From positions 114,566 to 178,565 of the forward strand of contig JBHLOY010000007.1 of NCBI GenBank assembly GCA_048939995.1: 64,000 bases of DNA. Reading direction: 5' to 3'. This document shows positions 1-64,000 of the stretch, piece by piece. This stretch comes from Promethearchaeota archaeon (GTDB lineage: Archaea; Asgardarchaeota; Lokiarchaeia; Sigyniarchaeales; SOKP01). A model generated the notes under the pieces. That model did no database searches, was not told the DNA's origin, and saw nothing but the letters and a program-made list of their open reading frames with translations. The position numbers and the translations under genes are program-made. Positions within the stretch are counted from its first letter, which is position 1. Every line of letters starts with the position of its first letter.

Positions 1-339
1 GCAGTTGTTAGTAAATCCGGAACTTTAATTACTCAGACAGAGAATTGGGATATATCTCAGGATCTTGCTAGAATAAATGAATTGCTTCAAACTAAGTTAG
101 AGTTGGGCCAAAAAGGAATGTCAAGTATTTCAATTCAAGGAATAAAGTATATGATTGTTGAAAATACAGAGGAACGTAAAATTGGAACTAATATAACAGG
201 AAAAGGGCATATAATTATAGCTCCTGTGCCAGTTGGGGGTACAGGTGCGTTAATCTGCTATATAAACCCGCAAGTAGGACCAAGAGATGCTTTATTTGTA
301 GTACAGTCTTATGCTTTAAAACTCCAAAATTTAGTTTAA
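1..339 (+). CDS. Asgard-type profilin (5' end cut by window edge)
   Basis: Frame is open from base 1: AVVSKSGTLITQTENWDISQDL...SIQGIKYMIVENTEERKIGTNITGKGH...GPRD, closely resembling Lokiarchaeal profilins. The TTG at 82 is internal. Confidence 0.9.
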   Translation, partial: AVVSKSGTLITQTENWDISQDLARINELLQTKLELGQKGMSSISIQGIKYMIVENTEERKIGTNITGKGHIIIAPVPVGGTGALICYINPQVGPRDALFVVQSYALKLQNLV

Positions 340-426
340 ATTCTTCTTAACTTTTTTATTATTGCATTTAATATTATTACCTAAAAAAATGTAAATGAAT
401 AAAATTGTTAAAAAGGCCATATAAAC

Positions 427-792
427 ATGTTTTTACAGATAGCTTTTATAAGTTTGCTTTCAGATTATGGACCAATACTAATTTATATGAGTTTCGATAT
501 CGTTATCCTCATTTTTGCAATCTTCATCTACAAGAAAAATTCATATAAATATGGATTATATTTAATGATTTCCTCTATAATTTCTCTAATATCAAATGTA
601 ATTTTAATTGCAATTAATTATCCTTATTTGGCATATAATCTATCAGTAGTTTATGGGTTTTCTTCCTATATGGTTGGTTTTGTGCTGTCTATTGTAGGAC
701 TTATATTTCTGGCTTTAGGGGTTTCTAGTAAGATTCTATTATTTTTAGGAATTTACCAGATATATAAAACTCATAAACCAAATAGAGAATAA
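427..792 (+). CDS. small membrane protein (about 3 TM)
   Basis: Hydrophobic helices, no recognisable motif. Confidence 0.7.
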   Translation: MFLQIAFISLLSDYGPILIYMSFDIVILIFAIFIYKKNSYKYGLYLMISSIISLISNVILIAINYPYLAYNLSVVYGFSSYMVGFVLSIVGLIFLALGVSSKILLFLGIYQIYKTHKPNRE

Positions 793-804
793 TAACGATA
801 CTTT

Positions 805-1911
805 TTATTCAGTACTGATACTCTCCCAATAATTACTCAACAAATCCTTCAAAGATTTTTTAATTTTGAAAATTTCCTCTCGTTTTGACGCTTTAAAAAG
901 ATAAATTCTCTCAAAATCAGCTGGCTCATATTTATCTTTTAAAAGGGCTTTTAATACAGCTTGAATGCAATAAGGCAGCCCGATTGGGCTATATCCCCCT
1001 TCTAAAACAAAAGCTATTCTACCTTCACAAATTCTTTCAGAAATCTGCAAAATTTTCTCAGTGAATTTGTAATAAGCCTTACTGGTCAAAAGGCAATTAC
1101 CAATAGGGTCAGCAAAATACATATCAAATCCTGCAGCAACGATTATAAGGTCTGGTTTGAAATCACTCAATAGTATATCAATTAAATCAAAAAATATGTA
1201 AAAATCTTCATCTATTATTCCTTCAGGAACAGGAAAGTTAATATTTTTTCCTATCCCCTTTCCATGGCCTAGCTCATCTATAAATCCTAAATCTGCTTGT
1301 GAAAAATCGTATTCATGAATTGAAAAGTAGAGTATTTTGGGATCTTCATAAAAATATTGCGCGAGACCATCTCCAAAATGATTATCAATATCAACTATCG
1401 CAATTTTCTTTCTATAATTTAATTTATTTCTTAGATATAGGATTGAGGTAGCAATATTATTAAAAATACATAATCCCGTGGCTTTTTCTCTAAACGCATG
1501 ATGTCCCGGGGGTCTTATTAGAGCAAATGTATGATTAACTTGCTTTTCAAGCACACTTTTAAGTGCTTGAATTGTCCCTCCAACTGCTTTCTTAGCTAAT
1601 TCGAAAGTATCTTGTGTAATAAACACTTCTTCGTCGAGCAAACCACCTCCCATTTTTGAGAGACGCTTAACTGCTTCAATATGATATGAGGAATGAGCTA
1701 ATGAGAGAACATGTTCATCAATAGATATTGGTTCTAGCTTACAGACACGGTCATCATGAAAAAATCCTTTTTTATTCAAAAATTCCATGACATACTTAAT
1801 TCTTAAGGGATTTTCAAAAGAAATAAAAATCGGTTTTGGATAAATTGGAATATGTTTTAATGTAAAATCATCATCAATTACTATCCCTAACTTTTTATTC
1901 ATATTCATCAT
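805..1911 (-). CDS. histone deacetylase family protein (class II/AcuC-like)
   Basis: RPPGHHA, GLCIFNN, DIDNHFGDG, AGFD and LEGGY motifs. Confidence 0.93.
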   Translation of the reverse strand: MMNMNKKLGIVIDDDFTLKHIPIYPKPIFISFENPLRIKYVMEFLNKKGFFHDDRVCKLEPISIDEHVLSLAHSSYHIEAVKRLSKMGGGLLDEEVFITQDTFELAKKAVGGTIQALKSVLEKQVNHTFALIRPPGHHAFREKATGLCIFNNIATSILYLRNKLNYRKKIAIVDIDNHFGDGLAQYFYEDPKILYFSIHEYDFSQADLGFIDELGHGKGIGKNINFPVPEGIIDEDFYIFFDLIDILLSDFKPDLIIVAAGFDMYFADPIGNCLLTSKAYYKFTEKILQISERICEGRIAFVLEGGYSPIGLPYCIQAVLKALLKDKYEPADFERIYLFKASKREEIFKIKKSLKDLLSNYWESISTE

Positions 1912-2013
1912 ATTAATTTTTTGATTTAAAAAATACCTAGAATAATATATTTGAAATTGCTTAAATTAATTTAAAAATAATTTAATTTTAATTAAAAAAC
2001 CTGAGTATCAAAG

Positions 2014-4257
2014 ATGACAGTCCTCGAAGTTGCTTTAACTATTTTATTAAACATTATTCCTATTATCGTTATAATTATCCCCTACTTCTTTATTAAAAAA
2101 AGAGTAATAGGAAAACTGTATGGACGAATCCTACTTGGAATTATTGTGTTTTATATAGTTTACTGGGTGTTACCTATAATATTTCAATTAGATAAAGCTC
2201 CAATAGAGCTTACACTTGAATCCGGAGAAGATGGAAACACGGCTTTAGGAGTTGGTTACATTATTAGTCACTTCCTCTCATTACTGTCCCTATTTGCTTC
2301 ATACCCTCTGGTAACCCTTCCTTTCATATTCATTGTGGCACCTTTTATCTCTATTATAATGGTGTGGAATAAATTAAGGAAAGAGAAGACGTCGATCAAA
2401 GAATCTCTTTCTGGATTGACGTATCATCTAACAGAAGGACCATATAAGCAGATAAAAAATGAATTAATTAAAGGTGATTGGAGTAGAGAGAAAGAAATAT
2501 TAAAACTACTCATTGTTTTGCTCCCAATTTCACTATTTCTCCTCCAACTAATTCTTCGGATAACCAATCTTGAAACAGTTTCTTTAACTGATGGAGAAAC
2601 GGCCCTTGGATGGTTCTTGGAAATTTTATTTGTATATCTTGCTACTTTTATATTTAGTATTGAACTACTGCTTAGCTCTCAAATTGCCTTAAAGGGGAGA
2701 TACTTTGGAGAATCTATACGCACTCAAACCTACAAAAGCCTCTATACTGTCGGTGCTCCTATTTCTGTATTGGCAATTCTATTATTTGTAGTTGAAGGCA
2801 TTCAAGCGGGGGATATAACATTTATCTTCATTACTATTTACTTCTTCGCTTATTTTATTATGGCTTCCGTTATATTCGTTTTATTTCTAAAAATCTTTGA
2901 ACCTATCTCCATCCTAGTCTTTATCAAAATAATTGACTGGTGGAAAAAAAGGAAACAACAAAAGAGAGTGGCTGATACTAAAAATTGGTACTACGGAATT
3001 GTTTTCGCGTGTTTAGCTTTTTTCATATACTTTTTCATTAATTATCTACTGTTTCGTACCCTCTATACTTTTATCTTTCCTAATGGTGAAGATATATGGA
3101 ACTCTGCTAATTTTAATTCACCAACTCACTCTTTAGGTTATTCTCTTGGATTTGATCTCATGAATGTATTTTCCTTTATCACATTGATAATAGCTTCTCT
3201 TCTCATAGCCGTGTTCTTTATGGTTTATAGTTTGAAATATATACGAAGTATCTCTACAGCAGTGTTAACTTATATGCCAATTATTATAGGCCTCTCAATA
3301 TTATTTTTTGTTCTCCCTGGAAGTCCAAATGCATTAATTAATTTTGGACCAGATACATACTGGATCACAGGACAGAGTAGCTATACTAACATTTTTGGGT
3401 TTATCTTCTTTACTCTAAGAACAGCTGGTTTAGAGGCAAATCTAGGTCCTGTTTTGGGAATTTTAGCAGTCCCATACATATTTACTCGTTACATTTTTAA
3501 TATAATTGTCTGGGGTTTGATCATATATTATCTACGAAAAGAATTTAAAGCTAAGAACGTAAAACTCGATGAAAAACATTTGGAGAAACTTGTATTCTCT
3601 TCCATTTCTGATTATATCACTATTGATGATTATAAAAGAGGAGAAATTCAATATTTAATAACTAAGAATGAAGATATCAGCCAAGAAACCATAAATTCAG
3701 AGCGAGAGGAAGTTCAAAATTTAGTTAATTCTCTCGCTGAAGATAAACTTCTGAAAGAAATTATTCCGTTTGAAGAACAAGAGAAACAGAGGTTTTATTT
3801 TACTCTAAAGTATCTTTTTAATAATAATTACGTGGATATTTTAAGACCTGAGTTTAGTTATGTCTTTGAGAGAGTTGAGAAACAAGGATTATACATAATT
3901 TATGATGATGGGAGAGGTATCTTTGACTATAGCTTCGTAAGGGAAGTTTTTCACGATCCTGGATTGATTTCTGGGATGATTTCAGCTATTACATCATTTA
4001 TTAAGGAGACAACTAAATCACAAGACTTATTAAAAACAATTGATCACGGAGATATTACGATATTAATTGAATATGGAAAACGCATATTTGGAGTGTTATT
4101 CATTAAAGGAAAACAGACAGCAGAAGTTCGCACCAAATTAAAAGCATTTGTTGAAAAATTTGAGTCAAAATATCAAACTATTTTAGAAGACTGGAGCGGT
4201 GCATTGGTACATTTTAAAGAAGATCATTCCATGGTAGAAGAAATCTTTCAAGAATAA
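2014..4257 (+). CDS. multi-pass membrane protein with C-terminal longin/roadblock-like domain
   Basis: About 11-12 TM helices in the first ~510 aa. The C-terminal LISGMISAITSFIKE...IDHGDITILIE...FVEKFESKY...WSG is typical of Asgard longin-like domains. Confidence 0.75.
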   Translation: MTVLEVALTILLNIIPIIVIIIPYFFIKKRVIGKLYGRILLGIIVFYIVYWVLPIIFQLDKAPIELTLESGEDGNTALGVGYIISHFLSLLSLFASYPLVTLPFIFIVAPFISIIMVWNKLRKEKTSIKESLSGLTYHLTEGPYKQIKNELIKGDWSREKEILKLLIVLLPISLFLLQLILRITNLETVSLTDGETALGWFLEILFVYLATFIFSIELLLSSQIALKGRYFGESIRTQTYKSLYTVGAPISVLAILLFVVEGIQAGDITFIFITIYFFAYFIMASVIFVLFLKIFEPISILVFIKIIDWWKKRKQQKRVADTKNWYYGIVFACLAFFIYFFINYLLFRTLYTFIFPNGEDIWNSANFNSPTHSLGYSLGFDLMNVFSFITLIIASLLIAVFFMVYSLKYIRSISTAVLTYMPIIIGLSILFFVLPGSPNALINFGPDTYWITGQSSYTNIFGFIFFTLRTAGLEANLGPVLGILAVPYIFTRYIFNIIVWGLIIYYLRKEFKAKNVKLDEKHLEKLVFSSISDYITIDDYKRGEIQYLITKNEDISQETINSEREEVQNLVNSLAEDKLLKEIIPFEEQEKQRFYFTLKYLFNNNYVDILRPEFSYVFERVEKQGLYIIYDDGRGIFDYSFVREVFHDPGLISGMISAITSFIKETTKSQDLLKTIDHGDITILIEYGKRIFGVLFIKGKQTAEVRTKLKAFVEKFESKYQTILEDWSGALVHFKEDHSMVEEIFQE

Positions 4258-4284
4258 TCTAATATTTTTTATTCTTTTTTATAG

Positions 4285-5082
4285 TTATTCTGGTATAGTA
4301 GCTACAGCGCGTACCCAACCAGCACTAGCTCTAGCAATTTTAATAGGAAAACAATAGATCGTCGCACCCACTGGCGGAACTTTATCTAAATTTATCATCT
4401 TTTCCATTTGAAAATATCCTCTTTCAATACCCGCATAATGACCCTCCCAAATCAATGATTTGTTAGGAGATTTTTCCTTAATCGATTTTTTCCATTTAGT
4501 GGCAGTAATTGTAAATGGAGCATCCCATGACCATGCATCAATGCCAACCACATGAACCCCCTGCCTAATAATATGTAATGTTGCCTCTTTTCCAATCCCA
4601 TGACTAATATACTCCTTTGTTCCATAATAATTTGGAGCATTCGTATGCACACATACAATATCTCCCTCTTTTAATTTATGTCCAATTAAATCTAACTTCT
4701 GATCAATATCTCCTGGATTCAACACATAACCTTCTTCATAATTGGTGCAATTCAGCACTATGAGGGGACCAATACCCCATTCTAATGGAAATTCATCAAT
4801 TGTATGTGCTTTTTTCTCTATATCTTCTTTATCTTGAATAGGAGCATAATGCCAAGGCGCATCCATATGTGTTCCAGAATGAGTCCCTAAAGTAATGGTT
4901 TCTGTAGCCCAACCTTTTCCATCTGGTAAATGATCTTCTGGTTTTAATTTTGGGAATATAAATCCCATTTCTTCTGCACCTCTCTCATGATTCCTATATT
5001 CGATGTGAGGTTGAGTCAAGGGAGGATCAAATATCAATTCGTCGGGATTAATTATGGGAATGCTTAGATCAATAAATTTCAT
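4285..5082 (-). CDS. cyclase / kynurenine formamidase family metal hydrolase
   Basis: THSGTHMDAPWH, GIDAWSWD. Confidence 0.9.
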   Translation of the reverse strand: MKFIDLSIPIINPDELIFDPPLTQPHIEYRNHERGAEEMGFIFPKLKPEDHLPDGKGWATETITLGTHSGTHMDAPWHYAPIQDKEDIEKKAHTIDEFPLEWGIGPLIVLNCTNYEEGYVLNPGDIDQKLDLIGHKLKEGDIVCVHTNAPNYYGTKEYISHGIGKEATLHIIRQGVHVVGIDAWSWDAPFTITATKWKKSIKEKSPNKSLIWEGHYAGIERGYFQMEKMINLDKVPPVGATIYCFPIKIARASAGWVRAVATIPE

Positions 5083-5170
5083 AATAAACCCTTATTTCGA
5101 ATCTATTTTAATATTTGGGTTAATAAAAATTAAGCTTGAAAATCCTTTTGAAATAAAGAAATAAAAGTAG

Positions 5171-5794
5171 CTACAATAAAAGAGGAAGGCAAGTCGTAAA
5201 ACCGGTTAAAATACCAAGAAAAAAGCCAACTATTAAATTTATGATTGCGGCTTTAATATAGAACTTATTATAACTTACAATTAACCATATGCTTACTAAT
5301 ATCTCTAATAATGAAAGAAATGACCCCAAAGCTATAGCATAAAAAATTAAATGCTCAACAGATGTTAGACTGCTGATCTCGACAACACTGTTTGTGCTCC
5401 ATGGATTAAATAACCCGAGTGAATTGATATAAATAAAAATATATCTATCGGGTATTGGATCAAGCACCCAAATTAAAAAATAGGTGAGTAGAGTTGACAA
5501 AATTCCTATCCCAAAGATGATATAAAAAGTGCCCAAAATTACATGGGAAAATCTCACTACTACTTTCTCATCCATACTGTTCTGATATGTATTTAATCCA
5601 TATTTAGCGTAGTTTTTCTTAAACCTGAACAGAACTAAAACACCTAGGATTATCAAGATAAAGGATAATATATACTTAAAAAAGACAAACATAATAGAAA
5701 GGATATTAGTAATCCAATCGAAGCCCCAATCGAGATCTTGAGAAATTTGAATAGAATCTAAGGCAAAGCAAATTGTTTTTAATAACAAGCTCAT
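5171..5794 (-). CDS. membrane protein
   Basis: About 4 TM helices. Confidence 0.7.
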   Translation of the reverse strand: MSLLLKTICFALDSIQISQDLDWGFDWITNILSIMFVFFKYILSFILIILGVLVLFRFKKNYAKYGLNTYQNSMDEKVVVRFSHVILGTFYIIFGIGILSTLLTYFLIWVLDPIPDRYIFIYINSLGLFNPWSTNSVVEISSLTSVEHLIFYAIALGSFLSLLEILVSIWLIVSYNKFYIKAAIINLIVGFFLGILTGFTTCLPLLL

Positions 5795-5942
5795 CCATCA
5801 TTAATTAAAAAGAATCTATTTAAAGTCAAATATTGATAACATATCAAACTGAAGCAAATGTTTAAATAAGAATCTAAATCAAACATAGATTAAAGACAAT
5901 CGCATGGTTTAATTATTAAAAAAACTAAATTATAGTAAAAAA

Positions 5943-6206
5943 TTGAGATTAAATAAAAAGATATTATACAGGCCTAGATGTGAGAGCTGTGGAAATCGAC
6001 TCTATCGAAGTTTTCGTTCTTTTAGGCATCCTTTTTGTGGGTCTTTTTGGGGGACAGTTCCCTCACATTGTCCAAAATGTGGAAAAGAAGTAAATCTAGA
6101 TCAAAAAAGTCAGTTGATAGAACACGAAGGACTAGTATGTTTGTTAATATGTAGTGTATTTGTCATATTTGTAGTAGTTTTGTTGCTAATTGTTCTCTCT
6201 TTATAA
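5943..6206 (+). CDS. zinc-ribbon protein with C-terminal TM anchor
   Basis: CESC...CPKC and a C-terminal hydrophobic helix. Confidence 0.7.
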   Translation: MRLNKKILYRPRCESCGNRLYRSFRSFRHPFCGSFWGTVPSHCPKCGKEVNLDQKSQLIEHEGLVCLLICSVFVIFVVVLLLIVLSL

Positions 6207-6249
6207 ATTTCTAGTTATCATTTAATTTTTCCATCAATAGCAAATTACT

Positions 6250-6840
6250 TCAAATTTTCCTGCATACTAACTCTCCTTTTCCAATGGGTACAATTATGGC
6301 ATCTACTCGGTTATCAGCCAGAGCTTGATCTAGCATGGGCTTTAGGCTTTCATAATGGTTGATTGCATTATCTGCAACTAAGATGCCACCTTTGACTAGA
6401 TTAGGAATTATAAGATCATAACACTCTCCGTAGATTTCTTTCTCGGCATCTAAAAAACAAAATGATATATTTTTATAATTAGGGATATTTTCAAGTGCAT
6501 CACCTTCGATTAATTCGATTGTATCAACTAAATTGGTTAATTCAAAGGTTTCCCGAGCTAATTTTGCTTTTTCTTCCAGAATCTCAAACGTTACTAACTT
6601 CCTTCCAAGAATTCGACATGCTAATGATATCCATAATGCGGAATATCCTCCACTGGTACCAATTTCTAAAAATACACCCTCAGGAGCACTGGCTGCTAAA
6701 ATAGAAATAAACTTACCGGTTTCAGGAGGGATTTGCCGAAGTCTTTCCATTCTTGGCGTTCCATCTAGGCGATCTTGAGTATCTATATCTTCTAAATACT
6801 TCATTCTCTCTTTTATTACTGTAGGGATATTATAAAACAT
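6250..6840 (-). CDS. class I SAM-dependent O-methyltransferase
   Basis: [20 protein letters not shown]. Confidence 0.9.
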
Positions 6841-7013
6841 CGCTATTTCATATGTACCATCTAATAAAGATTTTCCGACCCTATTTTCCTTTGCTCATAA
6901 AACGAAATGAAGTTAAATCTTAATCGTTACATGTGATTTAAACTAAAATGTTTGCTTAAACTTAATATACAATAATCTAGAAAAAATAAAGTTAAAAAAA
7001 TAAAATTAATTGC

Positions 7014-8705
7014 TTAGTAATCCATATCTGGCATACCGCCCATGCCACCCATACCTGGATAGCCTCCACCCATACCAGGCGGCATCCCTCCTGGCGGCAT
7101 TCCACCAGGCGGACCAGCAGTTTTAGCCGAGGCTATCACATCATCGATGCGCAAGATCATGGAAGCAGCTTCGGTTGAGCTTTTAATAGCTTGAATTTTT
7201 ACAACGGTAGGTTCAACGACGCCTACCTTCATCATGTCATCGATAACTTCTCCGGAGTCAAGATCATGTCCGGCGAAATTATGTCCTGCTTGATGAGCGG
7301 CTCGTAGTTTCATGAGAACTTCGATTTGGTCTAATCCTGCGTTTTCAGCGAGGGTTTTTGGTACGATGTCTAAACAATCAGCAAACACTTCTACTGCTAG
7401 TTGCTCTCGGCCTCCTAAAGTTTGAGCATATTTGCGTAATTGGATTGAGGTTTCTATTTCTGGAGCTCCACCGCCTCCAACGATTTTTTGATCTTCAACG
7501 ATATCTCTAGTCACACATAAAGCATCATGAATAGCTCTTTCTCCTTCATCGACGACTAGTTCAGTTCCTCCTCTAATTAATATTACGACTGATTTTGGAT
7601 CTTTACAATCTTCGATAAAAATCCAGCTGTCATTCATAACTTTGCGTTCTTCGACTAGGCCAGCATAACCTAATTTCTGTGGTGTGATATCATCTAGATT
7701 AGTAAAAATCATGCCCCCAGTTGCCTTTGAGAGTTTTTCAATATCTGATTTCTTAACTCTTCTTACCGATAAGATACCTGCCTTAGTTAAAAAGTGTTGG
7801 GCCATATCATCGATTCCTTTTTGACAAATTAGAACATTTGCGCCTGAGTTTTTAATCTTCTCAGCCATCTTTCTTAACATATGTTCTTCTTCATCTAAGA
7901 ATTGTTGGATTTGCTCTGGACTCGTAATTTGGAGTTTAGTATCGAATTCAGTTTTTTCAATTTCCACTGCACTTTGTAATAAAAGAATTTTGGCATCTTT
8001 AACGCTCTTTGGCATTCCTGGACTTACAACTTCCTTATCCAATATGATTCCTTTAATTAATATCGTTTCATCAATGCTCTCTCCTTCTTTCTTTTGAATC
8101 TGAACTTTCTCAATGTCGGCTTTCCATTTTCCATTTTGGTCTCTTTCAGCAACAGATTTGATTGCTTCAATACATAATTCAGCAAGCATTTCCTTCGATT
8201 CAGATACAATTTTACTCGACATACAAGTCATGGCAGCATTCTTTAGACCCTCATAATCATCAATTCCACTTTTAATGGACATCTTTTCTAAAATTTCAAT
8301 TGCCTTGTCAGCTGCTTTTCGAAAACCTTCGGTTATTACTGTAGGATGAATTTTCTGTTGCAGAAGCTTCTCAGCACGCTTTAATAATTCTCCAGCAAGG
8401 ATTACGCTGGTAGTTGTACCATCACCTACTTCAGAATCTTGAGTTTTGGCAACTTCTACCATCATTTTCGCTGCAGGGTGCTGTACATCGATCTCTTTCA
8501 AAATTGTAGCTCCGTCATTTGTAATTACTACGTCACCAAATTGATCTACTAGCATCTTATCCATGCCCATCGGGCCTAATGAGGTTCTTACAGCTTCAGC
8601 AATTACTTTCGCTGCTGCGATGTTATTTTCCATTGCATCCTTTCCGCGCTGGCGTTCAGTTCCCTCTTTTAAAATAATTACAGGTTGACCTCCTAATTGT
8701 GCCAT
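7014..8705 (-). CDS. ths: thermosome (group II chaperonin) subunit
   Basis: [23 protein letters not shown] and a GGM-rich C-terminal tail. Confidence 0.97.
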
Positions 8706-8852
8706 ATTAAATTTTCACCATATTTCTTTTTTATAAATTTGTTATCTATATAATGATCTCTAAGTCATAAAATTAAAAAAGTTTACGAAAATAAATAATA
8801 GGCAAAATGAAGCTTAATAAAGTAGATTTTAAGATTTAGTAAATTAATATTC

Positions 8853-9017
8853 TTATTTTACTAAATCTCTCTTTTTCAATCGGAGGTCTTTTGCTCTGCA
8901 TCTTCGGCACTTTTTTGCCCTGATTGGGTTGAGAGCTCCACAATGTCTGCATACGGATTTTTCAAGCAGATGGAATCGGGCGATTTTTCTTTTGTAAGGG
9001 TCGTCGATGGGCGCCAT
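8853..9017 (-). CDS. rpl40e: 50S ribosomal protein L40e (not in ORF track)
   Basis: Manual translation MAPIDDPYKRKIARFHLLEKSVCRHCGALNPIRAKKCRRCRAKDLRLKKRDLVK*, with the CxxC...NP...CRRC...LR signature. Confidence 0.95.
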   Translation of the reverse strand: MAPIDDPYKRKIARFHLLEKSVCRHCGALNPIRAKKCRRCRAKDLRLKKRDLVK

Positions 9018-9219
9018 AATAATCTCTGCGAGTTACTTTTATTTATTTTTATTATAGATTTTATAAACTAATTTGTTGTATTGTAAATAACTTAAAAGAT
9101 AAATGGAAAAATAGTTTTAAGAATTAAAATTTTTGTATCTTAATGAAAAAATTAAAATTTCATAATTAATAGTATAGATTAATTGAATTCTAAGTGTTTT
9201 AATTATTGGATGGGATAGT

Positions 9220-9414
9220 ATGCCAAAGGAAATAAATTCCAGTGATCAATTTATAGAATTAGCTGAGTTTGCAATTCATTGTAGAGTGAAGAGAATTAAG
9301 GATGTTGTGAAATTAAAGCTTAGGACTAAGAAATATCTTTATACTTATAAAACAGATCCTAATACAGCAGATAGACTTTTGGCCAACCTAAAGTGCGACA
9401 TTATCGAACTTTAA
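9220..9414 (+). CDS. rpl38e: ribosomal protein L38e
   Basis: MPKEI...VKLKLRTKKYLYT signature. Confidence 0.92.
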   Translation: MPKEINSSDQFIELAEFAIHCRVKRIKDVVKLKLRTKKYLYTYKTDPNTADRLLANLKCDIIEL

Positions 9415-9426
9415 AATAATAAATTA

Positions 9427-9966
9427 TTGAATCAAATAAAAATTAGTAATAACATAATGAAAAATCTTCCAGCGTGCCAAACATGTGTAATTTCAGGCTT
9501 TTTATGTAATAGTTGCGAACAAAAGCTCGATGCTGGTGAGCTAACTGAGTTTGAATTAGATTTAGCAAAAAATCTCTTAGAGTTGGAAGAAAAGGAAAAC
9601 TTTAGCTTTTTAAAAGATATTTCGTTCTATAAAGCAATAGATTTTGAAGATGTAGTTATAATTGTTATAGACAAGAAAGATAAGGTTAAAATTTCAGAAG
9701 ATATAATTACTTGGATCAAGGAAACTTATGAAATTGACGAGCTAATCTTTATAGAAAAGACTCGAAACCCTCGGCCTGTTATTGAAGCACTTACCGCTCC
9801 AAGTAAATTAATATCCTTAAATGAAATTTTTTTAGCAACAGGTGATATTGAATTTAAAGCAGTATTTAACCTAAGAGACCAAGAAAGAATCTTATTTACC
9901 AAAGATGAATTAGAAGAGTTAGTTTTAGAGTTAACGGGGCAAACTATTCGAATAGAATTTGAATAA
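9427..9966 (+). CDS. archaeal NusA-like Zn-binding protein (likely start ATG 9457)
   Basis: N-terminal CxxC-x5-CxxC...G followed by a KH-like region, in the usual position upstream of pth2-truD. Confidence 0.6.
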   Translation: MNQIKISNNIMKNLPACQTCVISGFLCNSCEQKLDAGELTEFELDLAKNLLELEEKENFSFLKDISFYKAIDFEDVVIIVIDKKDKVKISEDIITWIKETYEIDELIFIEKTRNPRPVIEALTAPSKLISLNEIFLATGDIEFKAVFNLRDQERILFTKDELEELVLELTGQTIRIEFE

Positions 9967-10000
9967 GTAGTATATTTTTAAGGATATTATAACCTATAGG

Positions 10001-10363
10001 GTGAATTTTGTGGAAAAATACAAACAGGTTATTTTAATAAGAACAGATTTAAAAATGGGAACTGGTAAAAAATGTGTTCAATCATGCCATGCTTCTGTTT
10101 CAGCTGCAGATTTAGTTCGAACAACTAATAAACCTTTATGGAAAATGTGGATTAACTCGGGTCAGAAAAAAGTAGTATTAAAAGTTAACTTGGAAACACT
10201 AGATGAGATAGTTAAAGGACTAAGAAAGACCAAAATTCCTTACTTTCTCGTTAAAGATGCAGGTTTAACACAATTACCACCAGGAACAACTACAGCATTA
10301 GGAATTGGACCCGTTATATCAAAGGATATTGATGCTATAACTAAAGATTTAAAGTTACTCTAA
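10001..10363 (+). CDS. pth2: peptidyl-tRNA hydrolase Pth2
   Basis: [31 protein letters not shown]. Confidence 0.95.
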
Positions 10364-10395
10364 CTTAATACAATTAAGAAAGTAGATGTGATTAA

Positions 10396-11763
10396 TTGAC
10401 AATAGCATTTAAAAACAATGATGAAAAAGAGGTTGAACGGTTTGTATCTATAAATATATACTCTACTCCACACATTAATGGAATTAAAGGGGTTTATAAA
10501 AATACATCTAAAGATTTTATTGTCAAGGAAATTGATGAAAAAGGTAATATACTTCGGCTAAAGCAAGATAATACCCGGGTCTCATTTTCAGAAGACTCGA
10601 AAGATAGATTTACGACTTTTAATCTTATCAAAATAAACAAGGAAACTTTTGAAGCGATTGAACTCATAAGTAATGCGCTAAATATACCAGTTGATATGAT
10701 TTTTTATTCAGGATTAAAAGATAAATGTTCAGTAAGTGTTCAGAGACTATCGATAAAAGGAAATTATATTGATAGGTTAAGAAAGTTAAAAATCAGAGAT
10801 ATTTTTATAAAAAATATACATCCCTCAAGAAGATCGGTAAAACTAGGAAGTCATTGGGGTAATCACTTTATAATTGTAATTAGAAATATTGAAAATGATA
10901 ATAACCCCTTAAAAAGAATCCAAAAAATCTTTAAAATACTCCAAAATCAAGGATTTCCCAACTATTTTGGGTTGCAGAGGTTTGGTACTTTTAGACCAAA
11001 CTCTCATCTTATTGGAAAATATTTATTAGAACAAAAGTATAAAGAAGCTTTTGATGAGTATGTAATCAACTCATATTCTACAGAGGTAGATTTCTCGCAA
11101 AAAATTCGTACCGAGTTACGTAAAACTGGTGATTTTGTTAAGGCTTTTAATAATTTTCCTGCTAGTTTAAACTACGAAAAGATGATGATTAAATATTTAA
11201 TTGAAAATCAAGAAGATTATAAGGGAGCAATAAACCAATTACCCATTTATTTGAAGAAATTACTAATTAGTTCTTTTCAATCTTATCTATTTAATAGAAT
11301 GTTATCCTTGAGGGTTAAAAAAGGATATTCTCTATTTAAACCTATTAAAGGGGATGTAATTTGCATTTTAGATGATGTTAATGGACATTATACCCAAATT
11401 GTTTATAAATATGGAGCAAATTATGATAAACATCTAAATGAAGCCTTGAGGTTAAATCGAGCAGCAATAGTAATCCCATTAATTGGATATGATACGAATC
11501 TAAACGATTTCCCACTAATGAACGAGTTAGTTAAAGAAATATATAGAATGGAGAATATAGATGTGGATATATTTAATAATGAACTACTAAAAGAATATGA
11601 ATTTAAAGGAACTTTTCGGCCGATGATTACTAAACCGAATAGTTTGAAACTTTTAGAATTTGCTAAAGATGAATTATTTCAAGAGAAGATGAAATTAAAA
11701 TTAGAATTTTCACTCCAACGGGGATCTTATGCAACTATGTTATTAAGGGAATTAATGAAATAA
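10396..11763 (+). CDS. truD: tRNA pseudouridine(13) synthase
   Basis: GLKDK, GNHF, PNYFGLQRFG, GSYATMLLRE. Confidence 0.95.
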   Translation: MTIAFKNNDEKEVERFVSINIYSTPHINGIKGVYKNTSKDFIVKEIDEKGNILRLKQDNTRVSFSEDSKDRFTTFNLIKINKETFEAIELISNALNIPVDMIFYSGLKDKCSVSVQRLSIKGNYIDRLRKLKIRDIFIKNIHPSRRSVKLGSHWGNHFIIVIRNIENDNNPLKRIQKIFKILQNQGFPNYFGLQRFGTFRPNSHLIGKYLLEQKYKEAFDEYVINSYSTEVDFSQKIRTELRKTGDFVKAFNNFPASLNYEKMMIKYLIENQEDYKGAINQLPIYLKKLLISSFQSYLFNRMLSLRVKKGYSLFKPIKGDVICILDDVNGHYTQIVYKYGANYDKHLNEALRLNRAAIVIPLIGYDTNLNDFPLMNELVKEIYRMENIDVDIFNNELLKEYEFKGTFRPMITKPNSLKLLEFAKDELFQEKMKLKLEFSLQRGSYATMLLRELMK

Positions 11764-11764
11764 T

Positions 11765-13297
11765 TCACTTAATATCTAAAATATAATCTTGATTACTCTC
11801 TTGTCCAAAAATATTAATTACTTTTACTTGGATTTGATATTTCGTTGAATTTTCGTAAGAATAAGGTGTTGTAACTAAATTAATTTCCCTATTTTTTGGT
11901 GTTTTGTAGGAATACCAGTCATTTTTAAAACTATTATCATTATGATTAAAATCTACAGCCCAATAATCAATTAAATCATGAAATGAAGTTATTTTTTCCT
12001 TAATCCTCTTAGATAGCAGTTCTAGATATGGTAAATGATAGTTTTTCAATTTTATACTGACTTTTTTATGATCAATGGAGATGTCTATATCGAAACTAGG
12101 AGCTTGTTTTATTTTAGAGTTAGTTTTAAACTCATTCTTCAAAAAATTTCTAGGGAGGAAATTATTAGGGTCTTCATTATTCAAATATATTAATTCAAAA
12201 GGTTGATAAGATTTATCATAATTCCTATTCCAACTAAATAGGTCATTACTTTTTGAAATGTCAAGTAATCTCTTTCTTGTAATATGAATTGCGTGATTAG
12301 CTAAATCACAACCTATCCACCGTCGACCAAGTTTTTCTGCTACTATAAGAGTTGTACCAGTTCCACAGAAAAAGTCTGCTACAAGTCCATTTTCATTTGA
12401 AGAGGATAGTATAATTCGTTTCAACAATCTTTCAGGCTTTTGAGTCGAAAAGCCTTGATATTCTGTTGTATTGGCTCTAACATAGGGAATATCATTCCAC
12501 ACATCTCTGGGAAAAATACCATCTTCTTTAACATACACTTTTCGTGATAGTTTTTTCCCATCATGACTTCCGCCTCTATAATAAAATAATCCTTTCTCGT
12601 CTTTTTTCAAAGCATTCTTAACGCGATCTGAGTATTCCATATAAATATTAGGGTCATCATTAAAGATGTAATCTTCTGATTTGGTGTAAAACAGAACCGT
12701 ATCGTAAGATCTAATAAAAAATCTTCTAGTTTGCGCTGAAGCTGCTGGATATGACCATATAATTTCATTTCTAAAATTTTCATTTCCAAAGATTTCATCC
12801 AAAATTATTTTTATATAATGGCTTACGTGCCAATCTAAATGGACATAAATACTTCCACTCTCTGAGAGTAATTGTTTCATCAAGTTCAATCTAACATATA
12901 AAAAATTTAAATAGGACTCTAAACCTTCTCTCCATGTATCTGAGTAGGCTTTAGTAGATTCATTAAAACTATTCCCACCAAAATATATTTTATAAGAAAA
13001 ATTTCCTCCAGTAGCAAATGGAGGGTCAATATAGATAAGATTAATTTTGCTAGAAAAATCTTTTAGCAAAATTCTCATAATTTGTTCATTTTCTCCGCAA
13101 ATTAGAAGATTATTCCAAGTTAATCGATCATTTCTTTCCTTAAAATTATGATTATACCTATCAAGAGTAGCAGAATTATGAGACTTGATTTCTCGGAAAG
13201 AATCCTTATAATTGCTATTCAAACTCGATAAATTGATTAATCCTTTTTTACCTTTCCATATTAAATTTGGCATAGTTAATCCCTTATAAGATAACAA
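11765..13297 (-). CDS. site-specific DNA methyltransferase (N6-A/N4-C, beta class, Mod-like)
   Basis: IYIDPPF catalytic motif precedes TQKPE and the DFFCGTGTT SAM motif. Confidence 0.9.
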   Translation of the reverse strand: MLSYKGLTMPNLIWKGKKGLINLSSLNSNYKDSFREIKSHNSATLDRYNHNFKERNDRLTWNNLLICGENEQIMRILLKDFSSKINLIYIDPPFATGGNFSYKIYFGGNSFNESTKAYSDTWREGLESYLNFLYVRLNLMKQLLSESGSIYVHLDWHVSHYIKIILDEIFGNENFRNEIIWSYPAASAQTRRFFIRSYDTVLFYTKSEDYIFNDDPNIYMEYSDRVKNALKKDEKGLFYYRGGSHDGKKLSRKVYVKEDGIFPRDVWNDIPYVRANTTEYQGFSTQKPERLLKRIILSSSNENGLVADFFCGTGTTLIVAEKLGRRWIGCDLANHAIHITRKRLLDISKSNDLFSWNRNYDKSYQPFELIYLNNEDPNNFLPRNFLKNEFKTNSKIKQAPSFDIDISIDHKKVSIKLKNYHLPYLELLSKRIKEKITSFHDLIDYWAVDFNHNDNSFKNDWYSYKTPKNREINLVTTPYSYENSTKYQIQVKVINIFGQESNQDYILDIK

Positions 13298-13361
13298 AAA
13301 ATTTATTATTAATTTCCTTTACAAATTTAATTTAGATTATAATTATGTAAAAATAGAAGAA

Positions 13362-14684
13362 ATGACATTGGATGAATTAGGAGATTGGAGGAAAACCCAT
13401 TATACTAAGGATATTACTCCAAAACTAGCAGATAAAGAAGTTATTATAGGAGGATGGGTAAGAAATTTCCGAGATCTTGGGGGCTTAAAATTCATAAATC
13501 TCCAAGACAAATATGGGGAACGTCAAATTACTCTCAAAAAAGGAGTGATCTCTGACAAGTTATTTGAAAAAGCAAAATTAAGTTATCAGTATTGCATAAT
13601 GGTAAAAGGAATTGTTAAAAAGTTTAAAAATGCTCCTGGGGGAATAGAAATTATCCCCAATGAATTAAAGATATTAAATATAACACCTGAAAAACTCCCC
13701 ATTGATATGACTGGTGAAACAAATTCAGAATTAGATCTTAGGTTAAATAATCGCGCTTTAGATTTAAGATCCTTGAGAAATCAAGCAATTTTCGATATAA
13801 GGGGTGAAGTAATAAGATCTAGCAGAATCTTTTTGCTTGAAAGAGACTTTACAGAAATTACTACTCCCAAAATAATAGGATCCGCTACTGAAGGCGGTAC
13901 AGAATTGTTCCCAATTATGTATTTTGATAAAGAAGCATTTTTGACACAATCTGCTCAATTATATAAAGAACAATTAAGTGGAGCATATGAGAGAGTCTTT
14001 GAAATTAGTCCTTGCTTTCGAGCAGAAAAAAGTCGTACTAAAAGACACATTTGTGAGATTTATACATTAGATGTGGAAATGGCTTTTGTAGATATGTATG
14101 ATGTCCTTAATACTTTGGAAGAATTAGTTCATAACGTAATCATGAATCTCAGGAAAAATAAAATGGCTGCTTTGAAATTCCTCAAAATGGACAATAACAC
14201 TATTATTCCAGAGATACCCCTCCCAAGATACACTTATGATGAAATTTTAGACCTACTACACGAAAAGTTCGCAATTACTATAGAATGGGGGGAAGATATT
14301 TCAACTGAAGCATACCGTAAATTGGGAGAAGAGATAGAAGGATACTATTATATAACTCATTGGCCAATGTCGATAAAACCATTTTATATTATGCCATCAA
14401 AAAACACTAAATATAGTGAATCATTCGATTTACAAATGGGATGGCTTGAATTAACCTCTGGAGGAACTAGAGTACATAATAAAGAAAGACTTGTTTCAGC
14501 ACTTGAGGAAAAAGGATTAAATCCTCTTTCATTTGAAACACATCTAAATACTTTTGGTTTTGGGATGCCTCCCCATGCTGGCTTTGGATTGGGGATAGCA
14601 CGGTGGGTAACTTACTTATGTGGTTTAGATGATATAAGAGAAGCGGTAATGTATCCAAGAACTCCAGATCGTTTGAACCCTTAA
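13362..14684 (+). CDS. aspS: aspartyl-tRNA synthetase, probably non-discriminating Asp/Asn type
   Basis: OB fold with APGG loop, TEGG, QSAQLYK, FRAE, GMPPHAG. Confidence 0.93.
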
Positions 14685-14715
14685 TTTATTTTTAACCACA
14701 AACTACTAATTAATT

Positions 14716-15633
14716 ATGGATGAAGATTGGAAAAAATCCTATATTAAAGCTGGTAAGGCTGTAATTGCTGCAAAGAAATTAGCTCAAAAGATTGTAAAAC
14801 CTGGGTTGTTGTTTTTGGACTTAGCAACTAAATGTGAAGATGAAATTTTAAACCAGGGATGTAAATTAGCCTTTCCTATAAATATTTCCTTAAATGAAAT
14901 CGCAGCTCATTATAGTCCTACCATTGACGATGAAAAGATTATACCTGCTAAAGGATTGTTGAAGATTGATTTAGGGGCTCATTATGAAGGTTATATTGCG
15001 GATTCTGCTTTTACCATTAATATTAATAATGATAAAGTTCTTAAAAATTACATTGATGCTGCTGTTGAAAGCCTTGAAGCAGCAATTGCTAAATTTAAAC
15101 CAGGAACTAAGCTATATGAATTAGGAGAAGTCATCGCTGATAAGATCATAAATCATGGATTAAGACCAATTGTTAATCTTGGGGGTCATGAATTAAAGAG
15201 ATATAATTTGCATGCTGGCCCATTTATACCAAATTTTCGAGACACTAGTCATAATCAAATATTAAAAATAGGTGATTCTTACGCGTGCGAGCCATTTGCG
15301 ACATCTGGAGTGGGCAAAGTTATGAATGGAAATGAATCTTATATATATAGATTTGTTAGAAAAGCCAAAAAAGATATGTCTTATAAAGATTTAGATATTA
15401 TGAAAAAGATTGAGAATATTACGCAACGTCTTCCTTTTTCTCCTCGATTGTTAGAAAAAAATGGAATTGAAAAACAAGAAATTAATAACATCATTAATAA
15501 ATTCTTACGAAAAAAAATTCTTGATAATTATCCCATATTGATAGAAAGATCAGGTGAACCTGTAGCCCAACAAGAACATACAATTATTATAGATATGGAT
15601 GGAAATCCAATTGTCATCACACGAGAAGAGTAA
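14716..15633 (+). CDS. map: methionine aminopeptidase type II
   Basis: AFP..IS.NEIAAHY, KIDLG, IADSA, NLGGH, EPF, EHT. Confidence 0.95.
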   Translation: MDEDWKKSYIKAGKAVIAAKKLAQKIVKPGLLFLDLATKCEDEILNQGCKLAFPINISLNEIAAHYSPTIDDEKIIPAKGLLKIDLGAHYEGYIADSAFTININNDKVLKNYIDAAVESLEAAIAKFKPGTKLYELGEVIADKIINHGLRPIVNLGGHELKRYNLHAGPFIPNFRDTSHNQILKIGDSYACEPFATSGVGKVMNGNESYIYRFVRKAKKDMSYKDLDIMKKIENITQRLPFSPRLLEKNGIEKQEINNIINKFLRKKILDNYPILIERSGEPVAQQEHTIIIDMDGNPIVITREE

Positions 15634-16474
15634 AGAAAAAGAGTTAATTCCTGTTATTTTATGTGCAGGAGAGGGAACTAGGTATGGAAAACTTACTCAA
15701 AATTTACCTAAACCTCTAATCCAGTTGAAATTATTAAACAATGAGTCGATACTCTCTTATTTAATTAAAAATCTTTTATCTTTACATCTCAAAAAAGTTG
15801 TTATAATTACTGGGTATTTAAATGAAAAAATTGAATTTTCTGTGAATTTAATGAAAAAGGACTCAAATAACAAAGGTAAATTAGTTCTGATTCATTCTGG
15901 AAAACAATACAAGAAAGGCCCTCTCTTTTCCTTACTTTCCATAGTTCAAAATAAAGAAATATATGCAAAAAATAATATATTTATTATTTTTCCCGGAGAT
16001 ACTATTTTCGAAATACAATTACTGAAAGAAGTCTTCGATTTTATTTATAAAAGGATAACAGTTTTTACCAAACCTTGTATTTTTTTCCAAGAAATTTATC
16101 ATTTAAATGACTATTTAAAAATTGATAAATCTAATCCTAAACTTGTATCTATAATAGAATCTGAAGATTCTAAGAGTGGAAGAATAGTTAAAGAAATTAA
16201 AAAGATTGATTTGAATTTAATTTCAAAAGGGTCTCTCATAAATTTGGCTGTCCCTATTCTAGTTTTTAATTTTAAATTTATAAAGATTTTGCATAAACTT
16301 TCTGAGAGTAATCCCGTAGGAGAAATAAGAGAAACTTTGAATATTTACTTAAAGCAAAATCAAAGGATTATTTCTAAAAAATTAAATTCGAAATATAAGT
16401 TTTATGATATTGATACGTCTGAAGACTTAAATTATTTTAATCAGATCAAAAAAAAAGAAAAAGGTGGACAATAG
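15599..16474 (+). CDS. NTP-transferase (sugar-phosphate nucleotidyltransferase family)
   Basis: ILCAGEGTR...PKPL, DIDT. Confidence 0.85.
   Translation: MEIQLSSHEKSKEKELIPVILCAGEGTRYGKLTQNLPKPLIQLKLLNNESILSYLIKNLLSLHLKKVVIITGYLNEKIEFSVNLMKKDSNNKGKLVLIHSGKQYKKGPLFSLLSIVQNKEIYAKNNIFIIFPGDTIFEIQLLKEVFDFIYKRITVFTKPCIFFQEIYHLNDYLKIDKSNPKLVSIIESEDSKSGRIVKEIKKIDLNLISKGSLINLAVPILVFNFKFIKILHKLSESNPVGEIRETLNIYLKQNQRIISKKLNSKYKFYDIDTSEDLNYFNQIKKKEKGGQ
16448..16462 (-). terminator. oligo-U terminator of candidate ncRNA
   Basis: Minus strand TTTTTCTTTTTTTTT immediately after the 3' arm of the terminal helix. Confidence 0.65.
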
Positions 16475-16910
16475 TAGCTCCGATAACCTCCGAAGAAATG
16501 TTTCAAAGGAATCAAGAATTCCTATGAATTCTCTCCTGGATCAAAGCTTCTATTGGGAAAACAGAACTTTTTAAAAGAGCATTTTTGTTTTGTTGTCTCG
16601 AGTATCAAAAAAACCACTCAACACCACAAGAACTCATTTAATAATTGCTCCTCAGATTAATTTATTCTCTCAACGTAAAAACTCATAATTGCTCCAGAGT
16701 ATTAATTATTACAATTTACGAGTGTTTGTATAAAAACCTTAAGGAATGAATGTAATTCAAATATTAAACAACTGGATTCAATGTCTTCATTAAATCCTTT
16801 TGTACCAAAAAAAAAATCATTGTTGTTGTTTTACTTACTAGGTGGTCACAACTTTTTCAGTAGAGGGACCGTATTAATTGTATCTAAATCCAATGCAATA
16901 CTATTGTCCA
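16463..16910 (-). ncRNA. candidate ~450-nt structured non-coding RNA of unknown class
   Basis: No long ORF. 12-bp terminal helix (16899-16910 with 16465-16476), several hairpins whose imperfect pairs are G-U only on the minus strand, a cUUCGg loop, an upstream BRE/TATA and a downstream U-tract. Confidence 0.7.
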
Positions 16911-16932
16911 ATAAATTAAATGGTGAATTGAC

Positions 16933-16946
16933 TATTTAAATCTTTT
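16933..16946 (-). promoter_or_regulatory. BRE + TATA box of candidate ncRNA
   Basis: Minus strand AAAAGA-TTTAAATA ending 22 nt before the 5' arm of the terminal helix, which is canonical archaeal spacing. Confidence 0.65.
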
Positions 16947-17022
16947 TATTAACATAAATTATGAACTATACATATGCAATTAAGAAAATTTGAAATATCA
17001 AAATTGATTTTATAAATAAATC

Positions 17023-17418
17023 ATGTCTGATAGTGGAGAAATCCCAATTAAAATTGATCTATTTGGAATTGGTACTTTAGAGGCACATATTAATAGATAT
17101 TTTGCTCCTTTATCTGCTGATGCGATTTTAGATAAATTACCTCTTAATCTAAGAGGAAGATTTAGTTTTGGATCAAAAAAACATTGGATACTTCCGGGGG
17201 TAGAAATATTTAAAGGAACGAATCCAAAATCTAAAAATGAAGTAGACAAGGGTGATATAATTTATAATCCAAAAGCAGATGAATTAATAATGGTCATAGA
17301 AACGTCTTTAATGCCGAATAAAGTAAATTTGATCGGAAAAATATTCAGCAATCTTGATCTTCTATTAAAAGCTAGGAATGGATTAAACACGAAAATCTAT
17401 AAGGCTTCTAGAAAATAA
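17023..17418 (+). CDS. cyclophilin-like fold protein (TM1367/DUF369-like)
   Basis: AP.SA.AI...LP, GDIIYNP, VNLIGKI. Confidence 0.7.
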   Translation: MSDSGEIPIKIDLFGIGTLEAHINRYFAPLSADAILDKLPLNLRGRFSFGSKKHWILPGVEIFKGTNPKSKNEVDKGDIIYNPKADELIMVIETSLMPNKVNLIGKIFSNLDLLLKARNGLNTKIYKASRK

Positions 17419-17432
17419 CGGAAATAAATATT

Positions 17433-18251
17433 ATGTTAGTATCAAAAAAGTTAACGATTGTATTCATTATTTTTTATTTGGCCACAATTATATACCTTTT
17501 ATTATTTCTAACGGTTCCAGTAATACAAGAAGCAATTATTCAATCAAGAAGAAATATATACCTAATAACAGAAGGATCAAACTATATCTTAGCATTATTA
17601 ATTTCGTTCTTTATTTGCTTAATTGGAAATGCTAGTGTAGGATTCCCTATACCCTATCCCTTTATTCTTTTATCTTTTTCGAATTCTATCTATTCAAATT
17701 TTGAAACTTTAGGTTTAACCATTGGAGGAATCTTAACTAATGGATATTTTTGGTTAGAGATATTGGGTATTGCAATTGTAGGAGGATTAGGTAGTGCTCT
17801 AGGAGAACTAGTTAGTCTTTTAATTGGAAAAGGAGCAAAGAAGATTGCTAAGAAAAGTACAAGTAAAACTTTGAAAAATGTTCAAGGTTTTGGTAAAATA
17901 ATTTTAGAACATCCCAAAACCATGTATTTATATATATTTATTGCTGCAGCATTACCCATTCCTGATGATCCCTTATGGATTGCTTTAGGTATGTCAGAAA
18001 AGCGTATAAATTTTCATAAATGTCTAATTTCAGCATGGATGGGGAAGAATATAACCACTTTATTCTATGCATTCCTACCTATATTAGTTCTATTTGGTGT
18101 AAATGCAACTGGTATAGAAATAGGAGATCTTTCAAGTGCAATAATAGAGGTTGTACTTCTATTAATTACTTTAACCTTAATGTATTTTATTATGACGTTC
18201 GATTGGACTAAACTTCTTGAAAAAAATAAGGAACGTAAACTGAAAACTTAA
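17433..18251 (+). CDS. DedA/VTT (SNARE-associated)-like membrane protein
   Basis: GSALGEL..L.IG.G, AALPIPDD...GK. Confidence 0.75.
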   Translation: MLVSKKLTIVFIIFYLATIIYLLLFLTVPVIQEAIIQSRRNIYLITEGSNYILALLISFFICLIGNASVGFPIPYPFILLSFSNSIYSNFETLGLTIGGILTNGYFWLEILGIAIVGGLGSALGELVSLLIGKGAKKIAKKSTSKTLKNVQGFGKIILEHPKTMYLYIFIAAALPIPDDPLWIALGMSEKRINFHKCLISAWMGKNITTLFYAFLPILVLFGVNATGIEIGDLSSAIIEVVLLLITLTLMYFIMTFDWTKLLEKNKERKLKT

Positions 18252-18257
18252 TATTTG

Positions 18258-18422
18258 TTATTTATTGTTATTTAAGCAGTTTTTACAAACAAAAATTACT
18301 TTTTCCTTTTTTTTTGAATTCTCATCATAATAAATTCTTTTATATATGAAATTCTTGCAAACTTCACAAATCGCAGAAGTTCTGGTTTCTCCTAATAATG
18401 GACCTAATTTATCAAATGACAT
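18258..18422 (-). CDS. small zinc-finger protein, 54 aa (not in ORF track)
   Basis: MSFDKLGPLLGETRTSAICEVCKNFIYKRIYYDENSKKKEKVIFVCKNCLNNNK*, two CxxC, starting 7 nt after the alba stop. Confidence 0.8.
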   Translation of the reverse strand: MSFDKLGPLLGETRTSAICEVCKNFIYKRIYYDENSKKKEKVIFVCKNCLNNNK

Positions 18423-18429
18423 TATAAAA

Positions 18430-18747
18430 CTATAGATTTAATTTTGAAAGAGTTATTTCAATGTTGGAAATTATATCTTTTTTTTGCTGAGGTTTTTGTC
18501 TATTTTTATATCTATGTTGTTTATGATTATAATACGGGCGACTTCCTAATGATATATTGGCAATTTCTATATTTGGGTACATTCTATGTTTCAAAATTTC
18601 AGCCACTTCAACTGCGGTTGAGATTTCATTCCCCTCTCCTTTTATCATTAAAGATTTGGTTCCTCCTGAAAAAGCAAAAATAGCATTTTTAATTGTTTTA
18701 TCTTTATCAGAGCGATTTTTTATTATTAGTGTAGTATCATTAGCCAT
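18430..18747 (-). CDS. Alba-family nucleic acid-binding protein (divergent)
   Basis: IKGEGNEISTAVEVAEI...I.LGS...ISNIEITL. Confidence 0.85.
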   Translation of the reverse strand: MANDTTLIIKNRSDKDKTIKNAIFAFSGGTKSLMIKGEGNEISTAVEVAEILKHRMYPNIEIANISLGSRPYYNHKQHRYKNRQKPQQKKDIISNIEITLSKLNL

Positions 18748-18869
18748 AGAAGAACCTTCTCAATAAAATAAATAGGAATGATTAAAAAGAAGTCTAATTA
18801 GTTATTATTTACCAATAAATATAAAATTTGTTCAAATTATTTATGTGATTTATTCTCAAAATAAAATTC

Positions 18870-20063
18870 TTAGTTTAGTTTAAATTCTGAGCGCTTATTT
18901 AAATCATCCAAAATGGTTTGATATTCAAAACTTCTGGATTCAAAATGTTCAATTATTTTTCGCTCATCTGTATCAAGATACTCAAAATATGGAGAGATTA
19001 TTTCTATCCGTTTAGTGAATTCTTCAATAATTTTGTTATACCAGTCATTTGGTTTTGATAATAAGGCTTGAATTTTTTTCTTGAATTTTTTTTTAAGCTT
19101 AGAATTATCATTTTTAATTTCAAGTAAAGAAGTCTCATATTCTTTAATCTGATTTTCTATTTTCTCTCTGAATTTTGGAATTCTATAGCTTTTCTTAAAA
19201 AATTCTGGATCCCATTCATATAAATATCTTTCATCTTCTTCAGCCTCCTCTTCATTGTTAGTGACTTTAATATCAGTTTTGGGTACTAAAATTAAACCAT
19301 AATTTCTTTGTAGTTGAGCTAAATACTTTTTACGTAATATCTCATCGATATAAGTTAATTCTTTTAATACTTTCTCTATCTTTTCACCTAAGTCAATAAT
19401 TATAGACTCTACTTTCTTAACCATCTCTTTTTCATTATATTCATAGTTCAACACTGTAAAATCATACGTGGAAAACATACCTTGATCTGGATTTAAAATT
19501 CTTAATGCGGCCACACCGGGAAAAAAGTCGGGTGATTTTAATTCACAGTGATCGAAAATTAAACCTACAGCAAAAGGATTTGGAATTTGATAGCCCAGTT
19601 GGGTTAAACAATCTATTGGACTAAAAAAAAATTTAAAGCCGGGATGGGAATGCCACCAACCGATTATAAAATCGTTTTTTTTGTCTTGTATAGATTTTTC
19701 AAATATTGATTCATCTATCTGCGCCATATCAACATATTGTTTATTCTCATATTTAACCCCTGCTCGATCACCAACTACCATCGGAATGGCATCCTTAATG
19801 ATAACTTGTTTATTATCTTCAATAGATCCGATTAAAATTCCATAAACTTCACGCCAATTTTTTGTTGATAAGTTATTATTAGCATACCTTATTGCATAAC
19901 CGACCATTCTTCGATATGCATTTAACTTTAATAATACAGGAGTTTTAGCCGGATTAATTCCGTATCTTTCTATTAATTTAGCAGTCGCGGACAATTCTGT
20001 CAGATTTTTAGAATTTATTAAGTCATTGTCTTCTTTATCGGGTTTTCCTTGTTTGAGGTTCAT
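18870..20063 (-). CDS. MPN/JAMM (Rpn11/CSN5-like) metalloprotease with long helical C-terminus
   Basis: EVYGIL...GWWHSHPG....SPID..TQ complete JAMM motif. Confidence 0.88.
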   Translation of the reverse strand: MNLKQGKPDKEDNDLINSKNLTELSATAKLIERYGINPAKTPVLLKLNAYRRMVGYAIRYANNNLSTKNWREVYGILIGSIEDNKQVIIKDAIPMVVGDRAGVKYENKQYVDMAQIDESIFEKSIQDKKNDFIIGWWHSHPGFKFFFSPIDCLTQLGYQIPNPFAVGLIFDHCELKSPDFFPGVAALRILNPDQGMFSTYDFTVLNYEYNEKEMVKKVESIIIDLGEKIEKVLKELTYIDEILRKKYLAQLQRNYGLILVPKTDIKVTNNEEEAEEDERYLYEWDPEFFKKSYRIPKFREKIENQIKEYETSLLEIKNDNSKLKKKFKKKIQALLSKPNDWYNKIIEEFTKRIEIISPYFEYLDTDERKIIEHFESRSFEYQTILDDLNKRSEFKLN

Positions 20064-20167
20064 TTTTTAACCATGAAATAATTTTTTAACAAATTAATTA
20101 TAGTTTAAAGATTTTTATTCTTTTATATAGTTTCAAATTTATTCTCCAGTCTAATTTGACTTAAGTA

Positions 20168-20710
20168 ATGAAAGTTATAGGATTTTGTGGCCTTCCAGGA
20201 TCAGGTAAATCAACAGCCTTAAAAGCAATTCAAGATTTGGGTATAATCATTAATATGGGTGATATTGTACGGGATGAGGCAGAAAGGAGAAATCTCCACC
20301 CAAATGATCAGAATCTTGGTGAAATAGCTAAAGAATTAAGAGAAAAGCATGGTAAAAATATAATTGCTAAAAAATGTGTACAATTAATAAAAAGTATGAA
20401 AGCTGAAGTAGTTTTTGTTGATGGTATTAGATCAGCATATGAAATTGATGTGTTTAGGAAGCATTGGAAGTTTCCAGTGATTGAAATTGCTACTAAAAAC
20501 GCAATAAGATATAAAAGAATTTTAGGGCGATCAAGAAGTGATGATCCAATAGCTCTATCTAACATAATTGAGAGAGATGATAGAGAGATTGAATTTGGCA
20601 TCAAAGAAGTATTATCACTAGCTGATTATAAAATTGTAAACAACTCTACAAAAGAGAAACTAAATAGAAAGACTAGAAAACTACTATTGAAAGTCCTAAA
20701 AAATTATTAA
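20168..20710 (+). CDS. dephospho-CoA kinase-like P-loop kinase (UPF0200-like)
   Basis: GLPGSGKS, MGDIVR, DGIRS, R.R.DD, RD.RE..FG. Confidence 0.85.
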   Translation: MKVIGFCGLPGSGKSTALKAIQDLGIIINMGDIVRDEAERRNLHPNDQNLGEIAKELREKHGKNIIAKKCVQLIKSMKAEVVFVDGIRSAYEIDVFRKHWKFPVIEIATKNAIRYKRILGRSRSDDPIALSNIIERDDREIEFGIKEVLSLADYKIVNNSTKEKLNRKTRKLLLKVLKNY

Positions 20711-21618
20711 CTGATTAAATGCTTAGATATTACTTTTGCTAACGAAACTTTTGCTAATTCATTGTCGATTGAATCAGTACCAATTATATCATCGGCCCCA
20801 GCTTTTAAAATCCTAAACTTCGCTTGTTGGAGCATTAAAGCATGAGTTGCTGCTGCATAAATTTTATGTGCTCCACTCTTTTTTAGTATTTTAATTGCTT
20901 CTGCCATCGTCCCCCCCGTAGAAATAATGTCATCAGCAATAACAACGTCTTTATTATTTAAATCAAATTGACCCGTCATTGTAATACTTCCTGTTTTAAG
21001 ATCTCTCTCTTTCTCAAAATATTCTACTGGGATATCATCGCCGAAATGCTTTGCAAAAGCTTTAGATCTTTCTATTGCCCCTTTATCAGGAGATATCACC
21101 ACAATATCCTTAGCTTTTAATGATTTTATGTAGTCAGCTAAGATTTCCATTGAATTAATATTTATCACTTTGCAAGAAAAGTTTCTCAAAATCTCGGGAT
21201 TATGTATATCTACAGTATAAAATTCATCAATATCAAATGAATTCAAAATTTTTACAAGTATCTCACCAAATGGACATTCTCCTATTCTAAATGCCTTATC
21301 TTGGCGAGCGTATGCTAGATAAGGGACTACAACGATAATCTTCTTAGGTTTCATTAACTTAATCGAGTTAATTATCATAAAAAGTTCAAATAATCTTTTA
21401 TTTTGATCAGCACTTGAGCTAGGTCCTGTGGAGTGAACTATTATGACTTCATTATCTTCAATTATCTTCTTATCTTCAATGTTTACTCGTAAATAATTTT
21501 CACCATCGGGAAAGTTTTTAAATTCTGTGTTTATTGCTGGAATTCCTAATTCATTCGCAATTTTTACTCCAAGAATTTGGCTTCCAGGGCCCACAATCAA
21601 TACTTTTTCCATATCCAT
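20707..21618 (-). CDS. prs: ribose-phosphate pyrophosphokinase
   Basis: FPDGE, PYLAYARQD, SPDKGA, DDIISTGGT. Confidence 0.95.
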   Translation of the reverse strand: MDMEKVLIVGPGSQILGVKIANELGIPAINTEFKNFPDGENYLRVNIEDKKIIEDNEVIIVHSTGPSSSADQNKRLFELFMIINSIKLMKPKKIIVVVPYLAYARQDKAFRIGECPFGEILVKILNSFDIDEFYTVDIHNPEILRNFSCKVININSMEILADYIKSLKAKDIVVISPDKGAIERSKAFAKHFGDDIPVEYFEKERDLKTGSITMTGQFDLNNKDVVIADDIISTGGTMAEAIKILKKSGAHKIYAAATHALMLQQAKFRILKAGADDIIGTDSIDNELAKVSLAKVISKHLIS

Positions 21619-21660
21619 CTCTCCTAAAAAATAAATTATTATTTTAAATAATCTCTCTTT

Positions 21661-22380
21661 TTATAAATTCTTTATAAACTTAAGACTGTATTGAAATAAT
21701 TCTTCTCTATGACCTTTAAAAGAATGACCTCCGTCATTAAATATGAGAACGTTATTATCATCCAAACCCAATTGATTCTTTATCTGATAAAGATTTTCAA
21801 ACGGAATCCTATTATCATCTTTACAGTGAGCAATTAGAATCCTATCATTATTATTATCTTTTTTTATTAAGAAATATTTTGGACTAATTTTTTTTATAAT
21901 ATCATCTGAAAATTTAACATTAGTCGTATCATAGTCATATCGCGTACAGAGTGTAATTAGCTTCTTTACACGTTCATCTATAAAACCATAAGTCAAAATT
22001 ATAGCTCCTCCTAAACTTCTGCCAAAAAGTATAATCTTCTCATCTAAAAGTCTTTTAGATTGATTTTTAATAAGCCAATCAATTACAACTCCTATATCCT
22101 TAAAAATATCTACAACTAATCTATACCACGATTTATGTCCTGTTTGTTTCTTAGTTTCTCCATGTGCTCTGTAATCATAAGATAGAACATAATAACCTGC
22201 TTCCGCAAATTTTTCACTATAATATCTTACAAAATAACTTTCCCGATGATCTAATAATCCTGCTAGGTTAATTACAAAAGGCGCTTGATGATCTTTTTCT
22301 CTATAATAGATAGAACCTTTTAAATTGATATTATCTGAGACTAAAGGTATATCTACATTTTCAACCATTAAATTTTTCAT
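21661..22380 (-). CDS. alpha/beta hydrolase
   Basis: DYRAHG, GRSLGG nucleophile, D..IP, GH. Confidence 0.88.
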   Translation of the reverse strand: MKNLMVENVDIPLVSDNINLKGSIYYREKDHQAPFVINLAGLLDHRESYFVRYYSEKFAEAGYYVLSYDYRAHGETKKQTGHKSWYRLVVDIFKDIGVVIDWLIKNQSKRLLDEKIILFGRSLGGAIILTYGFIDERVKKLITLCTRYDYDTTNVKFSDDIIKKISPKYFLIKKDNNNDRILIAHCKDDNRIPFENLYQIKNQLGLDDNNVLIFNDGGHSFKGHREELFQYSLKFIKNL

Positions 22381-22391
22381 GAAAATTGTAC

Positions 22392-22835
22392 CTACCTTGA
22401 ATCTCTATATTTTAAAATTAATTCTTTTAGAATATTTATGATTAAATCAGCATGTTTTTTATGATCCTCTGATAAACCATGTAATGCTTTATCTATGTCG
22501 TCAACAGTTAGACTATTTGAATATTCTAATGTTTTGCCTTCTATTAATAATGTAATTTGACTAGCAACAGCTACAGTGACTCCGCAACCATCAGTAATAA
22601 AATTAGCCTTTATAATTTTTTCACCCTCTATCCATAGAAAGAATTCTACTAGATTTTTATGTTGGTCGAGACCCGAATGAGAAATTGTAACATTATTATT
22701 GAGAGGTCTACCCCAATTAGGAGGATCATGGCACAACTTGACGATATATTCATTAAAATCTTCTATCTCTTTTTGCATTATTTCTTTTTGAAGTTTATCA
22801 ACAAAATCGTCAAAATCCTTGTTATTATCAGTCAT
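22392..22835 (-). CDS. IscU/NifU-N-like protein (degenerate Cys set)
   Basis: P.NWG, F.TDGCG...A.AS....L..GKTL. Confidence 0.8.
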   Translation of the reverse strand: MTDNNKDFDDFVDKLQKEIMQKEIEDFNEYIVKLCHDPPNWGRPLNNNVTISHSGLDQHKNLVEFFLWIEGEKIIKANFITDGCGVTVAVASQITLLIEGKTLEYSNSLTVDDIDKALHGLSEDHKKHADLIINILKELILKYRDSR

Positions 22836-22836
22836 T

Positions 22837-23121
22837 TTATTCTTTATTAATAGTATGTTTTAATACATGGTTTGTTAAATTTTTCAATCTTTCAGTTTCA
22901 TCCGGTAATTTATAGTATTTGTCTAAAACATCGAGAATATTCTCACTTAACTTATTATGTTCTTCAATACAGCTACTTTTTTCCAAAAAGTCTTGACCAT
23001 ATCGTTGAGCTGCAACGTTTTCAGTTACTTTGATTAATTCAGTCGCAATTATACTATTTATATAAATAAGATCTGATAGCATATTCTTTATATATAGAAG
23101 TAATTTAATCTGATCAGACAT
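22837..23121 (-). CDS. hypothetical protein
   Basis: Coupled to the downstream gene with a 1-nt gap. Confidence 0.7.
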   Translation of the reverse strand: MSDQIKLLLYIKNMLSDLIYINSIIATELIKVTENVAAQRYGQDFLEKSSCIEEHNKLSENILDVLDKYYKLPDETERLKNLTNHVLKHTINKE

Positions 23122-23196
23122 AATAACTAAAATAAATTGCTTATTTAATCTTTTTTTATAACAAGCAATACAAAAAAGTTCTTTTTATAGAAAGTT

Positions 23197-23670
23197 ATGG
23201 ATTACAAAAATTTTCATGATGGGCTTTTGTCATTATCACTTGTTTTATTCCTTTTCTCATTTACATTTTTGATTGTTTCGGTTATTTTGAAACCTTATAT
23301 TGCCTTAGAACCTTCTGAAAGGGATTTTATTATTATTATAACAAGTGTTAATATGATTTTCAGTTTATATTATATAGTAGAAGCTTTACGATTGAATAAA
23401 ATATTTAAATTAGATATTAAATATATAATTAAATTTGCGAAACGAATTGGTATAATTTCATTACTCTATATTCCAAATCTATTTCTACTTGTCTTGTTAT
23501 TGTTTAGCGATTTGCATAATTTACAGATATTGATGACAACTCTTACAATATTTATAGGAACCTTATTATTAGGTGTTATATTCAAAGAAGTTTATGATCT
23601 CATCTTTAAGGATGAGACAGAAAGGAAATTTGAGTTAGAAAAAAACCGAAAATTATATTTTCACATATAA
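23197..23670 (+). CDS. 4-TM membrane protein
   Basis: Hydrophobic helices. Confidence 0.7.
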   Translation: MDYKNFHDGLLSLSLVLFLFSFTFLIVSVILKPYIALEPSERDFIIIITSVNMIFSLYYIVEALRLNKIFKLDIKYIIKFAKRIGIISLLYIPNLFLLVLLLFSDLHNLQILMTTLTIFIGTLLLGVIFKEVYDLIFKDETERKFELEKNRKLYFHI

Positions 23671-23673
23671 AAG

Positions 23674-24927
23674 TTATTGTTTTGTTAATTTTTCAATTGC
23701 AGTATCAATCATCTTAAGTTTAATAGAATACTTCTCCATTATTTCAGCAAACTTCTCTACATCAATTTCATTATTTTCTCTTAAAGATTTCAATTCATTT
23801 ATAGTCCTGAGTATTCCTGCCTTTTTATCATTTAATTTCTCTCTTTTGCTATAAGGAATTTTTTGTTCCAACTTCTTCTTTTGGAAAGATTTAAATCTCT
23901 TTATATTTAAATCCTTAGGTACAAATTTAGTTAAATATATAACATTTTTAGGAACAAATGGTGCTAAATTTTCAGGAATAATCACAATAGGTTCAGGATC
24001 TTGAATTTTTTTGATCTCATCATAATGTAATGTTTCCACTTCATTACTTTTGATCTGATCCTCTACAATCGATAAATTCAATTTTATGGCTTCTTGGTCA
24101 TCATCAGATAAATGGGTTAAATTTTTAATCATATCTTCCCAAATCTCTTTGGCTTTGAGATAGTAAAAATTAGCTTTTTGCTGTAATTTATTGACTTTTT
24201 CTTTATTAATAGATGTTATCGATGATTCTAATGATGCAAGCGCCTTTAAATGGCATGCTCGCCCCATATCAAAATGAAATTGCGCTCTCAATTGATACTT
24301 CTTTTTTTCGTCATGCTTCTTTAAATAAAAAACTCTTTTAGATAATGCGCTTAACCCTGCATAAAGTTTTGAAGCAAAATATATGTTATTTTTATTTTCT
24401 TCCCGCAAAGCAGCTATACTTTGTGCTAATATGCGAGTTTCTTCTGAATTTAACTCAAGGTTTTCTGAATTTAGAGATGTGCCCTGTTCTGATTGTTGAG
24501 TTACTGCTGTACTAAAATAAGCTGCTGTTTTATAATACTTACTACTTTCAGCCATTGCAACAATAGCATTTTCCCAATCTTGTTCTTCTTCAAACTTTTC
24601 TGATAATTGAGAATAAGCTCTTGATAAGACCCATAATACACGGGCACACTCAAACATTATATCTCTTATTTCAATTTCACGATTATTTTCAAGAGGATCT
24701 AAAAAGGAGGAAGTTATATCTAACTTTTTTAATATTTCATACTGATTTTGGTTCTGATAATTAATGTTTAATATTTTAGTATATTCCAAGATAAGGTTTA
24801 AATCATCTAAACTAAAATGTTCTTCCTCTTTTTCTAAAGCGTCTTCTAACTTTTTGATTTTAAAATGCAAATAACGAATTCTTTGCATTAAGTCATCTGT
24901 AAAAACAACAGACATTTTCTTTTTCAA
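23674..24927 (-). CDS. all-helical (TPR-like) hypothetical protein
   Basis: Repeated A..Y..A helical pattern and a coiled-coil C-terminus. Confidence 0.65.
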   Translation of the reverse strand: MKKKMSVVFTDDLMQRIRYLHFKIKKLEDALEKEEEHFSLDDLNLILEYTKILNINYQNQNQYEILKKLDITSSFLDPLENNREIEIRDIMFECARVLWVLSRAYSQLSEKFEEEQDWENAIVAMAESSKYYKTAAYFSTAVTQQSEQGTSLNSENLELNSEETRILAQSIAALREENKNNIYFASKLYAGLSALSKRVFYLKKHDEKKKYQLRAQFHFDMGRACHLKALASLESSITSINKEKVNKLQQKANFYYLKAKEIWEDMIKNLTHLSDDDQEAIKLNLSIVEDQIKSNEVETLHYDEIKKIQDPEPIVIIPENLAPFVPKNVIYLTKFVPKDLNIKRFKSFQKKKLEQKIPYSKREKLNDKKAGILRTINELKSLRENNEIDVEKFAEIMEKYSIKLKMIDTAIEKLTKQ

Positions 24928-25049
24928 TAGGTTTTTGTTAAATTTAAGTTAATTAAAATATTAAATCATCATTTTAAAACTAATCTATAAAAATGTTTTA
25001 ATTTCAATTAGATCTATAAAATTCTGAATACAAAATATCTAAAATTATC

Positions 25050-26345
25050 ATGACGAAAGACCGAATTTTTATCTTAGAATTTGTTACTGGTGGAGGATTT
25101 AATCAAGTTGAGATTCCAGATTCGCTTTTTGCTGAAGGTTATGGCATGTTAAGGTCTGTTATAGAAGATTTTAAAGATCTGGGTTTTGAAATCGAGACAA
25201 TTATTGATTTTCGCTTAACCTTATTGTCAAAATATCTAAAAGCAGACTTTATAAACGTTATTCAAAAATCTGATAACTTTTTTAAGAAGTTTAAAGATTG
25301 TGTTAAAAAAAATAAATTTTGTTTTATCATTGCTCCTGAGTTTTCAAATATCCTTTATAAGTTAACAAAAATAGCATTTGACAATAATAAAACAGTGTTA
25401 AGTGTTAATTTAAGCGGAATTAAATTAGGAAGCTCCAAATTAAAAACTTATTACTTCTTTCAAGAGAATAAGATTAACACTCCTACAACATTTTTAATTC
25501 CCTATAAACAAGATAATTTTGATATTAATTTCATAATTAAAAAATTTAGACAATTTAACACCCCAATTATAATAAAACCCGAAGATGGAGTTGGAGCAGA
25601 AGATATTTATTATTTCAATGCTGAAAAAAAAATATTAGAACTTTTCAGTAAAAAATCCCATCTAATAGATCAATCACGAACTTATATATTACAAAAATAT
25701 GTCCAAGGAAAAGATTTAAGTGTTTCCTTAATTGGCCACAAAAATCCTCCAATGATAATTAGTATTAATACTCAAGATGTCGATATAAAAAATCTTGGTA
25801 AAGAATCACATTATTTTGGGGGATATACCCCTGTTGAGAATTGGGTCGATCTAAAGATTAATTTAGAGAAATATATTGAAAAATTTAAGCAATTTGATGG
25901 GTATTTCGGTTTAGATTTTATCCAACAAGAAAATGGAAGACTAAATTTTATAGAAATTAATCCAAGATTAACTACCTCATATATAGGTATAAGAAATATA
26001 ATTAAAGAAAACCTTATGTCGGTTCTTTTGAATATTAGAGAGAATAAATTTGATTTAGATGAAATTCCACTTCAATATTTTTCAAAATTTGGGCATTTAA
26101 CTCTAAAATACAAAGGAAAAGTACCTTATGAGGAAATAAATAAGAAGATAATCCCTCAAATATTAAAAGATGTTCCAGAAATAGTTACACCCCCAATAAA
26201 GCTTAAAATTATTCAACAAGATTGTTATTCTTGTTTTATTGCTACTAAAACAAAAGATCCTCTCGCTTCTAACATAAGGATTAAGAGGATTTTACAAATA
26301 CTAAAAGAAAAAGACTTTATTGTTAAATCGTCAAAGCTAATATAA
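25050..26345 (+). CDS. ATP-grasp ligase (MfnD, tyramine-L-glutamate ligase-like)
   Basis: EFVTGGG...AEG..ML, IIAPE, IIKPEDGVG, GYFGLD, IEINPRLTTS. Confidence 0.8.
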   Translation: MTKDRIFILEFVTGGGFNQVEIPDSLFAEGYGMLRSVIEDFKDLGFEIETIIDFRLTLLSKYLKADFINVIQKSDNFFKKFKDCVKKNKFCFIIAPEFSNILYKLTKIAFDNNKTVLSVNLSGIKLGSSKLKTYYFFQENKINTPTTFLIPYKQDNFDINFIIKKFRQFNTPIIIKPEDGVGAEDIYYFNAEKKILELFSKKSHLIDQSRTYILQKYVQGKDLSVSLIGHKNPPMIISINTQDVDIKNLGKESHYFGGYTPVENWVDLKINLEKYIEKFKQFDGYFGLDFIQQENGRLNFIEINPRLTTSYIGIRNIIKENLMSVLLNIRENKFDLDEIPLQYFSKFGHLTLKYKGKVPYEEINKKIIPQILKDVPEIVTPPIKLKIIQQDCYSCFIATKTKDPLASNIRIKRILQILKEKDFIVKSSKLI

Positions 26346-27219
26346 ATGAGAAAGCTCCATAATGAATTAATAATGAAATAATAAGAGCACTTTCAATCTT
26401 AAGATGCTTATTTATGATTAAATTATATGTCAAAAGCCATAATGACCAAACTTGAAATATTATCATTAGTATATTATCTATAATGCTTACTGCTGAAATT
26501 ATTAGAACATCTAAAACCTTGAAAAGATAATGAATTGATAAGTATATTATATTGGGATAAAAATTAAGACTAAAAGTTAATAAAAATTTAATAGTATTCT
26601 CCTTTCTCTTATAAATAAGGCGACAGATAATCTCATTGATAAAATAATAAAATAAAAAGTTTAAAATAAAAACAGTCCCAAAAAGAACCTGCAAAGCTAA
26701 ATTACTAGCTTGAACTAATTGGCTTATATCAAAAAAGAATAAAAATATAGGAAAGAAATTATTCAAATTACTAAATGTAATACCCAGACTCAAAATACAA
26801 ACAGAGAGGATAACAGAATAGATTCTATATCCGCCCTCATAATTTATAAACCTTTTTGGTGTTAAAAACATTAGACTCTTTAGAATCGGAGAGTTAAATT
26901 CTCTTGATGAAAAATCTGGGGCAATTATGTTTTCAATATTATTCTTTAAAGACTCGTAAGCATGTTCTCCTAATTCGGTTAAATAATATTTTTTATCGTT
27001 ACCTTGCTCAATAAGTTGAGATAAAGCCTCTAAATGATGGTAAATCGTACCAGTACTTACTTTCAGTTCCTTTTTAAGCTGAGTAAAGGAAGAAAATTCA
27101 CTTTCCCCAATGATCTTAATAATTCTTCGTCTAAGATCATGTCCTAAAGCATAATAAAAATTGGATTCTAAATCTCCAGATTTATTTTTATCAATATCTT
27201 CTTCTTTTTTTCCTAAAAT
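26323..27219 (-). CDS. ArsR-like winged-helix regulator fused to multi-TM domain (N-terminal extension of the 26323..26871 ORF; start uncertain)
   Basis: Frame stays open upstream of 26871 to 27267 and encodes FYYALGHDLRRRIIKII...SFTQLKKELKVSTGTIYHHLEAL..LIEQ..DKKYYLTELG. No ATG/GTG/TTG occurs in the extension. Confidence 0.75.
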   Translation of the reverse strand: MLGKKEEDIDKNKSGDLESNFYYALGHDLRRRIIKIIGESEFSSFTQLKKELKVSTGTIYHHLEALSQLIEQGNDKKYYLTELGEHAYESLKNNIENIIAPDFSSREFNSPILKSLMFLTPKRFINYEGGYRIYSVILSVCILSLGITFSNLNNFFPIFLFFFDISQLVQASNLALQVLFGTVFILNFLFYYFINEIICRLIYKRKENTIKFLLTFSLNFYPNIIYLSIHYLFKVLDVLIISAVSIIDNILMIIFQVWSLWLLTYNLIINKHLKIESALIISLLIHYGAFSFILALTI

Positions 27220-27221
27220 TT

Positions 27222-27644
27222 CTAACTCCCTTCTATAGATTTTTCTCGAGTTAACAGAACATTTAAGTTATGGAAAAAGATTAAAATAGCTCCAATAATC
27301 GATATATAAAACCCAATACCAGCATTAAGAATATAAATAATCTCCTGTGGTATTAATTCAAAAATAAAAACAAGAAAAAATGCAAATCCAATGAAATTGA
27401 TTATGATCGAATTGATTCTATAGTCTCTTTTAATATAAATTAGTAATGTTCCTACTAAGCAGATAGATCCACTAACAAGAGGGAATAAATATAAAAAAGC
27501 ATTTCCTAACTCAACACTAGTGGTTATAATAAAAATCTCTATTAAAGAATAACCAGAGAACCATGATAAGAACTGGGAAATAATTAGGAGTATTGATCCT
27601 ATTAATCCTAGTAAACGATAATCAATATTAAAATTAAATTTCAT
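27222..27644 (-). CDS. 4-TM membrane protein
   Basis: Hydrophobic helices, FLSW motif. Confidence 0.7.
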   Translation of the reverse strand: MKFNFNIDYRLLGLIGSILLIISQFLSWFSGYSLIEIFIITTSVELGNAFLYLFPLVSGSICLVGTLLIYIKRDYRINSIIINFIGFAFFLVFIFELIPQEIIYILNAGIGFYISIIGAILIFFHNLNVLLTREKSIEGS

Positions 27645-27911
27645 ATTTAATCCTCAAATTATGATTTTTCCATCTGAACATTCAATTAGTATAAAATCAT
27701 ATATTTAATATTTATTCTCAATTTTAACTTCACTTATAGTCGAATTGCTAGGATTGTTGATATTATTATTGGTTTTTTAAGCTGATAAGTTATCAGCACT
27801 CTCTTAATTTAATCTCAAAGATATAAACATTCAAATAATATAAAATTAAATATTAATATTAAATCATCTTTTCAATTTCAAGAACAAATTTATAGATTTA
27901 TTTGAATAATT

Positions 27912-29240
27912 ATGTCATCTGAAGAAGAATGGTTGGATATGGATTCAATTCCTCTTTTTGATTACCTAAAAAAGGAAGTACCTGTTGATGATCTAAAAGA
28001 TGTTGCTTCCCCTAGAAGAATAAAAAGTATAGATTTTGTTAAAGGCTTAGCAATTATATTCGTAATACTTGCACATACTGCGTCATCTTGGCTGGATTAT
28101 CAGTGGATCTATCTTTATGGGATAATGTATGCTTTACTTGACATTCTTGGACCTTCTTTATTTGTTTTCCTTTCAGCTCTTAGTGTAATTTTTAGTGTAA
28201 GAAGAAAAGAAGGAGTTTTACCAAATAAAGTCATTAGAAATGGGATCATAATGCGGGGAGTCGTTATTATGGTAATAGGAATATTATTTAATATCCCATC
28301 AGTTTTCATTTTGGGAGGAGGTATACTCAATATCTGGAATTGGAATATCTTAGTATTTATTGGCTTTTCTCAAATCGTCTCACTTTACGCATTTAAGTTA
28401 GGCAAGACAACGAGAGCGATAATTGGTACATTTATTATCTTTACTTCAGATGCAATCAGACAATTTCTTTTCGATGGAGAACAAGCTGGAAATATATTTA
28501 TAACTATAATTCGTTATATTGTTGTCTCTCCAAATCCTATGACGCCATTAATTCCATTCTTATCTATTTGTTTTTTATCAACAATTTTTGGTGAGTATCT
28601 TTATGATGCAATGATAGATGGAACCAAACAAGCATATACAGTTCTTTTTAGAATATTTCTCTTTTGGGGGATTACACTCATCCTTATTGGTATTGTTTAT
28701 CCATTTATTATAGGAACTCCGCTTCAAACACCCTCTACTTTATCAAATATTGATTATCCTCATTTAGATTTGCTAGCAACCGCAAATTCTCAAACTTTTA
28801 CAGATTTTAGATTCTCAGGAATGCCTGATTTTCTAATTAGAGGTAGATCATCAAATATGTGTTATAATTTAGGTTGGGCGTTATTTTTAATAGCAATTTG
28901 CTTCTACTTAATCGATATCAAAGGAAAAAGTAATAGTTTTACTGGTATGTTAATCTATTATGGCAAGGTTTCTCTAAGTTTGTTTCTTGTACATTATACA
29001 TTTATAAGTTTATTTTATAGATCCCTTAATCTTCTACTCTTTATTTTCATATGGTTAGCATTCACAGGATTAATGGGGTTCTTAATGTATATGTGGATTG
29101 AGTTTGCTAAGGGAGTGGGAAGTCCAGAATATCTTATCGTTCAGATTGGCAGAATCGGACAAAAAACAACATATGAAATTAAAAAAGAAACTCATCTTAT
29201 CGCAGAGAAAATTAAGAAGGAGCATTCTAAAGAATCTTAA
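27912..29240 (+). CDS. membrane acyltransferase (HGSNAT/DUF1624-like)
   Basis: RIKSIDFVKGLAIIFVILAH, GKVSL..FLVH, multi-TM. Confidence 0.8.
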   Translation: MSSEEEWLDMDSIPLFDYLKKEVPVDDLKDVASPRRIKSIDFVKGLAIIFVILAHTASSWLDYQWIYLYGIMYALLDILGPSLFVFLSALSVIFSVRRKEGVLPNKVIRNGIIMRGVVIMVIGILFNIPSVFILGGGILNIWNWNILVFIGFSQIVSLYAFKLGKTTRAIIGTFIIFTSDAIRQFLFDGEQAGNIFITIIRYIVVSPNPMTPLIPFLSICFLSTIFGEYLYDAMIDGTKQAYTVLFRIFLFWGITLILIGIVYPFIIGTPLQTPSTLSNIDYPHLDLLATANSQTFTDFRFSGMPDFLIRGRSSNMCYNLGWALFLIAICFYLIDIKGKSNSFTGMLIYYGKVSLSLFLVHYTFISLFYRSLNLLLFIFIWLAFTGLMGFLMYMWIEFAKGVGSPEYLIVQIGRIGQKTTYEIKKETHLIAEKIKKEHSKES

Positions 29241-29390
29241 AAAAATCAAGTTTGATGCTTAACTATATATCTAGACTCTCCCACCTTTATCTATTGCTAA
29301 ACATATAAATACCTTAAATATAATATATCAAATATACAAAAGCAGATTTGAAATTTTAAATTAGTCTATTTTTACATCCATACTTAAAAT

Positions 29391-29927
29391 GTGTTGAATA
29401 AAATGCAAAAAACTACGTATAAGTTTAAAATAACTCTTTTTGGGGCAGGTGGCGTGGGTAAAACCTCGCTTTTAATTAGGTATATAAAGGATTACTTTAA
29501 TCCAGATTTAAAGCAAACGATAGGTTCTAATTTTTTAATAAAAGATGTTGAAATTGGAGATACAAACATTAGATTACTTCTTTGGGATATAGGAGGTCAA
29601 GAACAATTCCAAAAACTCCGTAGCATTTATTTTAAAGGTAGTAACGGAGCATTTGGCGTTTTTGATGTTACAAGCCAACCTTCCTTATTGAAGCTACCAG
29701 GTTGGATAAGTAGCATTAAAAAATCAGTTAAAAAATCGATTCCTATGATAATTGTTGGCAATAAGACAGATTTAGAACGACAAGTAGAGAGAGAAGAAGC
29801 AGAAGACTTAGCACAAAGGCTTAATTGTTGTGATTATATTGAAACTTCTGCGAAAACTGGGGAAAATGTAGAGGAGGCATTTATAAAGCTAGCCCAAGCA
29901 TGCTTAAACAGCACATTAGAGGAATAA
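29391..29927 (+). CDS. Rab-like small GTPase
   Basis: GAGGVGKT, TIG, WDIGGQE, NKTD, ETSAK; no C-terminal prenylation motif. Confidence 0.93.
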   Translation: MLNKMQKTTYKFKITLFGAGGVGKTSLLIRYIKDYFNPDLKQTIGSNFLIKDVEIGDTNIRLLLWDIGGQEQFQKLRSIYFKGSNGAFGVFDVTSQPSLLKLPGWISSIKKSVKKSIPMIIVGNKTDLERQVEREEAEDLAQRLNCCDYIETSAKTGENVEEAFIKLAQACLNSTLEE

Positions 29928-29933
29928 CCATAA

Positions 29934-30557
29934 TTATTTGAATTTAATGTCATTAGCTAAAAAGTCTTCTTTAAGTTTCTCAATATCATTAAATTTGATG
30001 GCATTTATTTTAAGAGCTTTAGCTGCTTTTACGTTATTTAGGCCATCATCGATAAATAATATTTCCTCTGGTTTACATTTGGCTTTTTTGATAGCCAATT
30101 TAAAAATTGCTGGATCAGGTTTAGTTAAATGAATTTCATGAGATAAGATGAAATCATCAAATAAATTCCAAATATCCCAATTTTGCTTTTTTAAATATTT
30201 CCAATGGCTGACATTAATATTTGACAAGCACATCAATTTCACGTTATTGGATTCTTTAATGGATTTAATTAATTCTAATATCTCCAAATTAATATCTGCA
30301 ATTATACTATTAAATGCTTCATAGAAGGCTTTTTGGTTTAATGAACAAACTTGAAGTAATTCACAAGCAAGTTGATAAAATTCTTCTTTAGTAATTTTAC
30401 CTTGATGAAATGTATCAGATTGCCGAAAAAATTCCATCATAATAGGAGTATTGGGCTTATTTAACGGAGATGGTGTAATTACTTCATTAAAAAAACGACT
30501 AAAATCTAGCTCAACAATAACTCCTCCTAGATCAAAGATAATGCATTTAACAACCAT
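29934..30557 (-). CDS. HAD phosphatase (YihX-like)
   Basis: FDLGGV, LSN, KPD, FIDD. Confidence 0.9.
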   Translation of the reverse strand: MVVKCIIFDLGGVIVELDFSRFFNEVITPSPLNKPNTPIMMEFFRQSDTFHQGKITKEEFYQLACELLQVCSLNQKAFYEAFNSIIADINLEILELIKSIKESNNVKLMCLSNINVSHWKYLKKQNWDIWNLFDDFILSHEIHLTKPDPAIFKLAIKKAKCKPEEILFIDDGLNNVKAAKALKINAIKFNDIEKLKEDFLANDIKFK

Positions 30558-30585
30558 AAACGAAATTACTCCCGTTACCCAAACA

Positions 30586-32643
30586 TTACTTTCTAAAATA
30601 TATTCTTGTTGAAAACCTTCGATATGGTTTAGGAAGTTTATATTTCGGAAAACCTTTATTTTCCTCTTCTAGTATTTCAAGTAATTTACTTAATTTAATA
30701 TCATTAATTTGTTCTGAAGTAGCTTTCTTTTGGCCAAATGGTTTTCCAATTAACCTTTTTCTAATCGATATTGTTTGATTTTCTTGCTCCTTGCTTCCTA
30801 AAACAACTATATACGGAATCCACTCCATTTCCGCCTGTCGAATCTTTTTACCTACAGTTTCTTCGCGGTCATCAAAATCACAACGAAAACTTTCTTTATT
30901 TAATAGTTCCAAAACTTTTTCAGCATATTCATTTTGGTCATCGCTTACCGTGATTACCCGAACCTGAATTGGGGATAACCATGTTTTAAAACCGGGAACT
31001 TTTTTATCTTTATTTCTAATTGCTGCTTCAATTAAACCCCATAAAATTCTTTCTATGCCCCCTGTTGGAGAATTGTGTAAGATGATGGGATGTATAATAG
31101 TGCCATCAATATCCACAGAGATGCCATATTTCTGTCTTTGCTTTCCATCAGAATCAATCATATAGTCTAAAGAACTTTCAACATCTATCTGATTCGTAGC
31201 TAATGTGGCACTTTTGTTTTCAGCAGAGAGAACATTTCTTTCAAGCTTTAACACATAGTAATAATATCTCTCTTCCCATAATTCTAATAATATAGGTGAT
31301 TCTTCATTTTTTACCAATTCTATAATCCAATCCTTATTCTTTTTATAAAATTCTTTAGTTGCTCTGAAAATTACGTATGACTTAACTCCTAAGTCTTTTT
31401 CCAGATTTTTTATTAGAAAATATTGCTTCTTAAACTCCTCAATAGCAGAACTAAGATCTAGGCACATTGTATGTAAATCTGGCATTACAAAGGCACGCAA
31501 CCTTCTTAATCCTGTTAATTCTCCTTCTAATTCTCTTCTAAACGCATATTGCTCCCATTCATAAGCTCTTAATGGAAAATATTGTTTTTTTAAATTCATA
31601 GAAGAGAACAAGTCAAATAATAGAAAATCTGATGCGTATCGTAACAAATATCTATCACTTCCCGATTCAAGCCAATAGCTTCTTGCGGGGAATCTTGCAG
31701 TTTGAGCAGTCAGTTTTTTATTTTTAACTGTATACATGATTGGTGTATCAATAAGTATTGCGCCATAATCAATTAATCTATCCTCAACAAAATTTTTAAG
31801 AATGTTCTTCATTATAACTCCTTTCGTGTACCATCTCAAGTTTCCAGCGTCAGTATTTGGGTCAAAATCTACTAATTCAAACTCTTTCATTACTTTTATA
31901 TGAGCAGGTTCTATAGACTTATCTACTCGTCTTGATCCCAATTCTGAATTAAGAAAAATAATGAAGTCTTGATCTTTTACTTCTTTTAAAGGAATTACAT
32001 TTTTATTGAGGTCATACTTAATATCTAGTTCTTTTCCCGTGGTATTAATAACTTTGAACTCAGAATTTTTTACTTTTTCTTCTGGTTGTATAGCTAATTT
32101 TACATCTCTATACATCTCTGCTACTTCATGACCAATACAATTCACCGTAAATGATTTGTACCATCCAAAAGGAGAAGATTTTGCTTCAATACCTTTTTCT
32201 TCTAGAAATTTAACAATTTTAGGACAGACTTCCATTGCATTTTGTTCATGACTGAGAAATTTACTTAAGTGTGCCCATGGATAAACTAATACTTTATCTA
32301 CTTGATACAAATTTCTCTCTTTAACTAATTCAAGGAATTTTCTTAATTTTCCTTTAATTTCACCTTTCTCAATCTTTTTATTATATTCTCTGATTTCTTC
32401 GTTCTTTTCTCGAAATTTTTCTGGGAAGTTTGTTATTTGAAGTATAGCCTCTTCAATTACCTCAGCGCCTTGCTTAGCAATTAAGTCAGTGTCATAAGTA
32501 TCTTGATCCTCAACTGAAACATAAGCAACAAGAATTAAACCTTCCATTTTTATTTCTTCTTCTGGAAATTCCTGAGGCTCACTTGTAGCAGGCTTATTTT
32601 TAACAACTTCTACCCCATCAGAATGGATTAATAAAATTTTCAT
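30586..32643 (-). CDS. thrS: threonyl-tRNA synthetase, archaeal type
   Basis: MKILLIHSD/YPWAHLS/PFGWYK editing domain, FRRE..GE..GL.RLRAF.MPD.H, anticodon domain. Confidence 0.95.
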   Translation of the reverse strand: MKILLIHSDGVEVVKNKPATSEPQEFPEEEIKMEGLILVAYVSVEDQDTYDTDLIAKQGAEVIEEAILQITNFPEKFREKNEEIREYNKKIEKGEIKGKLRKFLELVKERNLYQVDKVLVYPWAHLSKFLSHEQNAMEVCPKIVKFLEEKGIEAKSSPFGWYKSFTVNCIGHEVAEMYRDVKLAIQPEEKVKNSEFKVINTTGKELDIKYDLNKNVIPLKEVKDQDFIIFLNSELGSRRVDKSIEPAHIKVMKEFELVDFDPNTDAGNLRWYTKGVIMKNILKNFVEDRLIDYGAILIDTPIMYTVKNKKLTAQTARFPARSYWLESGSDRYLLRYASDFLLFDLFSSMNLKKQYFPLRAYEWEQYAFRRELEGELTGLRRLRAFVMPDLHTMCLDLSSAIEEFKKQYFLIKNLEKDLGVKSYVIFRATKEFYKKNKDWIIELVKNEESPILLELWEERYYYYVLKLERNVLSAENKSATLATNQIDVESSLDYMIDSDGKQRQKYGISVDIDGTIIHPIILHNSPTGGIERILWGLIEAAIRNKDKKVPGFKTWLSPIQVRVITVSDDQNEYAEKVLELLNKESFRCDFDDREETVGKKIRQAEMEWIPYIVVLGSKEQENQTISIRKRLIGKPFGQKKATSEQINDIKLSKLLEILEEENKGFPKYKLPKPYRRFSTRIYFRK

Positions 32644-32769
32644 AGTAATATTGATTTTTTGTTCAGTTATGAATTATCTAATAACAAATTCTAAATATTT
32701 TTCTAGCTTTTGATAATTAACTATATTTAAAATTCAAATTAATTATTACTAAAATAATTACCTATAAGA

Positions 32770-33387
32770 ATGAATCTTAGAAATATTTTTTCAGAACTTA
32801 TAGAAGCATTAGATAATTTAGATCAAAATAGAGAAGAAATACTAAAATTATCTCGTATTCTTATCCGTGATTGTAGCATTGCAATTAAACATATTCACAG
32901 AAAAGAATATGAACAATATCATGAGAAATTAAATAGTGCTAAAAATGTTCATGAAAAGCTGATTTCACTTGTTAATAAAAGCCCTGGGTTTTTTTTTAAA
33001 TATTTGAGAACTCCTGAACAAGAATATACAGAAGCAGTTTGCTTTTATTCAATCATCTCAAATAAAGAAATGCCAAAACCAAGTGAGTTAAATGTTGATC
33101 CATTGAATTTTGCTTTTGGTTTAGCTGATGTCGTCGGAGAGTTAAGAAGATATGCTTTAGATAACATAAGAAATTCACAAGTCAAAGATTTAAATTACGT
33201 ATTAGAAAGCATGGATGACATTTATACACAATTATTCGCTGTAGATTATCCCTCTGGACTAACTCAAGATTTGAGGCAAAAAACTGATAGAGCAAGAAGT
33301 ATTATTGAAAAAACTAGAGGGGATATTTCAATCTCTCTGCAAATGAATGATTTAAAGACATGTATAGAAAAGAATGCTAAAAAGTAA
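32770..33387 (+). CDS. translin/Trax (C3PO-like) family protein
   Basis: REEILKLSR, QEY.EA, GLADVVGELRR, LRQKTD. Confidence 0.88.
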   Translation: MNLRNIFSELIEALDNLDQNREEILKLSRILIRDCSIAIKHIHRKEYEQYHEKLNSAKNVHEKLISLVNKSPGFFFKYLRTPEQEYTEAVCFYSIISNKEMPKPSELNVDPLNFAFGLADVVGELRRYALDNIRNSQVKDLNYVLESMDDIYTQLFAVDYPSGLTQDLRQKTDRARSIIEKTRGDISISLQMNDLKTCIEKNAKK

Positions 33388-34969
33388 AACATACGCAAAA
33401 AAGATCGAAATGCCATTTGATACTAAAAAAATAAAACAAGATAGTAAAATTGATTACGAGAAAGCATGGTTAGATACAAAAAGTCTCCTTCAGCTGACAG
33501 GGAACTATTTCAATTTAGAGAAAAAAGGAAAGAGCCACTTAATTTCAGACTTTATATTTGATGCTCGAGATAAGATGATCTCCTTAGGTTTTGAAGAATT
33601 GATATTACCTATGTTTGTTGATGAACATGAGGTATACAAACAATACGGTCCAGAAGCAGCATTGATACTTGACAGATTATTCTATTTAGCAGGATTACCT
33701 CGCCCAGATATTGGTATTTCAAAAGAAAAAATTAATCTGTTGAAAAAATTTATTCCGCATTTTCATAATATTGATGAATTAAAGAATATATTTAGAGAAT
33801 ATAAAAAAGGAGAAATAGAAGCAGACAATTTAATTGAAGCTTTCATAGAAAGATTAGAACTTAAAGAAACTGAAGCTACAACAATTATTGATAACGTTTT
33901 TCTTGAATTGAAGAATTTAAAGCCAATACCAACTAACACAACTCTTAAAAGCCATACAACGGCCTTATGGTTTATCGTATTGAAGGAACTTTATAAAAAA
34001 AAGAATCTACCACTTCAATATTTTTCAATTAGTCCTAAATTTCGACGTGAACAAAGAATAGATGCTACTCATCTTTATTGTTCAAATACTATATCTTTAG
34101 TTATCATGGCAGAAGAAATTTCTTTGGAAGACTGTCAAACTATTACATCTACTATATGCGAGAAAATTGGATTTAAAAGTAATAAATTAAAAATTAAGAA
34201 AGCAACGTCCAAATATTATGCTCCTCAAACAGAATTTGAAATCTTTATTAAGCATCCTAAAACTGAAGAATGGTTAGAAATTGGAGATGGAGGACTTTAT
34301 TCACCAGTAAGCTTAGCCCAATATAATTTAGAATATCCCGTATTTAATGTTGGTTTTGGAGTAGAGAGAATATGTATGATAAAGAGTGAAATTGACGATA
34401 TAAGAAAATTAGTATATCCTTATTTTTATGAAGACATAACATTTACAGACGAAGAAATTAGTGGAGGAATATCGTATAAATTCATTCCTGTTACTGAGGA
34501 GGGTATTGAAATTAAAAATGCGATTATTCAAAATGTACTGACAAATAAGGATGTAGAATCTCCAATTGAAATTAAAGTATGGGAAGGTATGATAAAAGGG
34601 AAAAAGTTAGAAGTAAAATTGTGGGAGAATGATCAGGGTGTTAAACTGGTTGGACCTGCAGCCTTAAATAAGGTGTGGGTTAAAGATGGAAATATTTTTG
34701 GGCTGGATTACACAAAGAAAATAGAAAATGGGATAGACAGTGGAAAAACTTATTTAGAAGGAATCGCTTCTCAAGTAGCTTACAATATTGAAACATTGTT
34801 GGATCAAAATCAAATTTCCTATGAATATAGACTTAAAATCTGTTATCGTGCTTCAGAGGTGAATTTGGTAATAAATGATAAAATATTAGAATATATTCAT
34901 TCTAAACAAAAGAAAATTGACATTAGGGGACCTGTGTTTATTGGTCTTTCTTTTAATGTAATTAATTAG
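33374..34969 (+). CDS. sepS: O-phosphoseryl-tRNA(Cys) synthetase
   Basis: VYKQYGPEA..ILDR.FYLAGLPRPDIG, FRREQ..DATHL, SKYY, GFGVER, D.RGPVF. Confidence 0.92.
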   Translation: MLKSKTYAKKIEMPFDTKKIKQDSKIDYEKAWLDTKSLLQLTGNYFNLEKKGKSHLISDFIFDARDKMISLGFEELILPMFVDEHEVYKQYGPEAALILDRLFYLAGLPRPDIGISKEKINLLKKFIPHFHNIDELKNIFREYKKGEIEADNLIEAFIERLELKETEATTIIDNVFLELKNLKPIPTNTTLKSHTTALWFIVLKELYKKKNLPLQYFSISPKFRREQRIDATHLYCSNTISLVIMAEEISLEDCQTITSTICEKIGFKSNKLKIKKATSKYYAPQTEFEIFIKHPKTEEWLEIGDGGLYSPVSLAQYNLEYPVFNVGFGVERICMIKSEIDDIRKLVYPYFYEDITFTDEEISGGISYKFIPVTEEGIEIKNAIIQNVLTNKDVESPIEIKVWEGMIKGKKLEVKLWENDQGVKLVGPAALNKVWVKDGNIFGLDYTKKIENGIDSGKTYLEGIASQVAYNIETLLDQNQISYEYRLKICYRASEVNLVINDKILEYIHSKQKKIDIRGPVFIGLSFNVIN

Positions 34970-34973
34970 AATT

Positions 34974-35435
34974 TTGAGGGATCTGGGTAAATTGAAAAAA
35001 AAAATATTAGTAGCTGGGACATTTGATATAGTTCATCCGGGACATATATTCTTAATTAATGAAGCTGCAAAGATGGGAGATGTATATGTAATTGTCGCCA
35101 CAGATAAAAACCGAAAATTATATTCTGGGGAAACTCCAATGATCCCTGAGCAACAGAGATTAGAAGTTGTAAAGAGTATAAAAAATGTAAAAGAAGCAAG
35201 ATTAGGGCGGCATGATAATGATACACTTAAAACGGTAGAAGAAATTAATCCTGATATCATATTACTCGGACCAGATCAAAAATATAACATTTCAATACTT
35301 AAAAGCGGTTTGAAAAAAAAAGGTTTAAATCATATACAAGTTCAAAGACTAGAGAAATATTATGATAAATATACATTACATTCTTCTAGATTAATAAAAA
35401 GAAAAATTTATGATTCTTTTAAAAGAGAGAGATAA
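34974..35435 (+). CDS. ribL: archaeal FAD synthetase
   Basis: GTFDIVHPGH, PDII.LG.DQ; adjacent to ribK. Confidence 0.85.
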   Translation: MRDLGKLKKKILVAGTFDIVHPGHIFLINEAAKMGDVYVIVATDKNRKLYSGETPMIPEQQRLEVVKSIKNVKEARLGRHDNDTLKTVEEINPDIILLGPDQKYNISILKSGLKKKGLNHIQVQRLEKYYDKYTLHSSRLIKRKIYDSFKRER

Positions 35436-35437
35436 TT

Positions 35438-36154
35438 GTGTTAATTATGGAAAACACTGAAGATATTAAACCTGAAAATTATGCAAATTGGTTCGCTCTG
35501 TTTAAACTGTGCCAAATTACAAGAAATAGAAATTCATTAAATTTAAGTAGTGTAGAATTTGGAGAAATATTAGGTTTGAGTCAACAAACTGGAAGCAGAA
35601 GAATTAAAGATTTAGAAGATTTAGGCTGGATTAAAAGAAGGATTGAAGGTAAAACACAAAAGATATCTATCACAAAAAAAGGAGCAAATGTAATGCTTAA
35701 TGTTTATAAAAATCTAAAAGAACTACTAGAATCTATATTAATTGTAGGTGAAGTAACTGAAGGAATGCATGAGGGGGGATATTATGTTTCAATTAAAGGT
35801 TATTTTGATCAATTTAAGAGTAAATTAGGATTTGAGCCTTATAAAGGAACTCTTAATCTAAAATTGAGCGATACAGATATATCAATTTTGAGAGAAAAGT
35901 TGAATAATATTAATCCAGTCATTATTGATGGATTTAAGGATCAGAATCGGGAATATGGATCAGTAAAATGCTACGATGTATATATTTATAGGTTCGATGA
36001 TAAAAATAATAGACGGAAAGCAGCTATATTGGATATAAAAAGAACCCATCATAAACAAAACATAATAGAAATTCTAGCTAGACCTTATTTAAGAGATTAT
36101 TTTAATCTAAAAGATGGGGATAAAATAATCATTGAAGTGACAAAGAATCATTGA
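35438..36154 (+). CDS. ribK: CTP-dependent riboflavin kinase with N-terminal wHTH
   Basis: SQQTGSRR..LE..G.I.R HTH; G..EG.YY, PY.GTLN, RTHH. Confidence 0.9.
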   Translation: MLIMENTEDIKPENYANWFALFKLCQITRNRNSLNLSSVEFGEILGLSQQTGSRRIKDLEDLGWIKRRIEGKTQKISITKKGANVMLNVYKNLKELLESILIVGEVTEGMHEGGYYVSIKGYFDQFKSKLGFEPYKGTLNLKLSDTDISILREKLNNINPVIIDGFKDQNREYGSVKCYDVYIYRFDDKNNRRKAAILDIKRTHHKQNIIEILARPYLRDYFNLKDGDKIIIEVTKNH

Positions 36155-36158
36155 TTGT

Positions 36159-36782
36159 CTATTCGGATAGGTCATGATTTTTAATCGCTTTATAAATTTT
36201 GAAAAATCTAAAAATAGCTGTCATTAAAACTAAGATCATGAAGATAAATAGGAATTCATTAAAAAATTGGATAAAAGATGCTAATAACATAGTTATAAAT
36301 AGATAGAATAATCTTTCTGATCTTGCCATTAACCCAAAGTCAAAATCTCCTTTTATAATTACTTCACCTCTCGCTCGTAAATAGCTTATCATGAGAGTTG
36401 CCATAAAAGAGATAATTAATATTATTTTAACATCAATAATATTCCATAGAGTATTCTCCCAAGAATAAAAGATAAGAGCAAGGAAAATAATAAATTCACT
36501 TATTCTATCCATAACTGAATCAAAAAACCCACCAAAAGTAGAACTTTTATTGATTAATCTAGCTATAGTTCCATCAATTCCATCAAATAACCCAGTTAAA
36601 AAAATAAAGATTGAAAATAACAATAAACTAGATAAAAGTACTAATAAGAAAAAACTCATTATTGAAAAAATCAGCATGATACAAGTAGCGAGATTAGGAC
36701 TAACTCCTATCCTAATTAAACCTTTTGCCATTAGTTTAATTAAAGGATGGAAAATTCTGCGTAGTCTAAATTTTGAGGACAT
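36159..36782 (-). CDS. CDP-alcohol phosphatidyltransferase (archaetidylinositol-phosphate synthase-like)
   Basis: DGIDG.IAR......FGGFFDSVMDR, SY.RAR.E, G...R.ER. Confidence 0.9.
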   Translation of the reverse strand: MSSKFRLRRIFHPLIKLMAKGLIRIGVSPNLATCIMLIFSIMSFFLLVLLSSLLLFSIFIFLTGLFDGIDGTIARLINKSSTFGGFFDSVMDRISEFIIFLALIFYSWENTLWNIIDVKIILIISFMATLMISYLRARGEVIIKGDFDFGLMARSERLFYLFITMLLASFIQFFNEFLFIFMILVLMTAIFRFFKIYKAIKNHDLSE

Positions 36783-36928
36783 AATTAATAAATTTAGGGT
36801 TTATACACTTAATCTTATAAAATTACCTATTTTTCGTTAAGTTCATTTTTATATTATATTTAATTATAACAATAATATATTTTTTTTAATTTTAAAATCA
36901 AATTAAATATGGGAAAGTGTGAAGTTAA

Positions 36929-37234
36929 TTGAAATTAAGATTGATCTTCAAATCACTAACGAAGAAAAACAAAGAAGTATCAATAAAGTTTAATATCGCT
37001 CCAAGTAAACATATAGGTTTTATTAATTTTATTAATTTGGCTTTAAATCAAGATTTACCCATCACTATCTCCTTTGAAAAAATAAGCAAAACAGGACAAA
37101 AAGAAGAGAGTAAGATTGCCGGGGTATTTAAATTTCAGGGTAAAGATACATTAACTTTACAGCAATTAAGTGAAGAAATCAGTGAAGAAGAGCGTAAACG
37201 TAAAAAACAACATCAAAAGCGAATACAGAAGTAA
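36929..37234 (+). CDS. hypothetical protein
   Basis: ORF with a basic C-terminal helix. Confidence 0.65.
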   Translation: MKLRLIFKSLTKKNKEVSIKFNIAPSKHIGFINFINLALNQDLPITISFEKISKTGQKEESKIAGVFKFQGKDTLTLQQLSEEISEEERKRKKQHQKRIQK

Positions 37235-37247
37235 GAGTCTAACTTTT

Positions 37248-38015
37248 TCATGATAAACTTATAAATCCTAACTTTATAAGGTTTTTACATATATTATAAA
37301 CTTGGTTGTGTTCTAAATTTAATCTTTTTGTAATTATTTGGATTGATTTTTTTCCATCTATTTCAGAATATACATTACATGCAGTAGCACCTGTTAAATA
37401 ATACTTAGGATTAACTTTGTTAGAGCTTGTAAATTTAGGAATCTTTTGGCAATATTCTGGTAAATCTTCAGTATGCTCAATTTCTGTCTGCATCGCTAGT
37501 AAGCGTGATTCTTCATTGATCTTTTCCTCGACAGTTTTGAAAAGTTCAGTGACTTTTTCTTTAAACTCTTGTTCTTTTTCTTCTTGTTCTTCAGTAATAT
37601 AGATATTTAATACATTCTCAAATGATTTAAAGCTATTAATCTTCCCATTCCAATTGAGAATTTGATTAATATTATACTTATTTAAAAATGAAGATGAAAT
37701 TTTTCTTAAAACTCTTTGAACGTTCACCGCTTTAGAATTTTCGTCATAGGTTGCGAGATATATTAAGTTTGGAATACTCGAATCCTTTAAAAAAGAAAGC
37801 TTAAGATCATTATTAGATAATTTTAATTCACTTATCGTACCAAGATCTTCAAATGAATCAGAAAATGAATTTAATGCCGTAAAAAATCCAGAAACCATGA
37901 TTAAGTTGTCAGTTTGAGAAAAAACATTTCTGGTTCTGGTAGGATTAGAAGAAATGGAATAACTCTTATTAAAGAGAGGTAAACCATCTTTTATAATTAT
38001 AACGTCTCTAATCAT
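37248..38015 (-). CDS. longin-like domain protein with C-terminal wHTH
   Basis: IIKDGLPLF...MVSGFFTALNSFS...F...Y at the N-terminus; IDGKKSI..I...L......YNI.K.L.KLGFI at the C-terminus. Confidence 0.7.
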   Translation of the reverse strand: MIRDVIIIKDGLPLFNKSYSISSNPTRTRNVFSQTDNLIMVSGFFTALNSFSDSFEDLGTISELKLSNNDLKLSFLKDSSIPNLIYLATYDENSKAVNVQRVLRKISSSFLNKYNINQILNWNGKINSFKSFENVLNIYITEEQEEKEQEFKEKVTELFKTVEEKINEESRLLAMQTEIEHTEDLPEYCQKIPKFTSSNKVNPKYYLTGATACNVYSEIDGKKSIQIITKRLNLEHNQVYNICKNLIKLGFISLS

Positions 38016-38167
38016 TTGGCAATCAATAAGTTATTTATTGGCGATTATAAAAACCTAATAGTGATCCTCAATATATATCTCAATAGAATCTAAGTACCCA
38101 AAAAGAAAAAAAAATGTAATATCTAAATAACATCTAAATAAAGTACAATTTAAGGATAAAATATTAC

Positions 38168-38923
38168 TTGAATAATCAAATGAAAGCCATAATATTATGT
38201 GCTGGCTATGGAAAAAGATTACAACCATTTACTTATACCTATCAAAAAACTATGCTCCCTTTACATGGGAAACCATTATTAGAATATATAATAGAAGGTC
38301 TTACTTACAGTGGTTTTAAAGATATAGTATTAGTTGTAGGCTTCAAGAAGGAGCAGATTATTGATTATTTCCAAAAAGGCAGAAAATGGGGTATTAATAT
38401 TGAGTATGTTATCCAAAATGACATAAATGGCACAGGAGGAGCTTTATTAATATGTGAAAGCGTGATTAAAAATCATCATTTTTTTATAACTTGGGGTGAT
38501 ATCTTAGTTCCTTATCGAATTTATAAAGAAGTATTAGAGATATTCAATAAGGAAAATCAAAATTTTATTCTTGTGGCAAATTATGCTAAAGATCCTTATA
38601 AAGGAGCTGCTATTTATTATAGAGAAGACTATTGTATGAAAATAGTTGAAAAACCACCCAAAGGGATATCAATATCTAATTATAATAACTGTGGAGTCTT
38701 TATTTTATCAACAGAAATATTTAAAATCTTAAGGATGCTAAAATATTCTAATAGAGGAGAAATAGAGCTTCCTCAAGCTATAAATAAAGGAATTCTTGAA
38801 AGGCAGTGGAAGGTCCGCTTATTAAAGATGAGTAAGAAGCAATTTAGAGGTGATTTTGGGGATAAAGAAGAATATGAAACCCTCAAAAAAGATTCAAATT
38901 GGCTTAAGTTACTTATAAGTTGA
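38168..38923 (+). CDS. sugar-phosphate nucleotidyltransferase
   Basis: AGYGKRLQP, GTGGA, GD, VEKP, RGEIEL. Confidence 0.9.
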   Translation: MNNQMKAIILCAGYGKRLQPFTYTYQKTMLPLHGKPLLEYIIEGLTYSGFKDIVLVVGFKKEQIIDYFQKGRKWGINIEYVIQNDINGTGGALLICESVIKNHHFFITWGDILVPYRIYKEVLEIFNKENQNFILVANYAKDPYKGAAIYYREDYCMKIVEKPPKGISISNYNNCGVFILSTEIFKILRMLKYSNRGEIELPQAINKGILERQWKVRLLKMSKKQFRGDFGDKEEYETLKKDSNWLKLLIS

Positions 38924-38954
38924 AATGGCCTTCATCAAGAAAGAAGAAGAATTT

Positions 38955-39398
38955 TTAAAATTCTGTATCAATAAACAAATCATCAAATTTGTATCCTAAG
39001 AATTCGGCTAAATTCTCTAAAAATGGTCTAGTAAAATTTACTGACAAAAAGTTTTCATCGATATCACCCATACGAAATAATGTGTCAAGACCTATATTAT
39101 GTTTATTAGCAAAATCCTCAATTTCTTGATAAGACCTTTTGATCTTAACTTTTTTTATCTCATCTTTCACTATGGGCTCTTGAAAAAATATTTCGGCAAT
39201 TGGTTTTTTCAACACCTCTGCAATCTTAAAAGAGATTGTGAGAGATGGGTTATATTTACCCTTCTCCAAAAAATAAATGGTTTGGCGAGAAACTCCAATT
39301 TTTGATGCCAACTCTTGCTGAGTTAGTTTGAGTTCTTCCCTAATTTCTTTTATTCTTGCCTTAATTTTAGTTTTATATCTCAGAGTGTTCTCACCAAT
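38955..39398 (-). CDS. XRE-family HTH regulator (extended upstream of the TTG at 39311; start CTG 39383 or ATT 39398)
   Basis: In-frame upstream KARIKEIREELKLTQQE completes the XRE domain LASKIGVSRQTIYFLEKGKYNPSL. Confidence 0.8.
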   Translation of the reverse strand: MGENTLRYKTKIKARIKEIREELKLTQQELASKIGVSRQTIYFLEKGKYNPSLTISFKIAEVLKKPIAEIFFQEPIVKDEIKKVKIKRSYQEIEDFANKHNIGLDTLFRMGDIDENFLSVNFTRPFLENLAEFLGYKFDDLFIDTEF

Positions 39399-39445
39399 TC
39401 AATTGAATTTAACTGATCCCTTGAAAGAACTATTATTGTTTAGTG

Positions 39446-40270
39446 CTACAATAATTCGAATAAATCTTCTATCTTACATTTCAATGCTTCAGCAATTCTA
39501 TAGGCTAATAATAGGCTGGGATTATATCTTCCCTCTTCTAAGTAATTTATTGTTTCAATTGGGACTCCAACTTTATCTGCTAATTGAGATGCTGATATTT
39601 TTGCTTTTTCTCTTAATTGTGGAATCGAAGTCTTTAATTTCTCTCCTTCTCGCATCTTAGAAAGAATATAGCTGATGAAATTATCAAATGCTAATTCCTC
39701 AGGTTTGAAAATTTTATCCTCTAATCCACTTGGAACAGTTGAAATTTTTGAAATCATTTCTTTAATCTTATTTTCAATTATATGCGGATCCTTTAATCCA
39801 GGAATATATCCTTCAGGACCAACTCCCCTACGTGTCGTACCTGAACTAACAGCACTATGACCAGCAGTTTCAATCTTGACAGTATAAGTATTAAACACTC
39901 TATCAAAGATTCCTGTAGTAATGTTAATGTTTTGGATTCTTTTATAGGGAATTGTTGCTCTAGTTTTAGTGAACACTCCGTGATTAATTACGATGCTATC
40001 TTTTTGTACTTTATAAGTAAAGCTTTTAACGTATGCTGAAAAGTACCAGGCAGATATCAATGCTATTGTTATATAAGGTATCACTACGAATAATACAATC
40101 GCAATAATGAATAACTCAAAAGGAAAAGTTGGATCGTAAAGACGTAATAAGATTAATAATAATGTAATAAAACACGCCCAAAAAAATAAAATCAAATTAT
40201 TTTTTAAAACCTGCTTTCTAACATATTCTCTGGAAATTGTGCCTACATATACAAATTCTTCCTCACTCAT
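39446..40270 (-). CDS. 2-TM + bacterial PH (YdbS/bPH_2-like) + C-terminal XRE HTH fusion
   Basis: GVF......IPY.RIQ.I....G...R.F....V.IETAG, then LA.KVGV...TI..LE.GRYNPSL.LA. Confidence 0.85.
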   Translation of the reverse strand: MSEEEFVYVGTISREYVRKQVLKNNLILFFWACFITLLLILLRLYDPTFPFELFIIAIVLFVVIPYITIALISAWYFSAYVKSFTYKVQKDSIVINHGVFTKTRATIPYKRIQNINITTGIFDRVFNTYTVKIETAGHSAVSSGTTRRGVGPEGYIPGLKDPHIIENKIKEMISKISTVPSGLEDKIFKPEELAFDNFISYILSKMREGEKLKTSIPQLREKAKISASQLADKVGVPIETINYLEEGRYNPSLLLAYRIAEALKCKIEDLFELL

Positions 40271-40304
40271 TAAATTCCTCTCTTTTTATTTAGTTATACT
40301 AGTT

Positions 40305-40317
40305 AATTTACTAGTCA
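40305..40317 (-). promoter_or_regulatory. candidate operator copy 1 (TGACTAGTAAATT)
   Basis: 13-mer identical, in inverted orientation, to 40494-40506; part of ACTAGT-N6-ACTAGT. Confidence 0.5.
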
Positions 40318-40493
40318 AACTATTATTATATTAATAGTAATGCGGAAATTTATAACTTACTATTATTGCTAATTATTGCTTTCAAGCTTTACTAAGCCAT
40401 TACTTGAAAGGAATGCAATATGTTATATTTAATTATATTTAATTATGTATCAAATAAGGATTCCTTTTAAATCACAGCAACATTTAAATATGA

Positions 40494-40506
40494 TGACTAG
40501 TAAATT
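40494..40506 (+). promoter_or_regulatory. candidate operator copy 2 (TGACTAGTAAATT)
   Basis: 3 nt downstream of TTTAAATA (40483-40490). Confidence 0.5.
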
Positions 40507-40587
40507 TAACATGGGTATGAGAAAGATGCATTAGTCATGCCTAATAAATAAAATAAAATATAGAAAATCAAGAGTGAGATTATAAGA

Positions 40588-40818
40588 TTGTTGAAGGATG
40601 AATCCCAGGTAATCGAAAGGATTTATGGAGTCAACGTTTTTAATGAAAAAAATGAATATGTTCCAGATAAGTCAAATAAAGCAAAACATATGATCAACGA
40701 GATATATGTTAATAATTCTATCTCTGCAAAAGCCAAGAAAAGAATTTTTATTGGACTTCAGTTACTGATTATTGCTGCTCATATTGCATTCTTTATCCTG
40801 AGAATGTTTCATATTTAA
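40588..40818 (+). CDS. small protein with C-terminal TM
   Basis: Basic patch followed by a single C-terminal hydrophobic helix. Confidence 0.6.
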   Translation: MLKDESQVIERIYGVNVFNEKNEYVPDKSNKAKHMINEIYVNNSISAKAKKRIFIGLQLLIIAAHIAFFILRMFHI

Positions 40819-40843
40819 ACCAAACTCTTGAGGAGATAAACAC

Positions 40844-41005
40844 ATGGAAGAAAATTTAATAGAAGAGAAGGTAATAAAGGAATCTAAAATAGTTATCTCA
40901 AAAAAAAATAATCGCGCAAAAAAAGTATTGATAGTCATATTAAAGTTACTTATATTATTTGCTTTTCCTGTCACAGTGGCGATAATTGACCATTTTGTAT
41001 TTTAA
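40844..41005 (+). CDS. small protein with C-terminal TM, 53 aa (not in ORF track)
   Basis: AGGAG RBS; MEENLIEEKVIKESKIVISKKNNRAKKVLIVILKLLILFAFPVTVAIIDHFVF*. Confidence 0.65.
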   Translation: MEENLIEEKVIKESKIVISKKNNRAKKVLIVILKLLILFAFPVTVAIIDHFVF

Positions 41006-41222
41006 AGTACCCTTATGATACCTGAAGAGAATTGGGAATTATGGAAGGATAACATTAGTTCTATACATAATTAAATTTAGCGTTATTCTCAATCTTTAGA
41101 AGTCTAATTTGGATTTGGAGTAATAGAGATCAAACGAAATAAACAAGATTAATTTAAAATTCAATCAATAACTAAAGTATTATAGTTAATCTAATTCAAT
41201 TGAAAGAGTAATTTAAATAGTA

Positions 41223-42278
41223 ATGCAATCTATAGGCCAAAAAGTCAACGAACGAGTTGTAACATTTGGAGAAATACTTCTACGACTTTCTCCTCCGTAT
41301 TTCCAGCGCTTTATTCAAACTCGTTCGTTTGATGCTATTTATGGAGGATCCGAGGCGAATGTAGCAGTTTCTTTAGCTAATTTTGGTATACCTGTCGAGT
41401 ATATAACACGAGTACCTAAAAATGAAATTGGAGATGCTTGTCTTTACTATCTAAGGCAATTTGGTGTGCTCACAGACAAAATTGTTAGAGGAGGGACCAG
41501 ATTAGGTATATACTTTCTTGAAACAGGAGCATCTGTTCGTTCTAGCAAAGTAATATATGATCGTGAAAATTCTGCTTTCGCAACCTCTCATCCTAAAATG
41601 TTTGATTGGGATAATTTATTTGAAAATGTAGGTTGGTTTAATTGGACTGGAATCACTCCAGCTATATCTCAAAATTTAACAGAAATCTGTTTGAAAGCAG
41701 TGAAAGTTGCTAAATCTAAAAATATTACAATCTCTTGCGATCTAAATTATAGGGATAAATTATGGAATTATGGAAAAAAAGCTTCAGAAGTCATGCCTGA
41801 ATTATTAAATTATTGTGATATTTTGATTTGCAACGAAGAAGATGCTGATAAAGTATTACATATTAAAGCACCTAACACAAACATTTCTTCAGGCCAACTA
41901 AATCCTGAAAACTATAAACAAGTTGCACATGATATAATAACTAGGTTCCCAAACTTAAGTTATGTGGCAATAACTTTAAGAGGATCCCTCTCTGCCAGCC
42001 ATAATACATGGGCAGGAATATTATACAATAAGAAAGAAATGTTTATAAGCCCACATTATGACATTACTCATATAATTGATAGAGTGGGGGGTGGAGATTC
42101 ATTTGTCGCTGGCCTAATTTATGGTCTTTTAACTTTTGGTAATGATCTGCAGAAAGTATTGAATTTTGCTGTTGCAGCCTCATGTTTAAAACATACTATT
42201 TTTGGTGATTTTAATTTAGTATCGATTGATGAGGTAGAGAAGATTATGAAAGATATATCTGGTCGTATTACAAGATAA
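41223..42278 (+). CDS. kdgK: PfkB sugar kinase, 2-keto-3-deoxygluconate kinase-like
   Basis: FGEILLRL, GGSEANVA, YDR, DLNYR..LW, DRVGGGDSF. Confidence 0.85.
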   Translation: MQSIGQKVNERVVTFGEILLRLSPPYFQRFIQTRSFDAIYGGSEANVAVSLANFGIPVEYITRVPKNEIGDACLYYLRQFGVLTDKIVRGGTRLGIYFLETGASVRSSKVIYDRENSAFATSHPKMFDWDNLFENVGWFNWTGITPAISQNLTEICLKAVKVAKSKNITISCDLNYRDKLWNYGKKASEVMPELLNYCDILICNEEDADKVLHIKAPNTNISSGQLNPENYKQVAHDIITRFPNLSYVAITLRGSLSASHNTWAGILYNKKEMFISPHYDITHIIDRVGGGDSFVAGLIYGLLTFGNDLQKVLNFAVAASCLKHTIFGDFNLVSIDEVEKIMKDISGRITR

Positions 42279-42292
42279 TTAAAAAAAAGAGA

Positions 42293-43099
42293 ATGAATAA
42301 GATGTATATCTCAAATAATTTAATAATAACAGTTACCACGGCAAATTCATGGATCTATCCTGAATTGAAAAATTGGGCGCAAACAACTGATAAATTAATA
42401 GAAGATATTGTAAAATGCTATGAAACTGGAGCAGCAATTGCTCATGTTCATTTACCTAGAGGAGAAGAGATTGACACTGTAAAAAAAATCAGGGAAAAAT
42501 GCGATATCATCATCCAAGCAGGAATGTCGAGTTATCCTATAGAAGAAAGAGCTCCAGATTTTCATGCTAAACCAGACATGCTCTCAGTTATATCAAATCA
42601 TCATGCAGAACATTTTCCAGAAGCAAATGTAGACGTTATACATGATATTTATGAATTAGAGCAATATTGTATTTCTTGTGAGAAATTTGGGATAAAAATT
42701 GAATGGGAAGTATGGCATACTGGTTCCTACTGGAATTTAAATTATTTAATTGAAAAAAGTTTATTAAATCCACCCTATGTACTGACCTTGTTTTTCAATT
42801 GGCCAGGAGGAACATGGTCTCCACCAACAGCTGATGAATATTATCACAGAATAAAATATATGCCCCATGATTCTGTGCATACTATTAGCGTTATGGGAAA
42901 CGAGCAAAGTAAAATAGCTGTGTTAGCTATTCAAAATGGAGGAAACGTACGTGTTGGAACTGAAGATTATCCATTCATTAAAGAAGGAATACCAGCTAAG
43001 AATAATTCTGAACTAGTTCATCGTATGGTTAAAATAGGAAAAGAGTTAGAACGTGAAGTGGCTGATCCCTCTGAAGCAAGAAAGTTATTAGGAATATAA
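42293..43099 (+). CDS. beta-keto acid cleavage enzyme (BKACE/DUF849)
   Basis: GAAIAHVH, GG.VRVGTED, N.ELV, A.P.EAR..LG. Confidence 0.88.
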   Translation: MNKMYISNNLIITVTTANSWIYPELKNWAQTTDKLIEDIVKCYETGAAIAHVHLPRGEEIDTVKKIREKCDIIIQAGMSSYPIEERAPDFHAKPDMLSVISNHHAEHFPEANVDVIHDIYELEQYCISCEKFGIKIEWEVWHTGSYWNLNYLIEKSLLNPPYVLTLFFNWPGGTWSPPTADEYYHRIKYMPHDSVHTISVMGNEQSKIAVLAIQNGGNVRVGTEDYPFIKEGIPAKNNSELVHRMVKIGKELEREVADPSEARKLLGI

Positions 43100-43110
43100 G
43101 TAATGAAAAA

Positions 43111-43869
43111 GTGTTTTTTATGAAATTGAAGGATAAAGTAGCAATTATCACAGGAGCGGGGGCTGGTATAGGTGAAGCAACCGCTATGTTATTCGCAAAA
43201 GAAGGAGCAAAACTATGCTGTAATTCACTCTCAAACACTGCTTTTAAAGTAGTAGAAAAAATCAAAAAATCTGGGGGAGATGCTATCTTTGTGCAAGCAG
43301 ATGTTTCTAAGGAGAAGGATGCCAAAAAAATTGTGGATAACACTCTAAATCAGTATGGAAAAATCGATATTTTATTTAATAATGCAGGAATTGTTCTAGG
43401 AGGAAGTATAGATACTATAAGTACTGAGGATTGGGATAAAACAATGGCTGTAAATGTCCGTGGGATCTATTTAGTATCAAAATATGCAGTTCCATACTTG
43501 AAACAAGTTAAAGGTGTAATAATTAATAATTCATCATCTATAGCTTTTAAAGGATTTCCTAATCGAGCAGCTTATACTGCATCAAAGGGAGCTGTATTAT
43601 CTATGACAAGGGCAATGGCTGCTGATTATATTGAGGATGGAGTTCGAGTAAATGCAATTTGCCCTGGTACAACAGATACACCATCTCTATCTGAAAGAAT
43701 AAAAAGTAGGGGTGGTGATTATAATGATATCAGACAACAGTATATCGATCGTCAACCTATGAAGCGCTTAGGAAAGCCTGAGGAAATTGCTGAAGGGGTT
43801 TTATTTCTTGCTCTAAATGAATTTTGTACAGGAGTAAGCCTTATAATTGATGGTGGAATGACAATGTAA
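43111..43869 (+). CDS. SDR oxidoreductase
   Basis: TGAGAGIG, NNAG, YTASK. Confidence 0.92.
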   Translation: MFFMKLKDKVAIITGAGAGIGEATAMLFAKEGAKLCCNSLSNTAFKVVEKIKKSGGDAIFVQADVSKEKDAKKIVDNTLNQYGKIDILFNNAGIVLGGSIDTISTEDWDKTMAVNVRGIYLVSKYAVPYLKQVKGVIINNSSSIAFKGFPNRAAYTASKGAVLSMTRAMAADYIEDGVRVNAICPGTTDTPSLSERIKSRGGDYNDIRQQYIDRQPMKRLGKPEEIAEGVLFLALNEFCTGVSLIIDGGMTM

Positions 43870-43876
43870 TGTTAAA

Positions 43877-44656
43877 TTATCTTGTTGTCCAACCCCCATC
43901 AATCCTCAAGTCAGCGCCAGTAATGTAGGAGGATTCATCGGTTGCTAAAAACAATATTCCTGTAGCTATTTCTTCTGGAGTTGCCCAACGTCCTAAAACT
44001 CCTTCTGCTTCGAATTCCTTCTTTACAGCCTCATATGATAATCCTCTATCCTTAGCTTGTTTTGCGACATCACTCTGTAACATAGGTGTATCAGTAGCTC
44101 CCGGACTTACACTATTCACTCTCACATTATAAGGTGCTAAATCTAGTGCTAAAGCTCTTGTGTATCCCAAAACTGCCGCCTTCGTGGAACAATAATTTGC
44201 GTGAGCAACTTGTCCAATATGAGCCGCTACTGATGCTAAAGTAATTATCGATCCAGATTTTTGTTTCTTAAAATAAGGGACGGCATATTTACAGGTATAA
44301 TGGGTACCCTTAATATTTACATCAATGAGGAGGCTATAATCATCATCTGGAAAACTCTCCACCGGTCCGACTCTTACAACGCCAGCATTTACAACTAAAA
44401 CGTCGATTCTGCCAAATTTTTCAATTGTCGTATCTATCATGCTTTTAACTTCTAATGGATTTCTCACGTCTACAACCGAAACTTTGGTTTTCTCCTTAAC
44501 TTTGTTATTAATTAACATACAGGTTTCATTCAATCCCATTTCATCAATATCTGAAAGTATTTGAATTGCACCTTCTTTTGCGAATAGAATAGCTGTTGCA
44601 CGTCCAATACCCGAGGCAGCTCCAGTAATTATAACAATTTTATCTTTCAATCTCAT
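43877..44656 (-). CDS. SDR oxidoreductase
   Basis: TGAASGIG, NAG, YCSTK. Confidence 0.92.
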   Translation of the reverse strand: MRLKDKIVIITGAASGIGRATAILFAKEGAIQILSDIDEMGLNETCMLINNKVKEKTKVSVVDVRNPLEVKSMIDTTIEKFGRIDVLVVNAGVVRVGPVESFPDDDYSLLIDVNIKGTHYTCKYAVPYFKKQKSGSIITLASVAAHIGQVAHANYCSTKAAVLGYTRALALDLAPYNVRVNSVSPGATDTPMLQSDVAKQAKDRGLSYEAVKKEFEAEGVLGRWATPEEIATGILFLATDESSYITGADLRIDGGWTTR

Positions 44657-44664
44657 AATTTTTA

Positions 44665-45804
44665 TTAACCTCCTTTTACTACTATTCGCTTATCTAAATT
44701 AGATAAGCTTTCTGTCCCATTTTCAGTAATACGATAACAATCTTCAATTCCTACTAATCCTTGACCTGGTACATTAAGCCAGACTTCAAGATCAAGAACC
44801 ATATTTTTTTCAAATTGGATATCCATTGCACCAGTTGGACCAAATAAATGTGCTTCTTCACATTCTAATCCGATACTATGTCCTGTTATTAGATAAAATC
44901 CTCTTTTAGTTAAGGATTTTAAAAAGCTCTTAGCCTCTTCTCGAAATTCTTTAGCATTGATGCCTGGTTTTATGTTGTCAGCACAATACTCTTGAACTTG
45001 GATCATATAATCCATTGCTTCCTTAGCTTTTTGGGGGATTTCTCCGATGACAACTCCCCTACTGACATCTGAAATATACCCTTCCCATACAGCTCCAAAG
45101 TCAAACCGGATTATATTATTTTTTCTAACTGGGGTTCCTAAACCTGGAGCTTCTGGATCTGAAGGTCCAATGCTCATAGTTAAGTGATCCCACCCCCAAG
45201 CTCCTTCTTCAACAATTGTTTTTCGTGCAATTTGTAATAATTTCGTATCAGGAATATCTAATTCAGTCGCATCAATACAAGCTAATATAGCTTTTTCAGC
45301 AACTTGTGTAGATTTTTTAATTCGTCGAATTTCCTCTTCAGTTTTAATTAATCGCATATCTATAAACGCACTATCTCCATTCACGAAATCAGCGTTAGGG
45401 AATTCTTTTTTTAGAGCCTCAGATTGATACCTTGGCATATATGATTCTAGAGCAATAGTTTTATCTTCTAACTCCCATTCAACTATTTTTTTTAATAACA
45501 ATTTTATAGCAGCATCAAGTGTCCCAATTCTGATTACTTCATTTGGATTTAGCCAAGAAAATTCTTCTACACTATTATATAAACTCCAAATTAAAGCACT
45601 TTCCTCTCCATCTCTCCTAATTAAAGATAGAAATGGATATTGATTTGATAATACATATAAGATAGGATTTGGAGCAACATGAGTTACGGGTAGTCCAGTA
45701 GTGTAAAAAACATTTACTGGAGTTGATGCTATTAGAAGATCAATATCAAACTTATCTAAAATTTTTTTTGCTCTGTCTTTATCATAACCTATTGGTCTAA
45801 CCAT
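44665..45804 (-). CDS. M24 (Xaa-Pro peptidase/creatinase-like) protein
   Basis: R.IK..EEI, DFG, YISD, GHSIG, IED. Confidence 0.88.
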   Translation of the reverse strand: MVRPIGYDKDRAKKILDKFDIDLLIASTPVNVFYTTGLPVTHVAPNPILYVLSNQYPFLSLIRRDGEESALIWSLYNSVEEFSWLNPNEVIRIGTLDAAIKLLLKKIVEWELEDKTIALESYMPRYQSEALKKEFPNADFVNGDSAFIDMRLIKTEEEIRRIKKSTQVAEKAILACIDATELDIPDTKLLQIARKTIVEEGAWGWDHLTMSIGPSDPEAPGLGTPVRKNNIIRFDFGAVWEGYISDVSRGVVIGEIPQKAKEAMDYMIQVQEYCADNIKPGINAKEFREEAKSFLKSLTKRGFYLITGHSIGLECEEAHLFGPTGAMDIQFEKNMVLDLEVWLNVPGQGLVGIEDCYRITENGTESLSNLDKRIVVKGG

Positions 45805-45956
45805 ATTATACCTCGAATTTCATATATTAAATGATTAAAATATAGATTAGATTAAAAAATTTATATATATACAAAATGAATCTCTTAAATCTCTAATATA
45901 AAATAGTATTAAATTATATAATAATCTATAAATTCACTAAATTTTTTTTCAAAATT

Positions 45957-47084
45957 ATGGAATTTGTCAAATATGGTTTAATTGGGAGTGGTGTTGCTTG
46001 GAAATATCATCAAATGGGGATAAGGCATATTCCCAAAATGAAGTTCAAATCAGTTTATGACATTAATGAAAAAAATGGAAAAAAAATAGCAAAAGCAGGA
46101 AATATGGATTATTTTTATGACTTAGATAGATTTTTTAAAAGCGATTTTGATGCTGTTATTATAATGACTCCACATTATCTTCATGAACAGTACGTTATAG
46201 CAGCAGCAAAAGCCGGAAAACATATATTATGCGAAAAACCAATGGCTACAACGCTTGAGGGATGTGATGCAATGATTGAAGCAACAAAAAAAGCAGGTGT
46301 TAAATTCATGATTGCTGAAAATCATAGATTTTTACCCGTGCATGAATATATTATGAAAGCAGTACAATCTGGTTTAATAGGGAAAGTCTTTCTAGTACGT
46401 GCTTATGAAGGAGTAAATGAAATAAAATTTCTTATGAAAAAAGGATCTTGGAAAGGTCATCCAATTCTAGCGGGAGGAGGAGCCTTAATTGATATGGGTG
46501 CCCATAAATTTGTTACTCTTAATTGGATTCTAAATGACACTGTTGAATCGAGCTATTGTTGGTTAGCTAAACAGTGCACTAATTTGGAAGAAAAAGCAGA
46601 AGATAATGCAATGGCATTACTAAAATTCAAAAAAGGAACAATTGCTGAAATTACAGTTAGTTTTACAGTTGTATCTCCGTTTAATAACAGCCTTGAATTG
46701 TATGGAACAGAAGGGACGATTATTGAAAGTCATGAGAGGGAAAATCCCATTAGAATCTTTTCTAAAAATGAAAAGATGGGAAATTATATAAATAAATGGT
46801 TCGAACCAAAAATTGAACATAAACCATTCCCTACATACTATGATATATCAATGAGAAACGAGGATTCCTACTTCACTGACTGTATTATCAACGACATTGA
46901 ACCCGAATTTACTCCTGAACAAGCTAAAGAGGCAATCTTTGACGTCTTAATGTGTTATTTATCAGCTAAAAACGGAGAAACAGCCACTAGAGACGAATTG
47001 AATAAATTATATAGAACTGTAGGAACGAAAACTATTTTGGAAGGATTAAAAGAAATAGTTCAACAAAATTTCCCTATTGAATAA
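45957..47084 (+). CDS. Gfo/Idh/MocA oxidoreductase
   Basis: TPHYLH, GKHILCEKP, GGGALID.GAH. Confidence 0.92.
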   Translation: MEFVKYGLIGSGVAWKYHQMGIRHIPKMKFKSVYDINEKNGKKIAKAGNMDYFYDLDRFFKSDFDAVIIMTPHYLHEQYVIAAAKAGKHILCEKPMATTLEGCDAMIEATKKAGVKFMIAENHRFLPVHEYIMKAVQSGLIGKVFLVRAYEGVNEIKFLMKKGSWKGHPILAGGGALIDMGAHKFVTLNWILNDTVESSYCWLAKQCTNLEEKAEDNAMALLKFKKGTIAEITVSFTVVSPFNNSLELYGTEGTIIESHERENPIRIFSKNEKMGNYINKWFEPKIEHKPFPTYYDISMRNEDSYFTDCIINDIEPEFTPEQAKEAIFDVLMCYLSAKNGETATRDELNKLYRTVGTKTILEGLKEIVQQNFPIE

Positions 47085-47181
47085 AAACTTCAACTACTGA
47101 ATTCTACTAAACTTATCAGCTCCTCCTTTTTAAATAAATTTTTTCTCTTATTTTCATTAATTTGAAAATTCTCCGAGATGA

Positions 47182-47517
47182 ATATTCATTTCAAAAGGTT
47201 TTATTAATAACTCAGTATTAGAAAATCACTCTAAGGAGATTAAATCCTTAGAAAATATTTCTTTATTAGAAATCGGAGAATCTCAGATAGATAATTTAAA
47301 TAGTTCTTCTATAGTAAATGATCAAGATCTAATTTTTAAATGTGATTTAGTCAAAAAAGAATATCTGACTATGGTAAACGATATCCATCAGCTGCTGGAA
47401 AATTGTGAGAATTTAAATAATAACCAGAAATTAGATTATTGTAATAATGAGCGATATTTTATGAGACAATATCTTAAATATACTCTAATAAAAGTTAATA
47501 ATTGTTTTCCTGATTAA
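47182..47517 (+). other. stop-free 111-codon frame lacking a canonical start at its 5' end (gene remnant or non-AUG gene)
   Basis: IFISKGFINNSVLENHSKEIKSLENISLLEIG...MRQYLKYTLIKVNNCFPD*; first in-frame ATG is only at 47371. Confidence 0.4.
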
Positions 47518-47584
47518 TTATAAAAATTAAAGTTATTAAACTTCAATCCTTAGGAAATCTAACTATAATAATATTTAATAAAGC

Positions 47585-48448
47585 ATGCTATTTTCAAAAT
47601 CAATAATCGAAATAATAAAGGAGCGCACTTCTTGGAGAACTTACGAAAATAAACTTATAGAACCAGATTTAAGAACTCAAATTGAAAAGATTTTAAAACT
47701 AGACAATATCGAGAGCCCTTTTAAAAATAGATCTGGTAATTCTCGATTCCATTTATTAAGCGTACCAGAATTCGATCCTGCTGAAAATATTAAGATCGGA
47801 ACTTATGGAATGATCAAAGGCGCTCAGGAATTTATAGCTGGAGCCACTGAGAAATCTGAATATTATCTCGAGAATTATGGGTACATATTTGAAACTATAA
47901 TATTAGCCATTACAGAATTAGGATTAGGATCATGTTGGCTAGGAGGAACATTTAGTCGCTCTCAAATTTCAAAATTACTTCAACTTAAAGATAATGAAGT
48001 TATACCGGCAATAACTCCTGTTGGATATCCCATAGCAAGAAGATGGAAAGAAAAAGTTATTAGATCATTTGCTAAAGCTAAAATAAGAAAACCCTGGAAT
48101 GAGCTCTTTTTTGATGGAGATTTTAATACACCACTAAGTCAAGAAACTAAGGCAGATTTCACAACTATTCTTGAAATGATTAGAATTGGACCATCAGCCG
48201 GAAACAAACAACCATGGCGAATACTTAAAGAGAAAGATAAAGATATTTATCATTTTTTCGTGAGATATTCAGAAGATAAGAAGTTGGCTGCATATAATCA
48301 ATTCGTTCGGTTAGATATCGGAATCGCTATTTGTCATTTCGATCTATCAACTAAGGAATTGGCATTATCAGGAAAATGGGAAATCTTAAAACTTAATTTA
48401 GACATTCCTAAGAATTTAAAATACACGATCTCGTGGATTGGTAATTAA
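47585..48448 (+). CDS. nitroreductase family protein
   Basis: R.SWR.Y, GTYG.I.GA, LGLGSCWLGG, PSAGNKQPWR. Confidence 0.9.
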   Translation: MLFSKSIIEIIKERTSWRTYENKLIEPDLRTQIEKILKLDNIESPFKNRSGNSRFHLLSVPEFDPAENIKIGTYGMIKGAQEFIAGATEKSEYYLENYGYIFETIILAITELGLGSCWLGGTFSRSQISKLLQLKDNEVIPAITPVGYPIARRWKEKVIRSFAKAKIRKPWNELFFDGDFNTPLSQETKADFTTILEMIRIGPSAGNKQPWRILKEKDKDIYHFFVRYSEDKKLAAYNQFVRLDIGIAICHFDLSTKELALSGKWEILKLNLDIPKNLKYTISWIGN

Positions 48449-48491
48449 ATCAGAATATTTTTAATAATTTTTAATCTTAAAAATAATTATT

Positions 48492-49118
48492 ATGAAGAAA
48501 AGCAAAATTTCGATTCCAATAATACCTGAATTATACCAACTCACTCATAATGACTTTGCACCAGCCTGTGTTATATTAGGACAAGCATTCCAAGAAGATC
48601 CAATTTGGAAAGAAATTCTAAAAAATGATCTTGAAAAGTTTTCAATCTTATTTGGAGTACCTCTCAAATATACTCTTAAATATGGGAGGGTATATGGAAG
48701 TTCTTCAAAATTAGAAGGCATAGCTGCATGGTTGCACTCAGATCATATGGATATGAATTTTTTTCGGTCAATTAGGAGTGGAGCTTTTATGAGTGCATTG
48801 AAACTTGGAAGAAAAATAGGTAAACTTATAGGAGAAGTATTTGATATTATTGTTAAAGACCGTGAATCTCACATGAAAGGTTCTTACGTTTATCTATATG
48901 TAATAGGAGTATCCCCTGATCATCAAAACCAAGGTATTGGTTCTAAATTGATTAACATTATGCTAGATTGTCTCTCTCCAGATCTTCCTATCTATTTAGA
49001 AACTGAAACTGAACGAAATGTAAGATTCTATGAAAGTTTAGGATTCAATGTATTGAAAAGAATAACAGTTCCTAATTTAGAATTACCCATGTGGGAAATG
49101 TTACATAATAGGAAATAA
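48492..49118 (+). CDS. GNAT acetyltransferase
   Basis: IGVSPDHQNQGIG, YLET...NV.FY...GF. Confidence 0.9.
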   Translation: MKKSKISIPIIPELYQLTHNDFAPACVILGQAFQEDPIWKEILKNDLEKFSILFGVPLKYTLKYGRVYGSSSKLEGIAAWLHSDHMDMNFFRSIRSGAFMSALKLGRKIGKLIGEVFDIIVKDRESHMKGSYVYLYVIGVSPDHQNQGIGSKLINIMLDCLSPDLPIYLETETERNVRFYESLGFNVLKRITVPNLELPMWEMLHNRK

Positions 49119-49150
49119 TCATCACTCATTTCACGCGTTTTTATATTATG

Positions 49151-49720
49151 TTATATCACAATGTAAAAGAACGTAGAAGTAGGTTGTTTACTCATTTTAT
49201 TTATCAGTTCATAATCTAACTTCAACCTTTCAAACCCATCTAGTGCATACTTATAAGAAGTAAGAATTGAACCTTGTTTAGCAGTTGATAACAGATGTGG
49301 AAGATATTTGTGCATAGGAGGGAAAGAATAAATATAAATAAAGTCAAAATTTCCTAGGTTAATATCATATAAATCTCCATGAATGAATTTAATTTTTTTT
49401 AATACCTTTTTTTGGTGAGTTTTTCCCTTTCTTAAGGATTTAAGATAGTTTTTTGCTTCCTTAACTAAATCTAAGTTAACTTCAATTCCTACAGACTTTA
49501 TATCATAATTTGTAGCAGAGTGAATAACTACTTTTCCATTTCCGGCGCCTAAATCTATTAACTTCTGTTTAGAGTGCTTAATTAATCCATACTTTAGTTT
49601 AAGAGTTTTAAAAATGCTATTAATATGATCCTGATTTGTTTCTAAGAAGGGTAAATCTAGTTGAGAACTAACATTAACAAATGTTGATTTCTTCATTAAT
49701 ATTTCAAAGAAATTACCCAT
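49151..49720 (-). CDS. class I SAM methyltransferase
   Basis: PF..T, DLGAGNG, GIE. Confidence 0.85.
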   Translation of the reverse strand: MGNFFEILMKKSTFVNVSSQLDLPFLETNQDHINSIFKTLKLKYGLIKHSKQKLIDLGAGNGKVVIHSATNYDIKSVGIEVNLDLVKEAKNYLKSLRKGKTHQKKVLKKIKFIHGDLYDINLGNFDFIYIYSFPPMHKYLPHLLSTAKQGSILTSYKYALDGFERLKLDYELINKMSKQPTSTFFYIVI

Positions 49721-49857
49721 AAATGTAAATTCTTCCTCTTTACTTTCCTAATTTTAAAACTTTTAATCGTTACAAATAGGATTAGTATTATTAACCTTTT
49801 AAAACTAAAATAATTTCTAATATTAGTTTTTAAATCCTATTAGTTTCTTTCTTAATC

Positions 49858-50850
49858 ATGGCTAATATATTGATTACTGGTGGCACTGGGTTTATTGGCA
49901 TTCCATTAGTAGAGAAATTACATCAATTAGAGCACAAAATACACCTATTAGTACGAGAAACAAGCGACATATCTCCTTTTCAACAACTGAATAACATTGA
50001 ATATATTCTTGGTGATATTCGAGATGAAAGTACTTTAGATAAGGCAGTAGAAGGGATCGACATTATATATCATCTTGCTGCATATACGCGTATGTGGGCA
50101 AGAGATTCATCCATTTTTGAAGAAGTGAATATTAAAGCAACCGAAAATATTACTAAAATAGCATTGGAAAAAGGACTAAAATTAAATTATGTTAGCTCAT
50201 TTATTGCGCTTGGAGCTACTCCTATTGAACCTGTGGATGAATCTTTTGAAAGTGAAGAAGGTTTGTTTCTTGATTATGGTAAAACTAAATTTCAAGCTAA
50301 AAAAATAGTAAAAGATTATATTAAGAAAGGTCTTGATGTAACGATATTTTACCCCGGAATTGCTTATGGACCAAGAGATTTTAATATTTTTGGGCAAACT
50401 ATATTAGATATCACCGCGGAAGATTTTCTGGGATGTCCAGGAAAAGGGAAGAATATTGGTAGTTTTGTCTACGTAAATGACATAGTAAATGGATTAATTA
50501 GTGTGATCGGAAGAGATGATTTAAAGGGAGAAGAATTTATCCTTGGGGGAATAAATACAGTTTTTAGTGAGTGGCTTGATCTCATCGCGGAAATTGCTGG
50601 AGTAAAAAAAAAGATTAGACATTTTCCTATGAGTTTAGCACTTTTATATGGTTGGTTATATGAAATTAAGACAAAAATCACAAAAAAAATACCCCATATA
50701 AATCGACCAACAATTAAAATGATTAATTATAACTGGTCTTACTCATCAAAAAAAGCCATTGAAAGGTTAGGTTATAAAATCACACCCTTAAGAGAAGGTT
50801 TAAAGCAGACTATTAATTGGTATAAAAATTATCTTAAAGAGAAGAAATAA
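49858..50850 (+). CDS. extended SDR (NAD-dependent epimerase/3-beta-HSD/HpnA-like)
   Basis: TGGTGFIG, HLAA, YGKTK, YGP.D. Confidence 0.9.
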   Translation: MANILITGGTGFIGIPLVEKLHQLEHKIHLLVRETSDISPFQQLNNIEYILGDIRDESTLDKAVEGIDIIYHLAAYTRMWARDSSIFEEVNIKATENITKIALEKGLKLNYVSSFIALGATPIEPVDESFESEEGLFLDYGKTKFQAKKIVKDYIKKGLDVTIFYPGIAYGPRDFNIFGQTILDITAEDFLGCPGKGKNIGSFVYVNDIVNGLISVIGRDDLKGEEFILGGINTVFSEWLDLIAEIAGVKKKIRHFPMSLALLYGWLYEIKTKITKKIPHINRPTIKMINYNWSYSSKKAIERLGYKITPLREGLKQTINWYKNYLKEKK

Positions 50851-50862
50851 GGTGGTTCATAT

Positions 50863-51333
50863 ATGTTAGATGAAGAATTAACAAGTCAAATACTAGGTAA
50901 AAATGCATATAAAACAGAAATAGTCAAGAAATATACCACATTTCTGTCTAAATTTCCTGAAATATTCTCTGACTTAACTTCTGGTTCGAACTTTGATTTT
51001 GCTATTTATAAATCAATTGATGCATATGATAAGCGATCCCCAATAGATGTTTTTAATGTATTTCGTAATGGACATGGAATTGAAATAAATCCAGGTAGAG
51101 CAAAAGATCCTGATCTAGAGTTAGCATTGTCACTAGAAGCAGTAAATAGATTAATCAAAACAAGTACAAAGGAAGAATATGCTAAACTTCTTGGAAGTTT
51201 TTATAATGAACCCGATGAGGAAAAAGGATGGATTGACTTCTTTTTGCAGAAAAGAACCCAGATTTTAATTGAGATGGGTTATGGAAAATTTGCTCAAACT
51301 GCTGGTATTCTTGAAAGTGATAATGATATATAA
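50863..51333 (+). CDS. hypothetical protein
   Basis: Operonic with flanking genes; GGTGG RBS. Confidence 0.7.
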   Translation: MLDEELTSQILGKNAYKTEIVKKYTTFLSKFPEIFSDLTSGSNFDFAIYKSIDAYDKRSPIDVFNVFRNGHGIEINPGRAKDPDLELALSLEAVNRLIKTSTKEEYAKLLGSFYNEPDEEKGWIDFFLQKRTQILIEMGYGKFAQTAGILESDNDI

Positions 51334-51390
51334 AAACACTTTTTTTAATTTTTTTATGCTAATTTTAAATAATACAAAGGGAAACAAAAT

Positions 51391-52884
51391 ATGACAAAAG
51401 TTCAAGATTTGAAAATAACAAATAAATATACAGGAGAAGTTATTGGGACTGTGCCAGCAGATACGCCAGAAACAGTTCGAAAAAAAATTAAGATTGTACA
51501 TAATAATCAAGATTTGCTAAAGGAAATGGACTTTTTTGAACGCTCTCAACTCCTATCTCAATTTGCAAGTAAAATGCGATTTAAAAAGAATCATTTGAAG
51601 GAGTTAATAGTAGCAGAGGGAGGTTTACCAATCAAGTATTCAGAGTGGGAACTGAATATAGTTACTAATGGATTTCGATTTTGCGATTGGTACTATCAAT
51701 TTTTAGAAGAAAAACAACTAACTAGCATAGAGGGAGAGAAATTTGTAAAAATACGATATATCCCCCATGGAGTTGCAGCATGTATATCACCTCGCAATAC
51801 TCCTATAAGTCTTCCTCTTTATCAATTAGGTGCAAATTATTTAGTTGGGAATGGAGCTATTGTTAAACCTTCAACGGCTTGTCCTTTGACGATGTTAGAA
51901 ACTTATTCTATGATGGAAGAAAATGATCTACCCGCGCTTGAAGCTTTAGACTTAGTAATAGCTCCTGGAGAATGGGCTGTAGACGAATTTCTTCGCTCTT
52001 CATTAATCAAAACTATAATGACTATAACTTCCTCTCATACAGCAAAAGATATATTAGTTCGATATGCTAATATCCTGAAAAAAACAGTCGATAAATCAAT
52101 GGGAGTGGCAATGTACACACAACCATTTAAGAATTTTTTCTTTGAATGCGCAGGGAATGACGCTGGGATTGTCATGGATGATATTAACGTAGAACAAGTA
52201 GCTAAATGGAATGCTATGGCAAGTTATACTAATTCTGGGCAACAATGTTTTTCAATGAAGAGAATTATTGTCCATCAAAATATTTATGATGATTATGTAG
52301 AGTGCTTGGTAAAGGAAATTGAGAAATTGAAGTACGGAGATCCGAAGGATCCAGATGTAGATATAGGTCCATTAGGTAGTCGGAGGATTTTAATGATGAT
52401 GGAAGTAATGGTCGCAGATGCAAAGAAATATAATGTCAAGATTTTTACTGGTGGTGAAAAGATTGATACAGGAGAAGATTATGGATTATTTTATAAACCT
52501 ACATTGGTAGAAATAAAACCAGAATTATGTGAAGACCTATCGAAAGCTCCCTTTTTGTGGAGAGAAGAAGCTTTCGGTCCTGTAAGATCTATAACTAAAG
52601 CTAAAGATTTAAAAGATGCAATAAGATTAGCTAACGCTAGTAATTATGGAATGAGAGCAGTTGCGTATACATCGAACTTAGAAAACATTGAGACTTTTAA
52701 GAATCAATTAGAAGCCGCAAATATTTACATTAATGCAAGACCTATGCTTACTGATATTACTGTAGCTTTGGGTGGTATAAAAGATTCTGCATATCCACCA
52801 GGTTGCAAATATTATCCTCAAGAATTAGTTTATGGAAAATATATTTATGATGGGACTTCCATTAACCTAAAAAAGGTTAAATGA
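51391..52884 (+). CDS. aldehyde dehydrogenase family (divergent)
   Basis: P.GV...ISP.N.P, KPS, E.AGND, SGQQC, EEAFGP. Confidence 0.88.
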   Translation: MTKVQDLKITNKYTGEVIGTVPADTPETVRKKIKIVHNNQDLLKEMDFFERSQLLSQFASKMRFKKNHLKELIVAEGGLPIKYSEWELNIVTNGFRFCDWYYQFLEEKQLTSIEGEKFVKIRYIPHGVAACISPRNTPISLPLYQLGANYLVGNGAIVKPSTACPLTMLETYSMMEENDLPALEALDLVIAPGEWAVDEFLRSSLIKTIMTITSSHTAKDILVRYANILKKTVDKSMGVAMYTQPFKNFFFECAGNDAGIVMDDINVEQVAKWNAMASYTNSGQQCFSMKRIIVHQNIYDDYVECLVKEIEKLKYGDPKDPDVDIGPLGSRRILMMMEVMVADAKKYNVKIFTGGEKIDTGEDYGLFYKPTLVEIKPELCEDLSKAPFLWREEAFGPVRSITKAKDLKDAIRLANASNYGMRAVAYTSNLENIETFKNQLEAANIYINARPMLTDITVALGGIKDSAYPPGCKYYPQELVYGKYIYDGTSINLKKVK

Positions 52885-52924
52885 TTATATGGAACAAATT
52901 GCAAAAAGAATTTTATTTTATTAT

Positions 52925-53608
52925 TTAAATCTTTAAAGCTATCTTTCTTTTACTCAAGATTACAATCGTTATGGCAGCCATCGCAACAATCATAAATCCA
53001 ATAAAATAAATTCCCATAGGAATCATAAGGAACGTTGCTTCCACCTTAACGAATGGTCTTAAAATAGGATATTCATACAAACATTCTGTAACAAGAACAC
53101 CCTTATCATTATAAATTCTTTCATGTAAATATTCTCTATCAGTTTGAGCTCTTAAAATAGTAGAAATTTTATGGTCATCAACGGTGTACTCGGGTTCAAA
53201 ATAACTCTCTACTTCTGAGAGATAATCCACGATGGGAACGGGTAAAAAAACAGAATCATTATAGTGATATGGATATTTTCGTACGGGCATAAGCTGATAG
53301 GAACCTTGCTCACTCCAATCTGCATCATAGTCCCAAAAATATGCGTATATCATCCAATGGTATTCATGGTCTTCTACCTCTTCTATAATAGCCCGGATTC
53401 TATCTCCAACTTCATAATTGGGTTCATAACCCAGAACTCTTATAAAAACATCTGTGTCTAATTGAGTGATTTCCCATACATACTCATCATTTTTATGTAT
53501 CGCCATAGAATAAGTTGCTTGTGCTTTAACATCAACATTAGTATATAGAGAAAATAACGTAAGATTTATCAGTGCTATTATAAAGAATAATTTAAATTTA
53601 TTTTTCAA
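52925..53608 (-). CDS. secreted protein with C-terminal membrane anchor
   Basis: N-terminal signal peptide; C-terminal IPMG...TM...KRK. Confidence 0.7.
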   Translation of the reverse strand: MKNKFKLFFIIALINLTLFSLYTNVDVKAQATYSMAIHKNDEYVWEITQLDTDVFIRVLGYEPNYEVGDRIRAIIEEVEDHEYHWMIYAYFWDYDADWSEQGSYQLMPVRKYPYHYNDSVFLPVPIVDYLSEVESYFEPEYTVDDHKISTILRAQTDREYLHERIYNDKGVLVTECLYEYPILRPFVKVEATFLMIPMGIYFIGFMIVAMAAITIVILSKRKIALKI

Positions 53609-53780
53609 TTTCCCAACTTAGATTCATTATTGTTTATTATTATATGCGATAATAGTATATTGAGATTTTTATATTTTTTTTTAATTTATGATAAGTTAAC
53701 ACAATAATTTGACAATTTTTCGATAACTCAAGATATAAATAATTAAAAATTTAATTATAGAAAAACAATTAGTTGATATT

Positions 53781-55199
53781 ATGAATAAAGAAGATATTTG
53801 TTACATGTCAGCCTGTGACATGGCCGATATGATAAAAAGACAAGAATTAACTTCAGTAGAAATAACTGAGACTATTATTGAAAGAATTCAAAAGATAAAT
53901 CCGATAATAAATGCATATTGCACTCTTACTTTCGATTTAGCTAGAGAAATGGCTAAAAGAGCTGATGAGGCAGTTAAAAAAGGTGAAAAACTAGGCTTAA
54001 TACATGGAGTACCCACATCCATAAAAGACTTAGTTTTTACTAAAGGAATTAGGACTACATTTGGGTCGAAAATATATGAGAATTTTATCCCTGAGGAAGA
54101 TGAAATTATTGTTAAAAGATTAAAAGACGCGGGATGTGTAATTTTGGGAAAAACAAATACTCCTGAGTTTGGATGGGCAGGAGTAACCTATAATTTAATT
54201 TTTGGGGATAGTCTCAATCCTTGGAATTTAGAAAGGACAACTGGAGGATCAAGTGGAGGAGCTGCAGCGGCTGTAGCTAGTGGAATAAGTCCATTAGCAC
54301 AAGGATCTGATGGAGGAGGTTCCTTAAGACATCCAACTGCTTTATGTGGAGTATATGGTCTTAAGCCCCATTATGGGAGAATTCCTAAATATCCCTCAAT
54401 AGGATTTGCAGGATTCTTATTATCAGTTCAAGGACCTATTACTAGATATGTTAAAGATGCAGCTCTTATGTTAGATGTTATGAAAGGTCCTTATGAAAGT
54501 GACATGGAAAGTTTACCAGAACAAAATGTCAATTATAGTGAGGAAATTAAACAGCTTCCTAAAAAGTTAAAAATTGGATACTCAATGGATTTTGGCTACG
54601 CAAAAGCGATTGATCAAGATGTTGAAAGATGTATATTAGATTCTGTTAAAAAATTTGAAAAATTAGAGTGGGAAGTTAGTAAGGCAAAAATAAAACTAAG
54701 AGCGCCCAATTTACCTTTCATAACTTTATGGACTGCGTGTTATGCTTATGATTTAAAATCTTTATTAACGAAATGGAGAGACAAAATAGATCCTGAGTTT
54801 ATTAAAGCTGTTGATGCAGGATTTAGTTATGATAGTATTTCTATTATGAAAGCTTTTGCTTTACGTAAAAAGATATATGATGCATTTTACAACCAATTTA
54901 AAGAGTATGATGTAATCATAAGTCCCACAACTGCAATTCCCGCCTTTAAACTTGGTATTCGGTTTCCCACTGAAATCAATGGAAAGGGAGTATCTCCTGT
55001 AGCATGGATGCCATTTACCTTCCCTATTAATATGATAGGTAATCCTGCAGCCTCAATCCCAGCTGGTTTCTCTAGAGAGGGATTGCCTATAGGAATGCAG
55101 ATTATAGGACGAAGATTTGATGAATTAACAGTATTACAAGTTTCAAAAGCTTTTGAAGAGATTGCTCCTTGGCAAGATAAAAGACCTAAACTAGAATGA
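53781..55199 (+). CDS. amidase signature family protein
   Basis: GVP.SIKD, GKTNTPEFG, GGSSGG, GSDGGGS.R.P. Confidence 0.93.
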   Translation: MNKEDICYMSACDMADMIKRQELTSVEITETIIERIQKINPIINAYCTLTFDLAREMAKRADEAVKKGEKLGLIHGVPTSIKDLVFTKGIRTTFGSKIYENFIPEEDEIIVKRLKDAGCVILGKTNTPEFGWAGVTYNLIFGDSLNPWNLERTTGGSSGGAAAAVASGISPLAQGSDGGGSLRHPTALCGVYGLKPHYGRIPKYPSIGFAGFLLSVQGPITRYVKDAALMLDVMKGPYESDMESLPEQNVNYSEEIKQLPKKLKIGYSMDFGYAKAIDQDVERCILDSVKKFEKLEWEVSKAKIKLRAPNLPFITLWTACYAYDLKSLLTKWRDKIDPEFIKAVDAGFSYDSISIMKAFALRKKIYDAFYNQFKEYDVIISPTTAIPAFKLGIRFPTEINGKGVSPVAWMPFTFPINMIGNPAASIPAGFSREGLPIGMQIIGRRFDELTVLQVSKAFEEIAPWQDKRPKLE

Positions 55200-56279
55200 T
55201 TTCATATTAGAGGTAGTTATGTAAGTAGAATCTCCAATCGTAATATTATTTTTTATTAAGTCTTCTAAAACTGAATAGTCTCCAATAATACTATTAGCGG
55301 ATATTATTTTTCTCATGATAACTCCATCTCCAATTACAGACTCAGAAAGAATACATCTATCAATTGTTAAATCATCACCAATTGATACGTTGGGTCCTAT
55401 TACTGAATTAGTGATTTTTACATCGTTTCCAATGAACACAGGGGGCACTATTTTTGAATCAATAATATTACCTGTATGAAATAATTTCTCATATAAGGGA
55501 TCTTCAATCTTCATTTCAGAAAGAAGATGTCGATTTCCATCCAATAAGCTTTCAGGACGACCAAAATCTAAAACCTCGCTCTGCATCTCATTACATTTAA
55601 ATTTTATATTCTCCTCAATGAGTTTCTGAATGATTGGAGTTAAATGGTGTTCTTTCCCGTTTTCAAGTTTAACTTGACTTTGTTCTTCTAATAATTTGAA
55701 TAGTCTTGTTGTTACTTCTTTTCCAAATAGATATGCTCCAGACACAGCGTAGTTGGAAATAAAATCCTTTGGTTTCTCTACTATTTTTTTAATATAACCC
55801 TTTTCATCCAAAATTGTTACCCCGTAATATCGGGGATCCTTTACATTTTTTATATTTATTACGCCATCGCAATCTCCTTGATGGTAAGTCAAAAGAATAG
55901 AAGAGTAATCATCTAAAGGTAATCGATCGCTAAGAAAAATAAAACAATCTTCGTTAGAAGCAAAATCTTTAGCTAAAAGAATCGCATCCCCTAATCCACT
56001 GAAAAAAGGGGTGTCTGATTCGTATGCTAGGGGAATTTGCTCGACAAAATGCAACTTAAAAAAGTCTGAATAATTTTGCTTCAAATATTCAGCAATTTGT
56101 CTTTTTTTATAACCTAAAATGAAACAAATGTTTGTATTTTTTGAAAAAGTCTTTTTCAATTTAATTAAGATATGATCAATTAATCTTTTACCCGCAACTT
56201 TTAAAAAAGCTTTGGGCTTAGCATAGGTAAAAGGTTGAAGGCGTGTTCCAACTCCTGCAATAGGACAAATTAACCACAT
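55191..56279 (-). CDS. glucose-1-phosphate thymidylyltransferase-like NTP transferase with left-handed beta-helix tail
   Basis: AGVGTRLQP.T..KPK, VEKP, D.G.P, IGPNVSIG. Confidence 0.88.
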   Translation of the reverse strand: MWLICPIAGVGTRLQPFTYAKPKAFLKVAGKRLIDHILIKLKKTFSKNTNICFILGYKKRQIAEYLKQNYSDFFKLHFVEQIPLAYESDTPFFSGLGDAILLAKDFASNEDCFIFLSDRLPLDDYSSILLTYHQGDCDGVINIKNVKDPRYYGVTILDEKGYIKKIVEKPKDFISNYAVSGAYLFGKEVTTRLFKLLEEQSQVKLENGKEHHLTPIIQKLIEENIKFKCNEMQSEVLDFGRPESLLDGNRHLLSEMKIEDPLYEKLFHTGNIIDSKIVPPVFIGNDVKITNSVIGPNVSIGDDLTIDRCILSESVIGDGVIMRKIISANSIIGDYSVLEDLIKNNITIGDSTYITTSNMKSF

Positions 56280-56326
56280 TCTTTTATCTTATACTTATGT
56301 TTATTAAAGAATCTTGTTTGATAAGA

Positions 56327-56839
56327 TCATGATTCAAGAAGTTTTCTTAAAATCTCATAATATTCCGCTTCTTTTAATTTTTCTTTTATAGTTTGGTTTA
56401 ATTTTCTGAGATAATAATTATCAGATGATGTTCTAGTAATATTTTTTAACTTTTTATTAAATGCAATTCGAGTTTTTTCGTCTAAAAAGGTTGGTGGAAT
56501 CTTTTTATATTCTTTTTTTAAGATATTATCATCGATGGCTTGTATTGAACTATCTGAGATGAGTTTATTATATAAATTTCTGATCCAAGTTTCAATTTTA
56601 TCAATATCCCCCCTGATATAATTTCTTTGATTTAACCATTCGTTAAACTTTGTAATTTCTTGTAAAAATTCTGATTTTGGGCCACCCTTCTCTTCTTTAC
56701 TTTCCTTTTTAACCAATTCTTCTATTTTTTTCTTTTTTAAATCATATTTTTCCTCCTTAGATAAACTTCTGTACTTTTCTTCCCTTCTTTTTCTTGCTTC
56801 ACCAATTGTTTCATCTTCTAACCATTTTTTAATTGACAT
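56327..56839 (-). CDS. hypothetical charged helical protein
   Basis: K/E-rich ORF. Confidence 0.7.
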   Translation of the reverse strand: MSIKKWLEDETIGEARKRREEKYRSLSKEEKYDLKKKKIEELVKKESKEEKGGPKSEFLQEITKFNEWLNQRNYIRGDIDKIETWIRNLYNKLISDSSIQAIDDNILKKEYKKIPPTFLDEKTRIAFNKKLKNITRTSSDNYYLRKLNQTIKEKLKEAEYYEILRKLLES

Positions 56840-56968
56840 GCTCTTACAAATAAATATTTAACTTTAATGAAAAAGTTGTTTATTATTAATAAATTAACAA
56901 ATCTAAATCAAATTCTGCTTATAAAAAGAGAGAGATAGATTAAAATTCAGAAATAATCATACTAAATA

Positions 56969-57739
56969 ATGAGCATGAAATTAGAAGGTTTAATTTTTGA
57001 TTTTGGTTTTACATTATTTGAATTCAAAGAAGCTTCGGTTGAAAAATATTTTGAATGTTACAGAAAAGGACTCAAAAAAGCGATAGAAAAGTTAAAGATT
57101 ATTAAAATTTTAAATAATAAGGAAAATATAAACGAATTTTCCAAACTCTTCAATAAAAAAAGATCACTCTTTTTCAAACAGAGTCTAAAAACACAAAGTG
57201 AATTTCCCACATCATATATATTTGAATTAATTTGGGAAGAAATGAATCTTAAAAAGGCAAGTCAAGAAATATATTTTGAATTAGCAGATCTATATCATTC
57301 TTATGAGGAGGAGGAATGGGTTCCCTTTGAAAAAACTAAAAGCACTTTAGAGGAATTATCAAAATTTAAGAATCTTAAATTAGCTGTATTGTCTAATCAT
57401 CCACATCATCCAACCATAATCAATTTGCTTAAGAAGCATAATTTGATAAACTTCTTTGATGCCGTAGTCACATCCGCTGAATTTGGCAAGAGAAAACCAG
57501 ATCCGGATATCTTTCTCTATACTATTGAAAAAATGGGACTTGAATCACCAAACTCCTGTATGATTTGTGGAGATGAACATGCAGATATAGTTGGAGGAAG
57601 TAAGGCTGGATTGCAAACAATACTGTGCGAAAGAATGTTTAAGTTTCCTTTTGAAAGAGAAATTGAGACCCAAAATTATACAAAAGTGAATGATATTTCA
57701 GAAATAATTCATATATTGACTAAAAACCAATTGATTTAG
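56969..57739 (+). CDS. HAD-family hydrolase
   Basis: FDFGFTL, LSN, KPDP.IF, GD...D. Confidence 0.88.
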   Translation: MSMKLEGLIFDFGFTLFEFKEASVEKYFECYRKGLKKAIEKLKIIKILNNKENINEFSKLFNKKRSLFFKQSLKTQSEFPTSYIFELIWEEMNLKKASQEIYFELADLYHSYEEEEWVPFEKTKSTLEELSKFKNLKLAVLSNHPHHPTIINLLKKHNLINFFDAVVTSAEFGKRKPDPDIFLYTIEKMGLESPNSCMICGDEHADIVGGSKAGLQTILCERMFKFPFEREIETQNYTKVNDISEIIHILTKNQLI

Positions 57740-57835
57740 ACCCACATCTTTAGATAAATCTTACGATAATATTGCATATAAATTTCCTATAAAAATTCAT
57801 TAAACGGGTCTAATTATATATTTTTTATAAAAAGA

Positions 57836-57939
57836 CAGCCCAGGAGGGATATATTCCTTAATGAGTTGACTCTCAAAAGTTTGAACCCCCGATTTTCAGC
57901 TCCGCAAGCTGACGCCCTATCCAACTAGGCCACTGGGCT
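57836..57939 (-). tRNA. tRNA-Arg(GCG) with 30-nt non-canonical intron in the T-loop
   Basis: Acceptor AGCCCAG/CTGGGCT+G, D-arm, anticodon arm TCAGC-TTGCGGA-GCTGA. The T-arm GGGGG-TTCAAAT-CCCTC is restored only after removing about 57851-57880. Confidence 0.92.
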
Positions 57940-58030
57940 ATTAAAGTTTTTATATTTAATTATATAACATGATATTAAATCTAATAAATCTATAATATTT
58001 TGTCATTTAAACTAAATAATAGTTAAAATA

Positions 58031-58696
58031 ATGTATGAACAATATTGCGTCATTTTTGATATGGATGGTGTTTTAGCAGATACGGGACGGATCCATTTTG
58101 ATAGCTGGGTTAAATTAGCTAACGAAATTGGTAAAAAATTTACAAAGGATTTTTTTAAGGAAACCTTTGGTCAGACAAGCTCTGAAATTGTCAGAAAATT
58201 AGTTGGATCTGATATTAATCAAAAAAAAATCGAATACATGGCAAATTCAAAAGAAAAATATTATCGTGAAATGGTTAAAGATAAATTAAAGCCATTACCT
58301 GGGGTTTTAGATTTAATTAGAAATCTTAAAAAGAGAAAATTTAATTTGGCAGTTGGATCAAGTGGTCCAAAAGCAAATGTGGAATTATTATTATCTAGTC
58401 TAAAGATAAAGAAATATTTCGATTGTATTATGACTGGTGATGATGTAAAAGTTGGAAAGCCGGCTCCAGATGTATTTATTTCTGTTTCCAAAAAATTAAA
58501 TATTAAACCAAAGAGATGTATTGTTTTTGAGGATGCTCCAGTAGGTATTACAGCTGCAAAACGGGCTGGTATGAATGTAATAGCTCTTACTACTACACAT
58601 AAAAAAAATGATCTTATGAATGCAGATTTAGTTTTTAAAGATTTATCTTATGTTGAACTCAAGAGTATGATTCAATTGCTGGAAACAGAAAATTAA
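58031..58696 (+). CDS. HAD phosphatase (beta-PGM-like)
   Basis: FDMDGVL, GKPAPD, FEDAP.G. Confidence 0.9.
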   Translation: MYEQYCVIFDMDGVLADTGRIHFDSWVKLANEIGKKFTKDFFKETFGQTSSEIVRKLVGSDINQKKIEYMANSKEKYYREMVKDKLKPLPGVLDLIRNLKKRKFNLAVGSSGPKANVELLLSSLKIKKYFDCIMTGDDVKVGKPAPDVFISVSKKLNIKPKRCIVFEDAPVGITAAKRAGMNVIALTTTHKKNDLMNADLVFKDLSYVELKSMIQLLETEN

Positions 58697-58807
58697 GATT
58701 TTGCGTTTTTTAGATAAAAATCTTTAATATATACGGAAAATATGACAACATTAATTTACTAAGAAAAACTAGACTTAATTAAAGAATTTGAAAATTGATA
58801 AAAGGTA

Positions 58808-59254
58808 ATGGTGTTCGAAAGAAATAGGGACCTATGGATAATTGTTTGCGTATTCTCAATTGTAGCATTAGTCATCTTTTTTCTTGCACCGCTTATTATG
58901 AGTTTCTTTTTATATTTTGCGAATTTTTGGTACATTTCCTTCCCAGTTTTCATTTCGATACTTGTTATCTTAAGTATTACCTACCGTAGAATGTCCAAAA
59001 AGACTTTATATCAAACTCTCGATAGTATAGGTAATCAAAGACAGTACGTGAAAGAAACTGGTGATTATGCTATAAATAAAGGAAAACTAACTAATTCTTA
59101 TAAGAAGTGGTTAATGAAGGACATATCGAATATAAAAATTACCGCAAAAGAAGATTCCATTAATGAGGTTATCATCTTGGTTATTGGGTTGGTTATTTTC
59201 ATACTTTTTGGCTTTGCAATCATGTCCTATCTTGGTTTTTATTTTAGATTTTAA
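58808..59254 (+). CDS. membrane protein
   Basis: About 3 TM helices. Confidence 0.65.
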   Translation: MVFERNRDLWIIVCVFSIVALVIFFLAPLIMSFFLYFANFWYISFPVFISILVILSITYRRMSKKTLYQTLDSIGNQRQYVKETGDYAINKGKLTNSYKKWLMKDISNIKITAKEDSINEVIILVIGLVIFILFGFAIMSYLGFYFRF

Positions 59255-59270
59255 GAATAAGTTAGGAAAT

Positions 59271-59552
59271 TCAATCATAATCTGAATTAGTTCCAATTAA
59301 AGTTGTAGTCTCTTCGATCCATTGCGAAAGATCATCGTCTAATCTTATAAAAGTTTCTATTTTGCTTAATTCTTGTAATTTAGAAAAAGAGCATTCTACT
59401 ATTACATCCCATCCTCCATATATAGGAGTGGCATAGGTCACTCTCCATTTTTCTTCATGACTAGTTGACTTAAGCCTTGAAAGCTTTTCTACTACCTTCC
59501 ATTCTGTTCCGATTGCCTTAAGTCTAATTAGGATATATCCCCTGAAATACAT
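59271..59552 (-). CDS. stand-alone Lrp/AsnC ligand-binding domain
   Basis: YILI...G.E..V, YGGWDVIVE, I.ETTTLI. Confidence 0.8.
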   Translation of the reverse strand: MYFRGYILIRLKAIGTEWKVVEKLSRLKSTSHEEKWRVTYATPIYGGWDVIVECSFSKLQELSKIETFIRLDDDLSQWIEETTTLIGTNSDYD

Positions 59553-59689
59553 AACTTAAATGAACTTTTTTAATTGCTATTATGCTTTATTAATATTATT
59601 TAAAAATTGTTAAAAGAATTATTTCTTTGAAAATTATATAATTTGATATAATTAAAATTGTTATTGCATTCCTTAGATGATCTATATTC

Positions 59690-61450
59690 ATGAATGAGAA
59701 AGAAATAAAAGAAATTTTATGGTTAAATGGCTTAAAAAATGCCATTGAATTTAATGGAAAACCTAATAAAAAAGCAGTTATGGGAAAGTTAATGGCGCAA
59801 AGAGTAGACTTACGCCCTTTAGTGAAGAAAATAAACCCCCTTTTAGATGAAGTTATCCAAAATATATTAAGATTAAGCATTGAACAGCAAATTGAAGAAT
59901 TAATTAAGTTAGATCCTCATGCTTTAGATAAAAAGGAATCTAAAAAGGAGGAAAAAATATTACCCGATTTACCTAATATCACCAATTATGATAAATTGAT
60001 TATGCGTTTAGCTCCATATCCAAGCGGAGCATTACACATTGGGAATGCTAGGATGGTTATACTTAATGATGAATATGTCAAAAGATATAATGGCGAATTA
60101 ATTCTTTTTTTTGATGACACAATAGGGAGTCCTAAATCATTGAGAGATAGCCCTAAAGCAAAATTTGTGATTCCAGAAGCATATAGATTGATTGAAGAAG
60201 GATTAAGGTGGCTAGGAGTTAATTATTCTCAAGTGTATTACAAAAGTGAAAGACTTGAAACATTTTATGATTATTGTGAAAAACTTATAGAAGAAAATTT
60301 AGCATATGTTTGCTTTTGTAAAGCAGATGTTTTCAAGGAAAATTACAAGAATAATAGTATAAATTGTCCTCATAGAGATCAAACTTCAGAAAAGAATTTA
60401 GCCGAATGGAAAAAAATGCTTCAAAAACGATATAAAGAAGGTGAAGTTGTAGTAAGATTAAAAACTGGTATGGAACAAAAAGATCCAGCACTAAGAGATC
60501 AAATAATTATGAGAATTTCTGAAGCAGAACATCCTAGAGTTGGAAAAAAGTATGTTGTATGGCCTATGCTTGAATTTTCTTGGGCGATTGATGATTATCT
60601 TCTTGGGGTCACACATATTCTTAGAGGAGTGGATTTGATAAAAGAGGACTTTATCGAAAATTTCATTTGGGATCATTTCAAATGGAAAAAAGCAGAATTC
60701 TTACATTATGGGAGAATTAGATTCCCTAATATGAAATTAAGTAAAACAGAAGCAAGAAATAACATTCAGAATGGTATATATGATGGATGGGATGACCCAA
60801 GAACATGGAGTCTTCAATCGCTTGCAAAGAGAGGAATTAGGCCTGAAGCACTACGAGAAGTTTTATTTAATTTAGGAATGTCATTATCAGGAATTACATT
60901 CGATGTTGATTGGCTATACTCGAGAAATAAAGATATTATTGACGAAATTTCAGATAGATACTTCTTTGTAGAGACTCCAATAATGATTGAGGTATCAAAA
61001 GTTCCATTCTTAGAATATTGTGCTGAACCCTTATTATTACCTTCCAATCCAGAGAAAGGTACTAGAAAGATTAAAGGGAAAGCAAAGAATGGAAAGATAT
61101 TTATCTTTATATCAATAAATGATACTAAAGATTTACAACCAAAAGATATAATTCGGTTAAAGGATTTAATGAATATAGAAATTAAAGCTCTAAATTTAGA
61201 TAATAAGAAAATTAAGTGTGAATATCATAGTTTGGAATTGAATAGAGAATATCAAATTATCCAATGGGTTCCTAAAGATGAATATGTAGATGTATCGATT
61301 TTAAAACCAGATGGTATTATTTCAAAAGGATATGGAGAAATAAATCTATTAGATATCCCATTAAACACACCAGTACAATTTGAAAGATATGGATTTGTCA
61401 ATCCTACAAAAAGAGAACAAAAGAAATTATTTTGTTATTTTACACATTGA
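59690..61450 (+). CDS. gltX: glutamyl-tRNA synthetase
   Basis: AP.PSG.LHIG, THILRG.D, LSK, GWDDPR, QFERYGF. Confidence 0.95.
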   Translation: MNEKEIKEILWLNGLKNAIEFNGKPNKKAVMGKLMAQRVDLRPLVKKINPLLDEVIQNILRLSIEQQIEELIKLDPHALDKKESKKEEKILPDLPNITNYDKLIMRLAPYPSGALHIGNARMVILNDEYVKRYNGELILFFDDTIGSPKSLRDSPKAKFVIPEAYRLIEEGLRWLGVNYSQVYYKSERLETFYDYCEKLIEENLAYVCFCKADVFKENYKNNSINCPHRDQTSEKNLAEWKKMLQKRYKEGEVVVRLKTGMEQKDPALRDQIIMRISEAEHPRVGKKYVVWPMLEFSWAIDDYLLGVTHILRGVDLIKEDFIENFIWDHFKWKKAEFLHYGRIRFPNMKLSKTEARNNIQNGIYDGWDDPRTWSLQSLAKRGIRPEALREVLFNLGMSLSGITFDVDWLYSRNKDIIDEISDRYFFVETPIMIEVSKVPFLEYCAEPLLLPSNPEKGTRKIKGKAKNGKIFIFISINDTKDLQPKDIIRLKDLMNIEIKALNLDNKKIKCEYHSLELNREYQIIQWVPKDEYVDVSILKPDGIISKGYGEINLLDIPLNTPVQFERYGFVNPTKREQKKLFCYFTH

Positions 61451-61489
61451 TTAATAATATCAAAAATATAAAATGATTATGGAATCAAT

Positions 61490-62560
61490 ATGAATGAAAT
61501 AAATGAAGAATCTAACTCCTTGAATCAAAAAGGATGGGTATATTGCCCCTCATGTGGAAAAAAACTACCAGATATAGATAAACAAAAATTCTGTCTTAGA
61601 TGTGGGATAGATCTTGAATTAGTTAAGAATAAAAAGATTTCTCTATCATCTTATGCTCTGTCAGTCAAACAATTTTATTTTAAAGCTAGAACCGTAGAAA
61701 GAATTCCTGAAAGCGAAATATTAGAAGTAGGAAAAAGGAAATTATGGAATAGCTTTGCATCAATAGGAATTCCTATAGCAGCTTTTATATTATTGAACTT
61801 CATAACCTTGTTTATTATGATTTTCTTCATTGGTTTATTAACATCCCCAGAAGATCTTATTGGTATTGTTTTAAATCCATATTTTGTAGTTGGGTCTTCT
61901 TTTATCGAATTGGTCTTTATATTAATACCAGTATTATATATTGGAAAGTATCTCCAGAATTCTAAAATAAGTAACCGCTTAGCTCTTCTGGGATTTACTT
62001 CTAGAGGTTATAATAATTATAGAATTATGAAGGAAATCTTAATAGGCTTAGGATTTGCCGTTGTAGCTTTTTTCTTAGTCTTCTTTGTGTCACTTTTTAT
62101 CCAGCTTATCTTGGAATTAATTTTTGGAATTGAAATCGTGTACTCCGCAGGAGGTTCATTAAACGAAGTAGATATGATAATAGCTAATTCGGATATAGTA
62201 GCTTTAATATTGCTAATTCTTACAATGTTAATAATAATTGGACCATCTGAAGAAATTTTATTTAGAGGATTTATGCAAAAAGGGTTAGTTAGGAGTTTAG
62301 GAAAAATTGGTGGTATCATTATTACTGCGATTGTGTTTTCATTTATCCATTTAATAGGTATATTTGTAACAGCCTATAGTGCTCCAATAGAATATTTAAT
62401 ATCTTTCCTTCTCAATTTTTTTCCATACTTTGCTATTTCACTTTTGTTAGGTCTATTGTTTTATTGGAGAAAGGAGAATTTAATCGCAGTAGTTATAACA
62501 CATGGATTTTACAATGCTTTAACAATAATAATTGCTTATATTTATTTTAGTGTTTTTTAA
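61490..62560 (+). CDS. zinc-ribbon + CPBP (Abi/Rce1-like) intramembrane protease
   Basis: CPSCG...CLRCG; EEILFRG, F...H, H...N. Confidence 0.88.
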   Translation: MNEINEESNSLNQKGWVYCPSCGKKLPDIDKQKFCLRCGIDLELVKNKKISLSSYALSVKQFYFKARTVERIPESEILEVGKRKLWNSFASIGIPIAAFILLNFITLFIMIFFIGLLTSPEDLIGIVLNPYFVVGSSFIELVFILIPVLYIGKYLQNSKISNRLALLGFTSRGYNNYRIMKEILIGLGFAVVAFFLVFFVSLFIQLILELIFGIEIVYSAGGSLNEVDMIIANSDIVALILLILTMLIIIGPSEEILFRGFMQKGLVRSLGKIGGIIITAIVFSFIHLIGIFVTAYSAPIEYLISFLLNFFPYFAISLLLGLLFYWRKENLIAVVITHGFYNALTIIIAYIYFSVF

Positions 62561-62580
62561 TCATATTTTTTAATTTTATT

Positions 62581-63444
62581 ATGAATTTTTTGGATTTATT
62601 TAAATCTAAAACCAAAGGGAAGATCATTAACCTTGGAATCGGTCTTGGGAATGATTTATCTCAAAATCTAAAAATTCTTAGAGCTATTGAAGATTTTTTA
62701 ATAGAAAACCAAAGTTTAATTTACCTTTTTGGCACAAAAAACGCGATATCAGAACTCTTAGAAAAAGAGGCAGCTTCAAATATTAAGTCTAAATTTATTG
62801 AAAGTGCTGATCCTGAAAAAAATATCATAGAATCTTTAAAGAAACATATTGTTAATGCTATAATACGGGGGAATCTAAGCTCAAGTAAATTTCTAAAGTA
62901 TGTAAAAACTCTGCTATCTACAGAACAAATTTATCGACTAGCCCTACTAGAAACTATTGATCAAAGACAATTCTTTTTTGGACCGGTTGGGATTGATGAG
63001 TGTAATGATCTTAAAAAAAAAATTCAATTTATTGAAAACGCACTTCTCCAATTTAACTCTTTAAAAGTAGAGCCAAAAGTTAGTATTTTAAGTGGAGGGA
63101 GGCTCAGTGACATTGGCCGCGATGATTACGTGGATCAAACGATAAATATGGCAGAAAAAGTAGTATCATACTTTAAAGAAAAGTATCCAAAATTGAATAT
63201 TCAACACAATCAAATATTGATTGAAGCTGCTATAGAGAATGAATCAAATTTAATCATTGCCCCTGATGGGATTTCAGGTAACTTAATATATCGAACTCTT
63301 GTTCATTTAGGAGGGGGGAACGCATATGGAGCGCTTTATATGGGATTAGATTACACAATAGTAGATACTTCAAGAGTGGGGCAGTTTTCAGAAATACAAG
63401 GTGCTATATATTTAGCATTAGCTCAAGTGAAATTAGGGAATTAA
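62581..63444 (+). CDS. mtxX: Mmp4/MtxX family protein
   Basis: RG.L.S, R.ALL, F..PVGIDE, LSGGR..D.GR...VD, ILIE.A, APDGISGNLI.R, VDTSR. Confidence 0.85.
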   Translation: MNFLDLFKSKTKGKIINLGIGLGNDLSQNLKILRAIEDFLIENQSLIYLFGTKNAISELLEKEAASNIKSKFIESADPEKNIIESLKKHIVNAIIRGNLSSSKFLKYVKTLLSTEQIYRLALLETIDQRQFFFGPVGIDECNDLKKKIQFIENALLQFNSLKVEPKVSILSGGRLSDIGRDDYVDQTINMAEKVVSYFKEKYPKLNIQHNQILIEAAIENESNLIIAPDGISGNLIYRTLVHLGGGNAYGALYMGLDYTIVDTSRVGQFSEIQGAIYLALAQVKLGN

Positions 63445-63477
63445 TAACAAAATTAAATTAAAAAAAATTATGTTTCA

Positions 63478-63777
63478 TTAACTTATAGCTCCAATAAAAG
63501 CCGCAATTAGTACAAGAATTCCTCCAATTAAAGCAGCACATATAATCAAACCAACTCCTAACACCCCAATAAATGTTGGTGCATAATGAAGTGGCTTTAT
63601 CCCTAGAAATGTTGCTAAAACAGCACATATCAATGAGAGAATGCCCCCGATTATTCCAAAGTTATAAGGCATTAAACCAATCCCAACTAATATTAAAATT
63701 GATTCAATAATTGCGACTATACCCCCAATTATCGCAAAAACACGCATACCCACATCGGAACGTTGAATCTCACTCAT
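63478..63777 (-). CDS. small Gly-rich membrane protein
   Basis: 3-4 short TM helices. Confidence 0.7.
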   Translation of the reverse strand: MSEIQRSDVGMRVFAIIGGIVAIIESILILVGIGLMPYNFGIIGGILSLICAVLATFLGIKPLHYAPTFIGVLGVGLIICAALIGGILVLIAAFIGAIS

Positions 63778-63924
63778 AACGCATTCACTTTCTTAATGAA
63801 ATGATTTTTATTAAACAATAAAAAATTTGTACTTAAAAAGTTATAGCACTTAATAAATTAATAATATGAGTTATTAAATACATAATAAGTGACACATTTT
63901 TACGTTATCTGTAAGTTTTATAGA

Positions 63925-64000
63925 TGGGAGAGGGGGGAATTGAACCCCCGACCACTCGGCCCCCAGCCGACTAGACTTAATTCGGTTGAACCAAGCTAAC
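63925..64000 (-). tRNA. tRNA-Pro(GGG), 3' exon plus part of a non-canonical intron (5' part outside window)
   Basis: TCGG-CTGGGGG-CCGAG, variable loop, GGGGG-TTCAATT-CCCCC, CTCTCCC-A. The sequence 5' of 63970 is a hairpin and not a D-arm. Confidence 0.85.

What the first reader, a model, noticed from the sequence alone, without database searches (positions are those of the whole stretch)
16448..16946. Candidate undescribed ~450-nt structured ncRNA with its own promoter and terminator
Seen in the sequence: the largest gene-free gap in the window is bracketed by a perfect 12-bp inverted repeat (TGGACAATAGTA 16465-16476 and TACTATTGTCCA 16899-16910). On the minus strand a BRE-TATA (AAAAGA-TTTAAATA) ends 22 nt before the first arm, and a U5-C-U9 tract follows the second arm. 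Internal hairpins are GGAUUUAAUG-AAGA-CAUUGAAUCC (16774-16797), ACUCGUAAAUUGU...GCAAUUAUGAGU (16681-16723), AGAAUUC-AUAG-GAAUUCU (16515-16532) and AUUUC-UUCG-GAGGU (16486-16499). A possible long-range UUGGAUU/GAUCCAG helix lies next to the terminal stem. Imperfect pairs are G-U on the minus strand and would be A-C on the plus strand, which independently agrees with the promoter direction. Established knowledge: the standard large archaeal ncRNAs are RNase P RNA (GAGGAAAGUCC-type core) and SRP RNA (~300 nt, CAGG-GNRA-AGCA helix 8), and I find neither core. Inference: a stand-alone large RNA gene of unknown class in an Asgard archaeon.
Basis: partly seen in the sequence, partly recalled or inferred. 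Interest (0 to 1): 0.92.

Follow-up and report, generated by a model that had tools for sequence, protein, structure and literature searches.

The report
New large Lokiarchaeia non-coding RNA gene
The gap holds a single-copy gene for a roughly 445-base non-coding RNA, kept at the same place in all 13 genera of one large family of Loki-type Asgard archaea and matching no catalogued RNA; only its paired ends and a short motif are fixed, and its job is unknown.

Summary
Confirmed as a stand-alone RNA gene on the minus strand (about 16909 to 16450); transcription itself is untested. Its 5' end is found in 119 of 135 genomes of the host family (13/13 genera), nearly always once, between map/NTP-transferase and a cyclophilin-like gene. 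Members are 360-790 nt, with a TATA box 20-24 nt upstream and a U-tract after. The terminal helix covaries across genera (148/150 canonical cells; shuffles reach at most 141), and its G-U steps fit this strand. It is followed by a near-invariant CAUUGG, with an internal U-tract near +95. RNase P, SRP and 5S lie elsewhere, Rfam has no hit, and no Ro60 or reverse transcriptase was found. Best reading: a protein-binding RNA whose joined ends form the binding site, built like a Y RNA but not one. It was not found in other Asgard families searched, including the two closed genomes I take for the cultured Lokiarchaeia. The scan has no follow-up of it on other DNA, only one unverified note of an ORF-free gap.

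The parts
16933..16947 (-). Promoter: purine-rich BRE (16941-16947) and TATA box (16933-16940)
   Evidence: The TATA box lies 20-24 nt before the first G in members of every genus examined.
16448..16909 (-). The RNA gene, about 445 nt plus U-tail; start at G16909 is inferred from TATA spacing
   Evidence: No conserved ORF on either strand.
16899..16910 (-). 5' arm of terminal helix P1
   Evidence: 15 distinct arm pairs among 112 members, 148/150 cells canonical.
16890..16896 (-). Near-invariant (G)CAUUGG motif, a variable 2-11 nt linker after P1; 5' strand of the inferred helix P2
16807..16816 (-). Internal U10 tract at +95: candidate Sm-like protein site or internal terminator
   Evidence: A run of 6 or more U at +60 to +135 in 69/82 members, against 20% of background windows and 5/82 for A-runs.
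16774..16797 (-).
   Evidence: Present in 9 of 115 members.
16590..16636 (-). Internal hairpin module (UCUUGU paired with ACGAGA-type strand), sequence-conserved in genera g1, g18, g22
   Evidence: 91% of cells paired, no covariation above shuffles.
16540..16554 (-). Internal near-copy of the 5' end (AAUAG..GCUUUGAU); 5' strand of the 3' hairpin P3, able to displace P1/P2
16476..16484 (-). 3' strand shared by P3 (local partner) and P2 (partner CAUUGG); hexamer at 16478-16483
   Evidence: Hexamer 3-4 nt inside the 3' arm in 105/114 members.
16465..16476 (-). 3' arm of terminal helix P1; overlaps the last codons and stop of the NTP-transferase gene on the other strand
16448..16462 (-). U-tract terminator
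   Evidence: Present after the 3' arm in all complete members. U-tract termination works with the Lokiarchaeota aCPSF1 (PMC8716108).
15599..16474 (+). Convergent neighbour, nucleotidyltransferase (PF00483); context only, absent beside the RNA in genus g19
17023..17418 (+). Divergent neighbour, cyclophilin-like protein (weak PF04126 match); context only, separated from the RNA in genus g23

Best explanation
SHOWN (comparative): a single-copy, vertically inherited gene with its own TATA promoter and U-tract terminator, specifying a non-coding RNA of 360-790 nt whose 5' and 3' ends pair. I put this part at about 0.9. INFERRED: the RNA is the scaffold of a ribonucleoprotein particle. The joined ends form a rod: helix P1, an asymmetric internal loop, then a wobble-rich helix P2 in which CAUUGG pairs with UC(G/A)(G/A)(A/U)G. 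Because P1 and CAUUGG are conserved in sequence beyond what pairing needs, they are most likely the site read by a specific protein. The U-tract near +95 is a likely loading site for one of the four Sm-like proteins. The long, length-variable, loosely folded interior acts as a tether. The 3' strand can also pair with an internal near-copy of the 5' end (P3), which would free CAUUGG, so the binding site may switch between closed and open forms. This is how Y and stem-bulge RNAs are built, though the partner is not Ro60. The stated confidence is for the whole mechanism.
For: 5' end found in 119/135 family genomes, 34/36 high-quality ones, 13/13 genera, two copies in only two assemblies. Syntenic in 29 loci of the genus and about 30 loci of other genera. 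All 59 archaeal hits of a GTDB-wide pattern scan lie beside the same genes. P1 covaries: C-G to U-G to U-A at pair 4, double changes at pairs 1, 2, 4, 6, 9, 10. Family-wide invariant columns are only P1, GCAUUGG(U), the U-tract and the UC of the 3' hexamer. P2 pair types over 22 distinct combinations: C-G 19, U-G/U-A 16 and 20, G-C/G-U 21, G-U 20; one member swaps G-U for U-G. P2 and P3 states differ by 3 kcal/mol in the window member. The RNA stays when either neighbour is lost or moved. Four LSM-domain genes in the genome. Y RNA architecture per PMC4726728.
Against: No transcript evidence was available. No protein partner was identified; TROVE and RRM domains were not found. P2 is weak per sequence (5.0 of 6 pairs vs 4.3 for a best-of-8 random register), and its 3' strand could be conserved for P3 alone. 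Interior helices show no covariation above shuffles and interior folding is near random (mean z -0.77 sense, -0.52 antisense). The U-tract is usually followed by A, not the G of a canonical Sm site, and could instead stop transcription. The covariation shuffles ignore relatedness.
Confidence: 0.45

Rival explanations
1. RNA-pairing switch: in the open (P3) state the UGG(U/A) of the motif pairs with the NCCA end of tRNA or another RNA, as the T-box antiterminator bulge and the RNase P L15 loop do (from memory), making it a tRNA-end sensor or decoy.
For: UGG(U/A) is kept in all but two of about 113 members. The two pairings are mutually exclusive and close in energy. Neighbours include aspS, map and an Alba protein.
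Against: A 3-4 nt match is not testable by comparison. Two members break it (CAUAGG, CAUUGU). No T-box stem I or Rfam match, and no gene follows on the same strand to be regulated.
Confidence: 0.13
2. Precursor or two-form gene: the internal U-tract ends most transcripts at about 100 nt, or the long form is processed, and the working RNA is a shorter piece.
For: Conserved U-tract at +60 to +135. aCPSF1, including the Lokiarchaeota orthologue, terminates at U-tracts (PMC8716108). The lineage cuts and rejoins other RNAs (permuted 5S).
Against: The 3' arm 250-700 nt downstream covaries with the 5' arm, which needs a full-length molecule. No bulge-helix-bulge was seen by eye at the ends.
Confidence: 0.14
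3. Highly diverged or lineage-specific form of a known class (second RNase P/MRP-like, snRNA-like or telomerase-like RNA).
For: Single copy, near-universal in the family, paired ends, fixed core with variable interior, U-tract.
Against: No RNase P/MRP conserved regions among the invariant columns. No Rfam hit for the window or 13 divergent loci. No reverse transcriptase found. Not found outside one family.
Confidence: 0.09
4. Local regulator or insulator: antisense transcription or the 3' hairpin controls the convergent aspS-map-NTP-transferase mRNA or the divergent gene.
For: The 3' end overlaps the NTP-transferase stop codon, and gene order is fixed across the family.
Against: The overlap is only about 25 nt. 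The element persists without the NTP-transferase gene (g19) and apart from the cyclophilin-like gene (g23). P3 wobble pairs would be A-C mismatches on the mRNA strand.
Confidence: 0.08
5. DNA element (replication origin, partition or recombination site) whose inverted repeats bind a protein.
For: Inverted repeats around an AT-rich core, single copy. The contig's cumulative GC skew has its low point 10-25 kb away. The motif reads CCAATG on the other strand.
Against: The arms tolerate G-U-type asymmetry in one orientation only. TATA spacing and the U-tract are polar. The three Cdc6/Orc1 genes are on other contigs. Skew follows gene direction.
Confidence: 0.07
6. MITE or other mobile relic.
For: Terminal inverted repeats, no ORF, size.
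Against: One copy per genome, same site across 13 genera, no true viral copy.
Confidence: 0.01

Closest known systems
Y RNAs and nematode stem-bulge RNAs (PMC4726728)
   Same: 5' and 3' ends pair into conserved lower and upper stems, the enclosed loop varies greatly, a short motif is conserved, and there is an oligo-U tail.
   Different: Four to seven times longer. No bulged-C Ro60 site, no GUG-CAC or UUAUC core, no Ro60 (TROVE) gene found in the genome. Analogy of build only.
Large orphan bacterial ncRNAs (OLE, raiA motif, ROOL, GOLLD)
   Same: Several hundred nt, own promoter and terminator, function unknown, lineage-restricted.
   Different: Those are densely covarying, ornate folds. Here only the ends are fixed and the interior is loose and varies twofold in length. 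No Rfam match, and the host is an archaeon.
Archaeal RNase P RNA (RF00373) and SRP RNA (RF01857)
   Same: Single-copy stand-alone genes with a terminal helix.
   Different: Both are present elsewhere in this genome, and their conserved cores are absent here.
Sm-class RNAs (snRNAs, yeast telomerase RNA; from memory)
   Same: Positionally conserved U-tract, small fixed core, flexible interior.
   Different: The tract is near the 5' end and usually lacks the closing G. No reverse transcriptase was found and no splice-site pairing is evident.
tmRNA
   Same: Similar size, paired ends, a GG dinucleotide about 19-20 nt from the start.
   Different: No T-arm, no conserved CCA, no G3-U70, no conserved tag frame; ARAGORN finds none.

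Membership tests
Archaeal RNase P RNA | Match to RF00373 and conserved regions forming P4 | tested here: not met
   No hit here. The true gene is on contig C7, 126.5 bits. Invariant columns lack the regions.
Archaeal SRP RNA | Helix 8 SRP54 motif; match to RF01857 | tested here: not met
   No hit here. The gene is on contig C13, 70.9 bits, E 1e-15, with the helix 8 motif.
5S rRNA | Loop C and loop E consensus | tested here: not met
   A permuted 5S gene lies elsewhere on the contig.
Y RNA / Yrl RNA | 5' and 3' ends form conserved stems around a variable loop, with an oligo-U tail | tested here: met
   the upper stem (P2) is only inferred.
Y RNA / Yrl RNA | Bulged-C Ro60 site and a Ro60 (TROVE) orthologue in the genome | tested here: not met
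   P1 is unbroken. PF05731 not found in the 98% complete genome.
Y RNA / sbRNA | GUG-CAC upper stem and UUAUC loop motif | tested here: not met
   Not among the family-wide invariants.
tmRNA | tRNA-like domain (acceptor with G3-U70, T-arm, CCA) and tag reading frame | tested here: not met
   ARAGORN finds 0 tmRNA. Bases after the 3' arm vary. No conserved ORF.
Retron ncRNA / telomerase RNA | A cognate reverse transcriptase | tested here: not met
   PF00078 not found in the genome; no RT among the neighbours.
MITE | Many dispersed copies with target-site duplications | tested here: not met
   Single copy and fixed site.
Sm-class RNA | RA(U)nG site in a single strand | tested here: inconclusive
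   The U-tract is conserved in position and mostly preceded by A (61/78), but followed by G in only 19/78.
Sm-class RNA | Bound by an Sm/Lsm ring | not testable with these tools
   Four LSM genes are present; binding needs an experiment.
Ornate large ncRNAs (OLE, ROOL, GOLLD, raiA) | Rfam match; dense covarying interior structure | tested here: not met
T-box riboswitch | Stem I specifier domain and a regulated gene downstream on the same strand | tested here: not met
   No Rfam hit; the downstream genes are on the other strand.
Archaeal Orc1/Cdc6 origin | Adjacent cdc6/orc1 gene | tested here: not met
   Cdc6_C hits are on contigs C19, C7 and C5 only.

The most novel reading that the evidence does not exclude
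An archaeal ribonucleoprotein of a new kind: an Sm-like-ring-bound scaffold RNA whose terminal rod flips between a closed form and an open form that exposes CAUUGG. It would be an independent Asgard invention of the fixed-ends, flexible-middle design known from eukaryotic Y, telomerase and small nuclear RNAs.
Probability: 0.2. Interest if true: 0.9.

Novelty: categorically new. Interest (0 to 1): 0.72.

Why it matters
Apart from rRNA, RNase P and SRP, large stand-alone RNAs are barely known in archaea (my knowledge; the literature searches found none for Asgard archaea). A single-copy RNA gene kept in all 13 genera of a large Lokiarchaeia family is under strong selection. It gives a concrete target for asking what Asgard Sm-like and other RNA-binding proteins act on, which bears on the origin of eukaryotic RNP scaffolds. 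The limit: it was not detected outside this family, so it is more likely a family invention than an ancestor of a eukaryotic RNA. Its fast-changing interior also shows why such RNAs escape Rfam and BLAST.

Tried and rejected
Rfam at E up to 10 on the window and E up to 1 on 13 divergent loci: only chance hits. Structural alignment with mafft-qinsi was not available, and DNA alignments are not taken by the genome search. A loose promoter-plus-motif pattern in other Lokiarchaeia families gave scattered matches without a terminal helix. Two tempting hits in distant Asgard genomes lay inside ORFs with no 3' arm, and a relaxed motif over 400 phylum genomes showed no consistent signal outside the family. 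The regions beside map/NTP-transferase in families f2, f3, f4 and f7 hold no such element. Expanded 5S rRNA was rejected. A small-protein mRNA was rejected. A CsrB-like repeated motif was not found. No complement of the motif in the partial 16S available; the own assembly lacks 16S and 23S, so rRNA targeting was not tested properly. K-turn, H/ACA, C/D and bulge-helix-bulge features were looked for by eye and not seen. Viral contigs: three pattern hits, none with a 3' arm. Metagenome contigs were all over 1 kb and say nothing on transcript ends. One search used a mis-registered structure and was replaced. Literature searches found no description, and two 2026 genome-language-model ncRNA surveys do not mention Loki or Asgard archaea in their main text.

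Full report
Observation. The gap lies between a nucleotidyltransferase gene ending at 16474 and a cyclophilin-like gene starting at 17023, both on the plus strand. The minus strand folds better than shuffles (z -3.44) and better than the plus strand (z -2.09). Rfam gives only chance matches. RNase P RNA (126.5 bits, contig C7) and SRP RNA (70.9 bits, contig C13) are elsewhere in the genome, as is a permuted 5S gene. The element has no second copy by BLAST or nhmmer.

Distribution. BLAST found the two ends in most genomes of the genus. All 29 complete loci fetched had the same four neighbours. Taking the DNA upstream of the cyclophilin-like gene in eleven other genera showed the same unit: a TATA box, 20-24 nt later a G-starting arm, and 360-630 nt later the complementary arm followed by a U-tract; one member is 790 nt. 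A sequence model of the promoter and first 45 nt finds 119 of 135 family genomes, 34 of 36 high-quality ones and all 13 genera, with two copies in only two assemblies. Most family members score 30-59 bits and the weakest 24-29. The best scores outside the family are 20-22 bits, and those inspected lie in ORFs or lack a 3' arm. A GTDB-wide pattern scan gave 63 hits: 59 archaeal, all beside the same genes, and 4 bacterial without synteny. Titles are mostly Promethearchaeota. Four read Odin-, Hermod- or Hodarchaeota, but their cyclophilin-like and map proteins are 67-88% identical to the window's, so I take these titles as loose labels (inference). The closed 4.32-Mb and 6.04-Mb genomes, which by size I recall as Promethearchaeum syntrophicum and Ca. 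Lokiarchaeum ossiferum, have no such element beside map or elsewhere at this sensitivity. That is 'not found', not 'absent'.

What is conserved. Across 28 diverse members the near-invariant columns are the two arms of the terminal helix P1, GCAUUGG(U) just after the 5' arm, a U-tract near +97, and a UC just inside the 3' arm. P1 has 15 distinct arm combinations among 112 members, with 148 of 150 cells canonical; shuffling partners 10,000 times gave a mean of 132 and a maximum of 141. Pair 4 runs C-G, U-G, U-A, and pairs 1, 2, 4, 6, 9 and 10 show double changes in different genera. The U-G intermediates would be A-C mismatches on the other strand, which supports an RNA helix on the minus strand. 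The shuffle ignores relatedness, but the changes fall in separate genera. A run of six or more U sits at +60 to +135 in 69 of 82 members, against 20% of background intergenic windows. No reading frame is conserved.

What is not conserved. With the arms removed, interiors fold little better than shuffles (mean z -0.77 sense, -0.52 antisense over 24 members). In the three large genera a 3' hairpin (P3) and one internal hairpin are conserved in sequence and 91% paired, but show no covariation above shuffles. So this is not an ornate RNA like OLE or ROOL. It has a small fixed core at its ends and a flexible middle.

A possible two-state end. The hexamer 3-4 nt inside the 3' arm (105 of 114 members) can pair with the 5' CAUUGG. 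Its variants mostly exchange G and A opposite the two U, and one member swaps a G-U pair for U-G. Per sequence this is weak (5.0 of 6 pairs vs 4.3 at random), so helix P2 is inferred. The same 3' strand pairs more fully with an internal segment that resembles the 5' end, and in genera g1, g18 and g22 this segment can invade P1 as well. In the window member the two forms are 3 kcal/mol apart. The ends may therefore switch between a closed rod and a form with CAUUGG free.

Mechanism. Shown by comparison: a promoter-to-terminator unit under selection for end-to-end pairing, independent of either neighbour (it stays without the NTP-transferase gene in genus g19 and apart from the cyclophilin-like gene in g23). 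Inferred: sequence conservation of P1 and CAUUGG beyond what pairing needs points to a protein reading the terminal rod; the U-tract may load one of the four Sm-like proteins; the interior is a tether. I give this 0.45. Y RNAs and stem-bulge RNAs are built this way (PMC4726728), but the Ro60 site is absent and no Ro60 gene was found, so it works like one at most and is not a member. Rivals: a shorter working product, since U-tracts terminate with Lokiarchaeota aCPSF1 (PMC8716108); pairing of UGG with tRNA CCA ends; a diverged known class (no reverse transcriptase; no Rfam hit for 13 divergent loci); a local regulator; a DNA site (Cdc6 genes are on other contigs). A MITE is excluded.

Novelty. 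No Rfam family and no paper in the searched library describes it. Earlier notes of this scan cover the same stretch, a separate multi-copy 120-nt Lokiarchaeia RNA family, and one ORF-free gap in another genome that may be a homologue; none is used as support. Verdict: a real, undescribed, family-wide RNA gene of an Asgard lineage, with function and transcript still to be shown. Interest 0.72.

Noticed in passing
Outside the window, G000:C37 about 49395-49600 minus (L173); also L174-L177: The 5S rRNA gene is circularly permuted (3' half before 5' half) inside an outer stem, so RF00001 scores it below cut-off. Two relatives carry an extra insert. Earlier reports of this scan describe the same thing.
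   Followed up: partly
Outside the window, G000:C37 about 78500-78630: GC-rich 125-nt element with paired ends and a GGAUUUUUG segment, resembling the U-tract context of many genus g1 members of this RNA; probably the multi-copy Lokiarchaeia small RNA family noted by the scan.
   Followed up: no
Genome-wide: Many tRNA genes carry introns at non-canonical positions (D-arm and T-loop); ARAGORN finds only 20 tRNAs.
   Followed up: no
L045:479-1100 and L046:487-1117 (genus g20): The longer interior contains three diverged copies of a module of about 45 nt, suggesting length changes by internal duplication.
   Followed up: no
L134:5456-6200 (G116 contig C87): A second copy with promoter, 5' arm and motif but no matching 3' arm, next to a cyclophilin-like gene and a different downstream gene: decayed copy or bin contamination.
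   Followed up: partly
L068:675-1065 (G089): One member keeps promoter, terminal helix and 3' domain but lacks the CAUUGG region, the only such case seen; a natural deletion or an assembly error.
   Followed up: no
window 18430-18747 and 18870-20063, minus: An Alba-family protein and a JAB/MPN protease with a long helical tail lie 1.5-3 kb from the RNA gene.
   Followed up: no
window 8853-9017 minus and 9220-9414 plus: Two short ORFs that look like ribosomal proteins (L40e-like and L38e-like, by eye) in a gap missed at the 100-aa cut-off.
   Followed up: no
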